A program made the translations under genes and the position numbers. A stretch of 64,000 nt of DNA from positions 512,001 through 576,000 of the forward strand of contig JAXGMI010000002.1 of NCBI GenBank assembly GCA_040768745.1, in the 5' to 3' direction. A model generated the notes under the pieces. The model saw only the letters and a program-made list of their open reading frames with translations, did no database searches and was not told where the DNA came from. Source of the stretch: Desulfomicrobium sp. (GTDB lineage Bacteria; Desulfobacterota; Desulfovibrionia; Desulfovibrionales; Desulfomicrobiaceae). Shown here piece after piece: positions 1-64,000 of this stretch (position 1 is the stretch's first letter; each line of letters opens with the position of its first letter).

Positions 1-1
1 A

Positions 2-439
2 CATGACGCAGCGTTCCTGACCCTGGGCGACCCCTTGCTCTACTCCACCTTCGCCTATCTGCTGCGCACCCTGCGGGGACTGGACCCGGATCTGACGGCC
101 AGCGTCATCCCTGGCATCACTTCCTTCCAGGCCGCTGCCGCGGCCACGGAAACCGTACTGGCGGAAGGCGCCGAGAATCTCGTCATCCTCCCGGGCATCC
201 GCGAACCCGCAGAGCTTCGCCATAACCTGGCCCAGGCAGACAATGCCGTGATCCTCAAGACATACACAAATTTTGCCGCCATACGGGAAGAACTGCGCAA
301 TTTTCCCTTGCAGACCCATTGCGTTTTCGCCTCAAGGGTGGGCATGAAGGAGGAACTCATCACCAGGAGCCTGGCGGAGGCCCCTGACAACCCGACCTAT
401 CTGTCGCTCATGCTCATGACAAAACGCAAACCACGCTGA
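2..439 (+). CDS. cbiL: Precorrin-2/cobalt-factor II C20-methyltransferase (5' truncated by window edge)
   Basis: Frame open from base 2: AFLTLGDPLLYSTF...VIPGITSF tetrapyrrole methylase motifs and a C-terminal YLS; lies upstream of cbiA. Confidence 0.85.
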   Translation, partial: HDAAFLTLGDPLLYSTFAYLLRTLRGLDPDLTASVIPGITSFQAAAAATETVLAEGAENLVILPGIREPAELRHNLAQADNAVILKTYTNFAAIREELRNFPLQTHCVFASRVGMKEELITRSLAEAPDNPTYLSLMLMTKRKPR

Positions 440-453
440 AAGCGAGGAACCAT

Positions 454-1806
454 ATGCCCAAAGCCATCATCATCGCCGGCACCTCCAGCGGTTGCGGCAA
501 GACATCCGTGGCCCTCGGATTGATGAAAGCATTTGCCCGCAAAAAACTCTCAGTCCAGGGCTTCAAGTCGGGACCTGACTTCATTGACCCGGGCCTGCAT
601 CGCATGGCCACAGGCCTGCCCAGCCACAATCTGGACGGATGGATGCTTCCGGCCGAGGAAATCCGTCGCATTTTCCGCCGCAACAACGAAGGCTGCGACC
701 TGTCCATCATAGAAGGGGCCATGGGGCTGTTCGACGGCATCGGCGCGAACAGGGAGGAGGGCTCAACGGCTCAATTGGCCAAGATACTCGACGTGCCCGT
801 GCTGCTGGTGGTCAACGCCCGGGGCATGGCCCGGTCCGCTGCCGCCCTGGTCAAGGGATACGCGGAGTTCGATCCGGATCTGCGCCTGGAGAGCGTCCTT
901 TTCAACATGACCGGCAGCCCAACCCATGGCCGCATCCTGGCCCAGGCCCTGGAGGTCCTGCCCAGCGTGCATGTGTTCGGCAGCCTTCCGCGCGTGTCGG
1001 ACCTGCAGTTGCCCTCCCGGCACCTTGGTCTGGTCACGGCCGAAGACCTGGATCGGCGGGAGGAACGGCTCAACGCCCTGGCTGACTGGGTGGAAAATGC
1101 CCTGGATCTGGATTCCCTGTACAAATCCCTGCCCGATTGCACCCTGCCAACCTTGAATGACGGAGGCAGCAAAATGCCGGAAATCCGCATTGGCTACGCC
1201 AGGGACCGGGCCTTCTGCTTCTACTACGAGGAAAACCTGCGCCTGCTGCGCCAGGCCGGAGCCGAACTGGTGCCATTCTCCCCTCTGCAGGACGCCCATC
1301 TGCCGCCGGCCCTGCGCGGACTGTACCTGGGCGGCGGATATCCGGAACTTCACGCCCGTGAATTAGCCGCCAATGAAACCATGCGGACCAAAATCCGCGA
1401 TTTTTGCCTGAGCGGCAAGCCGGTCTATGCCGAATGCGGGGGCTTCATGTACCTGATGCGCTCCATTGTCAGCCGCGCGGGCCAGGATCTGCCCATGGTC
1501 GGAGTCTTCGATTTCACCTGCTCCATGCAGGGACGGCACCAAGCCCTGGGGTACCGCGAGGTGGAACTCACCGGGTCCTGCTTCCTCGGCCAGGCCGGAG
1601 CCAAGGCCCGGGGGCATGAATTCCATTATTCTGTTCTGCACGGCGCAGATCCTGGGGTCACGGACATTTACAACGTCGTTGACCGCAGCGGCCATACAGC
1701 CAAAGGCGGATTTCTGAAAAACAACTGCCTGGGCTCCTACGTGCATCTGCACTTTGGTTCCAACCCGGCTATGGCAGCCCATTTTGTAGAGGCCTGCGGC
1801 GCATGA
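454..1806 (+). CDS. cbiA: Cobyrinate a,c-diamide synthase
   Basis: SGCGKT P-loop, KSGPDFID, EGAMGLFDG, GGGYPE, AECGG, HEFHYS; GAGG RBS. Confidence 0.95.
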   Translation: MPKAIIIAGTSSGCGKTSVALGLMKAFARKKLSVQGFKSGPDFIDPGLHRMATGLPSHNLDGWMLPAEEIRRIFRRNNEGCDLSIIEGAMGLFDGIGANREEGSTAQLAKILDVPVLLVVNARGMARSAAALVKGYAEFDPDLRLESVLFNMTGSPTHGRILAQALEVLPSVHVFGSLPRVSDLQLPSRHLGLVTAEDLDRREERLNALADWVENALDLDSLYKSLPDCTLPTLNDGGSKMPEIRIGYARDRAFCFYYEENLRLLRQAGAELVPFSPLQDAHLPPALRGLYLGGGYPELHARELAANETMRTKIRDFCLSGKPVYAECGGFMYLMRSIVSRAGQDLPMVGVFDFTCSMQGRHQALGYREVELTGSCFLGQAGAKARGHEFHYSVLHGADPGVTDIYNVVDRSGHTAKGGFLKNNCLGSYVHLHFGSNPAMAAHFVEACGA

Positions 1807-2876
1807 CCCTGCGTCAGGGCTTCACCACGGGCACTGCCGCAGCGGCCGCGGCCAAGGCCGCGACCTTGCATCTGTTGACTGGCCAAGGGCACACGACTGT
1901 GGACGTACCCCTCCCCACGGGAGAGCGCCTGACCATACCGGTGCTGGAAAGCAGGGCCGAGGCTGACGGCATCCTGGCCGCCGTGATCAAGGATGCGGGA
2001 GATGATCCGGACGTAACCCACCGGGCCGTGATCCGGGCCTGGGTCCGGCCCGGTGCAGGAGAGGGGGTGGTGCTGACGGGCGGGACCGGCGTGGGAGTGG
2101 TCACCCGGCCAGGTCTGCCCGTGACCGTCGGGCAACCAGCCATCAACCCCGTTCCGCAAATTCAGATCCGCCAGGCGGTGGCCGAGGCCCTGGGCGCCGG
2201 TCCGCGCGGCCTGCACGTCGAGATCCGCGTGGACCGGGGCGAGGAATTGGCCCGCAAGACCTTCAACCCTCGCCTGGGGATAGTCGGGGGCATTTCCATT
2301 CTCGGCACACGGGGCACGGTCAAGCCCTTCAGTCACTGGGCCTACCAGGCCACCATCCGCCAGTGCCTCGATGTCATGGTCGCCAATGCCGTCCCCTGCC
2401 CCTGCCTGACCACGGGTGGCCGCAGCGAGCGTTTCCTCCGCCGTGCCAGGCCCGAAATCGCAGCGGAAGCCTGCGTGCAGGTGGCTGATTTTTTTTTCTA
2501 TTCCATGCGCGAAGCGGGAAGACGCAGATTTGAAAACCTGTGCTGGGGTATCTTTTTCGGAAAACTGGTCAAACATGCCCAAGGCCATCGCTATACCCAC
2601 GCCCGCAGCGCGGGCCTGGACCTGAGGACCCTCGCCCTGTGGTGCGCCGGCTGCGGTTTTGAACCCGGGGTTTGCGACTTCGTGGCCAAGGCCAACACAG
2701 CCCGACAGGTTCTGGAGGAAATACACGACCACCCCAGGGCGTCCAGGCTCTTTGCCCTGCTTACGGACAAGGCCCGATTCTGGGCCAGAGCCTTTGCCGG
2801 GACAGACATGCGCGTGGACTATCTGCTGTTTGACTTCAACGGACGTGTTCTGCGTGACAGCCGGGAGGCGGCATGA
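1803..2876 (+). CDS. cbiD: Cobalt-precorrin-5B C1-methyltransferase
   Basis: LRQGFTTGTAAAAA, KDAGDDPDVTH, NPRLGIVGGISILGT; ATGA overlap with cbiA. Confidence 0.95.
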   Translation: MTLRQGFTTGTAAAAAAKAATLHLLTGQGHTTVDVPLPTGERLTIPVLESRAEADGILAAVIKDAGDDPDVTHRAVIRAWVRPGAGEGVVLTGGTGVGVVTRPGLPVTVGQPAINPVPQIQIRQAVAEALGAGPRGLHVEIRVDRGEELARKTFNPRLGIVGGISILGTRGTVKPFSHWAYQATIRQCLDVMVANAVPCPCLTTGGRSERFLRRARPEIAAEACVQVADFFFYSMREAGRRRFENLCWGIFFGKLVKHAQGHRYTHARSAGLDLRTLALWCAGCGFEPGVCDFVAKANTARQVLEEIHDHPRASRLFALLTDKARFWARAFAGTDMRVDYLLFDFNGRVLRDSREAA

Positions 2877-4105
2877 TCCACGTCATCGGTCTCGGCGTTG
2901 GCCCTGCGGACCCTCCCCCGGACGCCATGTCCCTCATCCGTGGCTCCGCGATGGTCGCCGGCGGAACCCGCATTCTTGACCGCCTGGGCATCGAGGAACG
3001 GCGGAGAATCTGTTTCACCCGTGCTGACGAATTTGCGGCCCACATCCGCGCCCATGCCGCATGGGGCGACGTCTGCGTGGTGGCCGACGGCGATCCCCTC
3101 CTGTTCGGCATCGGCACGACGTTGCTGCGTTTTTTTCCGGCCCAGGATCTGAATTTCCGGCCCAACGTCTCGGCCATGCAGGCTGCCTGCGCCCGTTTCG
3201 GGCTGCCCTGGGCGCACTGCGTCCCTCTGTCCATGCACGGACGATCCGATCTCGCTCCCCTCTTCGCGGCCCTGGCCAGAGGCAGTCTGGTGGCTGTCTA
3301 CACCGACCCTGAGCATGATCCCGGCAGACTGGCCCAGGCCTTGATGGAGCGGGGAGTTCAGGGCTGGCGCATGCATGTGGCGGAAGCCCTCGGCCTGCCC
3401 GAGGAGCGGCTGAGCAGCCTGGATCTGGACCGTGCGGCCGCGCAGTCGTGGCATCCCCTCAATCTCGTTCTTTTTGAGCGGATGAGCCCGCCACCCCTGG
3501 ACCTCTGCCTGGGTCTCGATGATTCCCTCCTGGCCCATGACCAAGAGCTCATAACCAAGCAACCCGTGCGCGCCCTTGCCCTCTCGCTGTTGCGTCTTGC
3601 CCCTGACTCCACCCTGTGGGACCTCGGAGCGGGCAGCGGGGCCGTCAGCCTGGAAGCGGCACGGCTCGTCCCGTACGGACGGATCATCGCGGTGGAACGG
3701 CACCCTTCCAGGCTCCAGCACATCAGAGAAAATATCCTCCGTACCGGGGCCTGGCTGGTGGAACCGGTATGTGCCGATGTGGGCGAATTCCTCGCCAGGG
3801 AATCCTCTCAAACAACAATGACCCCATCCTCCCCTACCCGCATTTTCCTTGGAGGAGGGGCAACCCACCACACCCTGAGCCGCTGCTGCGACCTCTTGCA
3901 TCCCGGCGGGTACATGGTTGTGTCGGCAGTGCTTCTTTCAACCCTGGTAATGACGCGCTCCCTGCTTTCTGAACGAGGATGGCCCTGCACCATCCACCAG
4001 ATCGCACACAACAAAAGCGTCCCCCTGGGCAAGGACCTGCGATTTGTGCCATCAAATCCTGTTTTTCTTGTTGAAACCCATAAACATCAAGCGATGCATG
4101 AATAA
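2873..4105 (+). CDS. cbiET: Bifunctional cobalt-precorrin-7 C5 / 6B C15-methyltransferase
   Basis: N-terminal GDPLLFGIG methylase domain; C-terminal ITKQPVR...WDLGAGSGAVS SAM-binding domain. Confidence 0.9.
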   Translation: MIHVIGLGVGPADPPPDAMSLIRGSAMVAGGTRILDRLGIEERRRICFTRADEFAAHIRAHAAWGDVCVVADGDPLLFGIGTTLLRFFPAQDLNFRPNVSAMQAACARFGLPWAHCVPLSMHGRSDLAPLFAALARGSLVAVYTDPEHDPGRLAQALMERGVQGWRMHVAEALGLPEERLSSLDLDRAAAQSWHPLNLVLFERMSPPPLDLCLGLDDSLLAHDQELITKQPVRALALSLLRLAPDSTLWDLGAGSGAVSLEAARLVPYGRIIAVERHPSRLQHIRENILRTGAWLVEPVCADVGEFLARESSQTTMTPSSPTRIFLGGGATHHTLSRCCDLLHPGGYMVVSAVLLSTLVMTRSLLSERGWPCTIHQIAHNKSVPLGKDLRFVPSNPVFLVETHKHQAMHE

Positions 4106-5879
4106 ATCACCGCATGTCTGGTTTGTCGGTGCAGGACCTGGAGACCCGGGCCTGATCACTGTCCGGGGACAGGAATGCATTCGTCAGGCTGATCTGGTCC
4201 TCTACGCAGGCTCCCTGGTTCCCAGGGAAGTGGTGGCCTGCGCCAAATCCGGCGCACTGGTTTTGGACTCAGCCGGCATGAGCCTGGAAGAGACACATGC
4301 CCTTGTCCTTGAGACGGTGCAGCGCGGGGGAACTGTGGCCCGGGTCCATACTGGGGACCCGTCCCTGTACGGGACCATCCGGGAACAAGGGGCCCTCCTC
4401 GAACGCGATGGCGTAGCCTGGGCCATCGTTCCGGGGGTGACCGCCGCATTCGCCGCTGCGGCGCGGGCCAAGGTGTCCTTCACCGTGCCGGAATCCACCC
4501 AGAGCCTGGTCCTCACCCGTCTGGCCGGGCGTACGCCCGTTCCCCGATCCGAATCGTTGCGCCATTTCGCCGCCCATGGCTCTTCGGTGGCCGTATACCT
4601 CTCCGCAGACAAGACCACATTGCTGGCAGAGGAACTGCGCCAAGCCGGACTGCCCGCAGACACAGTCATTGTCGTCGGACACAAGGTCGGACATCCCGGA
4701 GAACAGATTCTGCGCACCAGCCTTGCCGACCTGGAACAGAGGGTGCGGGAGTTCGACATCGACCGCCAGGCCGTGTTTCTGATCCTGCCCGGGGAGTCTG
4801 CTCCGGAAACCATGTCCCGGCTCTACGCCGCATCTTTTGGCCACGGATTCCGCAGGGCGATCCGCCCTGACACCTGGACCCGCCTGGCCGTCTACGCCTT
4901 GACCGCACAGGGTTTAGCCCTGGCCAGGCGCATGGTTTCAGCCTGGCCGGGAGACATTTTTGTGCCCCGCCGCCTGGCGGACAGCGATACCGTTGCCTTT
5001 GCCCGCCTGTCTGAACAGGTGCGGGCCAATTTCGGAGCCTATCACGCCCATGTCTTCGTTGCGGCGGCAGGCATAGTGGTCCGCACCATCGCCCCGCTGC
5101 TGCAGGACAAGACGGCGGATCCGGCCGTCATTGTCTGCGACCACGCTGGGCAGCATGTCATCAGCCTTTTGTCCGGGCACCTTGGCGGCGCCAACGACCT
5201 CGCCCGCCGCATAGCGAAACACCTCGGAGGCCAGGCCGTCATCACCACGGCTACGGACACCTGCGCCAGCCCGGCCATGGATGTACTGGCCCGGGAAAAG
5301 GGTTGCACCATCGCCGACCCGTCCCGCATCAAGGCCGTGAATTCCGCCCTGGCCGAAGGATTGCCGGTCATGGTACACGATCCGGAGCAGTATCTGGGAA
5401 TTTCCGACCATCCGGCATTCAATCTCGTTTCTGATCCCGAGACGGCCCAGGTGGTTGTGACGTGGCAGAACCGCCCGCACCAGGGGCTGGTCCTGCATCC
5501 CATGTGCCTGGTGGCCGGCATCGGCTGCCGCAGGGGGGTCCACAGGGAGGATATCCTCGCCGCTCTGGACCAGGTCTTTGCCGCTCACCACTTGGCGCCG
5601 CAAAGTCTCCGATCCCTGGTCAGCGTGGACCTCAAGAAGGATGAATCCGGCCTCCTCCAGACGGGCCGAGACATCGGCGTGCCTCTGGAATTTCTGGACC
5701 GATCGTGCCTGGAACGAATCCAGGTTCCCAACCCGTCGAACACAGTGCTGAAACAAATTGGAGTGTCCAGCGTATGCGAAGCAGCGGCCCTGATGGTGGC
5801 CAGGAAAAACAATCCCTCGGCAAAACTCATCGTCCCCAAGACGATTGTGGGCCCGGTTACGGTGGCCGTGGCCGTTTGA
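4098..5879 (+). CDS. cbiF: CbiF (precorrin-4 C11-methyltransferase)-CbiG (cobalt-precorrin-5A hydrolase) fusion
   Basis: N-half VGAGPGDP/RVHTGDPSLYG; C-half GIVVR..DK..DPAV, SLLSGHLGGAN, VITTATD, GIGCRRG, SVCEAAA. Start placed at ATG 4098 (MNKSPH). Confidence 0.9.
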   Translation: MNKSPHVWFVGAGPGDPGLITVRGQECIRQADLVLYAGSLVPREVVACAKSGALVLDSAGMSLEETHALVLETVQRGGTVARVHTGDPSLYGTIREQGALLERDGVAWAIVPGVTAAFAAAARAKVSFTVPESTQSLVLTRLAGRTPVPRSESLRHFAAHGSSVAVYLSADKTTLLAEELRQAGLPADTVIVVGHKVGHPGEQILRTSLADLEQRVREFDIDRQAVFLILPGESAPETMSRLYAASFGHGFRRAIRPDTWTRLAVYALTAQGLALARRMVSAWPGDIFVPRRLADSDTVAFARLSEQVRANFGAYHAHVFVAAAGIVVRTIAPLLQDKTADPAVIVCDHAGQHVISLLSGHLGGANDLARRIAKHLGGQAVITTATDTCASPAMDVLAREKGCTIADPSRIKAVNSALAEGLPVMVHDPEQYLGISDHPAFNLVSDPETAQVVVTWQNRPHQGLVLHPMCLVAGIGCRRGVHREDILAALDQVFAAHHLAPQSLRSLVSVDLKKDESGLLQTGRDIGVPLEFLDRSCLERIQVPNPSNTVLKQIGVSSVCEAAALMVARKNNPSAKLIVPKTIVGPVTVAVAV

Positions 5880-6619
5880 CCGTCATCGGCCTCGGCCCAG
5901 GCACTGCCGGACTTCTCCCGCCCATGGCCCTGCACTGCCTGATCCAGGCCCAGGCCGTGGTCGGATACGACAGGTATGTCGATCTGGTGGATCCGGGACT
6001 GCTGCAGGGCAAGACCCTGTTCTCCAGCCCCATGAAAAAAGAGATGGAACGCACCCAAAAGGCTGTGCAGTTGGCCCTGGACGGCATGAACACAGTGGTG
6101 GTCTCGTCTGGAGACAGCGGTATCTACGGCATGGCCGGACTGGTGCTGGAATATCTGGAGCGATGGGCGTTGGTGGACAGGATCGACCTGCAGATCATCC
6201 CCGGCATCCCGGCTCTGTGCGCTGCGGCAGCCCTGCTGGGCGCTCCGCTGATGCACGACTTCGCCTGCGTCTCCCTCTCGGACCTGCTCACTCCGCTGCC
6301 CACTATCATGAAGCGGATTTGGGCCGCGGCTGAGGCGGACTTCGTCTTGGTTCTGTACAACCCCAAATCCCGAAGGCGCAGTTCATATCTCGCCGATGTC
6401 CTCGATATCGTGGCCCGCCAGCGAGGTCCTCAGACCCCGGTGGGGTTCGTGCGCAACGCCTTCCGTCAGGACCAGGAGGTCCTTGCGACCACCCTGGAAT
6501 CGTGTGATCCGGACCGGGCCGACATGCTGACCATCGTAATTGTCGGCAACAGCGCCAGTCGATTGGTCAGCGACAAGATCCTGACTCCACGGGGGTATTT
6601 CGAAAAGTATGGAGTGTGA
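5876..6619 (+). CDS. cbiH: Precorrin-3B C17-methyltransferase
   Basis: LTVIGLGPG, SSGDSGIYGMAG, LGAPLMHDFA..SLSDLLTP, LYNP, TPRGY. Probable TTG start overlapping the upstream TGA (TTGA); start uncertain. Confidence 0.9.
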   Translation: MTVIGLGPGTAGLLPPMALHCLIQAQAVVGYDRYVDLVDPGLLQGKTLFSSPMKKEMERTQKAVQLALDGMNTVVVSSGDSGIYGMAGLVLEYLERWALVDRIDLQIIPGIPALCAAAALLGAPLMHDFACVSLSDLLTPLPTIMKRIWAAAEADFVLVLYNPKSRRRSSYLADVLDIVARQRGPQTPVGFVRNAFRQDQEVLATTLESCDPDRADMLTIVIVGNSASRLVSDKILTPRGYFEKYGV

Positions 6620-6637
6620 TCCGGTAGCCTGGGAACG

Positions 6638-8245
6638 CTAAGTCTCGTCCCTGTGCAGAATATTGAGCAAATCGTTTTTGAGCATCCACAACACCGTGCT
6701 TCCCAAAGCCGGAGAGCTGCATTCCTCAGCCAGCCTGCCCCAGGCAATTCCCCTCCGGGCCCGGACCAGAATGAACCGCATCAGATCCAGATCGATCCGA
6801 TCCTCTATCCCCGCATACATCACGGGATGATCCTGCCCCCGGTACACGGCCCGGCCCAGGTCCGTGGCCTCCAGGACATGACTCTCGTGCAAACGCCCAC
6901 TTGCATAGACGCTGAACACACGGCCGTAATCCAGGGCCAACGGATGCCAAAACGCCCCTTGGCCGGGCAAGGGACAGGGCTCTTCATGCAACCGCTCCCA
7001 CAATGCCAGATATTGCTTCACAATCTTCGGCCAGTCGAACTTGCGGGCATGCTCCCGGGCAGCTGCGCCCATGCGTTCCCGCTCCCCGGGGTCGATCAGT
7101 CGGGCCAGATACCCGGCCAGAATGGCCACATCCACAGCCACGTCCTGGGCCAGCCAGAGGTGGTAGACGCTGTCGTACAGCAGGGGGGCCATGAGGCCGA
7201 CCGTCTCATCCATTCCGCTGTCCATGGTCGGCACCAGCAGCCCTGTCTGACCATGCAGGACCAGGTCCCGATAGCCGTCATAATCTGAGGCGATGACGGG
7301 CTTGCCTGCTGCCCCTGCCTCCAGCAGGGTCAACCCGAAGGTCTCCTGGGGATTGTCGGCCAGGGACACAACCACATCGGCCCGATGCAGCAGGGCCTTT
7401 TTGACCTCGTCATCCGGGCAGCGGACCACCACGATCTCCAGGCCGATATTGGCCCCCAGACTGGCCAGGGTCCCGGGCAGCTCCGTTCCCTCGTCGGCCC
7501 CTCCGGCCAGGACCAGACAAATCCCTCCGAGATCCGTTCCGGCCCGGCCCAATCGCTGGAACGCCCGCAGGAGAGGCAGGATGTCCATCTTTGAATAGGG
7601 GCTGATCCGCCCTGGAACGAGAAACACGGTTTTGGCATCCGGAACTCCTGCCAATGGCGCATGTCCCTCTCTGACGAATTCGTCGCGCCACACCCCTAGC
7701 GGGACCAGCTCCACCTGCGGAACCGTGGCGTCGGGCATCCTCTCCAGCAATCCCTGCAGCATGTTGCGCACCACGCTTGCTCCGGCCCGGGACGTGGCCA
7801 CAATGCAGTCCCGCCGGGTGACCCCGGACCAGACGTGCTGGGCGATGGCCTGGCCGTAACGGGCATAGGACAGGGAATGGGTCACGCCGGTGACGGGAAA
7901 AGCGGTGCATGACACGCGGTTCCGCAGGGCTGCCAGAAAGCCTTGGGTCGTCATGCAGTCCGACAGGTGAAAGCAGTGGTAGGCCGTTGAGGCTATCCTG
8001 GAGGGCAGTTCGGTGCGCGGAAGGATGCGGATTTTCGGACCGAGACCGGGATGATACTGCTGGACAAAGTCATGTACCGCCTGACCGGAAAGGGCGTCCG
8101 GGAGAAAAAAATGGTACCCGTCAAACGGGTCGACCGTCAGCAGGGCTTGGATGAACCCCCTGTTGGCCACTTTGCGCCCGAGAACAGGGCCTCTTTCCAC
8201 GAATGGGTCCAGCGTTCCCCAGATCAAACCCGATGGTTCTTTCAT
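6638..8245 (-). CDS. Glycosyltransferase family 4 protein
   Basis: GR.SPYSK and ETFGLTLLEAGAAGKPVIASDYDGY (EX7E) GT-B motifs; start could alternatively be 8278. Confidence 0.85.
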   Translation of the reverse strand: MKEPSGLIWGTLDPFVERGPVLGRKVANRGFIQALLTVDPFDGYHFFLPDALSGQAVHDFVQQYHPGLGPKIRILPRTELPSRIASTAYHCFHLSDCMTTQGFLAALRNRVSCTAFPVTGVTHSLSYARYGQAIAQHVWSGVTRRDCIVATSRAGASVVRNMLQGLLERMPDATVPQVELVPLGVWRDEFVREGHAPLAGVPDAKTVFLVPGRISPYSKMDILPLLRAFQRLGRAGTDLGGICLVLAGGADEGTELPGTLASLGANIGLEIVVVRCPDDEVKKALLHRADVVVSLADNPQETFGLTLLEAGAAGKPVIASDYDGYRDLVLHGQTGLLVPTMDSGMDETVGLMAPLLYDSVYHLWLAQDVAVDVAILAGYLARLIDPGERERMGAAAREHARKFDWPKIVKQYLALWERLHEEPCPLPGQGAFWHPLALDYGRVFSVYASGRLHESHVLEATDLGRAVYRGQDHPVMYAGIEDRIDLDLMRFILVRARRGIAWGRLAEECSSPALGSTVLWMLKNDLLNILHRDET

Positions 8246-8365
8246 GCATGCAGCCAAAGCAATATTCGCGCCTGTCATGCCTGCCTTGGCAGCAGCGTTC
8301 CTATCTTGGCAATGAATTTGCTAGGTTGGGATACGGCGTCATTTTTCCCTGCTGCGGAGGATTCA

Positions 8366-9823
8366 ATGGAGATGGCCATCAGGACCTGTCTTGGACTCAA
8401 CTTGAAGTCGCATCTGGCCGGTGCGTTGACCGGGCTTCTCCCGGAAAACCATGTGCTGCACAACCGCTCGACAGGTTTTGTCCTGAAATTTCTGGAATCT
8501 ACCGATCGGCCCCAAAGCGGTATCCTGTTCGTGCCCGCGTCCTCATGGCGAGCCTTGAGCCCGGAAGACCGGGAGGCCCTGCAAAGCCACCAGTCCTGGC
8601 CATTCCTGCTCATTGCGGACGTTTGCGAGGGGGAGGTACTGGAATACATGGCTTCCGGGGCCTTTCTCGGGCTCGTCACCCTACCGCTGGACGAGGCAAA
8701 AATTACCCGTGCCCTGACCCAGGCCGAAGAGGTCTCGGTCATGTATCAGGACATCTTCATGATGGCCCGTGAAATAAGCCTGGAACGGGAACTCCTGGCC
8801 CGCAAGAATGAACAGTTGACATTTTTGAACCAGTTGCTGACCAAGGCCAGCCAAACACTTGACCCTGCTGTCATCCTGTCCTCCGCCGCCGACGACCTGA
8901 ACCTGCTCCTGCAGGTCAGCGCGGTCATGGCCGTATTCTGGAATGGGCGTCAGGGGCAGATCGAAGCGGAACTCTTTCTGCCCGACAACCTTGCCAGCGA
9001 GCGTCAGGATCAGTGGATCACCCATCTCTTGAGCGTGGCCAAACGGCTGGGAAGGTCAGAGGTGAGCGGATACCAGGTGTCTTTTCTCGCACCCCGAAAA
9101 GAGGCCCAGTACATGTCCCCTGAACTGGAACAGATTCTGACCCAGCCCTTGAGCGTGGGGGACGATCCTTTCGGAGCGTTGGTCATCTGTTCGACAGAGG
9201 CCTCGACCCTGGGGCAGGACCGCCTGCGTGTCCTTGGATCGGCGGCCAACCATCTTGCCTTGGCCATGCGCAACAGTCTTGAATTCCGCAAGACCAAAGC
9301 ACAGTCAGACCATGACGGTCTGACCCGTATCGCCAATCGTCAGCACTTTGACATGCGTTTGCGCGAGGAAATGAAGCGGCATCAACGCCACCAGGATGAA
9401 CTCAGCCTGCTGATGCTCGATCTGGACTATTTCAAGTCCATAAACGACACCTACGGCCATCAGGCCGGCGACCAGGTGCTCAGGGAGGTCGGCAGGATTC
9501 TGCAAAAAACATTGCGTGAATCAGATTTTCCGGCCCGATATGGGGGTGAGGAATTCGTCATTATCCTGCCCCAGACCAGGGAAGATCAGGCCTGGATGCT
9601 GGCCGAGCGCCTGCGGGCCATTATCAGCCAGTCCATTTTCCAGTTCCAGCAAAAGATGTTCAGGGTCACCGTCTCCATTGGCATTGCAGGTCTCAAGCCA
9701 GGGGCCTTGGCCCCCCCGGAGGAGCTCATCCACATCGCGGACCAGGCTCTGTACCGGGCCAAGACCAGCGGACGAAACATGGTGTGCAGTTCGTCCATCC
9801 TGGATGCCGCATCGATGCAATGA
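8366..9823 (+). CDS. Diguanylate cyclase (receiver-like N-terminus, GAF-like region, GGDEF)
   Basis: DGLTRIANR, DLDYFKSINDTYGH.AGD, RESD I-site, GGEEF; GGAGG RBS before ATG 8366. Confidence 0.9.
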   Translation: MEMAIRTCLGLNLKSHLAGALTGLLPENHVLHNRSTGFVLKFLESTDRPQSGILFVPASSWRALSPEDREALQSHQSWPFLLIADVCEGEVLEYMASGAFLGLVTLPLDEAKITRALTQAEEVSVMYQDIFMMAREISLERELLARKNEQLTFLNQLLTKASQTLDPAVILSSAADDLNLLLQVSAVMAVFWNGRQGQIEAELFLPDNLASERQDQWITHLLSVAKRLGRSEVSGYQVSFLAPRKEAQYMSPELEQILTQPLSVGDDPFGALVICSTEASTLGQDRLRVLGSAANHLALAMRNSLEFRKTKAQSDHDGLTRIANRQHFDMRLREEMKRHQRHQDELSLLMLDLDYFKSINDTYGHQAGDQVLREVGRILQKTLRESDFPARYGGEEFVIILPQTREDQAWMLAERLRAIISQSIFQFQQKMFRVTVSIGIAGLKPGALAPPEELIHIADQALYRAKTSGRNMVCSSSILDAASMQ

Positions 9824-9825
9824 AA

Positions 9826-9845
9826 AAGGGGCTTTCGAGCCCCTT
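9826..9845. terminator. Hairpin between convergent DGC and map genes
   Basis: AAGGGGCT-TTCG-AGCCCCTT; the A-run on the left gives a U-tail on the minus strand. Confidence 0.7.
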
Positions 9846-9860
9846 CACGGCACGCCCAAA

Positions 9861-10700
9861 TCACAACGCATAGGGTGTCAGACTGCGTACGCCCGTTTCC
9901 GTCACCAGCACGGTTTGCTCGAACTGGGCGGAAAGGGAACCATCGGCGGTGACTACGGTCCAACCGTCGTTCAGCCTTCTGGTTTGTGGACCGCCCTGAT
10001 TGATCATGGGTTCGATGGTGAAGACCATGCCCGGGACGAGCACGATGCCCATGCCCGGCCTCCCGGTATGGTTGACCTGGGGCTGCTCGTGGAAAGCGTG
10101 CCCCACTCCATGGCCCACCAGTTCCCGGACAACGGAATACCCTGCCCCTTCGGCATGCCGCTGGATGGCGTGCCCCACATCGCCCAGGGTCGCCCCGGGC
10201 CGGACGGCCTCGATGCCCAGGCTCAGACAGCGGCGCGCAGCATCCACAAGTTCCCTTGCCTCGCGAGAGACTTCACCGACCAGAAATGTACGATTGGCGT
10301 CGGCGAACCAGCCTTCGAGGATGCTCGTCACATCAACGTTGACAATGTCCCCTTCGCGGAGCTCGCGCGAACCGGGAATGCCGTGACAGATCTCCTCGTT
10401 GACGGAGATGCAGACGCTTTTGGGAAAACCGCGGTAGTCCAGCGGGGCGGGCCTGGCCCCATGATCCAGGGTATACGCATGCACCAGTCCGTTCAGGCTC
10501 TCGCCGGTCATGCCTGGCCTGATATGGGCTGCAACCATGTCCAGGGTGCGGACCACCAGTTCTCCTGCCCTGGCGATGCCCTCCACCTCCTCGTCGCTCT
10601 TGAGACGGATGCGGAATCGCTTCCAGTATTCCTCTGCCAGGGATACGGAGCGGATGCGGCGGGTCAGCTTGGCGTGGGCGTTTCTAAACAGCATGCTCAT
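9861..10700 (-). CDS. map: Methionine aminopeptidase type I
   Basis: GFPKSVCISVNEEICHGIP, NVDVT, D..RT, GHGVG..FHE.P, FTIEPMIN, SAQFEQT. Confidence 0.95.
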   Translation of the reverse strand: MSMLFRNAHAKLTRRIRSVSLAEEYWKRFRIRLKSDEEVEGIARAGELVVRTLDMVAAHIRPGMTGESLNGLVHAYTLDHGARPAPLDYRGFPKSVCISVNEEICHGIPGSRELREGDIVNVDVTSILEGWFADANRTFLVGEVSREARELVDAARRCLSLGIEAVRPGATLGDVGHAIQRHAEGAGYSVVRELVGHGVGHAFHEQPQVNHTGRPGMGIVLVPGMVFTIEPMINQGGPQTRRLNDGWTVVTADGSLSAQFEQTVLVTETGVRSLTPYAL

Positions 10701-10805
10701 CCTTGATGTTTTCCCCTTCTGCCCTGGAAGCGCCTGGCTGTCCAGCGCAGCAAAGCATTGCCTTCCCGGGTTCTTTGGGACATTGTGCCGAAAAAGGAGG
10801 CCACC

Positions 10806-11006
10806 ATGACAACCATCAAGATATCAGGCATGTCCTGTGAACACTGCACCGGATCTGTCACCAAGCTGCTGCAGTCCATACCCGGAATCTCCAATGTGTC
10901 GGTCACTCTGACTCCTGGCCAGGCCAGCTTCACTGCCGGACCTGAAGTCGATGTGGACAGCGTCAAGGATGCCATTCGCAAGATCGGTTTCGAGCCTGTA
11001 TCCTGA
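10806..11006 (+). CDS. CopZ-like heavy-metal-associated (HMA) protein
   Basis: GMSCEHC motif, 66 aa, AGGAGG RBS. Confidence 0.9.
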   Translation: MTTIKISGMSCEHCTGSVTKLLQSIPGISNVSVTLTPGQASFTAGPEVDVDSVKDAIRKIGFEPVS

Positions 11007-11500
11007 TGTTCGCCACGGCCCGCAAGATCCTCCTGCTCGTTCTGGGCATCCCCTTCGTCATGCTGGGCACGAGGTTTCTCCTTGACGCCGGGAAAAGCGC
11101 CTACGTGTATTGGTCCGCAGCATCGTGGTCCCCTCGAAGCGCGGAGCTGCTTGGGGTAGACCTCTTCTCCAGCGATGACCAGGCCCTGGGCAACCAGACT
11201 GTGGCCCGATACCGCTATGAATTCAGTGGCACGAGCTATGACGGCCTGTTTTCCTGCATCGGTGACGAATGCCCTGAAAACCTGCACGCCGACCTCAAAG
11301 CCGCGCAGCAGGAGAGCCGAACCGTGACAACCCTGGTCAACCCCGGCAGGCCGGACCAGTCCGTCCTGTTCCGGCATCTGCATGTGCCCCTGCTTCTGCT
11401 CAAGGTTGGAGCCGGTCTCTTTTGTTTTTTCACTGGCAGCGTGGCCGTCATCTTCGGGGTCTATCTGCTGCGAGGCAGGCCCGCCGGGGAAAAAGCATGA
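11006..11500 (+). CDS. Two-TM membrane protein, DUF3592-like
   Basis: TM - W..A - Y.YE..G..Y - VNP..P..SVL - TM pattern; TGATG coupling to the HMA gene. Confidence 0.65.
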   Translation: MFATARKILLLVLGIPFVMLGTRFLLDAGKSAYVYWSAASWSPRSAELLGVDLFSSDDQALGNQTVARYRYEFSGTSYDGLFSCIGDECPENLHADLKAAQQESRTVTTLVNPGRPDQSVLFRHLHVPLLLLKVGAGLFCFFTGSVAVIFGVYLLRGRPAGEKA

Positions 11501-11802
11501 TCCACGTCGTCGCCCGCATCCAACTCAAACCGGGCATGCTTCCTCCTTTTCTGCTCGAATTCCGGGAGCTTGCCGTCCTGGTGCGACAGGAGGCCGGCTG
11601 CATGGACTACTTTCCAGCCCGGGACGTGCGCACCGGAATGGAAACACAGGAATACAGCCTGGATGCCGTCACGATTTTCGAGAAATGGTCCGACAGAAGG
11701 GCGCTGGAGGCACATCTGCGCTCCGGGCACATGCGCAGCTTTCAGGACCGCATCAAAGATATGGTTCTCGACACCCGCCTGAGCATCATTGAAGAGATAT
11801 GA
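11497..11802 (+). CDS. ABM-family (putative quinol) monooxygenase
   Basis: VRQEAGC..Y, E.W....LEAH....HM; ATGA overlap. Confidence 0.85.
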   Translation: MIHVVARIQLKPGMLPPFLLEFRELAVLVRQEAGCMDYFPARDVRTGMETQEYSLDAVTIFEKWSDRRALEAHLRSGHMRSFQDRIKDMVLDTRLSIIEEI

Positions 11803-11868
11803 ACCTCGCGGCCGGCGCATCCTTCCGCAACGGATCACACCCTGGAACTGCTGACATCCCTCGCACGA

Positions 11869-12507
11869 TCAGCCGCGCTGTTCCAGGGCAAGCTTGGCCA
11901 GGGCATTGACCACCGAGGCGGCCAGACTCGATCCACCCTTGCGGCCTGCCACGGTGATGTAGGGAACCGCGTCCTGGGCCATGAGGAGTTCCTTGGATTC
12001 CACCGCGTTCACAAATCCCACAGGCATGCCGATGATGAGCTGCGGCGGCCTGGCCCCCTGTCCGATCCAGTCCAGAAGCCGCACCAGGGCTGTCGGCGCA
12101 TTGCCGATGACAAAAATATCCGCCCCGCCATGGGCCATGACCTCGTCAACGGCGGCCCACGCCCTGGTCACGCCCTCGGCCTTGGCCCGCTTGGCCACCC
12201 GGGCCTCGTTCATCAGACACCGGGCTGTGCACCCCAAAGGATCGAGCCGACGCCGGGGAATGCCGACCAGCGCCATGTGCGTGTCAGTGACGATGTCCGC
12301 CCCGGCCAGGAGCGCTGTCTTTCCTGCAAGAACGGCCTGGGGGTGAAAGCGGATATGGGTCAGAAGATCGAAATCCGCTGTGGCATGGATCATGCGTCGG
12401 GCAACAACCCACTCCTCAGCGGCGAAGGGCCTTGGTTCTGGCACTTCGGCATCAATGATGGCCATGGATCGGGACTCGATCTCTTCCGCCGGTACGTGTG
12501 TGTACAT
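11869..12507 (-). CDS. cbiC: Precorrin-8X methylmutase
   Basis: IE..S..II, R.IHATAD, IGNAPTAL, GMPVGFVNA.ESK, GRKGGS. Confidence 0.95.
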   Translation of the reverse strand: MYTHVPAEEIESRSMAIIDAEVPEPRPFAAEEWVVARRMIHATADFDLLTHIRFHPQAVLAGKTALLAGADIVTDTHMALVGIPRRRLDPLGCTARCLMNEARVAKRAKAEGVTRAWAAVDEVMAHGGADIFVIGNAPTALVRLLDWIGQGARPPQLIIGMPVGFVNAVESKELLMAQDAVPYITVAGRKGGSSLAASVVNALAKLALEQRG

Positions 12508-12548
12508 GAAGTTTCCTTATCACCCTGATTGGTTCAGGATGTATGTCA

Positions 12549-13226
12549 TCAGGGGAAAGAACGTTCGCTTTTGCCATTTTCAGAAGCTTCATGGATGGTC
12601 AGCACAACCACGCTGTCCTGTTCAAAAAACTTCTGATCGACATGGCCGAACAGCGTGTGCTCCACATCCAGCACGACTCTGGCCCGCTTATAGGGCTTGT
12701 CGTCGTGTCCCACGCGGATCCTGCGCACCAACCGGCCGTGGCATTCCACATCGCGTCTGAGGCCATTTTCAGGCAGCGTGCCATCGAAATCGCAGACCAC
12801 GCGTCCAGGGGGCACCCCGTCGAGCATGAAGAGGTCCGGGAGAACCGGACTGTCCAGGTAGATCGACACTTTTTCCTTCGCCTCGTGGACCTCGAATTCA
12901 ATGCGCACGATCCGTCCTTCACGAAAACGCAGACAGGAGGATTCCTGCTTCCGGTATACAGGAACCCGTACTCTGGCATTAGGGACCAGCGCCCCGGAAT
13001 GGGCAACGGCCGGGTTCAGTTGCGCAAAAGCACGGCGGGCATGGACATACTCCCGCATGGAGGTGATGCAGTTGTAACGGAGCAGAATGGCGCGGATGCT
13101 ATCCCCCGCAACAATGCGATGCTCCCTTGCGGCGGGCGTAGCCGGAGCCGCATGGAGGAGATCGCCCGAAAATTGCGGCAGTATGGCCCCGAGGACCAGG
13201 CAGACGAAGAACATCCTACACTTCAT
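12549..13226 (-). CDS. Exported LysM-like + AMIN-domain protein
   Basis: Signal peptide; HRIVAGDSIRAI...LNP...VRVP; GRVVCDF...VRRIRVG...RVVLDV. Confidence 0.65.
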   Translation of the reverse strand: MKCRMFFVCLVLGAILPQFSGDLLHAAPATPAAREHRIVAGDSIRAILLRYNCITSMREYVHARRAFAQLNPAVAHSGALVPNARVRVPVYRKQESSCLRFREGRIVRIEFEVHEAKEKVSIYLDSPVLPDLFMLDGVPPGRVVCDFDGTLPENGLRRDVECHGRLVRRIRVGHDDKPYKRARVVLDVEHTLFGHVDQKFFEQDSVVVLTIHEASENGKSERSFP

Positions 13227-13501
13227 GACGATATCTTCCTCGAGCGTGCTGAGATTTGGCGTGAATGTATCTGTAATCAAGAAGGATGAAAAAGAAAATC
13301 AATTCCATGCATCATTTTCAACCTGCAGGGGCAGGTGACCGCGCAACATGGGCTTGACCTCGGGGACTGGGCACGCCAAAAGGTTTGAAAATATGGTCGC
13401 AGCGACGGTCCAGACCGGAAAAAAATTCAAAAGGCCTCCCCGTGGCGGGCCAAGCCCGGACAGACCGTTCTGACGGAAGAGGACTGCGGCAAGGAGACAG
13501 C

Positions 13502-14194
13502 ATGAACACCCTGACCTGGCACGGCCACTCGGCCTTCGCCATAACATCCGGAAATAAAACAATCCTCATCGACCCCTGGTTCGACGGGAACCCCTCGGCC
13601 AAGGCCGCGGCGGCGAACATCGACGCCGACCTGGTCCTGGTCACCCACGACCATGGCGACCACGTCGGCCAGGCCCTGGACATCTGCAGGCGCACCGGGG
13701 CCACCCTGGGCTGCATCGTGGAGCTGGCGGCCAGGCTCAAGTCCCAGGGTCTGCCGGGCGATCAGGTCCTGAACGGCATCGGTTTCAACATCGGTGGCAC
13801 CGTGATCCATCAGGGCATCTCGGTGACCATGACCCAGGCCCACCACTCCTGCGAAGCCGGCGTGCCCGTGGGCTTCATCGTCCGGCTGGAGGACGGCTAC
13901 ACGGTCTACCACTCCGGGGACACGGGCATTTTCTCGTCCATGGCCCTGTGGGGTAAGCTGCACAGGATCGACCTGGCCCTGCTGCCCATCGGCGGCGTCT
14001 TCACCATGGACGCGGCCCAGGCGGCCATGGCGACCATGATGCTCAGATGCAGGAAGGTCATCCCCATGCACTGGGGCACCTTCCCGGCCCTGGCCCAGAA
14101 CGTGGACGCCTTCAAAAAGGAGCTGGACAAGCTGGAGCTGGGCGACGCGTTGATAAAGGCCGAGGTCGGCGTGCCCGTCGGGCTGGTGCGCTGA
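13502..14194 (+). CDS. Metallo-beta-lactamase-fold metal-dependent hydrolase (UPF0173-like)
   Basis: WHGHSAF, IDPW, THDHGDH, YHSGDT, LLPIGG.FTM, PMHWGTF; AAGGAG RBS. Confidence 0.9.
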
Positions 14195-14320
14195 CAGGCC
14201 GCCCCAAAACGGTGATCTGCTGCGTCAGCGAAAAAAGCCAGGACGCGCAGTGTATTTTCGCATACATAAGCGGTCTGGCTTTTTTCGCTTCCTTGCATCT
14301 CACCATTTTGGAACGGCCTG
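14195..14320. repeat. ~126-bp imperfect palindrome, ERIC/MITE-like intergenic element
   Basis: Left arm CAGGCCGCCCCAAAACGGTGA...AGCGAAAAAAGCCAG is complementary to right arm CTGGCTTTTTTCGCT...TCACCATTTTGGAACGGCCTG. Confidence 0.75.
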
Positions 14321-14416
14321 CACATTTGGTGTTTTTTAACAGCCAGCCCTAAGACTTCACGACGCCCGGCCGGAAGCCGGTCCCGTGAAGACGGGGTGCC
14401 ATGCGGCGCAACAGAC

Positions 14417-14446
14417 AAGGCCCGGTCGATCGTTCGGCCGGGCCTT
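14417..14446 (-). terminator. Hairpin immediately downstream of trpB
   Basis: AAGGCCCGGTCGA-TCGT-TCGGCCGGGCCTT; weak U-tail. Confidence 0.55.
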
Positions 14447-14454
14447 CCTTCGTG

Positions 14455-15663
<1,209 letters not shown>

Positions 15664-15686
15664 GAGTGCCTCCTTGGGGTTTTTTG

Positions 15687-15721
15687 AAAAAAAAAACCGC
15701 GGTCAGTGTGCACTGCCGCGG
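15687..15721 (-). terminator. Attenuator terminator in the trpB leader
   Basis: Minus strand CCGCGGCAGT-GCAC-ACTGACCGCGG followed by ten T, ending 23 nt before the trpB ATG. Confidence 0.9.
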
Positions 15722-15749
15722 CTGGTATTCGCTTATCCTCTGGCGGATT

Positions 15750-15827
15750 TCAGGCCAACACGCATCCCACGGCATGTATTCCATGCCGCCACCAAAGAAG
15801 GGAAACGCTGCTGGCCGTGATTTTCAT
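15750..15827 (-). CDS. trpL: Trp leader peptide MKITASSVSLLWWRHGIHAVGCVLA
   Basis: 25-aa ORF with tandem TGG TGG codons (15789-15794), upstream of a terminator and trpB. Confidence 0.85.
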   Translation of the reverse strand: MKITASSVSLLWWRHGIHAVGCVLA

Positions 15828-15831
15828 GGAA

Positions 15832-15864
15832 ATTTTACTGCCCCATGCATTCCGCGTTTGTCAA
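15832..15864 (-). promoter_or_regulatory. Candidate sigma70 promoter elements for trpL-trpB
   Basis: TTGACA (15859-15864) and TAAAAT (15832-15837); the 21-nt spacing is non-canonical, so the pairing is uncertain. Confidence 0.4.
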
Positions 15865-15916
15865 GCGGGGGGGCTTGGGATAGAGAATGGCGGCGTGAAC
15901 ACGCAGGACGGATCCC

Positions 15917-16217
15917 ATGATCACCAAGAGCAACGACACCACCTGGCAGGACCTCATCCTCCGCATCCGGGTAGCACCCTGGTCCATGGGAACAAGACCC
16001 TCATGACCCCTTTCGAGTCGCAGAAAAGGTCCTTTCTGCCACTTCCCAGCCACATTCACGATCAGACCGCCTGCCTGGTCTCCGACCTGGTGACTACGAC
16101 CATCATGGCGCCGAGCACCACGCGGACCATCGAGACGACTGGCCCAACGCGCCAGGCCAAGTGTACTGCGCCGTCATCCATGCAGGGGTTTTCTCGCCGG
16201 AGCGCGAGGACTGCCTG
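15917..16217 (+). pseudogene. Frameshifted small cupin-domain gene
   Basis: Three frames join as MITKSND..W.DLI / TLVHGNKTLMT.F..QK.S.LPL.SHIHDQT..LVS / VFSPEREDCL, matching the small-cupin pattern. Confidence 0.7.
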
Positions 16218-16292
16218 GCAGATCAGCAGGCCCGGGAAGTGCACGGATATTCCAGGCATCGACACATCCGGTTCCGGACGAGAAAAGGCTGC

Positions 16293-17207
16293 ATGAGCGG
16301 CCGCGACGCATTTTCCCGCACCGTTACGGTGGAAGAGGCCGGCACCGCCTGCGACCTGCTGGCCAGGCTGACGGGTTTGCCCAAGGCACGGGTGAAGGAC
16401 TGCATGACCAAGGGTGGGGTGTGGTGGAGCCGGAACGGACGATCCACATGTCGGCTGCGGCGTGCCACATCGGTGGCACAACCCGGGGACAGTCTGGAAA
16501 TCAATTATGACCCGGCCCTCCTGGCCCTGCGCCCTGCACCTCCCACGCTCATTGCCGACATGCATCTGTATTCAATCTGGGACAAACCGGCAGGTGTCCT
16601 GGCCCAGGGCACCCGCTTCGCCGACCACTGCGGCCTGCCGCGCCTGGCCCAGTCCATTCTCGGGATGAAAACGGAGCCCCACCCTGTGCACCGCCTGGAT
16701 CGTGAGGCATGCGGCCTCATGCTCCTGGCTCATGACAACAGGTCTGCTTCAACGCTGGGGCGCCTCTTCCGCCAAGGGGCAGTGGAGAAGAAGTACGCTG
16801 TCGTTGTGGCCGGAATTCCTGACTGGTCAGAAATTGCGGTCGACCTCCCCCTGGACGGGCAGGGCTGCCTGTCCCACTTCACTGTGCTGGAAACGGATCT
16901 CGAGTCCAACAGCTCCCTGATTTCCGCCTGCATCCGAACAGGACGAAGACACCAGATCCGCCGCCATCTGGACAGGATCGGCTTTCCCGTCCTGGGAGAC
17001 CCTCGCTATGGCCAGGGCAATAGCTGCCCGAACGGTCTGCAACTCACGGCGGTCAGCCTTGGTTTCCCCTGTCCATTCACCCACACATGGCAGAGCTGGT
17101 CTTTACCGATCACCAGATTTCCGATTCCCGCCGGGCCCAAACGAAGATCCAACCAGGCTGATTCTCCCACACTTCGCCTTCTCCAGTTCCGGAAAGATCG
17201 GACTTGA
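16293..17207 (+). CDS. RluA/C/D-family pseudouridine synthase
   Basis: KPAG, HRLD, TGRRHQIRRHL, PVLGDPRYG. Confidence 0.9.
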   Translation: MSGRDAFSRTVTVEEAGTACDLLARLTGLPKARVKDCMTKGGVWWSRNGRSTCRLRRATSVAQPGDSLEINYDPALLALRPAPPTLIADMHLYSIWDKPAGVLAQGTRFADHCGLPRLAQSILGMKTEPHPVHRLDREACGLMLLAHDNRSASTLGRLFRQGAVEKKYAVVVAGIPDWSEIAVDLPLDGQGCLSHFTVLETDLESNSSLISACIRTGRRHQIRRHLDRIGFPVLGDPRYGQGNSCPNGLQLTAVSLGFPCPFTHTWQSWSLPITRFPIPAGPKRRSNQADSPTLRLLQFRKDRT

Positions 17208-17385
17208 ATCAAATCGAACGGAGTTTTTTTGTTCTTCCCATTGCGAAACAGCAAACAACGAGTTATATGAATAATAAATAAGTACCCCTTACAGGGCCTT
17301 GCCCATCTGCTTCAACCCTGTCGCATATCCCTCCTGGCGCCCTGGACGGACAATACCCACTCCCTTTTCGGGAAAAGGAGGTCGC

Positions 17386-17772
17386 ATGACGAAACAGATG
17401 TCCTTCAAAGCACAGCAACGAGAGGTGGAGGCCCGCTACAGGACCCAAATTGACTCTGCGGAATCCACAGAAGATGTGCGGAAGTTTTTTGAACGCACTG
17501 CTGTAAATTTTTTGCATCGTGCGGTCGGAGAGCAGGTCGATGTGCAGCCCGATGATGTATCCTTTGAACCGGACGCGGAACCGGGGTACGCACTGAGTGA
17601 CCGCTTGCTGAAAAACGAGGCCTTTTCAGCCTTGTGGGAGGAGTCGGATCTGCCTCAAATTCTGACTCTGTTGTCTGAGCGGGCCCTGAATCGATACAAG
17701 TATTTGGCCCGCAAGCATCCGGACAAGACGGAAATGAAGATTTTCCAGGTTTCCGGCCCCCGCCGGTATTGA
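17386..17772 (+). CDS. Hypothetical protein
   Basis: AAGGAGG RBS, 128-aa helical-looking ORF; probably co-transcribed with the usp gene. Confidence 0.75.
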   Translation: MTKQMSFKAQQREVEARYRTQIDSAESTEDVRKFFERTAVNFLHRAVGEQVDVQPDDVSFEPDAEPGYALSDRLLKNEAFSALWEESDLPQILTLLSERALNRYKYLARKHPDKTEMKIFQVSGPRRY

Positions 17773-17826
17773 TCCCTCAAAACCTTGTTGAAATGGACAT
17801 CAAAGACAACTTAAAAGGAGGACAAA

Positions 17827-18249
17827 ATGAAAATCTTGGCAGCGGTTGATCAATCGGAATACGCTGGCATTGTGCTCCAGAAAGCCGCAGAACTCTCCTC
17901 CAAGTATGGAGCGGAAGTGACTGCCCTGACTGTGACCAACCTTGCCTTCACGAACCTCTATATTGGGGAGACACCCACAGAGATAGTCAGTAAGGTCCGT
18001 GAGGGGATAAAGGAGAAGGTCAAGGACATCGAAGCAAAAGCCAGGGGGATTGACGGGAAAATCAAGTTCGAGGTGGAAGAAAGCGCTTCCCCTGCTGACG
18101 CCATCGTCAAATATGCGGAAAAGAATGGGATCGACCTCATTGTCATCGGCAACAAAGGTGCCGGCGCAATTGAACGCTTCCTCATCGGCAGCGTGTCCAG
18201 CCAGGTCGTGACCCATGCCCCATGCTCTGTGCTGGTCGTCAAAAAGTAG
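17827..18249 (+). CDS. Universal stress protein
   Basis: KILAAVD.S, PADAIV.YA, DLIVIG..G, LIGSVS..VV.HAPCSVLVV. Confidence 0.95.
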   Translation: MKILAAVDQSEYAGIVLQKAAELSSKYGAEVTALTVTNLAFTNLYIGETPTEIVSKVREGIKEKVKDIEAKARGIDGKIKFEVEESASPADAIVKYAEKNGIDLIVIGNKGAGAIERFLIGSVSSQVVTHAPCSVLVVKK

Positions 18250-18268
18250 CTTTCTGTGAAATTGCTGC

Positions 18269-18306
18269 GCATCAAAAAGCCCGGTTCACACCGGGTTTTT
18301 TGATGC
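18269..18306. terminator. Bidirectional terminator between usp and dxs
   Basis: GCATCAAAAAGCCCGGT-TCAC-ACCGGGTTTTTTGATGC; overlaps the dxs stop. Confidence 0.85.
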
Positions 18307-20217
18307 ATGACCCCCAGAGAGACTGTGTAAGGCCTGAAGGATCCCATCCCGGTTCAATCCCAGCCTGGCTCGCAATTCCTTCTGACTGCCATGCTCGACG
18401 AAAATATCCGGGACCCCGAGACGCTTGAAGCGCAGTTTGGCCAGAGCATCACGGTCGGCCAAGAGCTCCAGAACGGCAGAACCGAACCCTCCTTGCAGGA
18501 CGTTCTCTTCCACCACGAGCATGCATGGCTGCGTGGATGCCAAGGCCAGAAGCTGTTCTTCAGGTAACGGTTTAACAAAGCGGGCGTTGAATACCGCCAC
18601 ATCCCGTCCGGTTTCTGCATGAAACAGCCGGGCAGCCTCCAGGGCTGGATTAACCCGGCTGCCCAGAGCCACGATGACCCCGTCAGATCCATCCCTGAGC
18701 AGTTCCCCCTGTCCCACGGGCAGAATTTCAGGACAGTCCGCCAGGGGTGCGCCTTCGCCCAGACCCCTCGGATACCGCAGGGCCACGGGACCTTCATGGG
18801 CCATGGCCGTGGCCAGCATATTCTGCAGTTCCGGTTCGTTGCGCGGGGCCATGATCATCAGGTTCGGAATATGGCGCAGATAGGAAAGGTCGAATACGCC
18901 GTGGTGGGTGGCCCCGTCTTCGCCCACCAGGCCGCCCCTGTCCAGACACAGTGTGACGCTGAGGTTCTGCAAGCAGACGTCATGTACGACCTGGTCGTAT
19001 GAGCGCTGCATGAATGTAGAGTACACGGCCACCACAGGCTTCATTCCCTGGGAGGCAAGACCGGCTGCAAAGGTCACGGCGTGCTGTTCGCAGATACCCA
19101 CGTCGAAAAACCGATCCGGAAATCGTTCGGAAAAACAGGTCAGCCCCGTGCCTTCGGGCATGGCCGCTGTGATGGCCACGATCCGCTCATCCTTTTCAGC
19201 CAACGTGCAGAGGGTGCTCCCGAATACCTCGGTGAACGTGGGAAGCGAGCAGGCCGCGAACTTTCTGGCAATGCCTGTCTCGGGCTCAAAGCAGCCCACG
19301 CCGTGGAAGTAGGTCGGGTTGGTCTCGGCCGGCTCATATCCCTTCCCCTTCTTGGTCAGAACATGAATGAGAATGGGGCCTTCCAGCTCCCTGGCCTGTT
19401 CGAACACATTGGTCAGCAAGCGCAGATCGTGACCTTTGATGGGGCCGATATAGGTGAAGCGAAAGGCCTCGAAGAGCATGCCCGGCGTGAAAAAACTTTT
19501 GAGTGAATCCTCGCTGCGGCGCGCGTAGTCGGCAATGTCGTCCCCGATCTTGGGGATCTGGCGCATGATGGCCTCAGCCTCCTTCTTGAATCGCTGCACC
19601 CAGCGCTTGGACAGCTTGCGGCTGAGAAATGAGGAAAGAGCCCCGACATTGCGGGATATGGACATCTCATTGTCGTTCAGGACCACGATCAGATCCTTGC
19701 CCAGACCACCGGCCTGATTAAGACCTTCGTAGGCCAGACCGGCAGTCATGGAACCGTCGCCGATGACGGCGACGACGTTGTGGCTCTGGTTGGCGAGGTC
19801 CCTGGCCGCAGCCATGCCCAGGGCAGCGGAAATGGACGTGGAGGAATGACCTACCCCGAAATGGTCGAAAGGGCTTTCCGAAGGGCGCGGAAATCCGCTG
19901 ATGCCGTCCAGCTTCCGCAAGGTGTGAAACCGTTCCAGCCTGCCGGTCAGAAGTTTGTACGCATAGGCCTGGTGCCCCACGTCCCAGACAATGCGATCCC
20001 GGGCCGGATTGAAGACGCGGAGCAAAGCCATGGTCAGTTCAACCACCCCCAGAGAGGGCGCAAGATGTCCACCTGTGGTGGACACGGTCTGAATGATCAT
20101 GCGGCGGATTTCTTCACCCAACCTTGTCAGTTCCTTTTCATTCATGGTCTGCACATCGGAGGGATGCTCAATGGCAGCCAGCATGGGAAAAAGTTCCTGC
20201 AGGGTTTGAAGAGTCAT
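18286..20217 (-). CDS. dxs: 1-deoxy-D-xylulose-5-phosphate synthase
   Basis: [25 protein letters not shown]...[22 protein letters not shown]. Confidence 0.97.
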
Positions 20218-20225
20218 TGATGCTC

Positions 20226-21113
20226 CTAGTTTGTTCGATCCAAGATATAAAGGGCGATGGCCTTCAGAAACCCAACGCGAGGGTGGGCGAATCCCCCCAG
20301 GGAGTCCACCGCCTGCTCCACGCTCTCCCGGGCCAGAGCCCTGCTCGCCTCGATGCCCAGAAGCGCGGGGTAGGTGGATTTGCCCTGGGCTTCGTCGCTG
20401 CCCACCGGCTTGCCCAGGGCCTTCTCGTCCCCGACCACGTCCAGAATATCGTCCGTGACCTGGAAAGCCAGTCCGATGGCCCGACCGTATTCCGAAGCCC
20501 TGACCTGCACCTCGGCGCCCCCTCCCCCCAAGATGGCTCCCGTGACGCAGGACGATTCGATGAGGGCGCCGGTCTTCTGGGCATGCATCTCCCGCAATTG
20601 GGGCAGGCTTGCAACTTTCCCGGTCAGTCCCATGTCCAGGACCTGTCCGCCGACCATGCCGCGCGGTCCGGCTGCCGTGGAAAGATGTCTGATGGCCTGC
20701 AGCACCCGGTCAGGCGGCATTGCCAGTGACGAAGCCAGGGTGAAGGCTTCCGTCAGGAGGCCGTCGCCGGCCAGGATGGCCGTGGCCTCGTCGAACTGTT
20801 TGTGGTTGGAAGGCTTGCCCCGGCGCAAGTCGTCGTTGTCCATGGCCGGCAGGTCGTCATGGATCAGGGAATAGGTGTGGATGCACTCGATGGCGCAGGC
20901 AAAATCAAGGACCTCCCCCACTTCTCCACCAGCCAGATCGGCCCAGGCCAGAAATAAAACCGGACGCAATCGCTTCCCGCCTGCCAGAAGGGAATATTGC
21001 ATGGAGGCAACCAGTGGCCCCGGCGCAAGTCTGTCACCGAAAACCGAACCAAGCCGGCCCTCCACGCGTCCGGCCAGGACGCGGAGCTCGGCCTTCATTT
21101 CCTGAGGGGTCAT
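20226..21113 (-). CDS. ispA: Farnesyl-diphosphate synthase / polyprenyl synthetase
   Basis: [41 protein letters not shown]. Confidence 0.95.
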
Positions 21114-21331
21114 GATTCCTCCTTGCCGGCTGGCCCATTCTCCCTCTGGGTGGCCGTCTCGACGATGATCCGGGCCTGCTCCAGTTCGATCCCGCATTCC
21201 TTGGACAGGCGTACGCCCTCCTGAAAGAGCTTGACCCCCTGCTCCAGGGGCAGGTCCCCAGTCTCAAGCAGGGACACGATCTCCCTGATCCGTTCCAGTC
21301 GCTTCTCGAATGTCTGCTGTGTCTTTGCCAT
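21110..21331 (-). CDS. xseB: Exodeoxyribonuclease VII small subunit
   Basis: TFEK.L..I..IV..LE.G.LPLE.....F.EG; xseB-ispA-dxs synteny. Confidence 0.93.
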   Translation of the reverse strand: MAKTQQTFEKRLERIREIVSLLETGDLPLEQGVKLFQEGVRLSKECGIELEQARIIVETATQRENGPAGKEES

Positions 21332-21342
21332 ATGCCGCCTTG

Positions 21343-22194
21343 TCAGTGACTCCAAACCTGAGAGAACAGCGGAGAAGGGTCCACCGAAAAATCCAGAATG
21401 CTCAGGCTGAAATGAAGGTGAGGGGCGGTGACCCGCCCGGTCTGGCCCGCCCGGCCGATCGTATCTCCCGCCTCGACCATGTCTCCTTCCCGGACCAGGA
21501 TCTCATCCAGATGCATGTACTGGGTATACACCCCCAGCCCATGGTCGATGAACACGCAGCGTCCGGCATAATAGTGTTCCGCCGCCAGCACAACCTGTCC
21601 TGCAGCGGCGGCTTGCACGGGATCGCCCATGGCCGCCCGCAGGTCCACGCCCCGGTGCGGGTTGCGGGGCTGGTCGTTGAAATAGCGCGTCAACCCATAC
21701 ACGCTCGTTATCTTGCCAGGCACCGGACGAATCAGGGGCAGGTCCAGGTGCTTGACGGGAGAAACTGTACCCAGGATCCTGCGCACCTCACTATTCTCCC
21801 GGTTGATGCGTTCCTGCACACTGGCCGGCGGGGTGACCATCTCCTCGGCCACGATCAGACGCTGGAGAGGAAAATCACGCTTTTCGATGAGAACGGACGA
21901 CTGCACTGCCAGAGGATTCAGGCCGAGCTTGATGACCCGCAATGTCTCGGTTCCGGGTTTCGACTTCAACACATCGGTGCCCAGCAGAAAAGTCAGTGTT
22001 TTCGCCCCATGAGCAGGAATCTCCATGGCTTTTGACGCCCATTCCACCTGCACCGCGCTCATAGGCTCGTCCGCATCGACTCGGACCTCGAAAGGCTGTC
22101 CAATGCCAATGACCTCCGGGCATTCCAGGCGCAGACTCGCCGCGTGCAACGGCAATACACAGAAAACTGCCAAAACAAGAAACATGCCTTTCAC
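21343..22194 (-). CDS. M23 family metallopeptidase
   Basis: HRGVD and HLHF zinc motifs, signal peptide; GTGA overlap with xseA. Confidence 0.9.
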   Translation of the reverse strand: MKGMFLVLAVFCVLPLHAASLRLECPEVIGIGQPFEVRVDADEPMSAVQVEWASKAMEIPAHGAKTLTFLLGTDVLKSKPGTETLRVIKLGLNPLAVQSSVLIEKRDFPLQRLIVAEEMVTPPASVQERINRENSEVRRILGTVSPVKHLDLPLIRPVPGKITSVYGLTRYFNDQPRNPHRGVDLRAAMGDPVQAAAAGQVVLAAEHYYAGRCVFIDHGLGVYTQYMHLDEILVREGDMVEAGDTIGRAGQTGRVTAPHLHFSLSILDFSVDPSPLFSQVWSH

Positions 22195-23558
22195 GATGTC
22201 ACCTCGGCGCCGAATTCTCCATCTGACACGTACACCCGAATCCCTTCCCCGGGACGAACGTCGGAACACACGCGGACAAAACGTCCGGCCTCGTTACGGA
22301 CCAGGGCATAGCCGCGGGCCAGGGGTGCTCCGGGATCCAGAGCGGCCAGGCGGCCTTGCAGGCCCCGCAGCAAATCCTCGCGATCACGCACAAAGGCAAC
22401 CCCGGCCAGCTCCAGGGCCGTGCTGAAGCGCCCCAGTTCCGCCTTCGAGACCATAATTCTGGCTGGCCCGAAACTTTTGTGCAGCCGTTCATCCAGCCTA
22501 GCCAAATCCAAGGCGCGGTTTTCGACACGATTCCGGGCGGACTGGCGCAGGCGGTCGCCAAGGCGCTCCAGTTCGAATCCAGCCCGTTCCAAGTGCCGGA
22601 TCGGAGAACTCCAGAAAAGCGCCTGGGCCTGGGCTGTCAAACAGGCCCCCTGCCCGGCCAGATAGCGGTCCATGCCCCGCGTCAGAGCCATGAGCATCTC
22701 GTCGGCCTGTTGCCTGAGCACCCCACGTTCAGTCCACAGGATCTGGGCAGCATGGGAGGGCGTTGCCGCCCGCTGGTCTGCCACCAGGTCGGCGATGGTC
22801 GTGTCGACCTCATGGCCCACGCCGGTCAGCACCGGCATGCGGGCCCGGGAGATGGCCTCGGCCACGGGCTCGGTATTGAACGCCCACAGGTCCTCCAGGG
22901 ATCCACCACCCCGGATGAGGACCACGATTTCGGCCCACCCGTCCATGTCCGCCCGGTCCAGGGCTGCCGCAATCTGGGCCGGGGCGCTCTCGCCCTGCAC
23001 CAGTGAAGGATAGATCCGCACCGTGGCCCCGAAGCCCCGGTCCGCGGCAATGCGCAAAAAATCCTGCAGGGCCGCGCCCTGGGGCGCGGTGACCACGGCC
23101 ACGCGACGTGGGTTGCGCGGCAGGGCCATCTTGCGGTCCTGGTCAAAATAGCCCTTGGCCTGGAGTTTGGCCTTCATGGCCTCGAAGGCTATGGCCAGCT
23201 CGCCCTGGCCCTGTCCCTGCACCAGCTCGGCCACGAGCTGGTAGGCCCCGCGCGGCGGGTACACGTTCATGCGCCCGGCCACAAGGACCTCCAATCCGTC
23301 AGAGAGCTGAAATGCCTCCCCGACCTCGCCGGTCAGGGGGTTGACGCACTCCCCCTCATCCTTTCCGGCCTTGGGCTGCGCCCCCTTGAACCACACGACG
23401 TTCAGGATCGCTTCCTCGTCCTTGAGCGAGAAGTAGACATGCCCGGAAGGCGGCTTGGAAAGGTTCGAAATCTGGCCCCGCACCCAGACGAACGGGAATT
23501 CGCCCTCGAGGACGTCCTTGACAGCCTGGGTCAGGGTACGGACGGTGAAGATGTGCAT
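22191..23558 (-). CDS. xseA: Exodeoxyribonuclease VII large subunit
   Basis: SGHVYFSLKD, RGGGSLEDLWAFN.E, GVGHEVD, TPS.AA, L.RGY. Confidence 0.95.
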   Translation of the reverse strand: MHIFTVRTLTQAVKDVLEGEFPFVWVRGQISNLSKPPSGHVYFSLKDEEAILNVVWFKGAQPKAGKDEGECVNPLTGEVGEAFQLSDGLEVLVAGRMNVYPPRGAYQLVAELVQGQGQGELAIAFEAMKAKLQAKGYFDQDRKMALPRNPRRVAVVTAPQGAALQDFLRIAADRGFGATVRIYPSLVQGESAPAQIAAALDRADMDGWAEIVVLIRGGGSLEDLWAFNTEPVAEAISRARMPVLTGVGHEVDTTIADLVADQRAATPSHAAQILWTERGVLRQQADEMLMALTRGMDRYLAGQGACLTAQAQALFWSSPIRHLERAGFELERLGDRLRQSARNRVENRALDLARLDERLHKSFGPARIMVSKAELGRFSTALELAGVAFVRDREDLLRGLQGRLAALDPGAPLARGYALVRNEAGRFVRVCSDVRPGEGIRVYVSDGEFGAEVTS

Positions 23559-23565
23559 AAAACGC

Positions 23566-25308
23566 TTACACCAACCCCCACTCCTTCATCACTTCCCTGC
23601 GCCATTCCAGAACGGCGTTTTGCCAATCGGCCACCGGTAGTTCCCGCTTTTCGCCGGTCCTGCGGTTCTTGACCTCCAGCACGCCCTTTTCCAGGCCCTT
23701 GCCGCCGATGACGATCTGCATGGGGGAGCCCAGCAGGTCCGCCTCGTTGAACTTGACGCCGGGGCGCTCGTCGCGGTCGTCGAACAGGGTATCGATACCC
23801 TGAGCTTCCAGCCAGTCATGGATTTCCCGGCACTGGGCCATGACCTTCTCGTCCTTGGTGGACATGGCCAGGATCGTGACCTCGAAGGGGGCGATGGACG
23901 GCGGGAATATCATGCCGGCCGCGTCGTTGTTCTGCTCGATGCAGGCGGCCACCACGCGGCTGACGCCGATGCCGTAGCAGCCCATGATGATGACCTGCTC
24001 CTTGCCGGTTTCATCCAGGAAGGTCGCGTTCATGGCCTTGGAGTACTTGGTGCCGAGCTTGAAGACATGGCCGACTTCGATCCCCTCGGGCATGGTGATG
24101 GCCGCCCCGCAGGCCGGGCAGGGGTCGTCCAGGGTGATGGAACGCAGGTCCGCGTAACCCGTGGGCGCGGCGTCCGTGGACAGGGTGATGTCCCGGCGCG
24201 GGTCGACATGGATCAGGTGCGCGTCGGCCGCATTGGCCCCGCACACAAAATCCGTGGCCGAGGCGATCTCGAAATCGGCATAGATGGCATCGACCGTCAG
24301 GCCGACGGGTCCTGCAAAGCCGACCGGCGCACCGGTCCACTGCGTGACCTGCTCAGGTGTGGCCAGTTCCACATTGGTCGCGTGCAGGAGATTCTTGAGC
24401 TTCACGTCGTTCACCTCGCGGTCCCCGCGCAGGAGCACTGCCACGGATCTCCCGTCCGCATCAAACAGGAGCGTCTTCATGATCTGACTGGCTGGCACGG
24501 CAAGAAATCCGGCCACCTCTTCCACGGTGTGCTTGCCCGGAGTGGCCACCCGCTCGTACGCATCGCAGGTTGCGGTGCACATTGCGCCAGGCCTGATCTC
24601 GGCTTTTTCCAGATTGGCGGCATAGGAGCAGGCCGTGCATACGGCCAGGGTGTCCTCCCCGGTCTCGGCCAGAACCATGAACTCGTGGGAAAAGCTGCCG
24701 CCGATGGCCCCGGAGTCGGCGCTGACAGCCCGGAATTTCAGGCCCAGCCGGGTAAAGATGCGGGTGTAGGTGTCGTACATGGCCTGGTAGCTTTCGTTCG
24801 CCCCTTCCTCGTCCTTGTCGAAGGAATAGGCGTCCTTCATGATGAACTCCCGGCCACGCATGAGTCCGAAGCGCGGCCGGATCTCGTCCCGGAACTTGGT
24901 CTGGATCTGGTACAGGTTGATGGGCAGCTGACGGTAGGAGCGGACCTCCCCGCGGATGAGGTCGGTCACGACTTCCTCGTGCGTGGGTCCGAGACAGTAG
25001 TCGCGACCGTGGCGGTCATTCAGGCGCAGGAGCTCCTTGCCGTAGAATTCCCAGCGCCCGCTCTCCTGCCACAGGTCGGCCGGCTGAACCATGGGCATGG
25101 AGATTTCCTGGGCCCCGGCCCGGTCCATCTCCTCGCGCACGATGTTCGCGACCTTGTTGATGGCCCTCAGCCCCAGCGGCATGTAGGTGTAGATGCCGGA
25201 GGTCAGCTTGCGGATCATGCCCGCACGCAGCAGCAGCTTGTGGCTGACGACCTCGGCCTCTGCCGGAGTTTCCTTCAAGGTGGGCACGTAGAACTTGCTG
25301 AACAGCAT
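23566..25308 (-). CDS. proS: Proline--tRNA ligase (with editing domain)
   Basis: [42 protein letters not shown]. Confidence 0.98.
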
Positions 25309-25333
25309 GGGACATCTCCTCGATATGAAACTG

Positions 25334-25363
25334 AATGTATTTGTTTAAGAAAATACGATGCAA
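25334..25363 (-). promoter_or_regulatory. Candidate internal sigma70 promoter for proS
   Basis: TTGCAT-N18-TACATT in an AT-rich patch. Confidence 0.5.
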
Positions 25364-25410
25364 CCTGGAAGCCGCGCCAAAAGGTCCCATGGACGAACCG
25401 GCCTGGGAGG

Positions 25411-26490
25411 TTAGCCGGCCGCGGCCTGCGCCGCCAGCCTTTCGGCCAGTTCCAGCAGCTCGGCCCCCCGTTCGAGGCCGTCCACGAAGCGCCACGGGAT
25501 GCCGGAAAGCCCTGTCTGGGCGCCGGCCAAGGCCCCCGTCAGCATGGTCCTGGCCTGGTTCTGTCCGCCTCCGTTCACGGCATGGAGAACGGCCGACTCA
25601 AAGTCGTCTTTGAACCGTGCGGCCAGATAGTAGGCGGCCGGAAGCTGGTGGTAGATGGCGCAGGGCATGCCATAGACCAGGGAGACCTTCCAGGCCGGCT
25701 CGATGCGCACGTCAGGGTCGCCGGCGGCCGCGGCCATGTAGGCCGGCGAAAGGAGTGCGTCGGGGGAGGCGAAGCGGCCGGCTCGCGGCGGGTCCGGGTC
25801 GCCAGGACGCGGGGGCTGGAGGTTGTCGCTGGTCACGGCGTGGAAGGGGAGCTCCCCCGTCTTGACCAGCTTCATGAGCCGGCCGGAAATGTTCGTGTCC
25901 AGCAGATGCCCCTGCACCAGCTGCCCCAGCACTGCTCCGTAGGCCAAGGTCAGGGACAGGATGAGGTCGTCGGCCTGGGTCAGGGCGGCGTTTTCGGCCA
26001 CGGCCGTGGCCAGCTTCGCAGGCTCCAGGGCGTAGCGCACGGCAATGGCCAGGGTCCGCTCGACGGCCTCGGTGGTGTCTGCCCGCCCGGCTGTCTTGCC
26101 CCAGGGCAGGCGCTGCCGCACACGACGCTGCCAAGCCTCGCGAATGGACTGGCTGGTGTAGTTCCCGGGTCCGCAGAAAGGCGTCCCGTCCAGCAGGGGA
26201 AAAAGCTCTTCGTCCATGCGCTGGCAGAAATCCTGCTCATCATACCCCCCGCGTTCCAACAGCGACCAGAGGGTCAGCTCAAGAATGAAACCTGGCTGGG
26301 ACTGTTGCCCTGCCCGCAATCCCTCGTGATAGCGACCGGGCCTGGGCGCAGTGTAGCCTGTGATCCAATCCCCATAGTCGCGGCGCAGGGCATCCAGGTC
26401 ATAGTACCAGTGGGGTCCCACGCCCAGGGCCTCCCCGATGAAGGCCCCCATGATCGCCCCCACGGCGCGGTCTTGAAAATCTTTCGCCAC
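25411..26490 (-). CDS. ADP-ribosylglycohydrolase-family protein with atypical active site
   Basis: DRA.GA..G..IGEALG...HWYY N-terminus; F..AV..AVN.GG....R...GAL.GA..G...IP C-terminus; AGGAG RBS before GTG 26490. Confidence 0.85.
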   Translation of the reverse strand: MAKDFQDRAVGAIMGAFIGEALGVGPHWYYDLDALRRDYGDWITGYTAPRPGRYHEGLRAGQQSQPGFILELTLWSLLERGGYDEQDFCQRMDEELFPLLDGTPFCGPGNYTSQSIREAWQRRVRQRLPWGKTAGRADTTEAVERTLAIAVRYALEPAKLATAVAENAALTQADDLILSLTLAYGAVLGQLVQGHLLDTNISGRLMKLVKTGELPFHAVTSDNLQPPRPGDPDPPRAGRFASPDALLSPAYMAAAAGDPDVRIEPAWKVSLVYGMPCAIYHQLPAAYYLAARFKDDFESAVLHAVNGGGQNQARTMLTGALAGAQTGLSGIPWRFVDGLERGAELLELAERLAAQAAAG

Positions 26491-26502
26491 GGACACTCCT
26501 GT

Positions 26503-27654
26503 TCAACGCACAATAAATTTCCCCACTCCATCAGATGCTGCGCAGTTTTCAACAGCCTTCACGCGACGCTCGTCCAGAAACAGTTCCAGCTCCTCCATGA
26601 AGGCGGGCAAGAGTTCGCTGCGGCCCTTGACCTTGCGCACCACCTCGCCCCTGCGGAAGACGAGACCGGAATCCCGGCCGCCGGCCACTCCGATGTCCGC
26701 CTCGCGGGCCTCACCCGGACCGTTGACCACGCAGCCCATGACGGCCACGGTGAAAACCTCCTCCACCCCGCGCAACCTGTCCTCCACGGCTGCAGCCAAT
26801 TCCATGAGTCCGATCTCGGTCCGGCCGCAGGTCGGACAGGACACGATCTCCGGACCTCTGACCCGCAGGCCCAGGGCGCGCAGGATCTCCCAGGCCACCA
26901 GCATCTCCTCCACCGGATCGGCGGTGAGGGACACGCGCAGGGTGTCGCCGATTCCCTCGGCCAGCAGGATACCGAGCCCCACGGACGACTTGACCGCCCC
27001 GCGCATGGCCGTTCCGGCCTCGGTCACACCGATGTGCAGGGGATACTCCACAGCCTTGGACATGAGCCGGTAGGCGGCGATGGTTTTCAGGACACTCGAC
27101 GACTTGAGGGAAATCTTGATGTCGCGGAAGCCGCGTTCCTCCAGCAGGCGCACGTGCTCCATGGCGCTCTCGACCATGGCCTCCGGGGTCGGGCCTCCGT
27201 ATTTGCGCAGGAGATCTTTGTCCACAGACCCGCTGTTGACGCCAATGCGGATGGGCACGCCGGCGGCCCGGGCCGCATTCACCACCCGGTCCACCTTGTC
27301 CGGACCACCGATGTTGCCGGGATTGATGCGCAGACCTTTTACGCCCGCCTCCACGGCGAGCACCGCCAGACGGGAATCAAAATGGATGTCCGCGATAATC
27401 GGCAGGGCGGTGGCCGTGCAGATCCGCTTCAATGCCAGGGCCGCGTCCAAATCGAGCACGGCCAGCCGCACGATCTCACACCCGACCGAAGCCAGGGCCT
27501 GAATCTGGGCCAGGGTGGCGTCCACATCGCGCGTATCTGTGTTGGTCATGGACTGGACACGGATGGGGTTGTCCCCGCCGATGCCCACTCCTCCGACGGA
27601 GATGATGCTGGTTTTTCTGCGTTGGATGCGCATTGGAGTTTCGAACTGCGTCAT
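26503..27654 (-). CDS. ispG: HMBPP synthase
   Basis: VQSMTNT, ADIHF, RINPGNIG, GIGDTLRVSLT, SCPTCGR, MGCVVNGPGEA. Confidence 0.97.
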   Translation of the reverse strand: MTQFETPMRIQRRKTSIISVGGVGIGGDNPIRVQSMTNTDTRDVDATLAQIQALASVGCEIVRLAVLDLDAALALKRICTATALPIIADIHFDSRLAVLAVEAGVKGLRINPGNIGGPDKVDRVVNAARAAGVPIRIGVNSGSVDKDLLRKYGGPTPEAMVESAMEHVRLLEERGFRDIKISLKSSSVLKTIAAYRLMSKAVEYPLHIGVTEAGTAMRGAVKSSVGLGILLAEGIGDTLRVSLTADPVEEMLVAWEILRALGLRVRGPEIVSCPTCGRTEIGLMELAAAVEDRLRGVEEVFTVAVMGCVVNGPGEAREADIGVAGGRDSGLVFRRGEVVRKVKGRSELLPAFMEELELFLDERRVKAVENCAASDGVGKFIVR

Positions 27655-27720
27655 GACTACCAAGCCTACTGAATTTGATCATCAAAGCCAAGGACAAGGC
27701 AAAATGGGAACGAGGAACGA

Positions 27721-28401
27721 TCAAAAATATCCCAGGCTGTGCAGGTGATCCATCTGCACCTCCTTCCGCCCATCCCGCCCAGAGCGTTCGCCGTGACCCG
27801 ATCGACTGGTGCAGGGGATGCAGCCCAGGGAGCGGTAGCCCCGGTCGTAGAGCACACACCATGGGATGTTTTCGCGCACCAGGAACGTCCAGATGTCCAG
27901 CTCCGTCCATTCCAGAAGAGGTGCCGCCCTGAGATGCCCTCCATGATCCTCCAGCCACGGACGCTTGGCCCGATCAGGGTTTTCATCGGCGCGCACCCCG
28001 GTCAGAAGCGCGGTGGTTCCCAGGTTCACGATGGCTTCATTGAGAGGGGCTATCTTCAAGTCCCGGCAGCATTGCAGCGGGTCCACGGCCAGGGGGTAGT
28101 GGGCCAGATCCTGCCTGGGATGAACGATATGCAGCGCAATATCCCATTCACGGGCTAAACGGTCGCGAAAATCCAGCACCTCTGGAAACTTGCAGCCCGT
28201 ATCGAGATTGATGGCCTGAACAGACCGCCCCGGGTCCTGCCGGCGCAAGACATTCCGCCACAGGGCGAGCACCGTGGTGGAGTCCTTGCCCCCGGTCCAT
28301 CCTACAGCCACTGCCGGGCCAAAGCGTGTCAGCACCTCGGCCATCCGGTTCATGGCCAGACTGACTTTGTCCGCGAGAGTCATCCGCATACCACCCTGCA
28401 T
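27721..28401 (-). CDS. PAPS/APS-reductase-family protein
   Basis: TGGKDS PP-loop, DTG.KF, CC..LK, G.R.DE, GYRSLGCIPCT; AGGAGG RBS. Confidence 0.85.
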   Translation of the reverse strand: MQGGMRMTLADKVSLAMNRMAEVLTRFGPAVAVGWTGGKDSTTVLALWRNVLRRQDPGRSVQAINLDTGCKFPEVLDFRDRLAREWDIALHIVHPRQDLAHYPLAVDPLQCCRDLKIAPLNEAIVNLGTTALLTGVRADENPDRAKRPWLEDHGGHLRAAPLLEWTELDIWTFLVRENIPWCVLYDRGYRSLGCIPCTSRSGHGERSGRDGRKEVQMDHLHSLGYF

Positions 28402-28901
28402 CAACCTCCTGAAACATCCTGCACGCCGGTACGAGGGCATACGCACGAGCTGCAGGGAGTGCAAGCCTGCTCCAGAATCCGCACAATCGCCAGAGGTGAC
28501 CGAGAGAGTGTCGCTCAGAGACAGGCCCAGTGTGAACCTCATTTCAAACGCAAAGGACATTGGCGGACTGAAAACGACCTTTCACCGTTTGCCAATGTAC
28601 GAAAGCCGCTTGTCGCAGGGCTCCTGGATTCATCACCTGCTTCTGGTGTATCCATCTGCAAGTAAGTCCAGGCCGCGCAACCCGCTCTTTTTTGCCCATG
28701 CCCTTGACGCTGAGCAACGCACAATCGACGCACCGGAAGAAATGCGCCACGCGGCGGCTGACCATGCACTGCACCTTGCAGGCAGGTGCATCGTCGCCGG
28801 GTGAAGGGCCAGCCCGCCAGACTGCAGAGCAGAAGAATTTGACGGAGATCAAGGCAGGAACAAATTTCCAACAGCACTCCGAGATTCCAAAGGAGATCAA
28901 C

Positions 28902-30119
28902 ATGACATCGACAAACAAGGGGTGGAGAGTGACTTTCGCCGGTCTGGGCATCAACCTTGCCCTGGGTGTTCTCTATGCCTGGAGCATCTTCAAAGGGGAA
29001 ATCACCTCCTCCATCGGGGCAGGGGGGCCTTTCACCTGGGATCCTTCTGCGGCCAATGACCCCTACGCCTTGTGCTGTCTTGTCTTTTCATTTTCCATGA
29101 TCCTGGCCGGCAAGGTCCAGGACAGATTTGGTCCGCGCCTGACAGCCATGATCGGAGGGGTGCTCGTCGGTTCAGGCATGGTTTGGGCGTCCTTGAGCAC
29201 CGCATATTTCAGCTGGCTGCTTGGATTCGGCGTGCTGGCAGGAATGGGCATGGGCTTTGGCTACGCCGCGGCCACGCCTCCGGCCCTGAAATGGTTCCCC
29301 GCCTCAAAAACAGGGCTTGTGGCCGGAATTGTGGTGGCCGGATTCGGACTTGCTCCGGTGTATATCGCGCCCCTGGCCACCTGGCTCATTGCAGGCTGGG
29401 GTTTGGCCGGAGCGATGAAATTTCTGGGCATGGCCTTTATCATTGTTGTCGGGGGACTGGCCATCCTGCTGGTCAATCCGCCTGCCGGATACATCCCCGC
29501 CAACCCGGCCGCATCATCGGCCACAAAGGCCCCTCTCCCTGGCCCTTCAGGCTCCATCCTGATCCAGGGCCGTTTCTGGGTGCTGTGGATCACCTATTTC
29601 ATCGCCGCCGGGGCCGGACTCATGGTCATCGGATCGGTAGCCGAGATGGCCAAGAAAAGTATGGGTGAATACGCCTTCGTGGTAGTGGCGTGCATGGCCG
29701 TGGGCAACGCTGGAGGCCGGATTGTAGCCGGTCTCATCTCCGACCGGATCGGCCGCAAGGCCACCTTGGCCATCATGCTCGGGTGCCAGGCCCTGCTCAT
29801 GTTCCTGGGCATGAGCCTGATCGGGGCCGATGTCAGCGCCTTGCTTCTCGTTCTTTTGGCAACAGGCATCGGATTCAACTACGGCACCAACCTGTCCCTT
29901 TTCCCATCTTTCACCAAGGATCTGTGGGGATTGAGGAGTTTCGGCACCAACTACGGACTGCTGTTCACCGCCTGGGGTGTGGGTGGCTTCGCCTTGAGCC
30001 GGATATCCCAAATGCTGCAGACCAGTACCGGAACGTTCGCAGCATCCTTTCTGACTGCCGGAATCCTGCTCCTGGGAGGGCTCGTCCTCACAGTTTTCGG
30101 ACTGGCCAGAAAAACATGA
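28902..30119 (+). CDS. OFA (oxalate/formate antiporter)-family MFS transporter
   Basis: G..YAWS, G..QDRFGPR, KWFP..TG, NA.GR...G..SDRIGR, G.NYG; about 12 TM. Confidence 0.9.
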   Translation: MTSTNKGWRVTFAGLGINLALGVLYAWSIFKGEITSSIGAGGPFTWDPSAANDPYALCCLVFSFSMILAGKVQDRFGPRLTAMIGGVLVGSGMVWASLSTAYFSWLLGFGVLAGMGMGFGYAAATPPALKWFPASKTGLVAGIVVAGFGLAPVYIAPLATWLIAGWGLAGAMKFLGMAFIIVVGGLAILLVNPPAGYIPANPAASSATKAPLPGPSGSILIQGRFWVLWITYFIAAGAGLMVIGSVAEMAKKSMGEYAFVVVACMAVGNAGGRIVAGLISDRIGRKATLAIMLGCQALLMFLGMSLIGADVSALLLVLLATGIGFNYGTNLSLFPSFTKDLWGLRSFGTNYGLLFTAWGVGGFALSRISQMLQTSTGTFAASFLTAGILLLGGLVLTVFGLARKT

Positions 30120-30207
30120 ACATGGCCCACTCCGTCAGGGCAGACTCTGCGGAGCCGTTCCACGGCCCCTCGCCATTCACCGGCAAGTTCCCTGTTTTTG
30201 AAAAAGG

Positions 30208-32745
30208 CTATTCGTTGCGCAAGAATGGGGCGGCTTTGCGGCCCAGCACCCGCCAGGTTCCCAGCAGCCCCATGACCAGGGACAAGGATACACCCGCGAG
30301 CACGGTCAGCGCGCCGACACCGAAGTCCGGAGTAAAACGCATGCGCAGGAGCCCCTGCACCACCCCCCATGCGGTAAGGGTGCCCAGCGCCAGGCTGCCC
30401 ATGCCAGTGAACAGACCGGCCAGGGAGAATTCGGCAACAAGGATGGCCAGGATATCCCGGCGGGTTGCCCCGCAAACCTTGTAGATGACGCTGTCGTAGA
30501 TGCGGCGGTGCTGATCCGCCGAAAACGCCCCGGCCAGGACCAGAAAGCCGACGAGCAGCGCCACACCGGCCATGACCTGAAAGATCCGCACTGTCCGCGA
30601 CATGAGCCGGGCCGCGCTGTCGAGCACCTCGCGGATGGTGACCACGGCCACCTCGGGAAAGGCCTCGGTGGCGCGGGCGAAAAGAGTCTCTTGGCGGTCC
30701 GTGCCGTAGGCGGCACCGAGCCAGGACTGTGGGGCGTTGTCCAGTGCCCCGGGGGAGAAGATGATGGCGAACTGCATGGCCAGGGTCTGCCAGTTCACCT
30801 CCCGGATACTGGCGATGGTCCCGGTCAGATTGCGGCCCAGGATGTTGACGGTCAACGTATCCCCCAGATCGACCCCGAATCCCTTGGCCAGATCCGAGGT
30901 CAGGGAAATGAGCGGCGGGCCGGAATAGCCCTTCTCCCACCATGTGCCCCGCAGCAGGGTGCTGCCGGCAGGAAAATCCTCGCTGTACGACAGTCCCCTG
31001 TCCCCGCGCACGGCCCAGGCCACGTCCTCGCTGACCGTGGCGTTTTCCACCGGGGTCTGTCCGATGCGTACGATGCGTCCCCGGACCATGGGCCGCAGAT
31101 CCAGGCGGGATACGCCAGGGGTACTCAGAACCAGAGAGCGGAAATTCTCAACCTGATCGGGCCGGACATCCATGAAAAAAAAGGTTGGGGCCTCCTGGGA
31201 TAGTTCCGCCGAGATCGTTCTGGAAAGACTGGCGTTGACCATGACCACGCCCACCAGGGCTGTCAGCCCGAAACCCAGGGCAAAGACGAGACTGACGCCG
31301 GGCGAGCCAGGGCGGTGGATGTTGGCCACGCCGATGCGCCAGCTCGGCCAGGGCAGCTGCGGGGCCCTGCCCGCCAGCCAGCGGATTGCCTTGGCCATCC
31401 CCTTGAACAGGACATACGCCAGAAGTGTTCCCCCAATGAACCATGTTGAAAGCCTGGGGTTGTCCGCGAACCAGAAAACCATTGCCCCCAGCAGGATGAA
31501 GGCCGCGGCGGTGGGCAGGGCGGCGGCCCTGGGCATCCGTTCGAGATCGGCAGAAACATATCCGCGAAAAATGCCCGAAGGTCTGACCATGACCGCTCGG
31601 AAGAGCGGGGGCATGGAAAAAGCCATGGTGGTGACCAGTCCGAAAAGGGCGGCCTGCAGAAGTGGACCGAAATAAATACCACTGCGGACCTGGATGGGCA
31701 GAATGTCGTCGAAAAAACGGGCCCCGACCCACGGCACCAGGCTCCCCCCGATTATCCCGGCGCAGGCCCCCAGGAACCCGAGAACCATGACCTGGAGGAG
31801 ATAGGAGGCAAACAGGACCCGACCCGATCCCCCCATGCACTTCATGGCAGCCATGTGCGTCAACCTGCCGCCCAAATAGCCGCGTACCCCTCCGGCGATG
31901 CCCAGCCCGCCCACCAGCAGCGCGCCCAAACCGACCAGGGTCAGGTCAACGCTGAGCCTTTCGAGCACAGTGCGCACGCGCGGAGCAGCATGGGCGTAAT
32001 CCCTGACCCGCCAGCCTGCCTCGGGAAAGGCGCTCCGGATGGATTCAGCCACCCGGGGAGCGCTGTTGTCAGGCAGACGCAGCAGGTACTCCACCCGGAA
32101 AAGGCTGCCCGGCTGCATCAGGCCGGTATGGCGGAAGGCCTCTGCGCTGATCATCAGCCTGGGGCCGAGGCTGAAAAACTCCATGACCCGATCAGGTTCG
32201 CGCTGGATAACCCCTCGCAATTGAATGCGCGTATCTCCGACGGCGAGCTCGTCACCGACCTGAATTCCCAACCGGGCCAGCAGGTCGGGATCTGCCACGG
32301 CTCCAGGCAGGCCGTCAGCGACCGGGAGGAGGTCCTGCACATCGCCACCACCCTCCAGCTCTATGGTTCCGTACATGGGATAGAGCCGATCCACCCCCTT
32401 CAGCTCCACCAGCACGGACTTTGGGTGGCCATTGGTGCCATTCCCTCCCCGGCCCATGGTTCTGGTGGAAAGTGTCTGCCCCAAAGTGCCCAGCGGTTGC
32501 AGATATTCCGCCTCGGCATCGGTCAGATCCCGCGAAGTCAAGGCGATGCTGACGTCTCCTCCAAGAATGGCCTTGGCATCGGCGGCCAGGCCTGCCTCCA
32601 GGGCTCGCCCCAGAGAACCCACGGCACTGATGGCCAGAACGCCCAGAAAAAGGCAGCCCAAAAAGACGCCAAAGCCCCGCAATCCGCTGCGGAGTTCCCG
32701 CCGGCATAAGAGCAAGGCCAGCTTCCAATCCCGTATGCCCATCAT
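30208..32745 (-). CDS. ABC transporter permease, YbbP/FtsX-like
   Basis: Duplicated FtsX-type architecture, 845 aa, downstream of an ATPase. Confidence 0.85.
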   Translation of the reverse strand: MMGIRDWKLALLLCRRELRSGLRGFGVFLGCLFLGVLAISAVGSLGRALEAGLAADAKAILGGDVSIALTSRDLTDAEAEYLQPLGTLGQTLSTRTMGRGGNGTNGHPKSVLVELKGVDRLYPMYGTIELEGGGDVQDLLPVADGLPGAVADPDLLARLGIQVGDELAVGDTRIQLRGVIQREPDRVMEFFSLGPRLMISAEAFRHTGLMQPGSLFRVEYLLRLPDNSAPRVAESIRSAFPEAGWRVRDYAHAAPRVRTVLERLSVDLTLVGLGALLVGGLGIAGGVRGYLGGRLTHMAAMKCMGGSGRVLFASYLLQVMVLGFLGACAGIIGGSLVPWVGARFFDDILPIQVRSGIYFGPLLQAALFGLVTTMAFSMPPLFRAVMVRPSGIFRGYVSADLERMPRAAALPTAAAFILLGAMVFWFADNPRLSTWFIGGTLLAYVLFKGMAKAIRWLAGRAPQLPWPSWRIGVANIHRPGSPGVSLVFALGFGLTALVGVVMVNASLSRTISAELSQEAPTFFFMDVRPDQVENFRSLVLSTPGVSRLDLRPMVRGRIVRIGQTPVENATVSEDVAWAVRGDRGLSYSEDFPAGSTLLRGTWWEKGYSGPPLISLTSDLAKGFGVDLGDTLTVNILGRNLTGTIASIREVNWQTLAMQFAIIFSPGALDNAPQSWLGAAYGTDRQETLFARATEAFPEVAVVTIREVLDSAARLMSRTVRIFQVMAGVALLVGFLVLAGAFSADQHRRIYDSVIYKVCGATRRDILAILVAEFSLAGLFTGMGSLALGTLTAWGVVQGLLRMRFTPDFGVGALTVLAGVSLSLVMGLLGTWRVLGRKAAPFLRNE

Positions 32746-33422
32746 TCCTCCATCCGCTTCATGCGACCCGAGTGCATGGCTACCGTCCGCGAGCAGCGCC
32801 CTGCCAGGGAACGGTCATGCGTGACCATGACCAAGGTCGTCTTCTCCTCGGTCTGCATGGCAAAAAGGAGGTCCATGACCCGCGCCCCGGTTTCCTCGTC
32901 CAGGTTCCCGGTGGGCTCATCGGCGAGGATGATATTCGGTCGGGAGGCAAAGGCTCTGGCCAGGGCCACGCGCTGCTGTTCCCCGCCAGAGAGCTGGGCT
33001 GGATAGTGGTTGCGGCGGTGACCCAGGCCGACCTGCTCCAGGGCGTCCAAAGCCCTGACCCTGGCTTTCGGGTGGTGAGCGAATTCCAGGGGCAGGGCCG
33101 CATTTTCCAGTGCTGTCATGGTCGGAATGAGATGAAAGGCCTGGAAGACAATCCCCAGGTGCTCTCGCCGGAACCTGGCCAAGTCATCCTCGCCCAGGGA
33201 GGTCAGATCCTTGCCTGCCAGCTGCACAAGCCCTGCTGACGGACGCTCGAGCCCGGCCATAAGCATCAGCATGGTGGTCTTGCCCGAACCGGACGGCCCC
33301 ACCACGGCCAGGGTTTCACCCTGTTCCACCCGCAAACTGACCCCGCACAGAATGTTGACCGGCCCCGAGCCGGCGGTTAGCGTCAAATGAACATCATGCA
33401 GCACAACAGAGGGGACATTCAT
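32742..33422 (-). CDS. ABC transporter ATP-binding protein, YbbA-like
   Basis: GPSGSGKT, LSGGEQQR, ADEPTGNLD, VTHD; start uncertain. Confidence 0.9.
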   Translation of the reverse strand: MNVPSVVLHDVHLTLTAGSGPVNILCGVSLRVEQGETLAVVGPSGSGKTTMLMLMAGLERPSAGLVQLAGKDLTSLGEDDLARFRREHLGIVFQAFHLIPTMTALENAALPLEFAHHPKARVRALDALEQVGLGHRRNHYPAQLSGGEQQRVALARAFASRPNIILADEPTGNLDEETGARVMDLLFAMQTEEKTTLVMVTHDRSLAGRCSRTVAMHSGRMKRMEE

Positions 33423-34062
33423 GTCATCCATCCTTATACGGGGCATGCGGTGGGTTGTTTTTGTATCAATGATCTGTCTGGCCCAGCCGGCCATGGGGGA
33501 ATCCACCGTGCACATACTCGCCTTCGGTGACAGTCTGACCGCAGGCTATGGTCTAGCCCCATCGGATTCTTTCGCGGCCAGGCTGGAACAACGCCTGCGT
33601 GAGAAGGGTCGAGCGGTGCGGGTCACCAATGCCGGCGTGTCCGGAGACACGACTGGCGGCGGTTTGGCCAGGCTACCCTGGTCCCTGGAGGACAAGCCTG
33701 ATCTGGTCATCTTGGAGTTGGGCGCCAACGATGGCCTGCGCGGCCTGGATCCAGAGCGGATGCGGGCCAACCTGGAGGCCATGATCGAATTGTGCCGCAA
33801 GGCCGATACCCGGGTCATACTGGCCGGGATGCGCGCTCCGGTCAATTGGGGTTTGCCCTACAAAAAACATTTCGATGCTGTTTTTCCGGATCTGGCCAGC
33901 AAATACGACCTCCCCTTGTACCCATTCTTTCTGGAGGGGGTGGTCGCAGACAATGCACTGGTCCTGGACGACGGCCTGCACCCCAACGCCAGAGGGGTGG
34001 AACGCATCGTGGACGGGATCGTACCTCTGATCGAGGCGGAGCTGGACAGCCTGCGCAGCTGA
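33421..34062 (+). CDS. GDSL arylesterase / TesA-like
   Basis: FGDSL, NAGVSGDT, LGANDG, DGLHPN; divergent from the ABC ATPase as in tesA-ybbAP. Start could be 33445. Confidence 0.92.
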   Translation: MSSILIRGMRWVVFVSMICLAQPAMGESTVHILAFGDSLTAGYGLAPSDSFAARLEQRLREKGRAVRVTNAGVSGDTTGGGLARLPWSLEDKPDLVILELGANDGLRGLDPERMRANLEAMIELCRKADTRVILAGMRAPVNWGLPYKKHFDAVFPDLASKYDLPLYPFFLEGVVADNALVLDDGLHPNARGVERIVDGIVPLIEAELDSLRS

Positions 34063-34231
34063 ACCAGACCCGGGCGCAGGCTGTTCTGACCCCAATCCAA
34101 GCGGGATTGCCAGGGCAACACTGCACTTCTGAGTTCCTCCTCAGGGCACAGGCAAGGGAAACAGCACCATCCTGGACGCAAAATGAAATGAACTGCCATC
34201 GCCAACATTCCCTTTATTTCCGGAGAGATCC

Positions 34232-34942
34232 ATGGCTTTGATGCCGATTCTTGCGCTGAGCATTTTCCTTGGTCTGTGGTACCTTTCCGCCCGGATCATG
34301 GAATCGACCCTGGACACGCTCTCCCGCCCCATGGACAAAATCGTCCCCCGCACGCATGTGCCCTCCGATGAGGACCTGCGCAGCCCCATGCGCCTGGTTG
34401 AAAACTGGGCGCACGAGCATGGATTCGAGGACGATGTCATGTTTGACTTTCGGATTCAGAACCACAACCCAGGCCTTTTCTGTCGGACCTGGAAAAACAT
34501 TCCTGAACGGACGTACCTCGTCTTCTATGCCGGCCTGGGCAAACAAATAGCCGAACTTGTCACCATCTACGACGACAAGACCGGGGTGACCACCACCAAC
34601 GCCACGGACGCCCACAACCTGCCGGCTGTGCCAGGTGCCTTCATCCAGGCGTTCCCTGGCCTCGGTCTGTCCGATCTCCACACCGCGCACCAGGAAGGCT
34701 GCCGCACCCTGGAGCGAAGGACCGGCTTGGCGCGGCAGGAGCGGGAAGAAGACACGCTGGACCTCATCACCCACTCCCTGACCCGCCAGGCCCGGTATGT
34801 CAGATCCATTCCCGGATGGCGTTGGAAAGGTCTGTGGTGGATTCTGATCCGCAAACGTTGGATGATAGGCAAGGACGTGGGCTGGCAGTTGGACCAGTTC
34901 GGCGTGTTCGAACCCGACCCACCCAAGGGAATCCTCCAGTAG
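34232..34942 (+). CDS. Hypothetical membrane-anchored protein
   Basis: GGAGAG RBS, N-terminal hydrophobic helix, coding-like GC3. Confidence 0.7.
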   Translation: MALMPILALSIFLGLWYLSARIMESTLDTLSRPMDKIVPRTHVPSDEDLRSPMRLVENWAHEHGFEDDVMFDFRIQNHNPGLFCRTWKNIPERTYLVFYAGLGKQIAELVTIYDDKTGVTTTNATDAHNLPAVPGAFIQAFPGLGLSDLHTAHQEGCRTLERRTGLARQEREEDTLDLITHSLTRQARYVRSIPGWRWKGLWWILIRKRWMIGKDVGWQLDQFGVFEPDPPKGILQ

Positions 34943-34945
34943 ACC

Positions 34946-35644
34946 ATGCCTCTCTCCCCCCTGCACTACACTCCGCCAACCGAGCCGTGGCTCGTCATCA
35001 TGTACGAAGACCGGGACATGGTCGTGGTGGACAAACCGAGCGGACTGCTGTCAGTTCCTGGACGAACGCCGGAACTCTGCGATTCCGTCCTGTCCCGGGT
35101 ACGCCTGACCTACATGCACGCCCAGGCTGTGCACCGACTGGACCTGGGCACCTCCGGCGTCCTGGTCGTCGCCACCCGGCGCAAGGCTGAGGCCACCCTG
35201 AGGCAGCAATTTCAGGACAGGCAGACCAGCAAAGTCTATCTCGCCATGGTACATGGGAGAATGGAAAGCGATGCGGGAACCATCGATCTGCCGCTGATCT
35301 GCGACTGGCCCAATCGACCCAGGCAAAAGGTTTGCCAGCGAACTGGGAAGCCTGCCCTGACCGAATATGAGGTCGTGGAACGGCATCCGGACTCGACCCT
35401 GGTCCGCCTCTGCCCCCGCACGGGCCGATCCCACCAGCTGCGGGTTCACTTGGCCAGTCTTGGCCACCCTATCCTGGGAGACAACCTCTACGGTCCGGAC
35501 CAGATCCAGGAAGGCTGCCGTCTGCTGCTGCATGCCAGCCAATTGGGTCTTTTCCACCCTTACAGCCGAACCTGGATGACCTTCCTCGCGGCCTGCCCTT
35601 TTGCGCCCCAGGCAGAACCGATTCCTCTTTTCCCGACAGAGTAG
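34946..35644 (+). CDS. rluA: tRNA/23S rRNA pseudouridine synthase RluA
   Basis: Y.PP.EPWL.I.Y.D, KPSGLLSVPGR, HRLD, LPLICDWPNRP.QKV, TGRSHQLRVH. Confidence 0.9.
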   Translation: MPLSPLHYTPPTEPWLVIMYEDRDMVVVDKPSGLLSVPGRTPELCDSVLSRVRLTYMHAQAVHRLDLGTSGVLVVATRRKAEATLRQQFQDRQTSKVYLAMVHGRMESDAGTIDLPLICDWPNRPRQKVCQRTGKPALTEYEVVERHPDSTLVRLCPRTGRSHQLRVHLASLGHPILGDNLYGPDQIQEGCRLLLHASQLGLFHPYSRTWMTFLAACPFAPQAEPIPLFPTE

Positions 35645-35803
35645 CGTTGTCCGGCGTACAACAGATCCGCATCCCGTATTCTTCGAACGCCCTCTCCGCC
35701 CTGACCAGCGTGCGACGGTCCAGCCCTGCCTGTCCCCTCACCGGCATTTTGTTGATCAACGTCTGGAGGGATGGCCTGCGCCCCATGCAGAACACCCCGC
35801 GCA

Positions 35804-36048
35804 AGTTGTGTGCGTCAAGTTCAGCAAATTTTCCACGGCATGATGGGTAACCGCAAGCAGCTGGCGACCGAGAATGGGCTCACCCAAAGCTCGTCGGGGT
35901 CTCCAGATGCATTTTCCATTAACCAGCAAGTCCTTCAAGGCCTTCTTCATTTCTGTCAGCAGGCTCATATCCAGAGGTACCTATTTGCCTTGATCCAGTT
36001 CTCACGCGTCTCGACTGCAAGGGGCCCGATAAGGCGTAGGCAGCTATC
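35804..36048 (-). mobile_element. IS256-family remnant (transposase C-terminus and probable right end)
   Basis: DSCLRLIGPLAVETRENWIKANRYL / frameshift / DMSLLTEMKK, followed by TTGCTGAACTTGACGCACACAACT resembling an IS256-type terminal repeat; recognised from memory. Confidence 0.6.
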
Positions 36049-36183
36049 CCCGAACGGCGGATGCGCTGTGACGGATGGGGTCCGTTGTCTGCATGCAGTC
36101 AGAAAACCCTATGAAAGAACATGGGTCGATTGAGCGGTTACGAGGATCGACTCCACGTAAATGCTTTCGACAGGGGACACGGC

Positions 36184-36212
36184 AAAAAAAAGGCGGCCCA
36201 GCAGGGCCGCCT
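36184..36212 (-). terminator. Rho-independent terminator of the OmpA-family gene
   Basis: Minus strand AGGCGGCCC-TGCT-GGGCCGCCT followed by a T-run. Confidence 0.9.
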
Positions 36213-36232
36213 AGTCGGGTTTGTTCTTTTCC

Positions 36233-37357
36233 TTATCTCTTCTCGTAGACACCCTTCAGCACGGCTTCGATCCGGCGGTTCTGGGCGCGGCCGGCATCGG
36301 TATCATTGCTGGCGATGGGCTTGCTCTCGCCGAAACCGACAGCGGTCAGCAACTTGCCGTTCATGCCAAGCTTGGAAACCAGATAGTCACGCACGCTGTT
36401 GGCACGGCGCTGGGACAGCTTCTGGTTGTAGGCATCGGTACCGACGGAATCGGTGTGTCCGTCAATTTCCACGGCCACGCCGGGATACTGCTTCATGAAC
36501 TCAGCAAAATCAGCCAATTCCTTGTGGTATTCAGGCTTGATGTTTGCCTTGTCGAAATCGAAGTGAACCTTGAGGGTCTTGACCAGAGGAATCGGGCAAC
36601 CGTTGGCGTCCACAGCCAGATCAGAGGCCGTTCCGGGGCACTTGTCGATGCAGTTGTTCACCCCGTCCTTATCGTCGTCAAAAGAGCAGGGATCAGCCTT
36701 GGCTTCGTCGTAGAAAACGTCCTTCACGAACTTCTTGAGGGCAGCGTCATCGGCCAACTGGGCCGCGGAAGCGCCGACACCACAGCCAGGCTTGATGGCG
36801 GTGATCTTGTCGAGCAGGGCCTGATTGCCATCTACGGAATCGGCAAAGCTGATGGTATGGAAGCAGACACCATATTTTTTCGACAGGTCAGCAGCAACCT
36901 TCAGGGTATCCACACCCTCGTTTTCCTGGCCATCCGAGACGATGATGACGGCGTTACGTCCGGTCATACCTTTCAGGGCAGGCTCAAGGCTGGCCAGGCC
37001 GGGACCAAGAGGAGTCGGGTTGGAGCCGATCTCTGTGGGGATCTTGGCGATAGCTGCACCATATGAAGCGGCCTTATACGGTTCCACCTTTTTGAGTTCT
37101 GCGGGATATGCGGCCAGATTCAGCCCCCCGGCGTAGCCCAGTTCAAGCAGATTCTTGTTGATCCGCTCCATGATGGATTTGGCCAGAGCAATTTTTGTCT
37201 GTTTCGTGCCAACATACTTGTCAGCCATGGACCCGGATCTGTCTACCAGAAAAATGAAATTATCGACCTTTCGCACATAGTTCTCTGCGGCCAGTGCCGT
37301 TGAGGCCGCAAACATCACCAGCAACAGGCTCAACACCAATACTCTGTTCATTTTCAT
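36233..37357 (-). CDS. vWA + OmpA-like peptidoglycan-binding protein
   Basis: Signal peptide; DRSGS MIDAS, SDG; DDDKDGV..DKCP repeat; FDFDK, GHTD.VG..YN..LS.RRA, NRR.E. Confidence 0.92.
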   Translation of the reverse strand: MKMNRVLVLSLLLVMFAASTALAAENYVRKVDNFIFLVDRSGSMADKYVGTKQTKIALAKSIMERINKNLLELGYAGGLNLAAYPAELKKVEPYKAASYGAAIAKIPTEIGSNPTPLGPGLASLEPALKGMTGRNAVIIVSDGQENEGVDTLKVAADLSKKYGVCFHTISFADSVDGNQALLDKITAIKPGCGVGASAAQLADDAALKKFVKDVFYDEAKADPCSFDDDKDGVNNCIDKCPGTASDLAVDANGCPIPLVKTLKVHFDFDKANIKPEYHKELADFAEFMKQYPGVAVEIDGHTDSVGTDAYNQKLSQRRANSVRDYLVSKLGMNGKLLTAVGFGESKPIASNDTDAGRAQNRRIEAVLKGVYEKR

Positions 37358-37423
37358 ACGTTCGACTCCTCTTTGTTGATATTTTTAGACCGGAAAAAAC
37401 TATTCGAAAAAACGTGCAGTTAA

Positions 37424-37452
37424 TTTTTACGCTCATCATACCTTTTTGTCAA
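37424..37452 (-). promoter_or_regulatory. Candidate sigma70 promoter for the OmpA-family gene
   Basis: TTGACA-N17-TAAAAA. Confidence 0.55.
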
Positions 37453-37504
37453 AGCGTTAAAATCCATGTCATTCATATTAATCGGCAGGTCAACTGAAGA
37501 GATA

Positions 37505-37533
37505 TTGACCTGAGGTCATTAGGATATGAGAAT
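37505..37533 (+). promoter_or_regulatory. Candidate sigma70 promoter for dinB
   Basis: TTGACC-N17-GAGAAT, ending 6 nt before the ATG. Confidence 0.55.
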
Positions 37534-37539
37534 GAAAAA

Positions 37540-38778
37540 ATGAAGTCGTCCAATACCCGCGATGGAAGTAATTTTCAATCAATTATTCTGCATGTCGATA
37601 TGGATGCTTTTTTTGCGTCCATAGAGCAAGCCGACAATCCAGATCTGCGCGGCAAACCGGTTGTCATCGGTCAATCCTTGCGGGGCGTTGCCTCGGCAGC
37701 CTCGTATGAGGCCAGACGATATGGAATCCACTCGGCCATGCCCATTGTCCAAGCCAGAAAACTTTGCCCGCATGCCGTGTTTCTGCCTGGCCGCATGGCC
37801 CGGTACAAAGAAGTGTCGCACCAGATCATGGGCATCATCCACTCTTTGTGTCCTGTCGTCGAACAGGCGTCAGTAGACGAGGCCTACGCTGACATAACCG
37901 GCACAGGCCGCATTTCTGGCCCCCCGGAGGTATTGGCCCGCCGCCTGAAAGAAAAAATTTCGACGGGCACAGGACTGACATGTTCCGTGGGCATTGCCCC
38001 GAACAAATTTCTGGCCAAGATCGCCTCGGACTGGAACAAACCTGACGGACTGACAGTCATCCTGCCAGAGGAGGTGCCCTCATTCCTTTCCAGGCTGCCC
38101 CTGTCCAAAATTCCAGGAGTTGGTCATCGTACGCTGGAGGAACTGTCACGGCTGGGAGTGACGGTTGTTTCCGACATTCTGAGGCATCCCCGCCAATTCT
38201 GGATCGATCGTTTTGGCAAACGCGGCCTTTTTCTCCATGACCGGGCCCTGGGCATTGACCACAGTCCCGTGGAACCGGAAGGTGACTCCAAGTCCTGCAG
38301 TGCAGAAAATACGTTCAGCCAGGACACGTTGGATCCGGAAATTCTCAAGCGATGGCTGCTGATCCAAGCTGAACGCGTGGGTCGGAAACTTCGCTCCACG
38401 CGCAAAAAGGGCACATGCATTTCCCTCAAGTTGAAGTTCAACGATTTTGCCGTGCTGACCAAAGCCGTATCACTGCACGAACCGACACATCGGACCCGCG
38501 ACATCTTCAATGCCACCTGCGCCCTGCTTGCTGAGCAACGCCTGGTCAAGCCTGTGCGACTCATCGGCACATGTGTGTCGAACTTCCGGGCCGAACAACA
38601 CCGGTTGCCCCTTTTTCCGGATGCGGAAAGTGCCAAACAGGACCTCCTGGACCAGGCCATAGACCAAATCCGGGACAGGTTCGGATCCCGGAGCATCCTC
38701 CGCGCAGAGGCAGCAGCAACGCCGGAATCCGTTCAGGACCTGCTGTCCAAGAAAAACTGCAAATCCGGCGGGAAATAA
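37540..38778 (+). CDS. dinB: DNA polymerase IV
   Basis: HVDMDAFFAS, ASYEAR, SVDEAY, NKFLAKIASD..KPDG. Confidence 0.95.
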   Translation: MKSSNTRDGSNFQSIILHVDMDAFFASIEQADNPDLRGKPVVIGQSLRGVASAASYEARRYGIHSAMPIVQARKLCPHAVFLPGRMARYKEVSHQIMGIIHSLCPVVEQASVDEAYADITGTGRISGPPEVLARRLKEKISTGTGLTCSVGIAPNKFLAKIASDWNKPDGLTVILPEEVPSFLSRLPLSKIPGVGHRTLEELSRLGVTVVSDILRHPRQFWIDRFGKRGLFLHDRALGIDHSPVEPEGDSKSCSAENTFSQDTLDPEILKRWLLIQAERVGRKLRSTRKKGTCISLKLKFNDFAVLTKAVSLHEPTHRTRDIFNATCALLAEQRLVKPVRLIGTCVSNFRAEQHRLPLFPDAESAKQDLLDQAIDQIRDRFGSRSILRAEAAATPESVQDLLSKKNCKSGGK

Positions 38779-39055
38779 TGCTTGCCAAAGAAAATTTTTC
38801 TTGTTTGGAAGCCCCCAGCCGTATTTCAAGCAGAAAGAACCCCGTATGCATTTCCGCATCGTCCCGCGGGTATTCCCACTGATCGGACCGGATGCCTGCG
38901 TGCAGCCCGGCTTCCCCCTGCATGGTTCAGGACGCGCATGCTCGTCGGAGTGGAAGTCCGGTCCGGAGATCGGCTTGCAGAAGGCTCTCCTGACGGATCT
39001 GCTTGATTTTTCTATTTTCCGGACTGGAACCGTTCTCACTACAGAGGATTTCTTC

Positions 39056-39220
39056 ATGGAACTGCTCAAAGACCGCTATAAACGGGAGTTTGTTGAGGTT
39101 GCCTGCCCAAAATGCAAGCAAGCCAGGATCATCTGCCTGCCCGAAGAGGAACTCCCGATCTGCGAATTCTGCAACGTGCGCATGGTCATCAAGGAAATCC
39201 TGACCGAGGGCAAATACTGA
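39056..39220 (+). CDS. 54-aa double-CxxC (zinc-ribbon-like) protein
   Basis: GAGGA RBS; CPKC...CEFC; coding-like codon usage. Confidence 0.75.
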   Translation: MELLKDRYKREFVEVACPKCKQARIICLPEEELPICEFCNVRMVIKEILTEGKY

Positions 39221-39257
39221 ACCCCGGCATTTTTACGTAACCTTTTGAGGAGGAATT

Positions 39258-40079
39258 ATGCGCTTTGTCTTCAGATGTGTATTGGCATTGTTTGTGGCCG
39301 TCTGCGTGGCAGCACAGAGTTTTGCTGCGGATCACGATTTGGCCCAGAAGTCCACGTTGAATGAAATTCTGAAACGCAAGGAACTGCGCGTCGGATTGGA
39401 CGCCGGGTACATGCCCTTTGAGATGACGAATAAAAAAGGGGAAATCGTTGGATTTGACGTGGACGTCGCCAAGGAAATGGCCAAGGCCATGGGCGTCAAG
39501 CTCAAGATCGTCAATACCGACTTCGATGGCATCATCCCCGCGTTGATGGCTGACAAGTTCGACATCATCGTCAGCGGAATGACCGTGAACCAGGAGCGCA
39601 ATCTCCAGATCAATTTCGCTGATCCCTACATCGTCATCGGTCAGGCAATTCTCCTGAATAAAAAGCATGAAGGGACGATCTCGTCCTACAAGGACTTGAA
39701 CGATCCCAAATATGTCGTCGTGTCCCGCATTGGCACCACCGGCGAGCAGGCAACAAAGCGTATGATCCCCAAAGCCCAGTACAAGAGTTTTGAAAAAGAG
39801 GCTGATGGAGCCATGGAAGTCGCCAATGGCCAGGGAGACGCATTCATCTACGACCTGCCCTTCTGCGCCGTTTTCATGGCCCAGCAAGGCGGCAAGAACC
39901 TGGTCCTGCTGGACAAGGTCTTTACCTACGAGCCACTGGGTTTCGGGGTCAAAAAAGGTGATCCAGACTTCCTGAACTGGCTGGACAACTTCCTCGCCCA
40001 GATCAAGGCCGACGGCCGATACGACCGCATCTACGACAAGTGGATCAAGGGAACGGAGTGGCTCAAGGAAGTTCAATAG
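39258..40079 (+). CDS. Polar amino-acid ABC transporter substrate-binding protein
   Basis: Signal peptide, Y.PFE, GFDVD, SGMT...ER...I.F..PY, GTT. Confidence 0.93.
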   Translation: MRFVFRCVLALFVAVCVAAQSFAADHDLAQKSTLNEILKRKELRVGLDAGYMPFEMTNKKGEIVGFDVDVAKEMAKAMGVKLKIVNTDFDGIIPALMADKFDIIVSGMTVNQERNLQINFADPYIVIGQAILLNKKHEGTISSYKDLNDPKYVVVSRIGTTGEQATKRMIPKAQYKSFEKEADGAMEVANGQGDAFIYDLPFCAVFMAQQGGKNLVLLDKVFTYEPLGFGVKKGDPDFLNWLDNFLAQIKADGRYDRIYDKWIKGTEWLKEVQ

Positions 40080-40150
40080 ACCCAGAAGTTGCGGAATCCT
40101 GCCGGCATGCTGGATTCAGCACTGTATGATTTCCCGCAACAGGACACACA

Positions 40151-41155
40151 ATGGCCGCGCATACCTCTCTTGATGGGCCCAAAAGCGCCTTCTACTATCG
40201 ATTCTGGATCATCGTCTTTTCCCTGGGCGTCTTCGCCCTCCTGGCCACCCTCTATATTGCAACGAAAAAAGTGGAGTATACGTGGCGGTGGAACCGGGTG
40301 CCCCAATATTTCCTTTACGAGGAAAAAGTGGACATCCGGGCCGAAATGGAAGGAGAAATAGGGACGATCGAGACCCATGGTCAGGATGTGCGCGTGCTCA
40401 TCAGGGGGGGAGACGGCGAAGAAGCCCACATCCTGCCCAAGACTTCGCTCATTCTGGGCCAGGGAGACTACGTCTACCCCGGCGACATCGTCGGATCCTT
40501 CACGCATCTGAAGCCCGGCATCCTGGTCGAAGGGCTGCTGCTCACCCTGGAAGTCAGCTTCCTGGCCATCATTTTCGGCATCGTCCTGGGGCTTTTCGCC
40601 GGCCTGGCCCGCATCTCGAAAAATCCGGCCCTGCGCTGGGGGGCCATCACCTATATCGAATTGATTCGCGGCTCCCCCCTGCTGGTGCAGATTTTTCTAT
40701 GGTACTTTGTCGTCGGCACGGTGATCAACACCATGCTCTCACAATACGGAATGGGGCAGATCTCCCCCCTCTGGTTCGGAGTCATGGCCCTGGCCATCTT
40801 CACTGGCGCCTACACCGCCGAAATCGTCCGCGCCGGAATCCAGTCCGTGCATCGCGGCCAGATGGAAGCAGCCAGATCCCTGGGCATGAGCTACCCCCAG
40901 GCCATGTGCAAGGTCATTCTGCCCCAGGCCTTCAGACGCATCCTGCCACCCCTGGCCGGTCAATTCATCAGTCTGGTCAAAGACTCCTCTTTGTTGGGCG
41001 TCATTTCCATCCGCGAACTGACCAAGGCCTCACGGGAAGTCGTGACATCTTCCCTGCAGCCTTTCGAGATCTGGATCGTCTGCGCCATCCTGTATCTGGT
41101 TCTGACCTTTGCGCTGTCCATGTTCGTGCAATATCTCGAACGCAAGGCCATCTGA
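40151..41155 (+). CDS. Polar amino-acid ABC transporter permease
   Basis: [32 protein letters not shown]. Confidence 0.93.
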
Positions 41156-41162
41156 GGACATC

Positions 41163-41909
41163 ATGCACCCAACCCCCATCATCGACGTCCAGCACATCGA
41201 CAAATTCTATTACACCCCCGCCCGGCTGCAGGCCCTGAACCGCGTGTCCTGCGCCGTGGCCACCGGCGAGGTTGTGGTCATCATCGGGCCCTCTGGCTCC
41301 GGAAAATCGACCTTCCTGCGCTGCCTGAACCGGCTCGAGTACGCCGACTCCGGCCACATCATCATCGACGGCGTAGACATTCTCGACCCCAAGTGCGATA
41401 TCAACGCTGTCCGGGCAGAAGTGGGCATGGTCTTCCAATCATTCAATCTCTTTCCGCACAAGACCGTGCTGGACAACCTGACCATGGCCCAGATGACTGT
41501 GCGCCGCCGCTCCAGGCGTGAAGCCGAGGCAAAAGCCATGGCCCTGCTGGAAAAAGTGGGCATCGCGGACAAGTTCGCAGTCAAGCCGGACCAGCTTTCC
41601 GGGGGCCAGCAGCAGCGCGTGGCCATTGCCCGCTCCCTGGCCATGGACCCCAAGATCATGCTCTTCGACGAACCCACTTCCGCCCTGGACCCGGAAATGG
41701 TCGGCGAAGTCCTGGATGTCATGAAAAATCTTGCGCGCGAAGGCATGACCATGGTCGTGGTCACTCACGAAATGGGCTTTGCCCGCGAGGTGGCGGACCG
41801 GGTGCTGTTTATGGACAAGGGGGAAATCCTGGAACAGGGCGAACCGGATCACTTCTTCACCGCTCCCTCGCACGAACGGACCAGGGAGTTTCTGGGACAG
41901 ATTCTGTGA
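41163..41909 (+). CDS. Polar amino-acid ABC transporter ATPase (GlnQ-like)
   Basis: [35 protein letters not shown]. Confidence 0.95.
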
Positions 41910-41938
41910 CCTTTCAACCCAAACCATGAGGGAAATCC

Positions 41939-42403
41939 ATGAGCAAGGCATTGCAGAACCAGCTCGCGAAAACCATCAAAGACCAGGGAGACATGGCCAG
42001 GGACATGGCCATCGCGGAACTTAAGGATCTGAAAAAAGACCTCCTGGAACTGGAAAAAGCTCTTGCCGCCAAGCAGACCCCGGACCAAGCCAAACTCATG
42101 GATATCACCCACGGTGCCTTCGAACTCTTCCGCACCACATCCATCGTCCTTGAGACGGACAACCTGCTGATTCAGCTCCAGCATGCCGTCGAGGAAGGAA
42201 AGGATCTCGAATATCTCGAAAAAAAAGGAGCCATGCTGCTGACAAAACCCGAAGGCTGGCACTGGTTCACACCCAAGGGCGAAATGCTCTTCCTGGCCAA
42301 TCCGGGAGAAACGCGCCTGGCAGCCCAAAAACTTTACGAACGATTGACCCGCAAGGTCCCGTCCAAGCCAACTGCGAAACAGGACGAAGCCAGCTCCACC
42401 TAG
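41939..42403 (+). CDS. Hypothetical protein
   Basis: GAGGGA RBS, coiled-coil-like N-terminus, coding codon bias. Confidence 0.75.
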   Translation: MSKALQNQLAKTIKDQGDMARDMAIAELKDLKKDLLELEKALAAKQTPDQAKLMDITHGAFELFRTTSIVLETDNLLIQLQHAVEEGKDLEYLEKKGAMLLTKPEGWHWFTPKGEMLFLANPGETRLAAQKLYERLTRKVPSKPTAKQDEASST

Positions 42404-42468
42404 CTCTTTTCGGCTTCGCCCTGCGCTGCAGGCGAATTTCTGCTGCGCGCTTGCCAGACTGCCCGTAT

Positions 42469-42482
42469 TTGACCTGGATCAA
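42469..42482. promoter_or_regulatory. FNR/HcpR-type Crp-Fnr binding site
   Basis: TTGAC-CTGG-ATCAA, one mismatch to TTGAT-N4-ATCAA, about 60 nt upstream of an Fe-S gene. Confidence 0.7.
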
Positions 42483-42541
42483 AGCGGGCAGTTTCATGTT
42501 GTCCTAGCTCTGATGCACGAAGAACGTACCGGAGGGTCATC

Positions 42542-43345
42542 ATGAAACGTAAGATCATCGAAATTGATGAACAAAAGTGCACTGGCTGTGGTCAGTGCAT
42601 CACTGGATGCGCGGAAGGGGCTCTGGCCATTGTCAACGGCAAGGCCAGAATTGTGAGGGACATGTTTTGTGACGGACTGGGGGCCTGTATCGGTCACTGT
42701 CCGGAGGACGCCCTGCGCATCATCGAGCGCGAGGCAGAGGATTTTGACGAGGAGGCGGCCATGGAGCATGTCCGCCGCATGGGCGGGAGCGGACATCATC
42801 CAACTCCGCACGAGGGATGTCCGTCGAGTCAGGTCCGGGCCATGCAACCTGTCCACGGAGGCTGCCCGTCGGCCGGCATGATGCAGATGACGCCGTGCGA
42901 CAAGGCCAATGTTCCGACGGGCCAGGTCGGTTCGGCCCTGTCCCATTGGCCCGTCCAGATACGGCTTATCCCTCCTCACGCCCCATTCCTGGAGAATGCG
43001 GATCTGCTGATCGCCGGCGACTGCTGTCCTGTGGCGGCACCGGATTTTCACAGCCGGTTTCTGGCCGGGAAAGTGATCATGCTCGGCTGCCCCAAATTCG
43101 ACAATGCCGCAGAGTACGTCGAACGTCTCAGCCAGGTCTTTTCACAGGCCAGGATCAAGAGCATTTCAATTCTGGAAATGGAAGTGCCATGCTGCTCTGG
43201 TCTGTCCCGCATCGTAGGACAAGCGCTGGCCAGGAGTGGTCGGACCATCCCGTGCGCCAGGACCATCGTCTGCCGCGATGGCGCATCTCGCGAAGAGGAA
43301 TTCACGCCGGGCGGCGGGCTTTCCGCCGGCCTCACCCGGATCTGA
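42542..43345 (+). CDS. 4Fe-4S ferredoxin-domain protein
   Basis: CTGCGQC...C, CDGLGAC...CP, then WPVQ, GCPK, MEVPCC. Confidence 0.9.
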   Translation: MKRKIIEIDEQKCTGCGQCITGCAEGALAIVNGKARIVRDMFCDGLGACIGHCPEDALRIIEREAEDFDEEAAMEHVRRMGGSGHHPTPHEGCPSSQVRAMQPVHGGCPSAGMMQMTPCDKANVPTGQVGSALSHWPVQIRLIPPHAPFLENADLLIAGDCCPVAAPDFHSRFLAGKVIMLGCPKFDNAAEYVERLSQVFSQARIKSISILEMEVPCCSGLSRIVGQALARSGRTIPCARTIVCRDGASREEEFTPGGGLSAGLTRI

Positions 43346-43410
43346 TTCCGCTGCCTGTTCCGGGCCACGCACCGTGTGTGGCCCGGTGCTGCGGCTCCCC
43401 CTGCCAGCTC

Positions 43411-44376
43411 TCAACCTCTCAGTGGATCCCGGCTTTCCTCATCCCCCTGCTCTGCATTGCCGTCCGCCTCTTCAAGGTCAGCCGTCCCCCGGCGGAGAGC
43501 CGGCCTTGCCTGGCTCAACAAAACTCCCGTAAAAATCAAGGCCACTCCGAAGAGCTGGATTTGATTCAAGCTCTCGCCCAGCCAGGCCCATCCCAGTAAC
43601 ATGGAAAAAACCGGGATGAGATTGACAAAGGCAGATGCCTGCCATGCTGGCAACTTGCTGATGCCGAAGTTATAAAATCCATATGCGCCAATGCTGATGC
43701 ACGTGCCCAGATACAGGACAGCCAGGGACGGGCCCACCGGAAAGGTTGCGGGAAGGGTCGTGGTGGGCAGAAACAGAATCGGCAGGAAAAAAAACGTGCC
43801 CACCAGGGACTGCAGCGCTGTCAGAAACCAAGGTGAGTAGGTGGCACACAGCTTCTTCATGCTGACAGTGTACCCTGCAGCACAGACCATCGCCAACACT
43901 TCCAGAAAGTTGCCCAGCATCGGAAAGGGGGCTTCTTCAGTGGCCGAGCCGCTGAAACTGACCCATGCCACTCCGCCCAGAGCCAGAGCCAAGCCAAGCC
44001 AGGACAATCTGGTCAACCGTTCTCCAAGAAAGAACCCAGAGCACACGGCCACCAGCAACGGCAGCGTGGCTGCAACCACACCCGCCTGGGAAGCCGAGGT
44101 GTAGCGCATGGCCTGTCCCTCAAATATGAAGTACATGCACGGCTCGCACAAGGTCATGAACAACATGGCCCACAGGTCCTGCCGGCGCAAACGATGGGGC
44201 CTCCATCTTCTCCAGGCGAGCAGAAACAGGCCGGCGGAGATGGCCATGCGGGCAAATACAATGGCCATCGGATCAAAGGCCATCACCGCATACTTGAAGG
44301 CCACGAAAGAGCTGCCCCATAACATCATGGCCGCAAGGAGGGCAAAATATGGCAAGAAAGAGAAGAATATCACCAA
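43411..44376 (-). CDS. DMT/EamA family transporter
   Basis: LWGSSF..K, two EamA repeats, GE.L motifs. Confidence 0.9.
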   Translation of the reverse strand: MVIFFSFLPYFALLAAMMLWGSSFVAFKYAVMAFDPMAIVFARMAISAGLFLLAWRRWRPHRLRRQDLWAMLFMTLCEPCMYFIFEGQAMRYTSASQAGVVAATLPLLVAVCSGFFLGERLTRLSWLGLALALGGVAWVSFSGSATEEAPFPMLGNFLEVLAMVCAAGYTVSMKKLCATYSPWFLTALQSLVGTFFFLPILFLPTTTLPATFPVGPSLAVLYLGTCISIGAYGFYNFGISKLPAWQASAFVNLIPVFSMLLGWAWLGESLNQIQLFGVALIFTGVLLSQARPALRRGTADLEEADGNAEQGDEESRDPLRG

Positions 44377-44521
44377 TACTCACCAAACCGTGCGGTATTG
44401 CAGCAAATTTCAAAAAAAGCTTGCATGGAACTTCCTCAAAACATAATCACAAAAAAGGGAGAGCTCAAACCATTCACTTCTCAACGCAATAGGCGGATTC
44501 CCGGAAATCCCTCGGCCAGGC

Positions 44522-45985
44522 ATGCACGAATCGTCTTTTGACCATATTCCAACCACTAGCGCCGCCTATTTTCTCACGCCGCAACTCGAGGATCTTTTCC
44601 AATCCCTGCTGGCAGAAATTGCACAGTCGCGTCTGCTCAGCTGTGTCGCCGGCTTTCCGCAGTCCGGAAAATCAACATTTCTGGCCCGTCTCTCCACGCT
44701 GCTGGAAGCACATTCCATCCTGCTTCCCTTCACCGGGGAATTGACCCTTTCCAAACACCTCAGCGCCCACCTCTCCCCTCAAGGGCAGAACAAATCCAAT
44801 CTTTCAAAAAGGCTGCAGGAACATAGACACGTGGTCCTGCTTGTCGACAACGCCCACCTGCTCCAAGACTCGGATTTCGCCTTTCTGCACGGACTTTTCA
44901 CACTGGCAAAACAGCTCCGCGCTGTCCTGCAGATTGTCCTGATGGGGAACAGGGAGATTCTGCACAGACTGGCCCGGCCTGACAACCGGACCATTCACAG
45001 CATGATCGGCACCATCTGGAATATGCCCAAACTGACCCGAGAGCAGTCCCTGTCCTATATCAACTTTCTGTTGGATTCAGCCGGCCTCGCCGCAGATCTG
45101 ATACCCTATCCGGAAGTCCTGGTCGAGCAGGCTGCGGGCAGCATAGGCGTTTTGCGCCGGCTGACGGCGGCCAAGACCAAGAATGCCATGGATGAACCGG
45201 CAGAGGATGATGCGGCGGGCAACATGGTGAACCAGGAGGACCACGAACCGAGCCCTGCACCGGCAATGCCCCAGGGCGGGGAGACGCCTGCCCAGACCGT
45301 GGTCAAGACCCCACCCTCGAGGGTGGGATGGATTCTCCTGCTGACCATGGCAGGATTCATCGCCCTTTTTCTGCTCGCCTTTGCGTGGCTGCTCCCGGAA
45401 ACAGGGATCAAGGACTTTCTGCTGGGAGCGGACAGCGCTCCCAGGGCCACGGTGAATGATGCGGAGCTCTCCACACCCCAGGCCATTATCCAGCCTCCGG
45501 GTTCACTGCCGAATGTCGCCAAGACCGTGTTCCGCAAGCGGACCCAGGATGGTCCATACTCGCTGCAGCTCGGTTCCTATGCCAGCATAGAGGCTCTGGT
45601 CCTGCATCTGCCCCGTTTTGCGGATCTGGGACAGCCGCTCTTCTGGACCCGGGAGGAGGGGCCTCCAGTCCAGTTCGTCCTTTTTGCGGGACGCTTCGAC
45701 GAGTTCAACCAAGCCAGCCAGTTCGGCGTGCACAAAAAAATGGCCGAAGCCACAGTGGTTTTCCGGCCCTTCGTGGCCACAGCGGGGCCCCTGACCGACG
45801 CCCAGCAAATCAGAAACGCGAGTTTCCTGGTCGGGTTGCCAGGGATTCACGACGTGTTTGAACGGGAACTTGTCTCCGGCGTGGAAGTCCAGTTCGCCCT
45901 GGAGCGCACCCGCGAGGAAGCCCTGGCCCGTTGTTCCGAAGCCGAGGCCAAGGGGCTGTCCTGCGCGGTGACCCAATATGAATAG
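44522..45985 (+). CDS. ExeA-like AAA ATPase + TM + SPOR-like domain protein
   Basis: G.PQSGKS, LLVDNAH, LQIVL.G; TM helix; YSLQLGSY. Confidence 0.7.
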   Translation: MHESSFDHIPTTSAAYFLTPQLEDLFQSLLAEIAQSRLLSCVAGFPQSGKSTFLARLSTLLEAHSILLPFTGELTLSKHLSAHLSPQGQNKSNLSKRLQEHRHVVLLVDNAHLLQDSDFAFLHGLFTLAKQLRAVLQIVLMGNREILHRLARPDNRTIHSMIGTIWNMPKLTREQSLSYINFLLDSAGLAADLIPYPEVLVEQAAGSIGVLRRLTAAKTKNAMDEPAEDDAAGNMVNQEDHEPSPAPAMPQGGETPAQTVVKTPPSRVGWILLLTMAGFIALFLLAFAWLLPETGIKDFLLGADSAPRATVNDAELSTPQAIIQPPGSLPNVAKTVFRKRTQDGPYSLQLGSYASIEALVLHLPRFADLGQPLFWTREEGPPVQFVLFAGRFDEFNQASQFGVHKKMAEATVVFRPFVATAGPLTDAQQIRNASFLVGLPGIHDVFERELVSGVEVQFALERTREEALARCSEAEAKGLSCAVTQYE

Positions 45986-45987
45986 CC

Positions 45988-47280
45988 CTAGGTCCGCAGG
46001 TCCAGAACCCGCTGGGCCTTGCCCTCTGATTTGGGCAGGGAGTTCTGCTCCACCAGGTCGATGCGCGCAGTGATGAGGATCTCGTCGCGCAGTTTCGCAC
46101 TGATCCGATTCTGCAATCCCTTGAGTTCGCGCATGTCCTCGACAAAAAATTCATCCTTGACCTCGACCTTGACCCGCATCTGGTCCAGATAGCCCTCGCG
46201 CTCCAGCACGATGAGGTAGTTCTGTCCCACTTCAGGGATGCTCATCAGCACGTTTTCGACCTGCATGGGGTAGATATTCACGCCCTTGATGATGATCATG
46301 TCGTCGGCACGTCCCAGAATCCGGTCCAGACGGCGGTGTCGGCGTCCACAAGGGCAGTCGCCCTGCACAAAGCGGGTCAGATCCTTGGTCCGATAGCGGA
46401 TGAGTGGCATGCCCTCACGGCACAAGGTGGTGATGACCAGCTCCCCGACCTCTCCCTCGGGCACATGCTCCCCTGTTTCCGGATTAACGATTTCAGGGAG
46501 ATACGCATCCTCCCAGATATGCATGCCGTTTTGTTCCAGACACTCGAAAGCCACGCCAGGACCGTTCATCTCCGACAGACCATAGGAATTGTAGGCCTTC
46601 AGCCCGTACACCTCCTCGATGCGACGGCGCATGGCCTCCGTGTGCGGCTCGGCCCCAATAAGGGCAACACGCAGATTGAGCTTGTCCCGTGTGTATCCCA
46701 GCTCTTCTTTCACCGTGCTCAGGTGCAGGGCATAGGACGGGATGATGTGGACGACTGAGACCTGAAAATCCTGCAGCAGCTTGAGTTGACGCTTTGAATT
46801 TCCCGCTCCGGCCGGAATGGTCAGACAGCCGAGACGCTCCGCTCCGTAATGAATGCCCAGACCACCGGTGAAAAGACCATACCCGGCTATGTTCTGAAAT
46901 GTATCCTCTGGACGCACGCCAACCATATGCATGCAACGGGCCATGAGGTCTGCCCAGCAGTCCACGTCGTTCCGGGTATAGTAGATGACTGTGGCCGAAC
47001 CAGTTGTCCCTGAAGAGGCATGCAGACGGATCATGTCCGTCACGGGCCGGGTCAGCATGCGCGAAGGATAGGCGCTGCGCAGATCATCCTTGGTCGTGAA
47101 GGGGAGCTTGACAACATCCGCTGCGGACTGGATGGCGCTGGGGTCCAGGCCCATCTCCGCGAAGCGATGGGAATAGAATTCTGACCTGGCCGCGCGCTCC
47201 AGCGCGCCCTTCAAACGGATTTTCTGTACGGTATCCAGTTCGCTGCGGGTGAAAAATTCTTCCTGGCAATAGCCTTTCAT
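45988..47280 (-). CDS. paaK: Phenylacetate--CoA ligase family protein
   Basis: LPFTTKDDLR, HASSGTTG, YGLFTGG.G, YGLSE, RYRT.D, GRADDM. Confidence 0.85.
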   Translation of the reverse strand: MKGYCQEEFFTRSELDTVQKIRLKGALERAARSEFYSHRFAEMGLDPSAIQSAADVVKLPFTTKDDLRSAYPSRMLTRPVTDMIRLHASSGTTGSATVIYYTRNDVDCWADLMARCMHMVGVRPEDTFQNIAGYGLFTGGLGIHYGAERLGCLTIPAGAGNSKRQLKLLQDFQVSVVHIIPSYALHLSTVKEELGYTRDKLNLRVALIGAEPHTEAMRRRIEEVYGLKAYNSYGLSEMNGPGVAFECLEQNGMHIWEDAYLPEIVNPETGEHVPEGEVGELVITTLCREGMPLIRYRTKDLTRFVQGDCPCGRRHRRLDRILGRADDMIIIKGVNIYPMQVENVLMSIPEVGQNYLIVLEREGYLDQMRVKVEVKDEFFVEDMRELKGLQNRISAKLRDEILITARIDLVEQNSLPKSEGKAQRVLDLRT

Positions 47281-47322
47281 GACAAACTCCGCCTTGGGTT
47301 GAGGGTGAGCTCCGGCAATGCG

Positions 47323-48771
47323 TTAGAATGCACCGCCATTCTCCGACGGCAGCCCGACTTCCGTCAGATTGTCGAACACGGTGTACTGGCCAAAATAGGC
47401 CAGACGCATGGTCCCTATGGGGCCATTGCGCTGTTTGCCGATAATGATCTCAGCGATATTCTTGTTCGGGTTGTCCTCTGCCTTGTTGTACGCCGCGTCG
47501 CGGTAGATGAAGACGATGACGTCAGCGTCTTGCTCGATGGCACCCGACTCGCGGAGATCCGAGAGCACGGGACGCTTGTCCGAACGTTCCTCGACCTTGC
47601 GGTTGAGCTGGGACAGGGCGATGACCGGGACTTCGAGTTCCTTGGCCAGGGCCTTCAGGTTGCGCGAAATGTCCGAGATTTCCTGCTCGCGTGAATCGCT
47701 GTTCCGGCTGGAACGCATGAGCTGCAGGTAGTCTACGATGATGAGCCCCACGCCCTTGTCGGCCTTGAGCCGTCTGCATCGGGCCCTGATTTCCATGGTG
47801 CTCAGGGCCGGGGTGTCGTCAATATAGATGGGCGCTTTGGACAGATCCTCGGCGGCCTGATAGAGGCGGCTCCAATCCTCGTCGTTCAGATACCCGCTGC
47901 GCAATCGGCTCAGATCGACCCGCCCGTGGCAGCCAAGCATGCGCATCATGAGCTGGTCCATGGACATTTCCAGGGAAAAAACGGCCACAGGCACATCGCT
48001 GTGGATGGCCGCGCGCATGCCCATGTTGAGCGCCAGCGCCGTTTTGCCCATGGACGGTCTGGCGGCCAGAATGATCAGATCGGACTTCTGGAGACCGGCC
48101 GTCATGTGATCGAAATCCGTGTATCCCGTGGGCACCCCGGTGATCAATTCACCCTGCCCGGCACGCAATTCCAGCTGCTCAAAGACGCGGTTGACGAGGT
48201 CCTTGCTGCTGATGAAGGCGGGCTTGCCCTTGGACTCCACAATGGAAAAAATCTGCTGTTCAGCCTGGTCCAGCAGGACCTCTGTCTCCTCCCCGGCCTC
48301 GAAACAGTTGGTCAGGATCTCGGACGAGGTCTGGATCAGCCTGCGGCGCACAGCCTTGTCCCGCACGATGTGGGCGTGAAAGACGGCATTGGCGGCCGAG
48401 GCCACGGACTCGGCAAGGGAAGCCAGATAGACCGTACCGCCCACCTCGTCCAGTTGCCCGCGGCGTTGCAGATGCTCGGCCACGGTGACAAGATCGACGG
48501 GCTCCCGGCGGCGATAGAGCTCCTGGAAGGCCTGAAAAATGATCCGGTGAACAGGGGAATAGAAATCCTCGTCGGAAACCGTGTCCACGAGGGTATGCAG
48601 GATCTCGTTGCGCAGGAAAACCCCACCCAGCACTGCCTGTTCGGCTTCGGTGTTGTGGGGAGGGACCTTGCGCAACAAATCAGAAGAGGCCTTTTGCAAG
48701 GCCTCTTCCGGTTGAACACGAGTTCCGAGGCGCTGCCCGGGGTTACTCCGCGGCTGCTTCTTCGGTTGCAT
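47323..48771 (-). CDS. dnaB: Replicative DNA helicase
   Basis: PPH..EAEQ.VLG, AARPSMGKT, FSLEM, VDYLQL, LSQLNR, DLRESGAIEQDAD, KQRNG. Confidence 0.97.
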   Translation of the reverse strand: MQPKKQPRSNPGQRLGTRVQPEEALQKASSDLLRKVPPHNTEAEQAVLGGVFLRNEILHTLVDTVSDEDFYSPVHRIIFQAFQELYRRREPVDLVTVAEHLQRRGQLDEVGGTVYLASLAESVASAANAVFHAHIVRDKAVRRRLIQTSSEILTNCFEAGEETEVLLDQAEQQIFSIVESKGKPAFISSKDLVNRVFEQLELRAGQGELITGVPTGYTDFDHMTAGLQKSDLIILAARPSMGKTALALNMGMRAAIHSDVPVAVFSLEMSMDQLMMRMLGCHGRVDLSRLRSGYLNDEDWSRLYQAAEDLSKAPIYIDDTPALSTMEIRARCRRLKADKGVGLIIVDYLQLMRSSRNSDSREQEISDISRNLKALAKELEVPVIALSQLNRKVEERSDKRPVLSDLRESGAIEQDADVIVFIYRDAAYNKAEDNPNKNIAEIIIGKQRNGPIGTMRLAYFGQYTVFDNLTEVGLPSENGGAF

Positions 48772-49252
48772 CGGCCTGGGCTACGGCTTGGGTCACCTGC
48801 TCCGCCTGGCCATGTTTGATGACGTTGACGGTCAGCTTGGCCACGACTTCGGGATGGAGTTTCACGTCCACGATGTATTCACCCAGGGATCGGATCCCGT
48901 CCGCCAGCTGGATCTTCCGGCGATCCACCTCCACGCCCTGGTCAGCCAGGATGGAGGCAATCTGGGAGGATGTGACAGAACCATAGAGCTTGTCCCCGTC
49001 GCCGACGCGGACCTCGACAATGACTTTGGCGGCTTCGATCTTGGCTGCCAATCCGGAGGCCTCAGCCCGCAAGGCATCATTCTTGGCCTGCAGTTTACGG
49101 CGTTCCTGTTCGAATACCTTCAGATTGCCGGGAGTCGCCAATGAGGCAAGGCCCTGAGGCAACAGATAATTTCTTCCATAACCAGGTTTGACCGCGACGA
49201 TTTCACCGAGGCGGCCAAGATTGTCCACGTCTGCACGCAAAATGACCTTCAT
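48743..49252 (-). CDS. rplI: 50S ribosomal protein L9
   Basis: MKVIL..DV..LG..G..V.VKPGYGRNYLLP, KLYGSVT. Confidence 0.97.
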   Translation of the reverse strand: MKVILRADVDNLGRLGEIVAVKPGYGRNYLLPQGLASLATPGNLKVFEQERRKLQAKNDALRAEASGLAAKIEAAKVIVEVRVGDGDKLYGSVTSSQIASILADQGVEVDRRKIQLADGIRSLGEYIVDVKLHPEVVAKLTVNVIKHGQAEQVTQAVAQADATEEAAAE

Positions 49253-49263
49253 GACCAACTCTC

Positions 49264-49527
49264 CTAGATTCTAGACTTTTTGAGCACGTCCGTGCTGTGG
49301 GTGGCAGTGTAGAACATCAGCGCCATCTGACGGGCGCGCTTCACTTCACGGGTGATGGCCCGCTGGTGCTTGGCGCAAGTGCCCGTGATCCGGCTGGCGA
49401 TGATCTTGCCGCGGTCGGTCACAAAATCATTCAGCACTTCAGGGTGCTTGTAATTCAATGGGATCTCGGGATTTTCACAGAAACGGCAGTATTTTCTGCG
49501 GGGAGCGAATTTTTTCTTAAAGGACAT
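49264..49527 (-). CDS. rpsR: 30S ribosomal protein S18
   Basis: RRK.CRFC, GKI...RITG.C.KHQR...KRAR. Confidence 0.97.
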
Positions 49528-49528
49528 G

Positions 49529-49834
49529 TTAGGCCTCCTCGGTATGCTCGGCGAGTCTGACGGTGATGAATTTGAAGATCCCATCGGCTATGCGGACATT
49601 GCGCTCCAATTCCGCCACAGCCTGTCCAGGCATGCTCAATTCCATCCGAACGTACCGACCGCGGTTGAACTTGCGCACCGGGTAGGCGGTATCCTTGACG
49701 CCCCAGTCATCGATCTTCAGAACGGAACCGCCCTCTCGTTCGACAACGGCGCTCAGATTGTTGACGATATCACGGCATTCTTCCATGCCCAGCTCCGGAC
49801 TCAACAGGAGCAATTCCTCGTACCTGGCGATCAT
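49529..49834 (-). CDS. rpsF: 30S ribosomal protein S6
   Basis: RYE...L.P, WG....AYP..K...G.Y; AAGGAGG RBS. Confidence 0.95.
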
Positions 49835-49841
49835 GTGTGAT

Positions 49842-49888
49842 CCTCCTTGTGGATGATAGCCCACCCGCACCATGGGGCGAGCAAGGAA
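49842..49888 (-). promoter_or_regulatory. S6:S18 ribosomal-protein leader RNA
   Basis: TTCCTTG-[CTCGCCCC..GGGTGGG]-..CCAC-AAGGAGG: an anti-SD stem, an inner hairpin and an unpaired CCR-type motif upstream of rpsF. Confidence 0.75.
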
Positions 49889-49977
49889 ATGAGGATCGTT
49901 ATTCCCATCCCTCAATGCTGTCAAGGATGCCGTCCTGTGTACTTGAAGAAGGTCAGAATTGCGCTTACATCTCCGCC

Positions 49978-52359
49978 ATGAAGTCCACTCTTCTCCTTTT
50001 TTTTGCATTTTTCTGCAGCGTGCCGGCGCTGGCCCAATCCCCCAATGTGCTGGTGCTCCACTCCTACCATCCCGGCCTGTCCTGGACCGACACCCTGAAC
50101 ACCGGGATCCGCGAGACCTTCGGCGCACAGCTGCCCCAAACCCTGCTCTGGGTCGAATACCTGGACACCAAACGCAATACAGACACGTCCTACCTGGCCC
50201 TGCAGGCCGCGCTTCTGAGACACAAACTGGCCGATAGCGTCTTCAAGCTGATCATCGCCACGGACAATGACGCCCTGGACTTCGTCCTCACCTACCGCGA
50301 TTCCATCTTCCGCTCCGCACCTGTGGCATTTTGCGGAGTGAACGACTTCCAGCCTGAGCAGTTGCGCGGGCAGCACAACATCACTGGCCTGGCCGAAAAC
50401 CCGTCCTTTCCTGATACCATGCGCACGGCACTGCTTCTCCATCCGGATACCAAGGAGTTTGTCATCATCGGTGGGGATCAGGCCATCACTGACCTGATCA
50501 CGGATCGTGCGCTGCGCTCCCTGGAAAGAACATTCGCTCCCATCCGGTTCACCTTCTGGAACAACCTCTCGGCCCAGGAACTGAAGGGCCGCCTGGGAGA
50601 GCTTGGACCGGGACAGATCATTTTTGTCCACGGGGTCATGCGCAACGAGGAAGGGGTGCTGGTGGACTACAGGGAAAAGAACCTTTTTCTGTCCACCCAT
50701 TCCAAAGTGCCCATCTACGGATTTTGGGACTTTGAAATGGGAACCGGCTGCGTGGGCGGCAGAATGGTCCAGGGGCAGGTGGAGGGAGAACGCGTTGCCC
50801 TTTTGGGCATACGCATCCTGGCCGGGGCCGATCCCGACACCATCCCCGTGGACCTGGCCACACCGTCGCAGTATATTTTCGACTACGAACAGCTCCAGCG
50901 TTTCCAGATCGACCCCGATGCCCTGCCTGGAGACAGCATCGTCCTCAACCAGCCCGCCCGTTTCTACCAGATCGACAAACGCTTCATCTGGGGAGCGACG
51001 GCCGCGGTGGCAGTGCTGCTCGCCGCTCTGGCCATGCTGCTCAGCTCCATCCGCCGCCGGCAAGAGGCCCAGGCCGTGCTCAATAAGAACAAGGAGCAAC
51101 TGGAAGAGGCGGTGCGGGCTCGGACAGAACATCTGCGCACAGCCAACGATGCCCTGGAGCGGGAAGTGCATGAACGTATGCGGGCCGAAAACGACCTGCG
51201 CAAGGCCCGTGCCCGGCTGGAAATCGAGGTGGAGCGGAGAACCAGCGACCTCGTTTTTGAAATCGAGCAGCGTCGCCAGGCCGAGGCCCACATCCGCGAC
51301 CGTGAAGCCAAAGCCAGGGCCCTGCTCAACGCGCCCAATGAAACCCTGCTGCTCATGGACCAAGCCGGAATCATCCTGGATATCAATGAGACCGGGGCCG
51401 CTCGCCTGAACCAGAGCCGCGCGTCCCTCTCCGGGGTCTGTCTGTACGACGTGATCACACCGTCCCTGGCTGAACGCTTCAGACAGGCCGTGGACAGCAT
51501 CTTTGAAAGCGGAGCAGCCGAGAGCATCACCGACTACGGCGAAAACCAGGACCTGGACATACGTCTCTATCCGGTTTTCGATGACAACGGCCAGGTAACG
51601 CGGGCGGCGGTGTTCATGGCCGATGTGACCGAAGCCAAACGCATGGGCCGCCAGATCATGCTTTTGGACAAAATCAACTCCCTGGGCCGCATGGCTGCGG
51701 GTATTGCCCATGAAATCCGCAATCCCCTGACCGGCATCCACGGGTACCTGTATGCCATGGACGAAGTCTGCGCGGAATTCCCTGACCGGCACGTCGCGGA
51801 GACCTTCCGCGATATCATTGAGAAGATCCGCAAGGCAGCGGGAAAAATGGAAGCGGTCATCCGCCGGGTGCTCGATTTTTCCAAACCCGGCACCCCCCGG
51901 CTGGAACTCCTGGACCTCACCGGTCCGGTGCATGAGGCCTTGGGCCTCATGACCCCGACCCTGCGCAAGGCCGGAGTGTCAGTGGAAACGGATCTCGCTC
52001 CAGTCCAGCCCGTGCTGGGGGATCGCATGCAGCTCGAACAGGCGGTCATCAACATCATGGACAATGCGACCAGAGCTGTCCGCGACCAGGCCGGCAAGCA
52101 CATCCGGATCAGCCTGTCCCAGTCCGAAGGGCTGGTCCGCCTAACCTTCGCCGATTCCGGTCCCGGCGTGGCGGAAAGGGATCGGGAGCGGATCTTCGAC
52201 CCCTTCTTCACCACAGCCTCCGACGGCACGGGCATCGGCCTTTCCATTGTCCAGCGCATCGTGGCCGACCATCATGGCTCCATCCGGGTGGTCGAAAGCA
52301 GCCTGGGCGGTGCCGAGTTCCGTCTGGAGTTTCCGGTTCATACGGGGGTACACGCATGA
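49978..52359 (+). CDS. Sensor histidine kinase (periplasmic SBP-like sensor, coiled coil, PAS, HisKA/HATPase)
   Basis: AHEIRNPL H-box, N box, DSGPG, FDPFFTT, GTGIGL. Confidence 0.93.
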   Translation: MKSTLLLFFAFFCSVPALAQSPNVLVLHSYHPGLSWTDTLNTGIRETFGAQLPQTLLWVEYLDTKRNTDTSYLALQAALLRHKLADSVFKLIIATDNDALDFVLTYRDSIFRSAPVAFCGVNDFQPEQLRGQHNITGLAENPSFPDTMRTALLLHPDTKEFVIIGGDQAITDLITDRALRSLERTFAPIRFTFWNNLSAQELKGRLGELGPGQIIFVHGVMRNEEGVLVDYREKNLFLSTHSKVPIYGFWDFEMGTGCVGGRMVQGQVEGERVALLGIRILAGADPDTIPVDLATPSQYIFDYEQLQRFQIDPDALPGDSIVLNQPARFYQIDKRFIWGATAAVAVLLAALAMLLSSIRRRQEAQAVLNKNKEQLEEAVRARTEHLRTANDALEREVHERMRAENDLRKARARLEIEVERRTSDLVFEIEQRRQAEAHIRDREAKARALLNAPNETLLLMDQAGIILDINETGAARLNQSRASLSGVCLYDVITPSLAERFRQAVDSIFESGAAESITDYGENQDLDIRLYPVFDDNGQVTRAAVFMADVTEAKRMGRQIMLLDKINSLGRMAAGIAHEIRNPLTGIHGYLYAMDEVCAEFPDRHVAETFRDIIEKIRKAAGKMEAVIRRVLDFSKPGTPRLELLDLTGPVHEALGLMTPTLRKAGVSVETDLAPVQPVLGDRMQLEQAVINIMDNATRAVRDQAGKHIRISLSQSEGLVRLTFADSGPGVAERDRERIFDPFFTTASDGTGIGLSIVQRIVADHHGSIRVVESSLGGAEFRLEFPVHTGVHA

Positions 52360-53723
52360 ACTACTCCCTTCTCATCATCGATGACGAGGAATCCATCCGG
52401 GACAGCCTGCAGATGGCCCTGACCCGCCAATACACGGTTTCTGTGCGGGCCAGTGGGAAGGAAGCCCTGGCAGACCTGGAGGCGTTGAATCCGGATCTGG
52501 TCCTGCTCGACATCGGGCTGCCCGACATGAGCGGACTCGACGTCCTGGAAGGAATCCGGGCCCAGAACGCCCACGCCGCCATCATCATGATCACGGCCTT
52601 CGAGGACCTGGACACGGTCATTACGGCCATGAAGCGCGGGGCATTCGACTATCTGGTCAAGCCGCTGCGCATGGACACCCTCAAGCTCTGTCTGGAGCGG
52701 GCCAAGAGTTCCATCCGCCTCGGCAAGGAGGTTCGGGATCTCCAGGACAAGGCCCTGCGGGAACAGATTCCCTTTTTCGTTGCCCAGAGCGAGGCCCTGA
52801 CCGACGTGGTGCACATGGTCGGCAAGATCGCCATCAGCCCGGATACACCGGTCCTCATCGAGGGCGACACAGGAACCGGCAAGGAGCTCATCGCCAGTGC
52901 CATCCACCACCGCAGCCCCAATTTTCGTGGACCTCTCATCACCATCAATTGTGCGGCCATGCCCACGAATCTGATCGAAAGCGAGCTGTTCGGGTATGCC
53001 CCAGGTGCCTTCAGCGGGGCCGGGCGAAAAGGCAAACTCGGACTGGTCGAGGAGGCGGCCGGCGGAACCCTGTTTCTGGATGAGATCGGCGAGCTGCCGC
53101 AGAGCGCCCAGGCCAAGCTGCTGCGCTTTCTGCAGCAGGGAGAGTTCTACGCCCTGGGCTCCACGGTCAAGCGCACCGTACGGACCAGGATCCTGACCGC
53201 CACCAACCGCAACCTGGAGGACATGGTCAATGACGGCAGCTTCCGGCAGGACCTTTTCTACCGCCTGGCCGTGGTCCGCATCCGCGTCCCATCCCTGACC
53301 AGCCGCAAGGAGGACATTCTGCCCTTGGCCAGACTCTTTCTGTACCAGTACTCTGAAAAATTCGACAAGAAGATCAAGGGGATCACCCCGAGGGCCGCAG
53401 CTGCTCTCCTGGGCCATCCCTGGAAAGGCAATGTGCGCGAACTGCGCAACATCATAGAACGGGCCGTGCTGATGGCCTGCGGCCTGGAATTGGACACGCC
53501 GGACCTGGGACTTGAGCCTCAGTGCGAGTCCGACACGATTCCCCAGGCCCCGGCAAGACTGACGCCAGTCGGCGTGGATCTTCCCGCCGTCCTGCACGAC
53601 CTGGAGCGGACCTATTACGAGCAGGCCCTGGCCTTGGCTGAAGGCAATGAATCCCAGGCTGCCCGGCTCCTCAACGTGTCCAGAGACACGTTCCGATACC
53701 GTCGGGGGAAGCTGGGTTGCTGA
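52356..53723 (+). CDS. Sigma54-dependent response regulator (NtrC family)
   Basis: REC domain (DD, D, K), GDTGTGKE, ESELFG..GAFSGA, FLDEIG, C-terminal HTH. Confidence 0.95.
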   Translation: MNYSLLIIDDEESIRDSLQMALTRQYTVSVRASGKEALADLEALNPDLVLLDIGLPDMSGLDVLEGIRAQNAHAAIIMITAFEDLDTVITAMKRGAFDYLVKPLRMDTLKLCLERAKSSIRLGKEVRDLQDKALREQIPFFVAQSEALTDVVHMVGKIAISPDTPVLIEGDTGTGKELIASAIHHRSPNFRGPLITINCAAMPTNLIESELFGYAPGAFSGAGRKGKLGLVEEAAGGTLFLDEIGELPQSAQAKLLRFLQQGEFYALGSTVKRTVRTRILTATNRNLEDMVNDGSFRQDLFYRLAVVRIRVPSLTSRKEDILPLARLFLYQYSEKFDKKIKGITPRAAAALLGHPWKGNVRELRNIIERAVLMACGLELDTPDLGLEPQCESDTIPQAPARLTPVGVDLPAVLHDLERTYYEQALALAEGNESQAARLLNVSRDTFRYRRGKLGC

Positions 53724-53871
53724 TCCATCTCGCCTGCCTGCATCTTCCTCTGGTCTGGCCAGCCAGTCCTCGGGATGACACTGCGGGGATGCAGCCCGGG
53801 CATCCCAAGACCGACTGCCCACATTGCCAGAGACCCCCCGCATTCCGTAAGCCCCAAAAAAAGGAGGGCGC

Positions 53872-54201
53872 ATGACCATACGCGACCTGCAGGACAACAT
53901 CGACGCCTGGGTGCACACCTTCGGAGTCCGTTATTTTTCCGAACTGACCAACCTGGGTGTGCTCATGGAAGAAGTGGGCGAAGTGGCCCGGATCATGACC
54001 CGCCGCTACGGAGACCAGAGCTTCAAGGAATCGGACGCAAAGGATCTGGCCGACGAATTGGCGGATGTCCTCTTTGTGCTGACCTGCATCGCCAATCAGA
54101 CCGGGGTCGACTTGACCGAGGCCGTGACCCGCAACCTGGATAAAAAGACCCGGCGGGACCGGGATCGGCATATCAACAACCCCAAGCTGCGCACCCCGTG
54201 A
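53872..54201 (+). CDS. MazG-like nucleotide pyrophosphohydrolase
   Basis: EEVGEVAR...DELADVLF. Confidence 0.9.
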   Translation: MTIRDLQDNIDAWVHTFGVRYFSELTNLGVLMEEVGEVARIMTRRYGDQSFKESDAKDLADELADVLFVLTCIANQTGVDLTEAVTRNLDKKTRRDRDRHINNPKLRTP

Positions 54202-54286
54202 GCATGCAGGCAGGCAGTCCCTGCTGCAGTCCATGGCACCGGCGCCTTTCTTCCCTCCGCAACCCCGGGAGCCCGCAGGCTGAAAC

Positions 54287-56101
54287 ATGACCCTCTTTGC
54301 TTCCCCCCCTCTGCCCCAACCGCATTTTCTGCCCATGACCAGATCCGAGATGGACCGCTTGGGTTGGGACGTCCTGGATGTGCTCCTGGTCAGCGGCGAC
54401 GCCTATGTGGATCATCCGTCCTTCGGCACGGCCTTGCTGGGCCGGACGCTTTTGGCCCATGGATTCCGCACCGGCATCGTCACCCAGCCCCGATGGACAC
54501 AGCCAGACGATCTGCTGGTCATGGGTCGCCCCAGGCTCTTCGCCGGGGTCTCGGCCGGGGCTATCGACTCCATGCTGGCCCACTACACAGCCTTCCGCAA
54601 AAAACGCTCCGAGGACGCCTACACCCCCGGGGGCAGGGCTGGGGCCAGGCCCAACCGCGCCTGCATCGTCTACACCAATTTGCTGCGCCAGGCCTTTCCC
54701 GGCCTGACCGTTGTGCTGGGAGGCATCGAGGCCTCCCTGCGGCGCATCACACACTACGATTTCTGGACCGACGCCCTGCGCAAGCCCATTCTCCTGGACG
54801 CCAAGGCAGACATTGTTGTCTACGGCATGGGCGAACGGCCCATTGTCGAAATAGCCCAGCGACTGCATGCAGGGCAGGGCCTGCAGGGCATTCACGGCAC
54901 CGTGTCCGCGGGGGAGGATTTCGAGGCCGGGCTGGTCCTGCCCAGCCACGAGGACATGCTCGCCGATCCACGCGCATTGATGCGTGCCACCCTCATGCTC
55001 GAAACGCAGGTGCACGGGGGCGTCATGTGGGCCAGGGAGAAGGTCGGAGCGCGAACCATTGCCGTGGCTCCCCCGGCCAAACCCCTTTCGACCGCTGAAA
55101 TGGACACCCTGTATGCCCTGCCCTTCTCCCGCAGGGCCCACCCGCACTACGGCCAACCCATCCCGGCCGTGGAGATGATCCGCGACTCCATCACCAGCCA
55201 CCGGGGGTGTGGCGGTGGATGCTCCTTCTGCACCCTGGCCTTGCACCAGGGCCGGCGAATCGCCTCCCGCAGCCTGGGTTCCATCCTGGACGAGGTCCGG
55301 CGCATGACCGCCATGCCGGAATTCAAGGGCAACATTTCCGACGTGGGCGGCCCCAGCGCGAACATGTGGGGCGCGGTATGCGCCAAGGCCGAGCGTCCCT
55401 GCGCCCGCGCAAGCTGTATGACGCCCAGGATATGCCCCCATTTCCGGATGGACCAGCAGGCCCACCTGGACCTGTTGCGGACCGTGCGGCGCGTCCCGGG
55501 CGTCCGCAACGTGCGCGTGGCCAGCGGAGTGCGCTTCGATCTTGCCCTGCAGGATCTGAAGGCCCTGAGCGGATATTTGCGGGAGTTTGTCGGCGGACAA
55601 CTCAAAATTGCCCCTGAGCATGTCTGTGACCATGTCCTGCGACTCATGCGCAAGCCTGGGATCCGGGTTTTCGAGGAATTTCTGACCCTGTTCGCCAGGG
55701 AGTCCCATCGCGCCGGCAAGGAGCAGTACGTTGTGCCGTACCTCATGAGCGCATTTCCAGGCACCACGGACGAAGACATGCGCGCTCTGGCCCGCTGGCT
55801 GGCCCAGCGGGGCTGGCAGCCACGGCAGGTGCAGTGCTTCATCCCCATCCCCGGGGCAGTGGCCACAGCCATGTACCATGCCGGCATCACGCCCGACGGA
55901 AAGCCGATCTTCGTGGCCCGCAGCGACGAGGAGCGGCTCCGCCAACACAGAATTCTGCTCCCGGATGAAACCCGCGGCCAAGGCCGGCGCCCCTCTGCCA
56001 GCAGGCCCACCCCGGGGGGCCGCCGCAGCCAGACCTCGGCTGGTCCTGGCCGCGACGGAATACCTCGGGCCAGAAACCGAAATTTTCGGAATGAAACGTG
56101 A
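54287..56101 (+). CDS. YgiQ-family radical SAM protein
   Basis: GDAYVDHPSFG, GGIEASLRR, CGGGCSFC, DVGGPSANM, LKIAPEH. Confidence 0.92.
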   Translation: MTLFASPPLPQPHFLPMTRSEMDRLGWDVLDVLLVSGDAYVDHPSFGTALLGRTLLAHGFRTGIVTQPRWTQPDDLLVMGRPRLFAGVSAGAIDSMLAHYTAFRKKRSEDAYTPGGRAGARPNRACIVYTNLLRQAFPGLTVVLGGIEASLRRITHYDFWTDALRKPILLDAKADIVVYGMGERPIVEIAQRLHAGQGLQGIHGTVSAGEDFEAGLVLPSHEDMLADPRALMRATLMLETQVHGGVMWAREKVGARTIAVAPPAKPLSTAEMDTLYALPFSRRAHPHYGQPIPAVEMIRDSITSHRGCGGGCSFCTLALHQGRRIASRSLGSILDEVRRMTAMPEFKGNISDVGGPSANMWGAVCAKAERPCARASCMTPRICPHFRMDQQAHLDLLRTVRRVPGVRNVRVASGVRFDLALQDLKALSGYLREFVGGQLKIAPEHVCDHVLRLMRKPGIRVFEEFLTLFARESHRAGKEQYVVPYLMSAFPGTTDEDMRALARWLAQRGWQPRQVQCFIPIPGAVATAMYHAGITPDGKPIFVARSDEERLRQHRILLPDETRGQGRRPSASRPTPGGRRSQTSAGPGRDGIPRARNRNFRNET

Positions 56102-56417
56102 CCGGCGAAATCCCGCACACGGCAATTGTCATTTCCAGGATTACACTGTAAATTCAACAAGAAAAAATATCATCGTGGGCGGTCGAGGGCATGCGGGGCG
56201 ACCCGCGCCTGCATGTTCGAAACCGGGCGTGGCGGACAAAATTTTTTGAAGAACATGCTGAGAATAACTTTCCAAAGTCGTTGAATTTTATTATCAGTGC
56301 TTCAAATTTCATATTTTTTACCCGCTGGCCGGGGCAGGCGCGGTTCAGACGAACAGGGTTTGAGCGCCTCTGGGGTCGAAGGGAAGATGACATGCGAATC
56401 GTCATCAGGAGCAAACA

Positions 56418-56693
56418 ATGAACAAAAGCGAACTTATTCAGGCCGTTTCGGAAAATCTCAAGATTTCCAGTGAGGAAGCGGCCACCATCGTCGACAGCTT
56501 CTTCGACTCCATGCGCGACGCCCTGTTGCGTGGCGACCGGATCGAGATCCGCGGCTTTGGCAGTTTCAAGATCAAACAGTACGATGGCTATATCGGACGC
56601 AATCCCAAAACCGGAGAGTCCGTGCAGGTCAAGCCGAAAAAAATGCCCTTCTTTAAGGCCGGCAAAGGTCTGCTGGATTATCTCAACGCCTAA
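56418..56693 (+). CDS. Integration host factor beta / HU-family DNA-binding protein
   Basis: MNKSELI, EIRGFGSF, GRNPKTG, PFFKAGK. Confidence 0.93.
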   Translation: MNKSELIQAVSENLKISSEEAATIVDSFFDSMRDALLRGDRIEIRGFGSFKIKQYDGYIGRNPKTGESVQVKPKKMPFFKAGKGLLDYLNA

Positions 56694-56803
56694 AAACGTT
56701 GACAGGGCGCCCAATCGGCGCGAAGGGTCCTGGCTCATTCCGCTCGACGTGGAGAGTCGGTTCATTGTGGGCTGTCCGCACGCCGTATGATGGAGCCTCG
56801 ACA

Positions 56804-57676
56804 TTGCACTCTGTTCTTCAACGTGTCGCCGCCATTCACGATCTTTCTGGGTTCGGGGGAGGATCCCTCTCCGCTGTCATTCCCATTCTCTCTGCCCTGG
56901 GCATGCAGGTCTGCGCATTGCCCACCGCCATCCTGTCCACCCACACAGGCGGTTTCACGGATTTTCATTTTCGGGATCTGACCGAAGACATGCGCTGCAT
57001 CATCGCGCACTGGAAGCGCCTGCCCCTCAGCTTTGCCGGGATCTATTCCGGATTCCTGGGCTCCGTGGAGCAGATCGGGATTGTGCACGGGTTCATCCAG
57101 ACCTTCCGCGACGCGTCGAACCTTGTCGTTGTGGACCCGGTCCTGGGCGACGACAGCCAGCTTTACGACACCATGGACGCATCCATGGTCACGGGCATGC
57201 GTGACCTCGTTTCCGTGGCCGACGTCATCACGCCCAACATCACCGAAGCCGGTCTACTCCTGGGCCAACCCCTGCACTTCGAGAACCTGGTCCAGGATGA
57301 AATCAAATACTGGGCCCGCGCCCTTTCTGACATGGGGCCGCGTTGCGTCATCCTCACCAGCGTGCCCGAAGAACGTCAGCGCAGCACGTCGGTCATTGCC
57401 TATGAACGGGACGCCAACCGCTTCTGGAAAGTCGGTTGCCCATATATTCCTGCACGTTATCCCGGAACTGGAGATATCTTCGCCAGCGTGATAACTGGGT
57501 CGCTCCTCCAGGGGGACTCCCTCCCCCTCTCCCTGGATCGGGCCGTGCAGTTCGTTTCCATGGCCATCCGGGCCACATTCGGCCACAATTTTCCCGAGCG
57601 CGAGGGGGTCTTTCTGGAACGCGTCCTGCCCAGCCTGAACGCACCCGTGGCCATGAGCAGCTTTGAACTGATATGA
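56804..57676 (+). CDS. pdxK: Pyridoxal/pyridoxamine kinase
   Basis: HDLSGFG..SL, LSTHTGG, VDPVLGD, TPNITEA, GTGD; TTG start after GGAG. Confidence 0.85.
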   Translation: MHSVLQRVAAIHDLSGFGGGSLSAVIPILSALGMQVCALPTAILSTHTGGFTDFHFRDLTEDMRCIIAHWKRLPLSFAGIYSGFLGSVEQIGIVHGFIQTFRDASNLVVVDPVLGDDSQLYDTMDASMVTGMRDLVSVADVITPNITEAGLLLGQPLHFENLVQDEIKYWARALSDMGPRCVILTSVPEERQRSTSVIAYERDANRFWKVGCPYIPARYPGTGDIFASVITGSLLQGDSLPLSLDRAVQFVSMAIRATFGHNFPEREGVFLERVLPSLNAPVAMSSFELI

Positions 57677-58524
57677 ATACCCATTACCGCGGCATTTTCG
57701 TCAGCGACCTGGACGGCACGCTGCTCCGCCAGGGCACCATGTCCCGGCAGGACCTCGACGCCCTGGCGGAGCTCAAGAGCGAGGGCATCCTGCGGGTCAT
57801 CGCCACCGGGCGTTCCCTGCATTCCGCCACCCTTTGCCTGCACGACGAGTTCCCGACCGATTACCTGATCCTGTCCACCGGCAATCAGGTGATTGACTGG
57901 CCGGCCCGGAAGGTGCTGCAAACATACCGCCTCGGTGCAGGGGAAGTGCGGGAGGTCTGCAAACTGCTGGTGGACATGGACGTCAATTTCATGCTCCACG
58001 ACGATTTTCCGGACAACCACTGCTTTGCCTTCCACCGGGGCAGGCAGGTGAACGAGGACTTTGAGCGCCGGCTGGCCCGCAACGCGGACCACGCCAGGGG
58101 TTGGGACCCCGAGGCGGACCCTGCGCCCGCCTCCCAGGCCCTGGCCATTGTCTCCCCCGAGGAGACCGGCCGATACGACCATATCCGGCAGGCCCTTTCG
58201 GGTTACAGTGTGGTCAGGGCCACCTCGCCCCTGGACGGCAAATCCATCTGGGTTGAAATTTTTGCCCACAGCGTTTCCAAGGCCGCAGGCATCACCCATA
58301 TCATGAAGCACCACGGACTGGAGGACGCGCTTCTGGGGGCCATCGGCAACGACCACAACGACAAGGAAATGCTTGACCTGGTCCACCTGCCCTATATCGT
58401 GATTGACGCCTTCATCGATCCCGGGCACAACTATATCAGCACCCCGGCGGCCCGGAGTGACGCGGTGGCTTTTGCCGTGTCGCACTTCATGGAACAACTG
58501 CATTCCGGCATGACCCAACGATGA
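57673..58524 (+). CDS. Cof-type HAD hydrolase
   Basis: DLDGTL, ATGR, SKA, GNDHND..M. Confidence 0.9.
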   Translation: MNTHYRGIFVSDLDGTLLRQGTMSRQDLDALAELKSEGILRVIATGRSLHSATLCLHDEFPTDYLILSTGNQVIDWPARKVLQTYRLGAGEVREVCKLLVDMDVNFMLHDDFPDNHCFAFHRGRQVNEDFERRLARNADHARGWDPEADPAPASQALAIVSPEETGRYDHIRQALSGYSVVRATSPLDGKSIWVEIFAHSVSKAAGITHIMKHHGLEDALLGAIGNDHNDKEMLDLVHLPYIVIDAFIDPGHNYISTPAARSDAVAFAVSHFMEQLHSGMTQR

Positions 58525-59312
58525 AAAACATGTTCTCCTTCCCAGCCCTGATCGGGGAGACATCCCTGGGCCTCGTCAAAAACGTTGGCCAATGGGGTGT
58601 CTTTTCCCTGTCCGCCCTGGCCGGGGCGGTGCACATCCGTCAGCTTTTTCCCAAGGTGCTGCAGAACATCCATTTCATCGGCTTCAAATCCCTGAACATC
58701 ATCATCCTGGTGGCCTTCTTCACCGGCATGGTCCTCGGCCTTCAGGGCTATTACACCCTGATCAAGTTCAGCGCCGAGGGCATGCTTGGCGTGGCCGTTG
58801 CCCTTTCCCTCGTCCGGGAGCTTGGCCCCGTGCTCACGGCCATCATGCTCATCGGCCGGGCCGGATCGAGCATCAGTGCGGAAATCGGCATCATGCGCAT
58901 CTCCGAGCAGATCGACGCCCTGACGACCATGAACATAGACCCGGTCCGCTATCTGGTCACCCCCAAAATGCTCGCCTCATTCATCTGTTTCCCGCTGCTG
59001 ACGGCCGTGTTCGACTGCGTGGGCATCCTCGGCGGATACTTTTCCTCCATGCTGCTCAGCTCCAGGTCCGGCATTTTCTTCAGCAAGATCCAGTCCAGCC
59101 TGTTGCTGGAGGATGTGACCGGAGGGTTCGTGAAGTCCTTCGTGTTCTCCTTCATCGTCATCACGATCTCCTGCTACTGCGGGTATTTCACCCATCTGAA
59201 CCAGGCCAGCGCCGGGGCCCAGGGCGTGAGCAACTCCACCACCTCGGCGGTGGTGCAGTCCTGCGTCTACGTCCTCATCGCCGACTACATCATAACGTCC
59301 TTTCTGATGTGA
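58521..59312 (+). CDS. mlaE: MlaE-family permease
   Basis: RELGPVLTA...GR.GS...AEIG.M...EQIDAL, GA.GV...TT.AVV. Confidence 0.93.
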   Translation: MKNMFSFPALIGETSLGLVKNVGQWGVFSLSALAGAVHIRQLFPKVLQNIHFIGFKSLNIIILVAFFTGMVLGLQGYYTLIKFSAEGMLGVAVALSLVRELGPVLTAIMLIGRAGSSISAEIGIMRISEQIDALTTMNIDPVRYLVTPKMLASFICFPLLTAVFDCVGILGGYFSSMLLSSRSGIFFSKIQSSLLLEDVTGGFVKSFVFSFIVITISCYCGYFTHLNQASAGAQGVSNSTTSAVVQSCVYVLIADYIITSFLM

Positions 59313-59316
59313 CCCG

Positions 59317-60507
59317 ATGAACACCGCCCCACTCATCCAGATCCAGAACCTGTGCAAGTCCTTCCACGGCCGCGTCATCCTGCAGGACGCGAACCTGGAC
59401 ATCCACAGGAACCAGATCACGGCCATCATCGGCAAAAGCGGCGTCGGGAAGAGCGTGCTGGTCAAGCACATCATCGGCCTCATCGACGCGGATTCCGGGG
59501 ACATCATCTTTGATGGCCAGCCCTACTCCCGGATGGACAGGAAGGCCTTCTCGGCCATCAAGAACCGGTGCAGCTACATGTTCCAGCACAACGCCCTGTT
59601 CGATTCCATGACCGTTTTTGAGAACATCGCCCTGCCCCTGCAGGAAAAATTCGCCCTGAACAAGACCGAGATTGCGGACAAGGTCAACGCGCGCATCGCC
59701 CAGCTGGAATTGACCGAGGTGGCCCACATGTACCCCAAGCAGATCTCCGGCGGGATGCAGAAACGCGTGGCCCTGGCCCGGGCCCTGATCACGGAACCGG
59801 AAATCATCTTTTTCGATGAACCGACCGCCGGCCTGGACCCCATCCGCAAGAAGACCGTCTTCTCCATGATCCACCGCTATCACGAGCAGCTGAACTTCAC
59901 CGCCGTGATCATCACCCACGACATCCCGGACATCTTCTACATCGCCCATACGGTGCATATCCTGGACAACGGCAGGATCGTCTTTTCCGGCACGCCCGTG
60001 GACCTGGAGCAATCCGGGGATCCGGAGCTGTATTCCTACACCCACGGCCATGAAATGCTCGTGGACGAATTGACCGGGCTGCACAACAGGGTCTCGCTGA
60101 ACCAAAAGCTCGACGCCCTGTTGGGAGCCCTCGACAACGGCGAACACCTGGCCGTCAGCACCGTGCGCATTGCCGGCCTGCGCATGGTCATGGACTTCAG
60201 GGGAAACTTGCTGGCCCACGCCTTGATCAAAAACATCGCCAAATGTGTGCGGGGGCTGGTGGCCAAAAGCGGTTGCGCTGGTACGTTTTCCCATGAAGTG
60301 CTCGTGGCCGCCGCCAGAACCACGGACCCCTCCGTGCTGGCCACCCACGCCACAGCTTTGTCCCGCTTCTTCAACTCGGAAGCCATTCAGGAATTCTGCG
60401 CTGAAAACAGGCTGCACGTCGAGATCGGCGGCATCCTGGCCACAACCGGCGACACGGCCAGCTCGGCCATCCAGAATGCGCTCGCAATGTCAAAGAAATG
60501 CATATGA
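59317..60507 (+). CDS. mlaF: MlaF-family ATPase with C-terminal degenerate GGDEF-like domain
   Basis: GKSGVGKS, FQ..ALFDS, SGGMQKR, DEPTAGLDP, THD; about 150 extra residues starting at DELTGLHNR. Confidence 0.88.
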   Translation: MNTAPLIQIQNLCKSFHGRVILQDANLDIHRNQITAIIGKSGVGKSVLVKHIIGLIDADSGDIIFDGQPYSRMDRKAFSAIKNRCSYMFQHNALFDSMTVFENIALPLQEKFALNKTEIADKVNARIAQLELTEVAHMYPKQISGGMQKRVALARALITEPEIIFFDEPTAGLDPIRKKTVFSMIHRYHEQLNFTAVIITHDIPDIFYIAHTVHILDNGRIVFSGTPVDLEQSGDPELYSYTHGHEMLVDELTGLHNRVSLNQKLDALLGALDNGEHLAVSTVRIAGLRMVMDFRGNLLAHALIKNIAKCVRGLVAKSGCAGTFSHEVLVAAARTTDPSVLATHATALSRFFNSEAIQEFCAENRLHVEIGGILATTGDTASSAIQNALAMSKKCI

Positions 60508-60959
60508 AGAACACCTCCACCCTGCATGTCTCCATCGGCCTTTTCCTCATCCTCGGTCTTGTCTGCACGGCCTACCTGGCCCTGACCCTGGCCAACACGA
60601 CCCTGCTTTCCCGGAACGTGTACACCATCACCGCCAAGTTCACGGCTGTGAACGGCCTGCGCAGCGGGAGCAATGTGGAAATCTCGGGCGTGTATGTAGG
60701 CAAGGTGACCGAGATCCGTCTTGACCCGGACCTCTACCAGGCCGTGGTCACCATGCAGGTGCAGAACTCCGTGCCCATCCCCGTGGATTCGACGGCCGCA
60801 ATCAAGACCAGCGGCCTCATCGGCGACAAGTACATCAGCATCATTCCTGGCGGGGATGACGTGGTGCTCAAGGACAACGACATCCTCATGGATACCCAGG
60901 CGGCAGTGGACATCGAAGAACTGATCTCGAAATACGTTTTCGGAAGTGTGAACAAATGA
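60504..60959 (+). CDS. mlaD: MlaD (MCE) protein
   Basis: TM, F..V.GL..G..V.ISGV.VG.V, I.T.GLIGDKYI; start could be 60498. Confidence 0.93.
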   Translation: MKNTSTLHVSIGLFLILGLVCTAYLALTLANTTLLSRNVYTITAKFTAVNGLRSGSNVEISGVYVGKVTEIRLDPDLYQAVVTMQVQNSVPIPVDSTAAIKTSGLIGDKYISIIPGGDDVVLKDNDILMDTQAAVDIEELISKYVFGSVNK

Positions 60960-61534
60960 AGCGCCTCGTTCTGTTTTTTGTGCTTTTCCCGGCCCTGGCC
61001 CTGGCCATGACGTCCCCCACGGACTATGTCCGGACCAACGTCGACGCCGTGGTGGCGATCCTGACCGACCCCCAGCTCCAGGGGGAAGAGAAGAAATCGG
61101 AGCAAATGCTCCGCATCGAGTCTGTGGTGGATGGGATTTTCGACTCCCAGGAACTGTCCAAGCGCGCACTGGCCCAGCATTGGAAACTCTTCCGGGAGGA
61201 CCAGCGCCAGGAGTTCCAGAAGCTGTTCCTGGAACTCATCAAGCACGCCTACCTGAAGAAATCCATCGCCTACAACAACGAGGTGGTCCAGTACAACCAG
61301 GAGCTGGTGAAGTCCGAGACACTGGCCGAAGTGCACACGGTCCTGACCTCCCCGACCGTGAACATGCCCATCATCTACTACATGATCAGACGGGACGATT
61401 CCTGGAAGGTCTACGACGTCTCCGTGGAAAATGTCAGCCTGGTCAAGAATTACCGTTCCCAGTTCCAGAGCATCCTGCAGAACAGTTCCCCCGATCAACT
61501 CATCGCCATCCTGAGGGAAAAAATCCATGAATAG
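60956..61534 (+). CDS. mlaC: MlaC/Ttg2D periplasmic lipid shuttle
   Basis: Signal peptide, W....QR.EF, WKVYDV.VE.VSLV.NYRSQF. Confidence 0.92.
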   Translation: MKRLVLFFVLFPALALAMTSPTDYVRTNVDAVVAILTDPQLQGEEKKSEQMLRIESVVDGIFDSQELSKRALAQHWKLFREDQRQEFQKLFLELIKHAYLKKSIAYNNEVVQYNQELVKSETLAEVHTVLTSPTVNMPIIYYMIRRDDSWKVYDVSVENVSLVKNYRSQFQSILQNSSPDQLIAILREKIHE

Positions 61535-62279
61535 GCGCACGGTTTTTGTGCTGTTCGTCCTGGTCCTGGGCCTGACTCTGCTGCAGGGCTGTGCGGCCAA
61601 GACGGCCCACCGGGCCCAGGCAGGCCCGCTGGGAACCGCGGCGGCCGGAGAAGAGGAGGCGATCCCCGAGGATGAAACCTACCCGGACAGCCTGGAAACG
61701 GTGAACAGGGGCATCTTCGCCTTCAACGACGGATTCATCACCCACATGTTCTCCCCCGTCGATACAGTGTACACGGGTTTTTTTCCGCAGGACGTGCGCA
61801 ACGGGTTCGGCAATTTCTACCGCAACCTGGGCTACCCTGTGCGGCTGGTGAACGCCCTGCTGCAGCTCAGGCTGGACAAGGTGGCCAAGGAGACCGCGTC
61901 CTTCGCCCTCAACACCGTCTTCGGGGTGGGCGGCCTCTTCAACGTCACCCGGAACATGCCCGGCCTGCAGTCCTCGCCCGAGGACTTCAGCCAGACACTG
62001 GCCTTTTACGGACTGGGCTCGGGCACCTACGTGGTCCTGCCCTTCCTGGGCTCCACCACGGTCCGCGACGTCGTGGGTACCGTGGCGGACTCCTTCCTCC
62101 ACCCCCTCTCCCTCATCACCCCGGACAGCGCCAGATACGCCCTGATCGGACACGACAAGGCCAACACGGCCTCGGCCAACCTCCCGGCCTACAAGACGCT
62201 CAAGGAAGAATCCTTCGATCACTACACGAGCATGAAGGACGTCTACTTCCAGTACCGGCGCGGTCTGGAGCAGGAATAG
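61527..62279 (+). CDS. mlaA: VacJ/MlaA lipoprotein
   Basis: Lipobox LQGC, LE..NR..F.FN, N...G.GG, EDF.QTL, Y.VLPFLG..T.RD. Confidence 0.93.
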   Translation: MNRRTVFVLFVLVLGLTLLQGCAAKTAHRAQAGPLGTAAAGEEEAIPEDETYPDSLETVNRGIFAFNDGFITHMFSPVDTVYTGFFPQDVRNGFGNFYRNLGYPVRLVNALLQLRLDKVAKETASFALNTVFGVGGLFNVTRNMPGLQSSPEDFSQTLAFYGLGSGTYVVLPFLGSTTVRDVVGTVADSFLHPLSLITPDSARYALIGHDKANTASANLPAYKTLKEESFDHYTSMKDVYFQYRRGLEQE

Positions 62280-62397
62280 CAGATTCGTGACGGCCGCGTT
62301 CCAGGGTCCGGCCCCTCTTGACTTTTGCCCGCCCGGCATATCTTTCAATTATCACGATGCTCAAAATGGACCCACACAAGCCACATGGAGGAAGATC

Positions 62398-62637
62398 ATG
62401 TCCGAGAAGAAAACTCTTCTGGAAATCGAGGAAACCCGCCTGACCTACATGGCGGGCATGCTGCTCAAAGAAATCGCGGCAGGTCTTTCACGCCGCCAGC
62501 TCACCATGCAGGGCCCCCAAGGCCCGGTCACAATGGCCCTGCCCAAGGAGGTCGATGTGGAATACAGCATTGAAGAGAAAACCAAGGACGGCGAAACCAA
62601 GACCGAGCTGGAAATCGAAATCAGCTGGAAATCCTGA
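62398..62637 (+). CDS. Amphi-Trp domain protein
   Basis: 79 aa, LL..IA.GL..G-like helix, C-terminal ELEIEISW; GGAGG RBS. Confidence 0.75.
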   Translation: MSEKKTLLEIEETRLTYMAGMLLKEIAAGLSRRQLTMQGPQGPVTMALPKEVDVEYSIEEKTKDGETKTELEIEISWKS

Positions 62638-62657
62638 ACAACTCCGCGCTTGCCACG

Positions 62658-62688
62658 CACAAAAGGCCCGTGACCCGGGCCTTTTGTG
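62658..62688. terminator. Bidirectional terminator
   Basis: CACAAAAGGCCCG-TGACC-CGGGCCTTTTGTG perfect 13-bp stem between convergent genes. Confidence 0.85.
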
Positions 62689-62810
62689 TTTCCGGAACAG
62701 GTTTGCCTGCCCTGGAATCGGGGATTCCCTCGGCGGCCCGACGGACTCGCGGCCCAATGTGCATGGACCTCGGCGACCCGCGCAGGGTCGAAAACCGGAA
62801 TGGCTCGGCG

Positions 62811-64000
62811 TCACATCTTGGATGGCAGATACGTCACGATCTGCGGGAACAGGCACAGGAGGGCCACGCCAACCATGGTGGCCACGAGAAAAGGATAGAT
62901 CCCGCGGAAGATGGACTCCAGGCTGATGCTCTGCTTCATGGCCGTGGTCACCCCATAGACCACATACACGTTGATGCCCACGGGCGGGGTGATGACTCCC
63001 ATCTCGGTCACCATCACGATGATGATGCCGAACCAGATGGGATCAAAGCCCAGATTCATGACCACGGGAAAAAACACTGGCACCGTCAGCATGACCATGG
63101 CCAGGGAGTCCATGAAGCATCCGGCCACAAAATAGATGCCCACGATGAGGCCCATGACCACAATGGGCGGCATATCCAGTCCGCCGATGAAGGTGGCCGT
63201 GGTGAAGGGGATGCGGGTCACGGCCAGGAATTTGCCAAAAACCACCGCTCCAGCCACCAGAAAGAGAACCATGCACGAGGTGCGCAGGGTTTCTTCCAGC
63301 GACTTCATGATCAGCTTGGGGCCCAGCTGACGCCGGGCCACGCCCAGGACCAGGACGCTGAACGCCCCGACGGACGCCGCTTCGGTCGGCGTGAACCAGC
63401 CCCGGAACAGGCCGGTCAGGACCACGGAAAAGATGAGTACCGTGTCAATGAGACCGGTCAGGGAACGCAGCCTGACCTTCCAGGGAAAGTGTTCGGCCGG
63501 AGGACCGAACTCAGGATGCCGGAAGCAGGTCACGGCAATGGCGCACAGAAACAGCCCGGTCAGCATGAAGGCCGGCAGGACCCCGGAAACGAAGAGCTGG
63601 CCGATGGATTGCTCGGTCAGCACCCCGTAGACGATAAGCACCACGCTGGGGGGCATGACCATGCCCAGCCCGCCCCCGGCGGCCACGGCCCCGCTGGCGA
63701 GACGATCGCGGTAGCCGAAACGCTTCATCTCCGGAATGGCCACCGTGGCCATGGTCGCCGCAGTGGCCGGACTGGACCCGCAGATGGCTCCGAAGGCGGT
63801 ACAGGCCGAGACCGTGGCCATGGCCATGCCTCCGCGGACGTGTCCGAAAAAATGATAGGCGGTGGTGAAAAGCCGACGGCTGACCCCGGCGTTGAAGGCC
63901 AGCTGACCCATGAGCACAAAAAGAGGGATGGTCGTCAGGTCGTAGGAGACAAAGACTTCGTACATGCTGCGGCTGAGCATGTTCAGCCCGCTCTGGACTG
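62811..64000 (-). CDS. dctM: TRAP transporter large permease (5' truncated by window edge)
   Basis: IPLFVLMG, GSS.AT, G...PPS, TPTEA, DPIWFG, ITPPVG. Confidence 0.92.
   Translation of the reverse strand, partial: VQSGLNMLSRSMYEVFVSYDLTTIPLFVLMGQLAFNAGVSRRLFTTAYHFFGHVRGGMAMATVSACTAFGAICGSSPATAATMATVAIPEMKRFGYRDRLASGAVAAGGGLGMVMPPSVVLIVYGVLTEQSIGQLFVSGVLPAFMLTGLFLCAIAVTCFRHPEFGPPAEHFPWKVRLRSLTGLIDTVLIFSVVLTGLFRGWFTPTEAASVGAFSVLVLGVARRQLGPKLIMKSLEETLRTSCMVLFLVAGAVVFGKFLAVTRIPFTTATFIGGLDMPPIVVMGLIVGIYFVAGCFMDSLAMVMLTVPVFFPVVMNLGFDPIWFGIIIVMVTEMGVITPPVGINVYVVYGVTTAMKQSISLESIFRGIYPFLVATMVGVALLCLFPQIVTYLPSKM

Follow-up and report, generated by a model that had tools for sequence, protein, structure and literature searches.

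A conserved Trp-Trp leader before a stand-alone trpB in Desulfomicrobium and a predicted sensor in the tail of TyrA

The stand-alone trpB of the window (the whole 64,000-nucleotide stretch of Desulfomicrobium sp. DNA analyzed here) is preceded by a Trp-Trp leader that is very probably a ribosome-mediated transcription attenuator, which, judging from sequence and modeled folding, would turn the gene on when charged tRNA-Trp is low. This mechanism had been proposed in a preliminary description of the same DNA and is supported by (i) conservation of the leader before 31 of 39 orthologous genes, (ii) covariation in helices 1:2 and 3:4, and (iii) folding with the Trp codons masked. Features of a classical attenuator found here are an ORF with tandem codons, a terminator, mutually exclusive 1:2 and 2:3 helices, and a cognate gene downstream, with the stalling step seen in silico only. 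Elsewhere in the same genome, the tail of the enzyme TyrA (prephenate dehydrogenase) is predicted to sense Trp before trpE, and this element would, if correctly read, matter more than the trpB leader.

Parts and conservation of the trpB leader

All parts of the leader lie on the minus strand. The trpL-like leader ORF (15750..15827) has orthologs and encodes a 25-residue peptide, MKITASSVSLLWWRHGIHAVGCVLA, that is likely translated leaderless. Its tandem Trp codons, TGG TGG (15789..15794), form the putative sensor, and TGGTGG is nearly invariant among the 31 aligned leaders. Segment 1, the 5′ arm of the protector (15782..15788), pairs with 15776-15770. Segment 2 (15767..15776) is the partner of segment 1 (via 15776-15770) or, alternatively, of segment 3 (via 15774-15767). 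Segment 3 (15713..15721) is the 5′ arm of the terminator and contains an invariant CCGCGGC. The intrinsic terminator (15687..15706) is completed by segment 4 (15706-15697) and a run of ten T (15696-15687), with 99.3% of cells paired across the 31 leaders. The Shine-Dalgarno sequence of trpB, AAGGAGG (15669..15675), is located outside the hairpins. The helix energies are −14.0 kcal/mol for 1:2, −16.0 kcal/mol for 2:3 (as a duplex), and −18.2 kcal/mol for 3:4.

The 25-codon Trp-Trp ORF at 15827-15750, the three alternative helices, and the ten T were all found where the preliminary description had placed them. Its list of structures overlooked a long extra helix of 15819-15800 with 15768-15751 (spanning 15751..15819), which appears in both the MFE and the centroid fold. 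This helix, which is predicted only, would prolong 1:2 on untranslated RNA, and similar helices are predicted in same-genus leaders. The leader fold has an energy of −64.4 kcal/mol (z = −4.81), with none of 200 shuffles being equally stable. A simple terminator scan does not list the 3:4 hairpin because the hairpin is bulged. As a control for chance in the same genome, 82 short ORFs start 28-33 nt past a TTGAC-type hexamer; ten of them have a terminator-like hairpin downstream, and the trpB leader alone has WW as well. A second mini-gene overlapping the start of trpB was considered and rejected, as the frame from the ATG in segments 1/2 reaches that start in just 5 of 23 same-genus listings.

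An unbiased search of 61 genomes at the protein level yields 39 loci of the stand-alone trpB type (at least 62% identity). Among these Desulfovibrionales orthologs, 31 have the leader upstream, comprising all 23 loci in the genus and 8 of the 16 outside it, with families f1, f3, and f7 represented. It is absent from the remaining eight, including locus L031, which keeps only a terminator remnant of the hairpins. At this locus (genome G047), the decayed leader has kept its promoter along with the terminator remnant, the Trp codons are gone, and ~200 nt are inserted before trpB. Leaders occupy the deepest branches of the stand-alone TrpB clade in a quick tree, and this distribution suggests that the leader is ancestral and was lost about four times.

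All 31 leader peptides have WW or WWW, with the ATG and WW in frame and lengths that differ by whole codons. Neither the length of the peptide nor what follows WW is constant, the stop codon lying 1-14 codons past the Trp run. The preliminary description had likened the leader to enterobacterial trpL down to the WWR. The 1:2/2:3/3:4 logic stands, but the Arg is not conserved, since WWW, WWQ, WWL, and WWH also occur, and its presence here is attributed to the pairing of segment 1. The ORF of Desulfomicrobium leaders continues through segment 2, while outside the genus the peptide stops right after the Trp run. None of five distinct leader peptides looked up in a collection of 15 billion proteins was found there.

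When an RNA model trained on the 31 leaders was run on 151 genomes of the order and 151 of the phylum, it matched 42 of the former, mostly the training set, and 6 of the latter. It adds four leaders of stand-alone trpB genes, two of them in family f6, and several of its weak matches are unrelated terminators. Its new matches also comprise WWW and Phe-rich leaders of other genes and Phe/Tyr/Trp leaders of the supraoperon, described below. A pattern scan of the genome collection returned at least 120 stretches, the pattern being too loose. The RNA model scored 4 of 80 fetched loci at E ≤1, and none of five pattern-scan loci inspected has a Trp leader before a trp gene.

Predicted switching and the role of the stand-alone TrpB

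Two checks suggested in the preliminary description, masked folding and an alignment of the regions upstream of trpB in relatives, both agree with attenuation. In the nascent RNA of the window, the probability of 2:3 rises from 0.00 unmasked to 1.00 when the Trp codons are masked, and a switch on masking is seen in 27 of the 31 leaders. Segment 2 begins 19-25 nt past the first Trp codon, and a 2:3 helix of 6-8 bp is present in 29 leaders. In the other two (L025 and L026), no 2:3 helix reaches 5 contiguous bp, and 2:3 is favored even unmasked in L015 and L038. Once segment 4 is complete, 3:4 prevails with the stall mask in place as well (P 0.94-1.00); a switch must therefore be kinetic, as equilibrium favors 3:4. 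Masks for a ribosome at the stop codon cover segment 2 partly or fully by construction, and the low 2:3 under them is not independent evidence.

In the alignment, WW is conserved in 31 of 31 leaders and helix 1:2 covaries. Helices 1:2 and 3:4 have 93.5% of cells paired and six pairs with two-sided changes, which none of 500 shuffles reaches, although such counts are inflated by the relatedness of the leaders. In 12 divergent leaders, pairing of each segment 1 with its own segment 2 is worth −13.4 kcal/mol versus −9.0 kcal/mol for permuted partners (0 of 20,000 permutations). Helix 2:3 is conserved (85.9% paired), but the invariance of segment 3 leaves it, among the 31 leaders, without two-sided changes or any excess over shuffles.

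The probable −35 hexamer of the leader promoter, TTGACA (15859..15864, minus strand), lies 29-32 nt 5′ of the leader ATG in all 31 leaders. A probable weak −10 hexamer, CAGTAA (15835..15840, minus strand), is assigned by its spacing, 18 nt past the −35 hexamer and 7 nt before the ATG. The corresponding position reads CA in most same-genus loci and is TAATAT- or CATACT-like in other families. The −10 hexamer is poor in Desulfomicrobium, and a consensus promoter scan returned no promoter. The fixed distance from TTGACA to ATG would place the start site on the ATG, pointing to transcription that begins at or beside it. SD-like pairing is found at 3 of 31 leaders versus 31 of 31 trpB starts. The trpB leader is therefore likely to be translated leaderless, as previously suggested. 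That suggestion gains from the TTGACA-ATG spacing and the missing Shine-Dalgarno sequence, but one of its original grounds, the nearby TAAAAT (15837-15832), is rejected; only 4 nt separate this stretch from the ATG, yet it lies 21 nt from TTGACA and is not conserved.

RNA contigs neither confirm nor refute the leaderless start. Four metatranscriptomes from one study give identical contigs over trpB up to ~15673 and none over the leader, a contig gap that proves nothing but lends the leader no support. An RNA-library contig of a relative (run X12) covers 15300-15805 and spans leader, terminator, and trpB, which is weak evidence as the contig may be DNA. One contig of run X16, for which the library is not on record, ends exactly at 15827 and is a hint only. 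On the far side of the promoter, a divergent cupin gene (window 15917-16296, plus strand) is frameshifted here and intact (112-116 aa) in nine relatives; independent contigs match the window at this gene gap-free, so the frameshift looks real. A ATCCGATCGATTAT-like near-palindrome adjoins the upstream side of the −35 hexamer in most same-genus loci (L003-L019) and is absent from the window; it is possibly a binding site or the promoter of the divergent cupin gene.

In the proposed mechanism, the RNA would start at or next to the ATG and be translated without a leader. When Trp is plentiful, the ribosome would pass segments 1 and 2 to the stop codon, with the start of segment 2 lying 21 nt behind it and segment 3 ~28 nt ahead; with segment 2 covered or re-paired with segment 1, 3:4 would then form and transcription would end at ~15690. 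When Trp is scarce, the ribosome would wait at 15794-15789, leaving segment 1 covered and segment 2 free, and 2:3 would form ahead of the synthesis of segment 4, with the polymerase continuing into trpB. Untranslated RNA would fold into the extended 1:2 helix and terminate. The purpose of the switch would probably be to make Trp from environmental indole.

The stand-alone gene (14455..15663, minus strand) is the second trpB of the genome and encodes an ordinary TrpB1-type tryptophan synthase beta protein of 402 aa with intact motifs. It scores 600 bits against TIGR00263 (cut-off 392) and 172.8 bits in the TrpB2 test with TIGR01415, below the cut-off of 518.85. The next gene is convergent, so trpB stands alone. 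The operonic copy is 54% identical and resides on another contig, with trpA in an aro-trp supraoperon. In the quick tree, stand-alone TrpB proteins group in one clade, separate from the operonic ones (SH-aLRT 99), and no close ortholog was found on plasmids (best ~61%). The trpB orthologs bear Desulfomicrobium names, in line with the earlier view of the organism as a probable sulfate reducer.

TrpB alone is able to join indole and serine. Four near-complete genomes, G017 (one contig, 99%), G012 (99%), G029 (100%), and G032 (97%), keep the stand-alone trpB and its leader and have no match for trpA, trpD, or trpC; their matches to the trpE profile are weak and partial, or absent. The repressor TrpR has no match in any of five genomes. 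Fragmented assemblies and gaps can mimic gene loss, as illustrated by G010 (490 contigs), where trpD and trpC are present but no match to trpA was obtained. Since the gene with the leader persists without trpA, trpC, and trpD and TrpB can join indole and serine, salvage of indole is the likely role; this purpose, read from gene content, is assigned with fair confidence. Indole salvage by TrpBA is described for Chlamydia in the portion of that work available here (PMC7755916). The leader accordingly suggests that sulfate reducers, including lineages without a Trp pathway, scavenge indole under the control of Trp, which would tie them to other organisms by cross-feeding in digesters, in sediments, and inside animal hosts.

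A rather less likely account accepts the attenuator and lets the extra TrpB boost the last de novo step together with the TrpA of the operon, or fill another PLP role. It fits the ordinary TrpB1 character of the protein and the fact that most relatives own both trpB copies and trpA, but the four near-complete genomes speak against it, as does the genome under study, whose tyrA and trpE carry frameshifts in comparison with G015, whereas the stand-alone trpB is intact. At G000:C1:1570376-1574004 (minus strand), which holds these frameshifts, aroA also looks split. None of 40 control ORFs is frameshifted, two that were flagged looking like shadow frames with stops. These defects reflect a possible decay of the de novo aromatic pathway, or else an assembly error.

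It is improbable that the leader acts mainly in trans, as a released small RNA or peptide, with attenuation being secondary. Termination would free a stable 140-nt RNA, the rnTrpL/peTrpL of Sinorhizobium offers a precedent in the part of the source available (PMC6614838), and members of the genus differ little in the residues after WW; however, these residues coincide with the paired segments, and the peptide outside the genus ends directly after the Trp run. Least credible is a terminator controlled by a protein or ligand (riboswitch, T-box, or RNA-binding protein) with a WW frame incidental to G-rich pairing: TGGTGG does adjoin segment 1, where it might be retained for pairing, and leader translation is putative and lacks a Shine-Dalgarno sequence, but 31 of 31 leaders keep WW in the frame of the ATG although their lengths change by whole codons, no Rfam family attains its cut-off, and related leaders exchange WW for Phe- or Phe/Tyr/Trp-rich runs that match the downstream gene.

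The TyrA tail and the supraoperon leader

When 652 terminator-like hairpins of the same genome were scanned, two further elements came to light, both outside the window. The first lies before trpE (G000:C1:1571938-1571818, minus strand; loci L219 and L221-L289 across Desulfovibrionales), with WWW at C1:1571938 and a T tract at 1571823. At this tyrA-trpE junction, tyrA itself would supply the sensor codons with its last codons, and there is no separate leader gene. The TyrA tail probably acts as the leader peptide of an attenuator before trpE, an assignment made from sequence comparison and pairing models; stalling at the tail would prevent termination before trpE via an antiterminator.

TyrA was searched with its N-terminal part, and thus blind to the tail, and 143 of 151 genomes matched. 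The sample comprises 69 loci besides the own one (29 best matches and 40 for spread), one of which was dropped as it ran off its contig. The C-terminal end is WW or longer in 67 of the 68 loci and has at least three W in 59, while W makes up 17 of 14,257 residues elsewhere in TyrA. Of the 59 tails with at least three W, 47 are followed by a strong terminator, versus none of the nine other tails, and where trpE directly abuts tyrA the run is WW in three of four cases. The 5′ arm of the terminator pairs with a G-rich stretch at the stop codon, 23-35 nt past the first Trp codon, in 43 of 47. In 30 of 30 loci (kinship not removed, one per Desulfomicrobium), this stretch prefers its own terminator arm to the arms of other loci, at −19.7 versus −15.1 kcal/mol, with −8.2 kcal/mol for an upstream control and 0 of 20,000 permutations.

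Outside the order, none of 26 TyrA proteins has WW at its end, and seven carry, close to the C terminus, one W as part of a WF motif. The Trp run occupies the position of the single structural Trp of other TyrA, and this residue may have been co-opted as a sensor. Several observations run counter to a sensor in the TyrA tail. Twelve WWW tails lack a terminator by the threshold used, WW persists in genomes without downstream trp genes, and the tail residues may be structural. In one pressure comparison of D. hydrothermalis, only trpE, trpG, and trpD came out above the threshold, with the upstream genes below it (PMC4162548, Table 1, source available in part); the pattern is compatible with a control point before trpE and is no test of one. 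If the TyrA tail does act in this way, an internal branch of the supraoperon would be tuned by codons of an upstream enzyme gene. Searches for leader peptides among small ORFs cannot detect sensors of this type, which invites a search for other enzyme tails.

The second element is a leader before the aro-trp supraoperon (G000:C1:1577094-1576945, minus strand; also L213 and L214). It encodes MANVTSTHSLYFFWYFYFNRACGLEVQL, contains eight Phe/Tyr/Trp codons, and has an antiterminator and a terminator. Its ATG is 34 nt past a TTGACA, and it switches in silico. Desulfovibrionales would thus plausibly possess three ribosome-read switches: (i) the Phe/Tyr/Trp leader of the supraoperon, (ii) the Trp leader of trpB, and (iii) the tail of TyrA, a view held with the same degree of confidence as that of the tail itself.

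Related leaders were noted elsewhere. Phe-rich or WWW leaders with the same terminator precede PaaK-like CoA ligases at L210, L212, and L215 (genomes G026, G033, and G030), a hint of salvage of arylacetates into Phe or Trp. In other Desulfobacterota, WWW leaders 30-36 nt past a TTGACA (L175, L176, L178, and L218) precede trpB2, trpE, and the gene of a TRAP binding protein.

Comparison with known systems

The trpL of E. coli has tandem Trp codons in a short ORF, 1:2/2:3/3:4 logic, and an intrinsic terminator. The trpB leader shares these traits with trpL (RF00513) and likewise has a Trp pathway gene downstream. It differs from trpL in being likely leaderless, in an ORF that runs through segment 2 (in the genus), in targeting a lone trpB, and in that TrpR was not found. 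The RF00513 Trp_leader model has no match at the leader up to E 10, and its best match in the genome, located elsewhere, reaches 21.7 bits (cut-off 41). RF01692 Bacteroid-trp (cut-off 49 bits) has no match in the genome, and a scan of 14000-18000 with Rfam gave five chance-level matches, none on the leader. Pfam leader-peptide families gave no match at E 0.1, where a 25-aa query has little power. The trpB leader is very probably a classical attenuator in a family that Rfam lacks. Sulfate reducers would thereby gain a conserved attenuator family without an Rfam entry, on its own a modest advance.

No description of the trpB leader or the TyrA tail was found in the full-text literature, a search with most subscription papers outside its reach. 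Lopatovskaya et al. in 2010 are said to predict attenuators in delta-proteobacteria and before trpB, so the family of trpB leaders has possibly been described before. In the available part of Table S8 of Naville and Gautheret (2010), a premature terminator flagged “sORF” is entered 107 nt before the trpB gene Dde_0079 of D. desulfuricans G20 (PMC2965389). Like the leader described here, this candidate is a terminator before trpB in the same order; unlike it, the row bears neither a Trp leader annotation nor a mechanism. The 22 of 45 “anthranilate synthase” rows available from the same table, which is ordered by species, contain no Desulfovibrio and span that position (PMC2965389). To call an attenuator before a lone trpB unusual, as was done previously, was an overstatement, given this candidate terminator before a Desulfovibrio trpB in the 2010 supplement (PMC2965389) and the attenuator-like element that trpE of the same genome has of its own.

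The motif SRC-39-1 (trpB motif) of Narunsky et al. (2024) occurs in Firmicutes and Fusobacteria, mostly before a transporter. Similar to the leader here, it sometimes places a terminator/antiterminator before trpB; it is set apart by its description, which in the part available includes no leader peptide (PMC11109978). The trpL/rnTrpL of Sinorhizobium meliloti is, in the available portion of the source (PMC6614838), a leaderless Trp leader with a terminator and antiterminator, as predicted for the trpB leader, but it precedes trpE(G) rather than a lone trpB.

For the supraoperon, Song et al. (2005) report in Table 7 a putative attenuator before aroA'-aroB'-pheA-aroF-tyrA-trp of D. vulgaris (PMC1173090), in the same place as the Phe/Tyr/Trp leader of the present genome. 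As far as the source was available, that table gives one attenuator, at the front only, and leaves the interval from tyrA to the trp genes without any. Among the sources available, the TyrA tail finds its closest precedent in the WWW of YtgCR in Chlamydia, where Trp codons inside a full-length protein gene serve as the sensor (PMC7755916). The two differ in outcome: according to the available part of that work, stalling in YtgCR promotes termination and lowers the repressor, whereas stalling at the TyrA tail is predicted to prevent termination.
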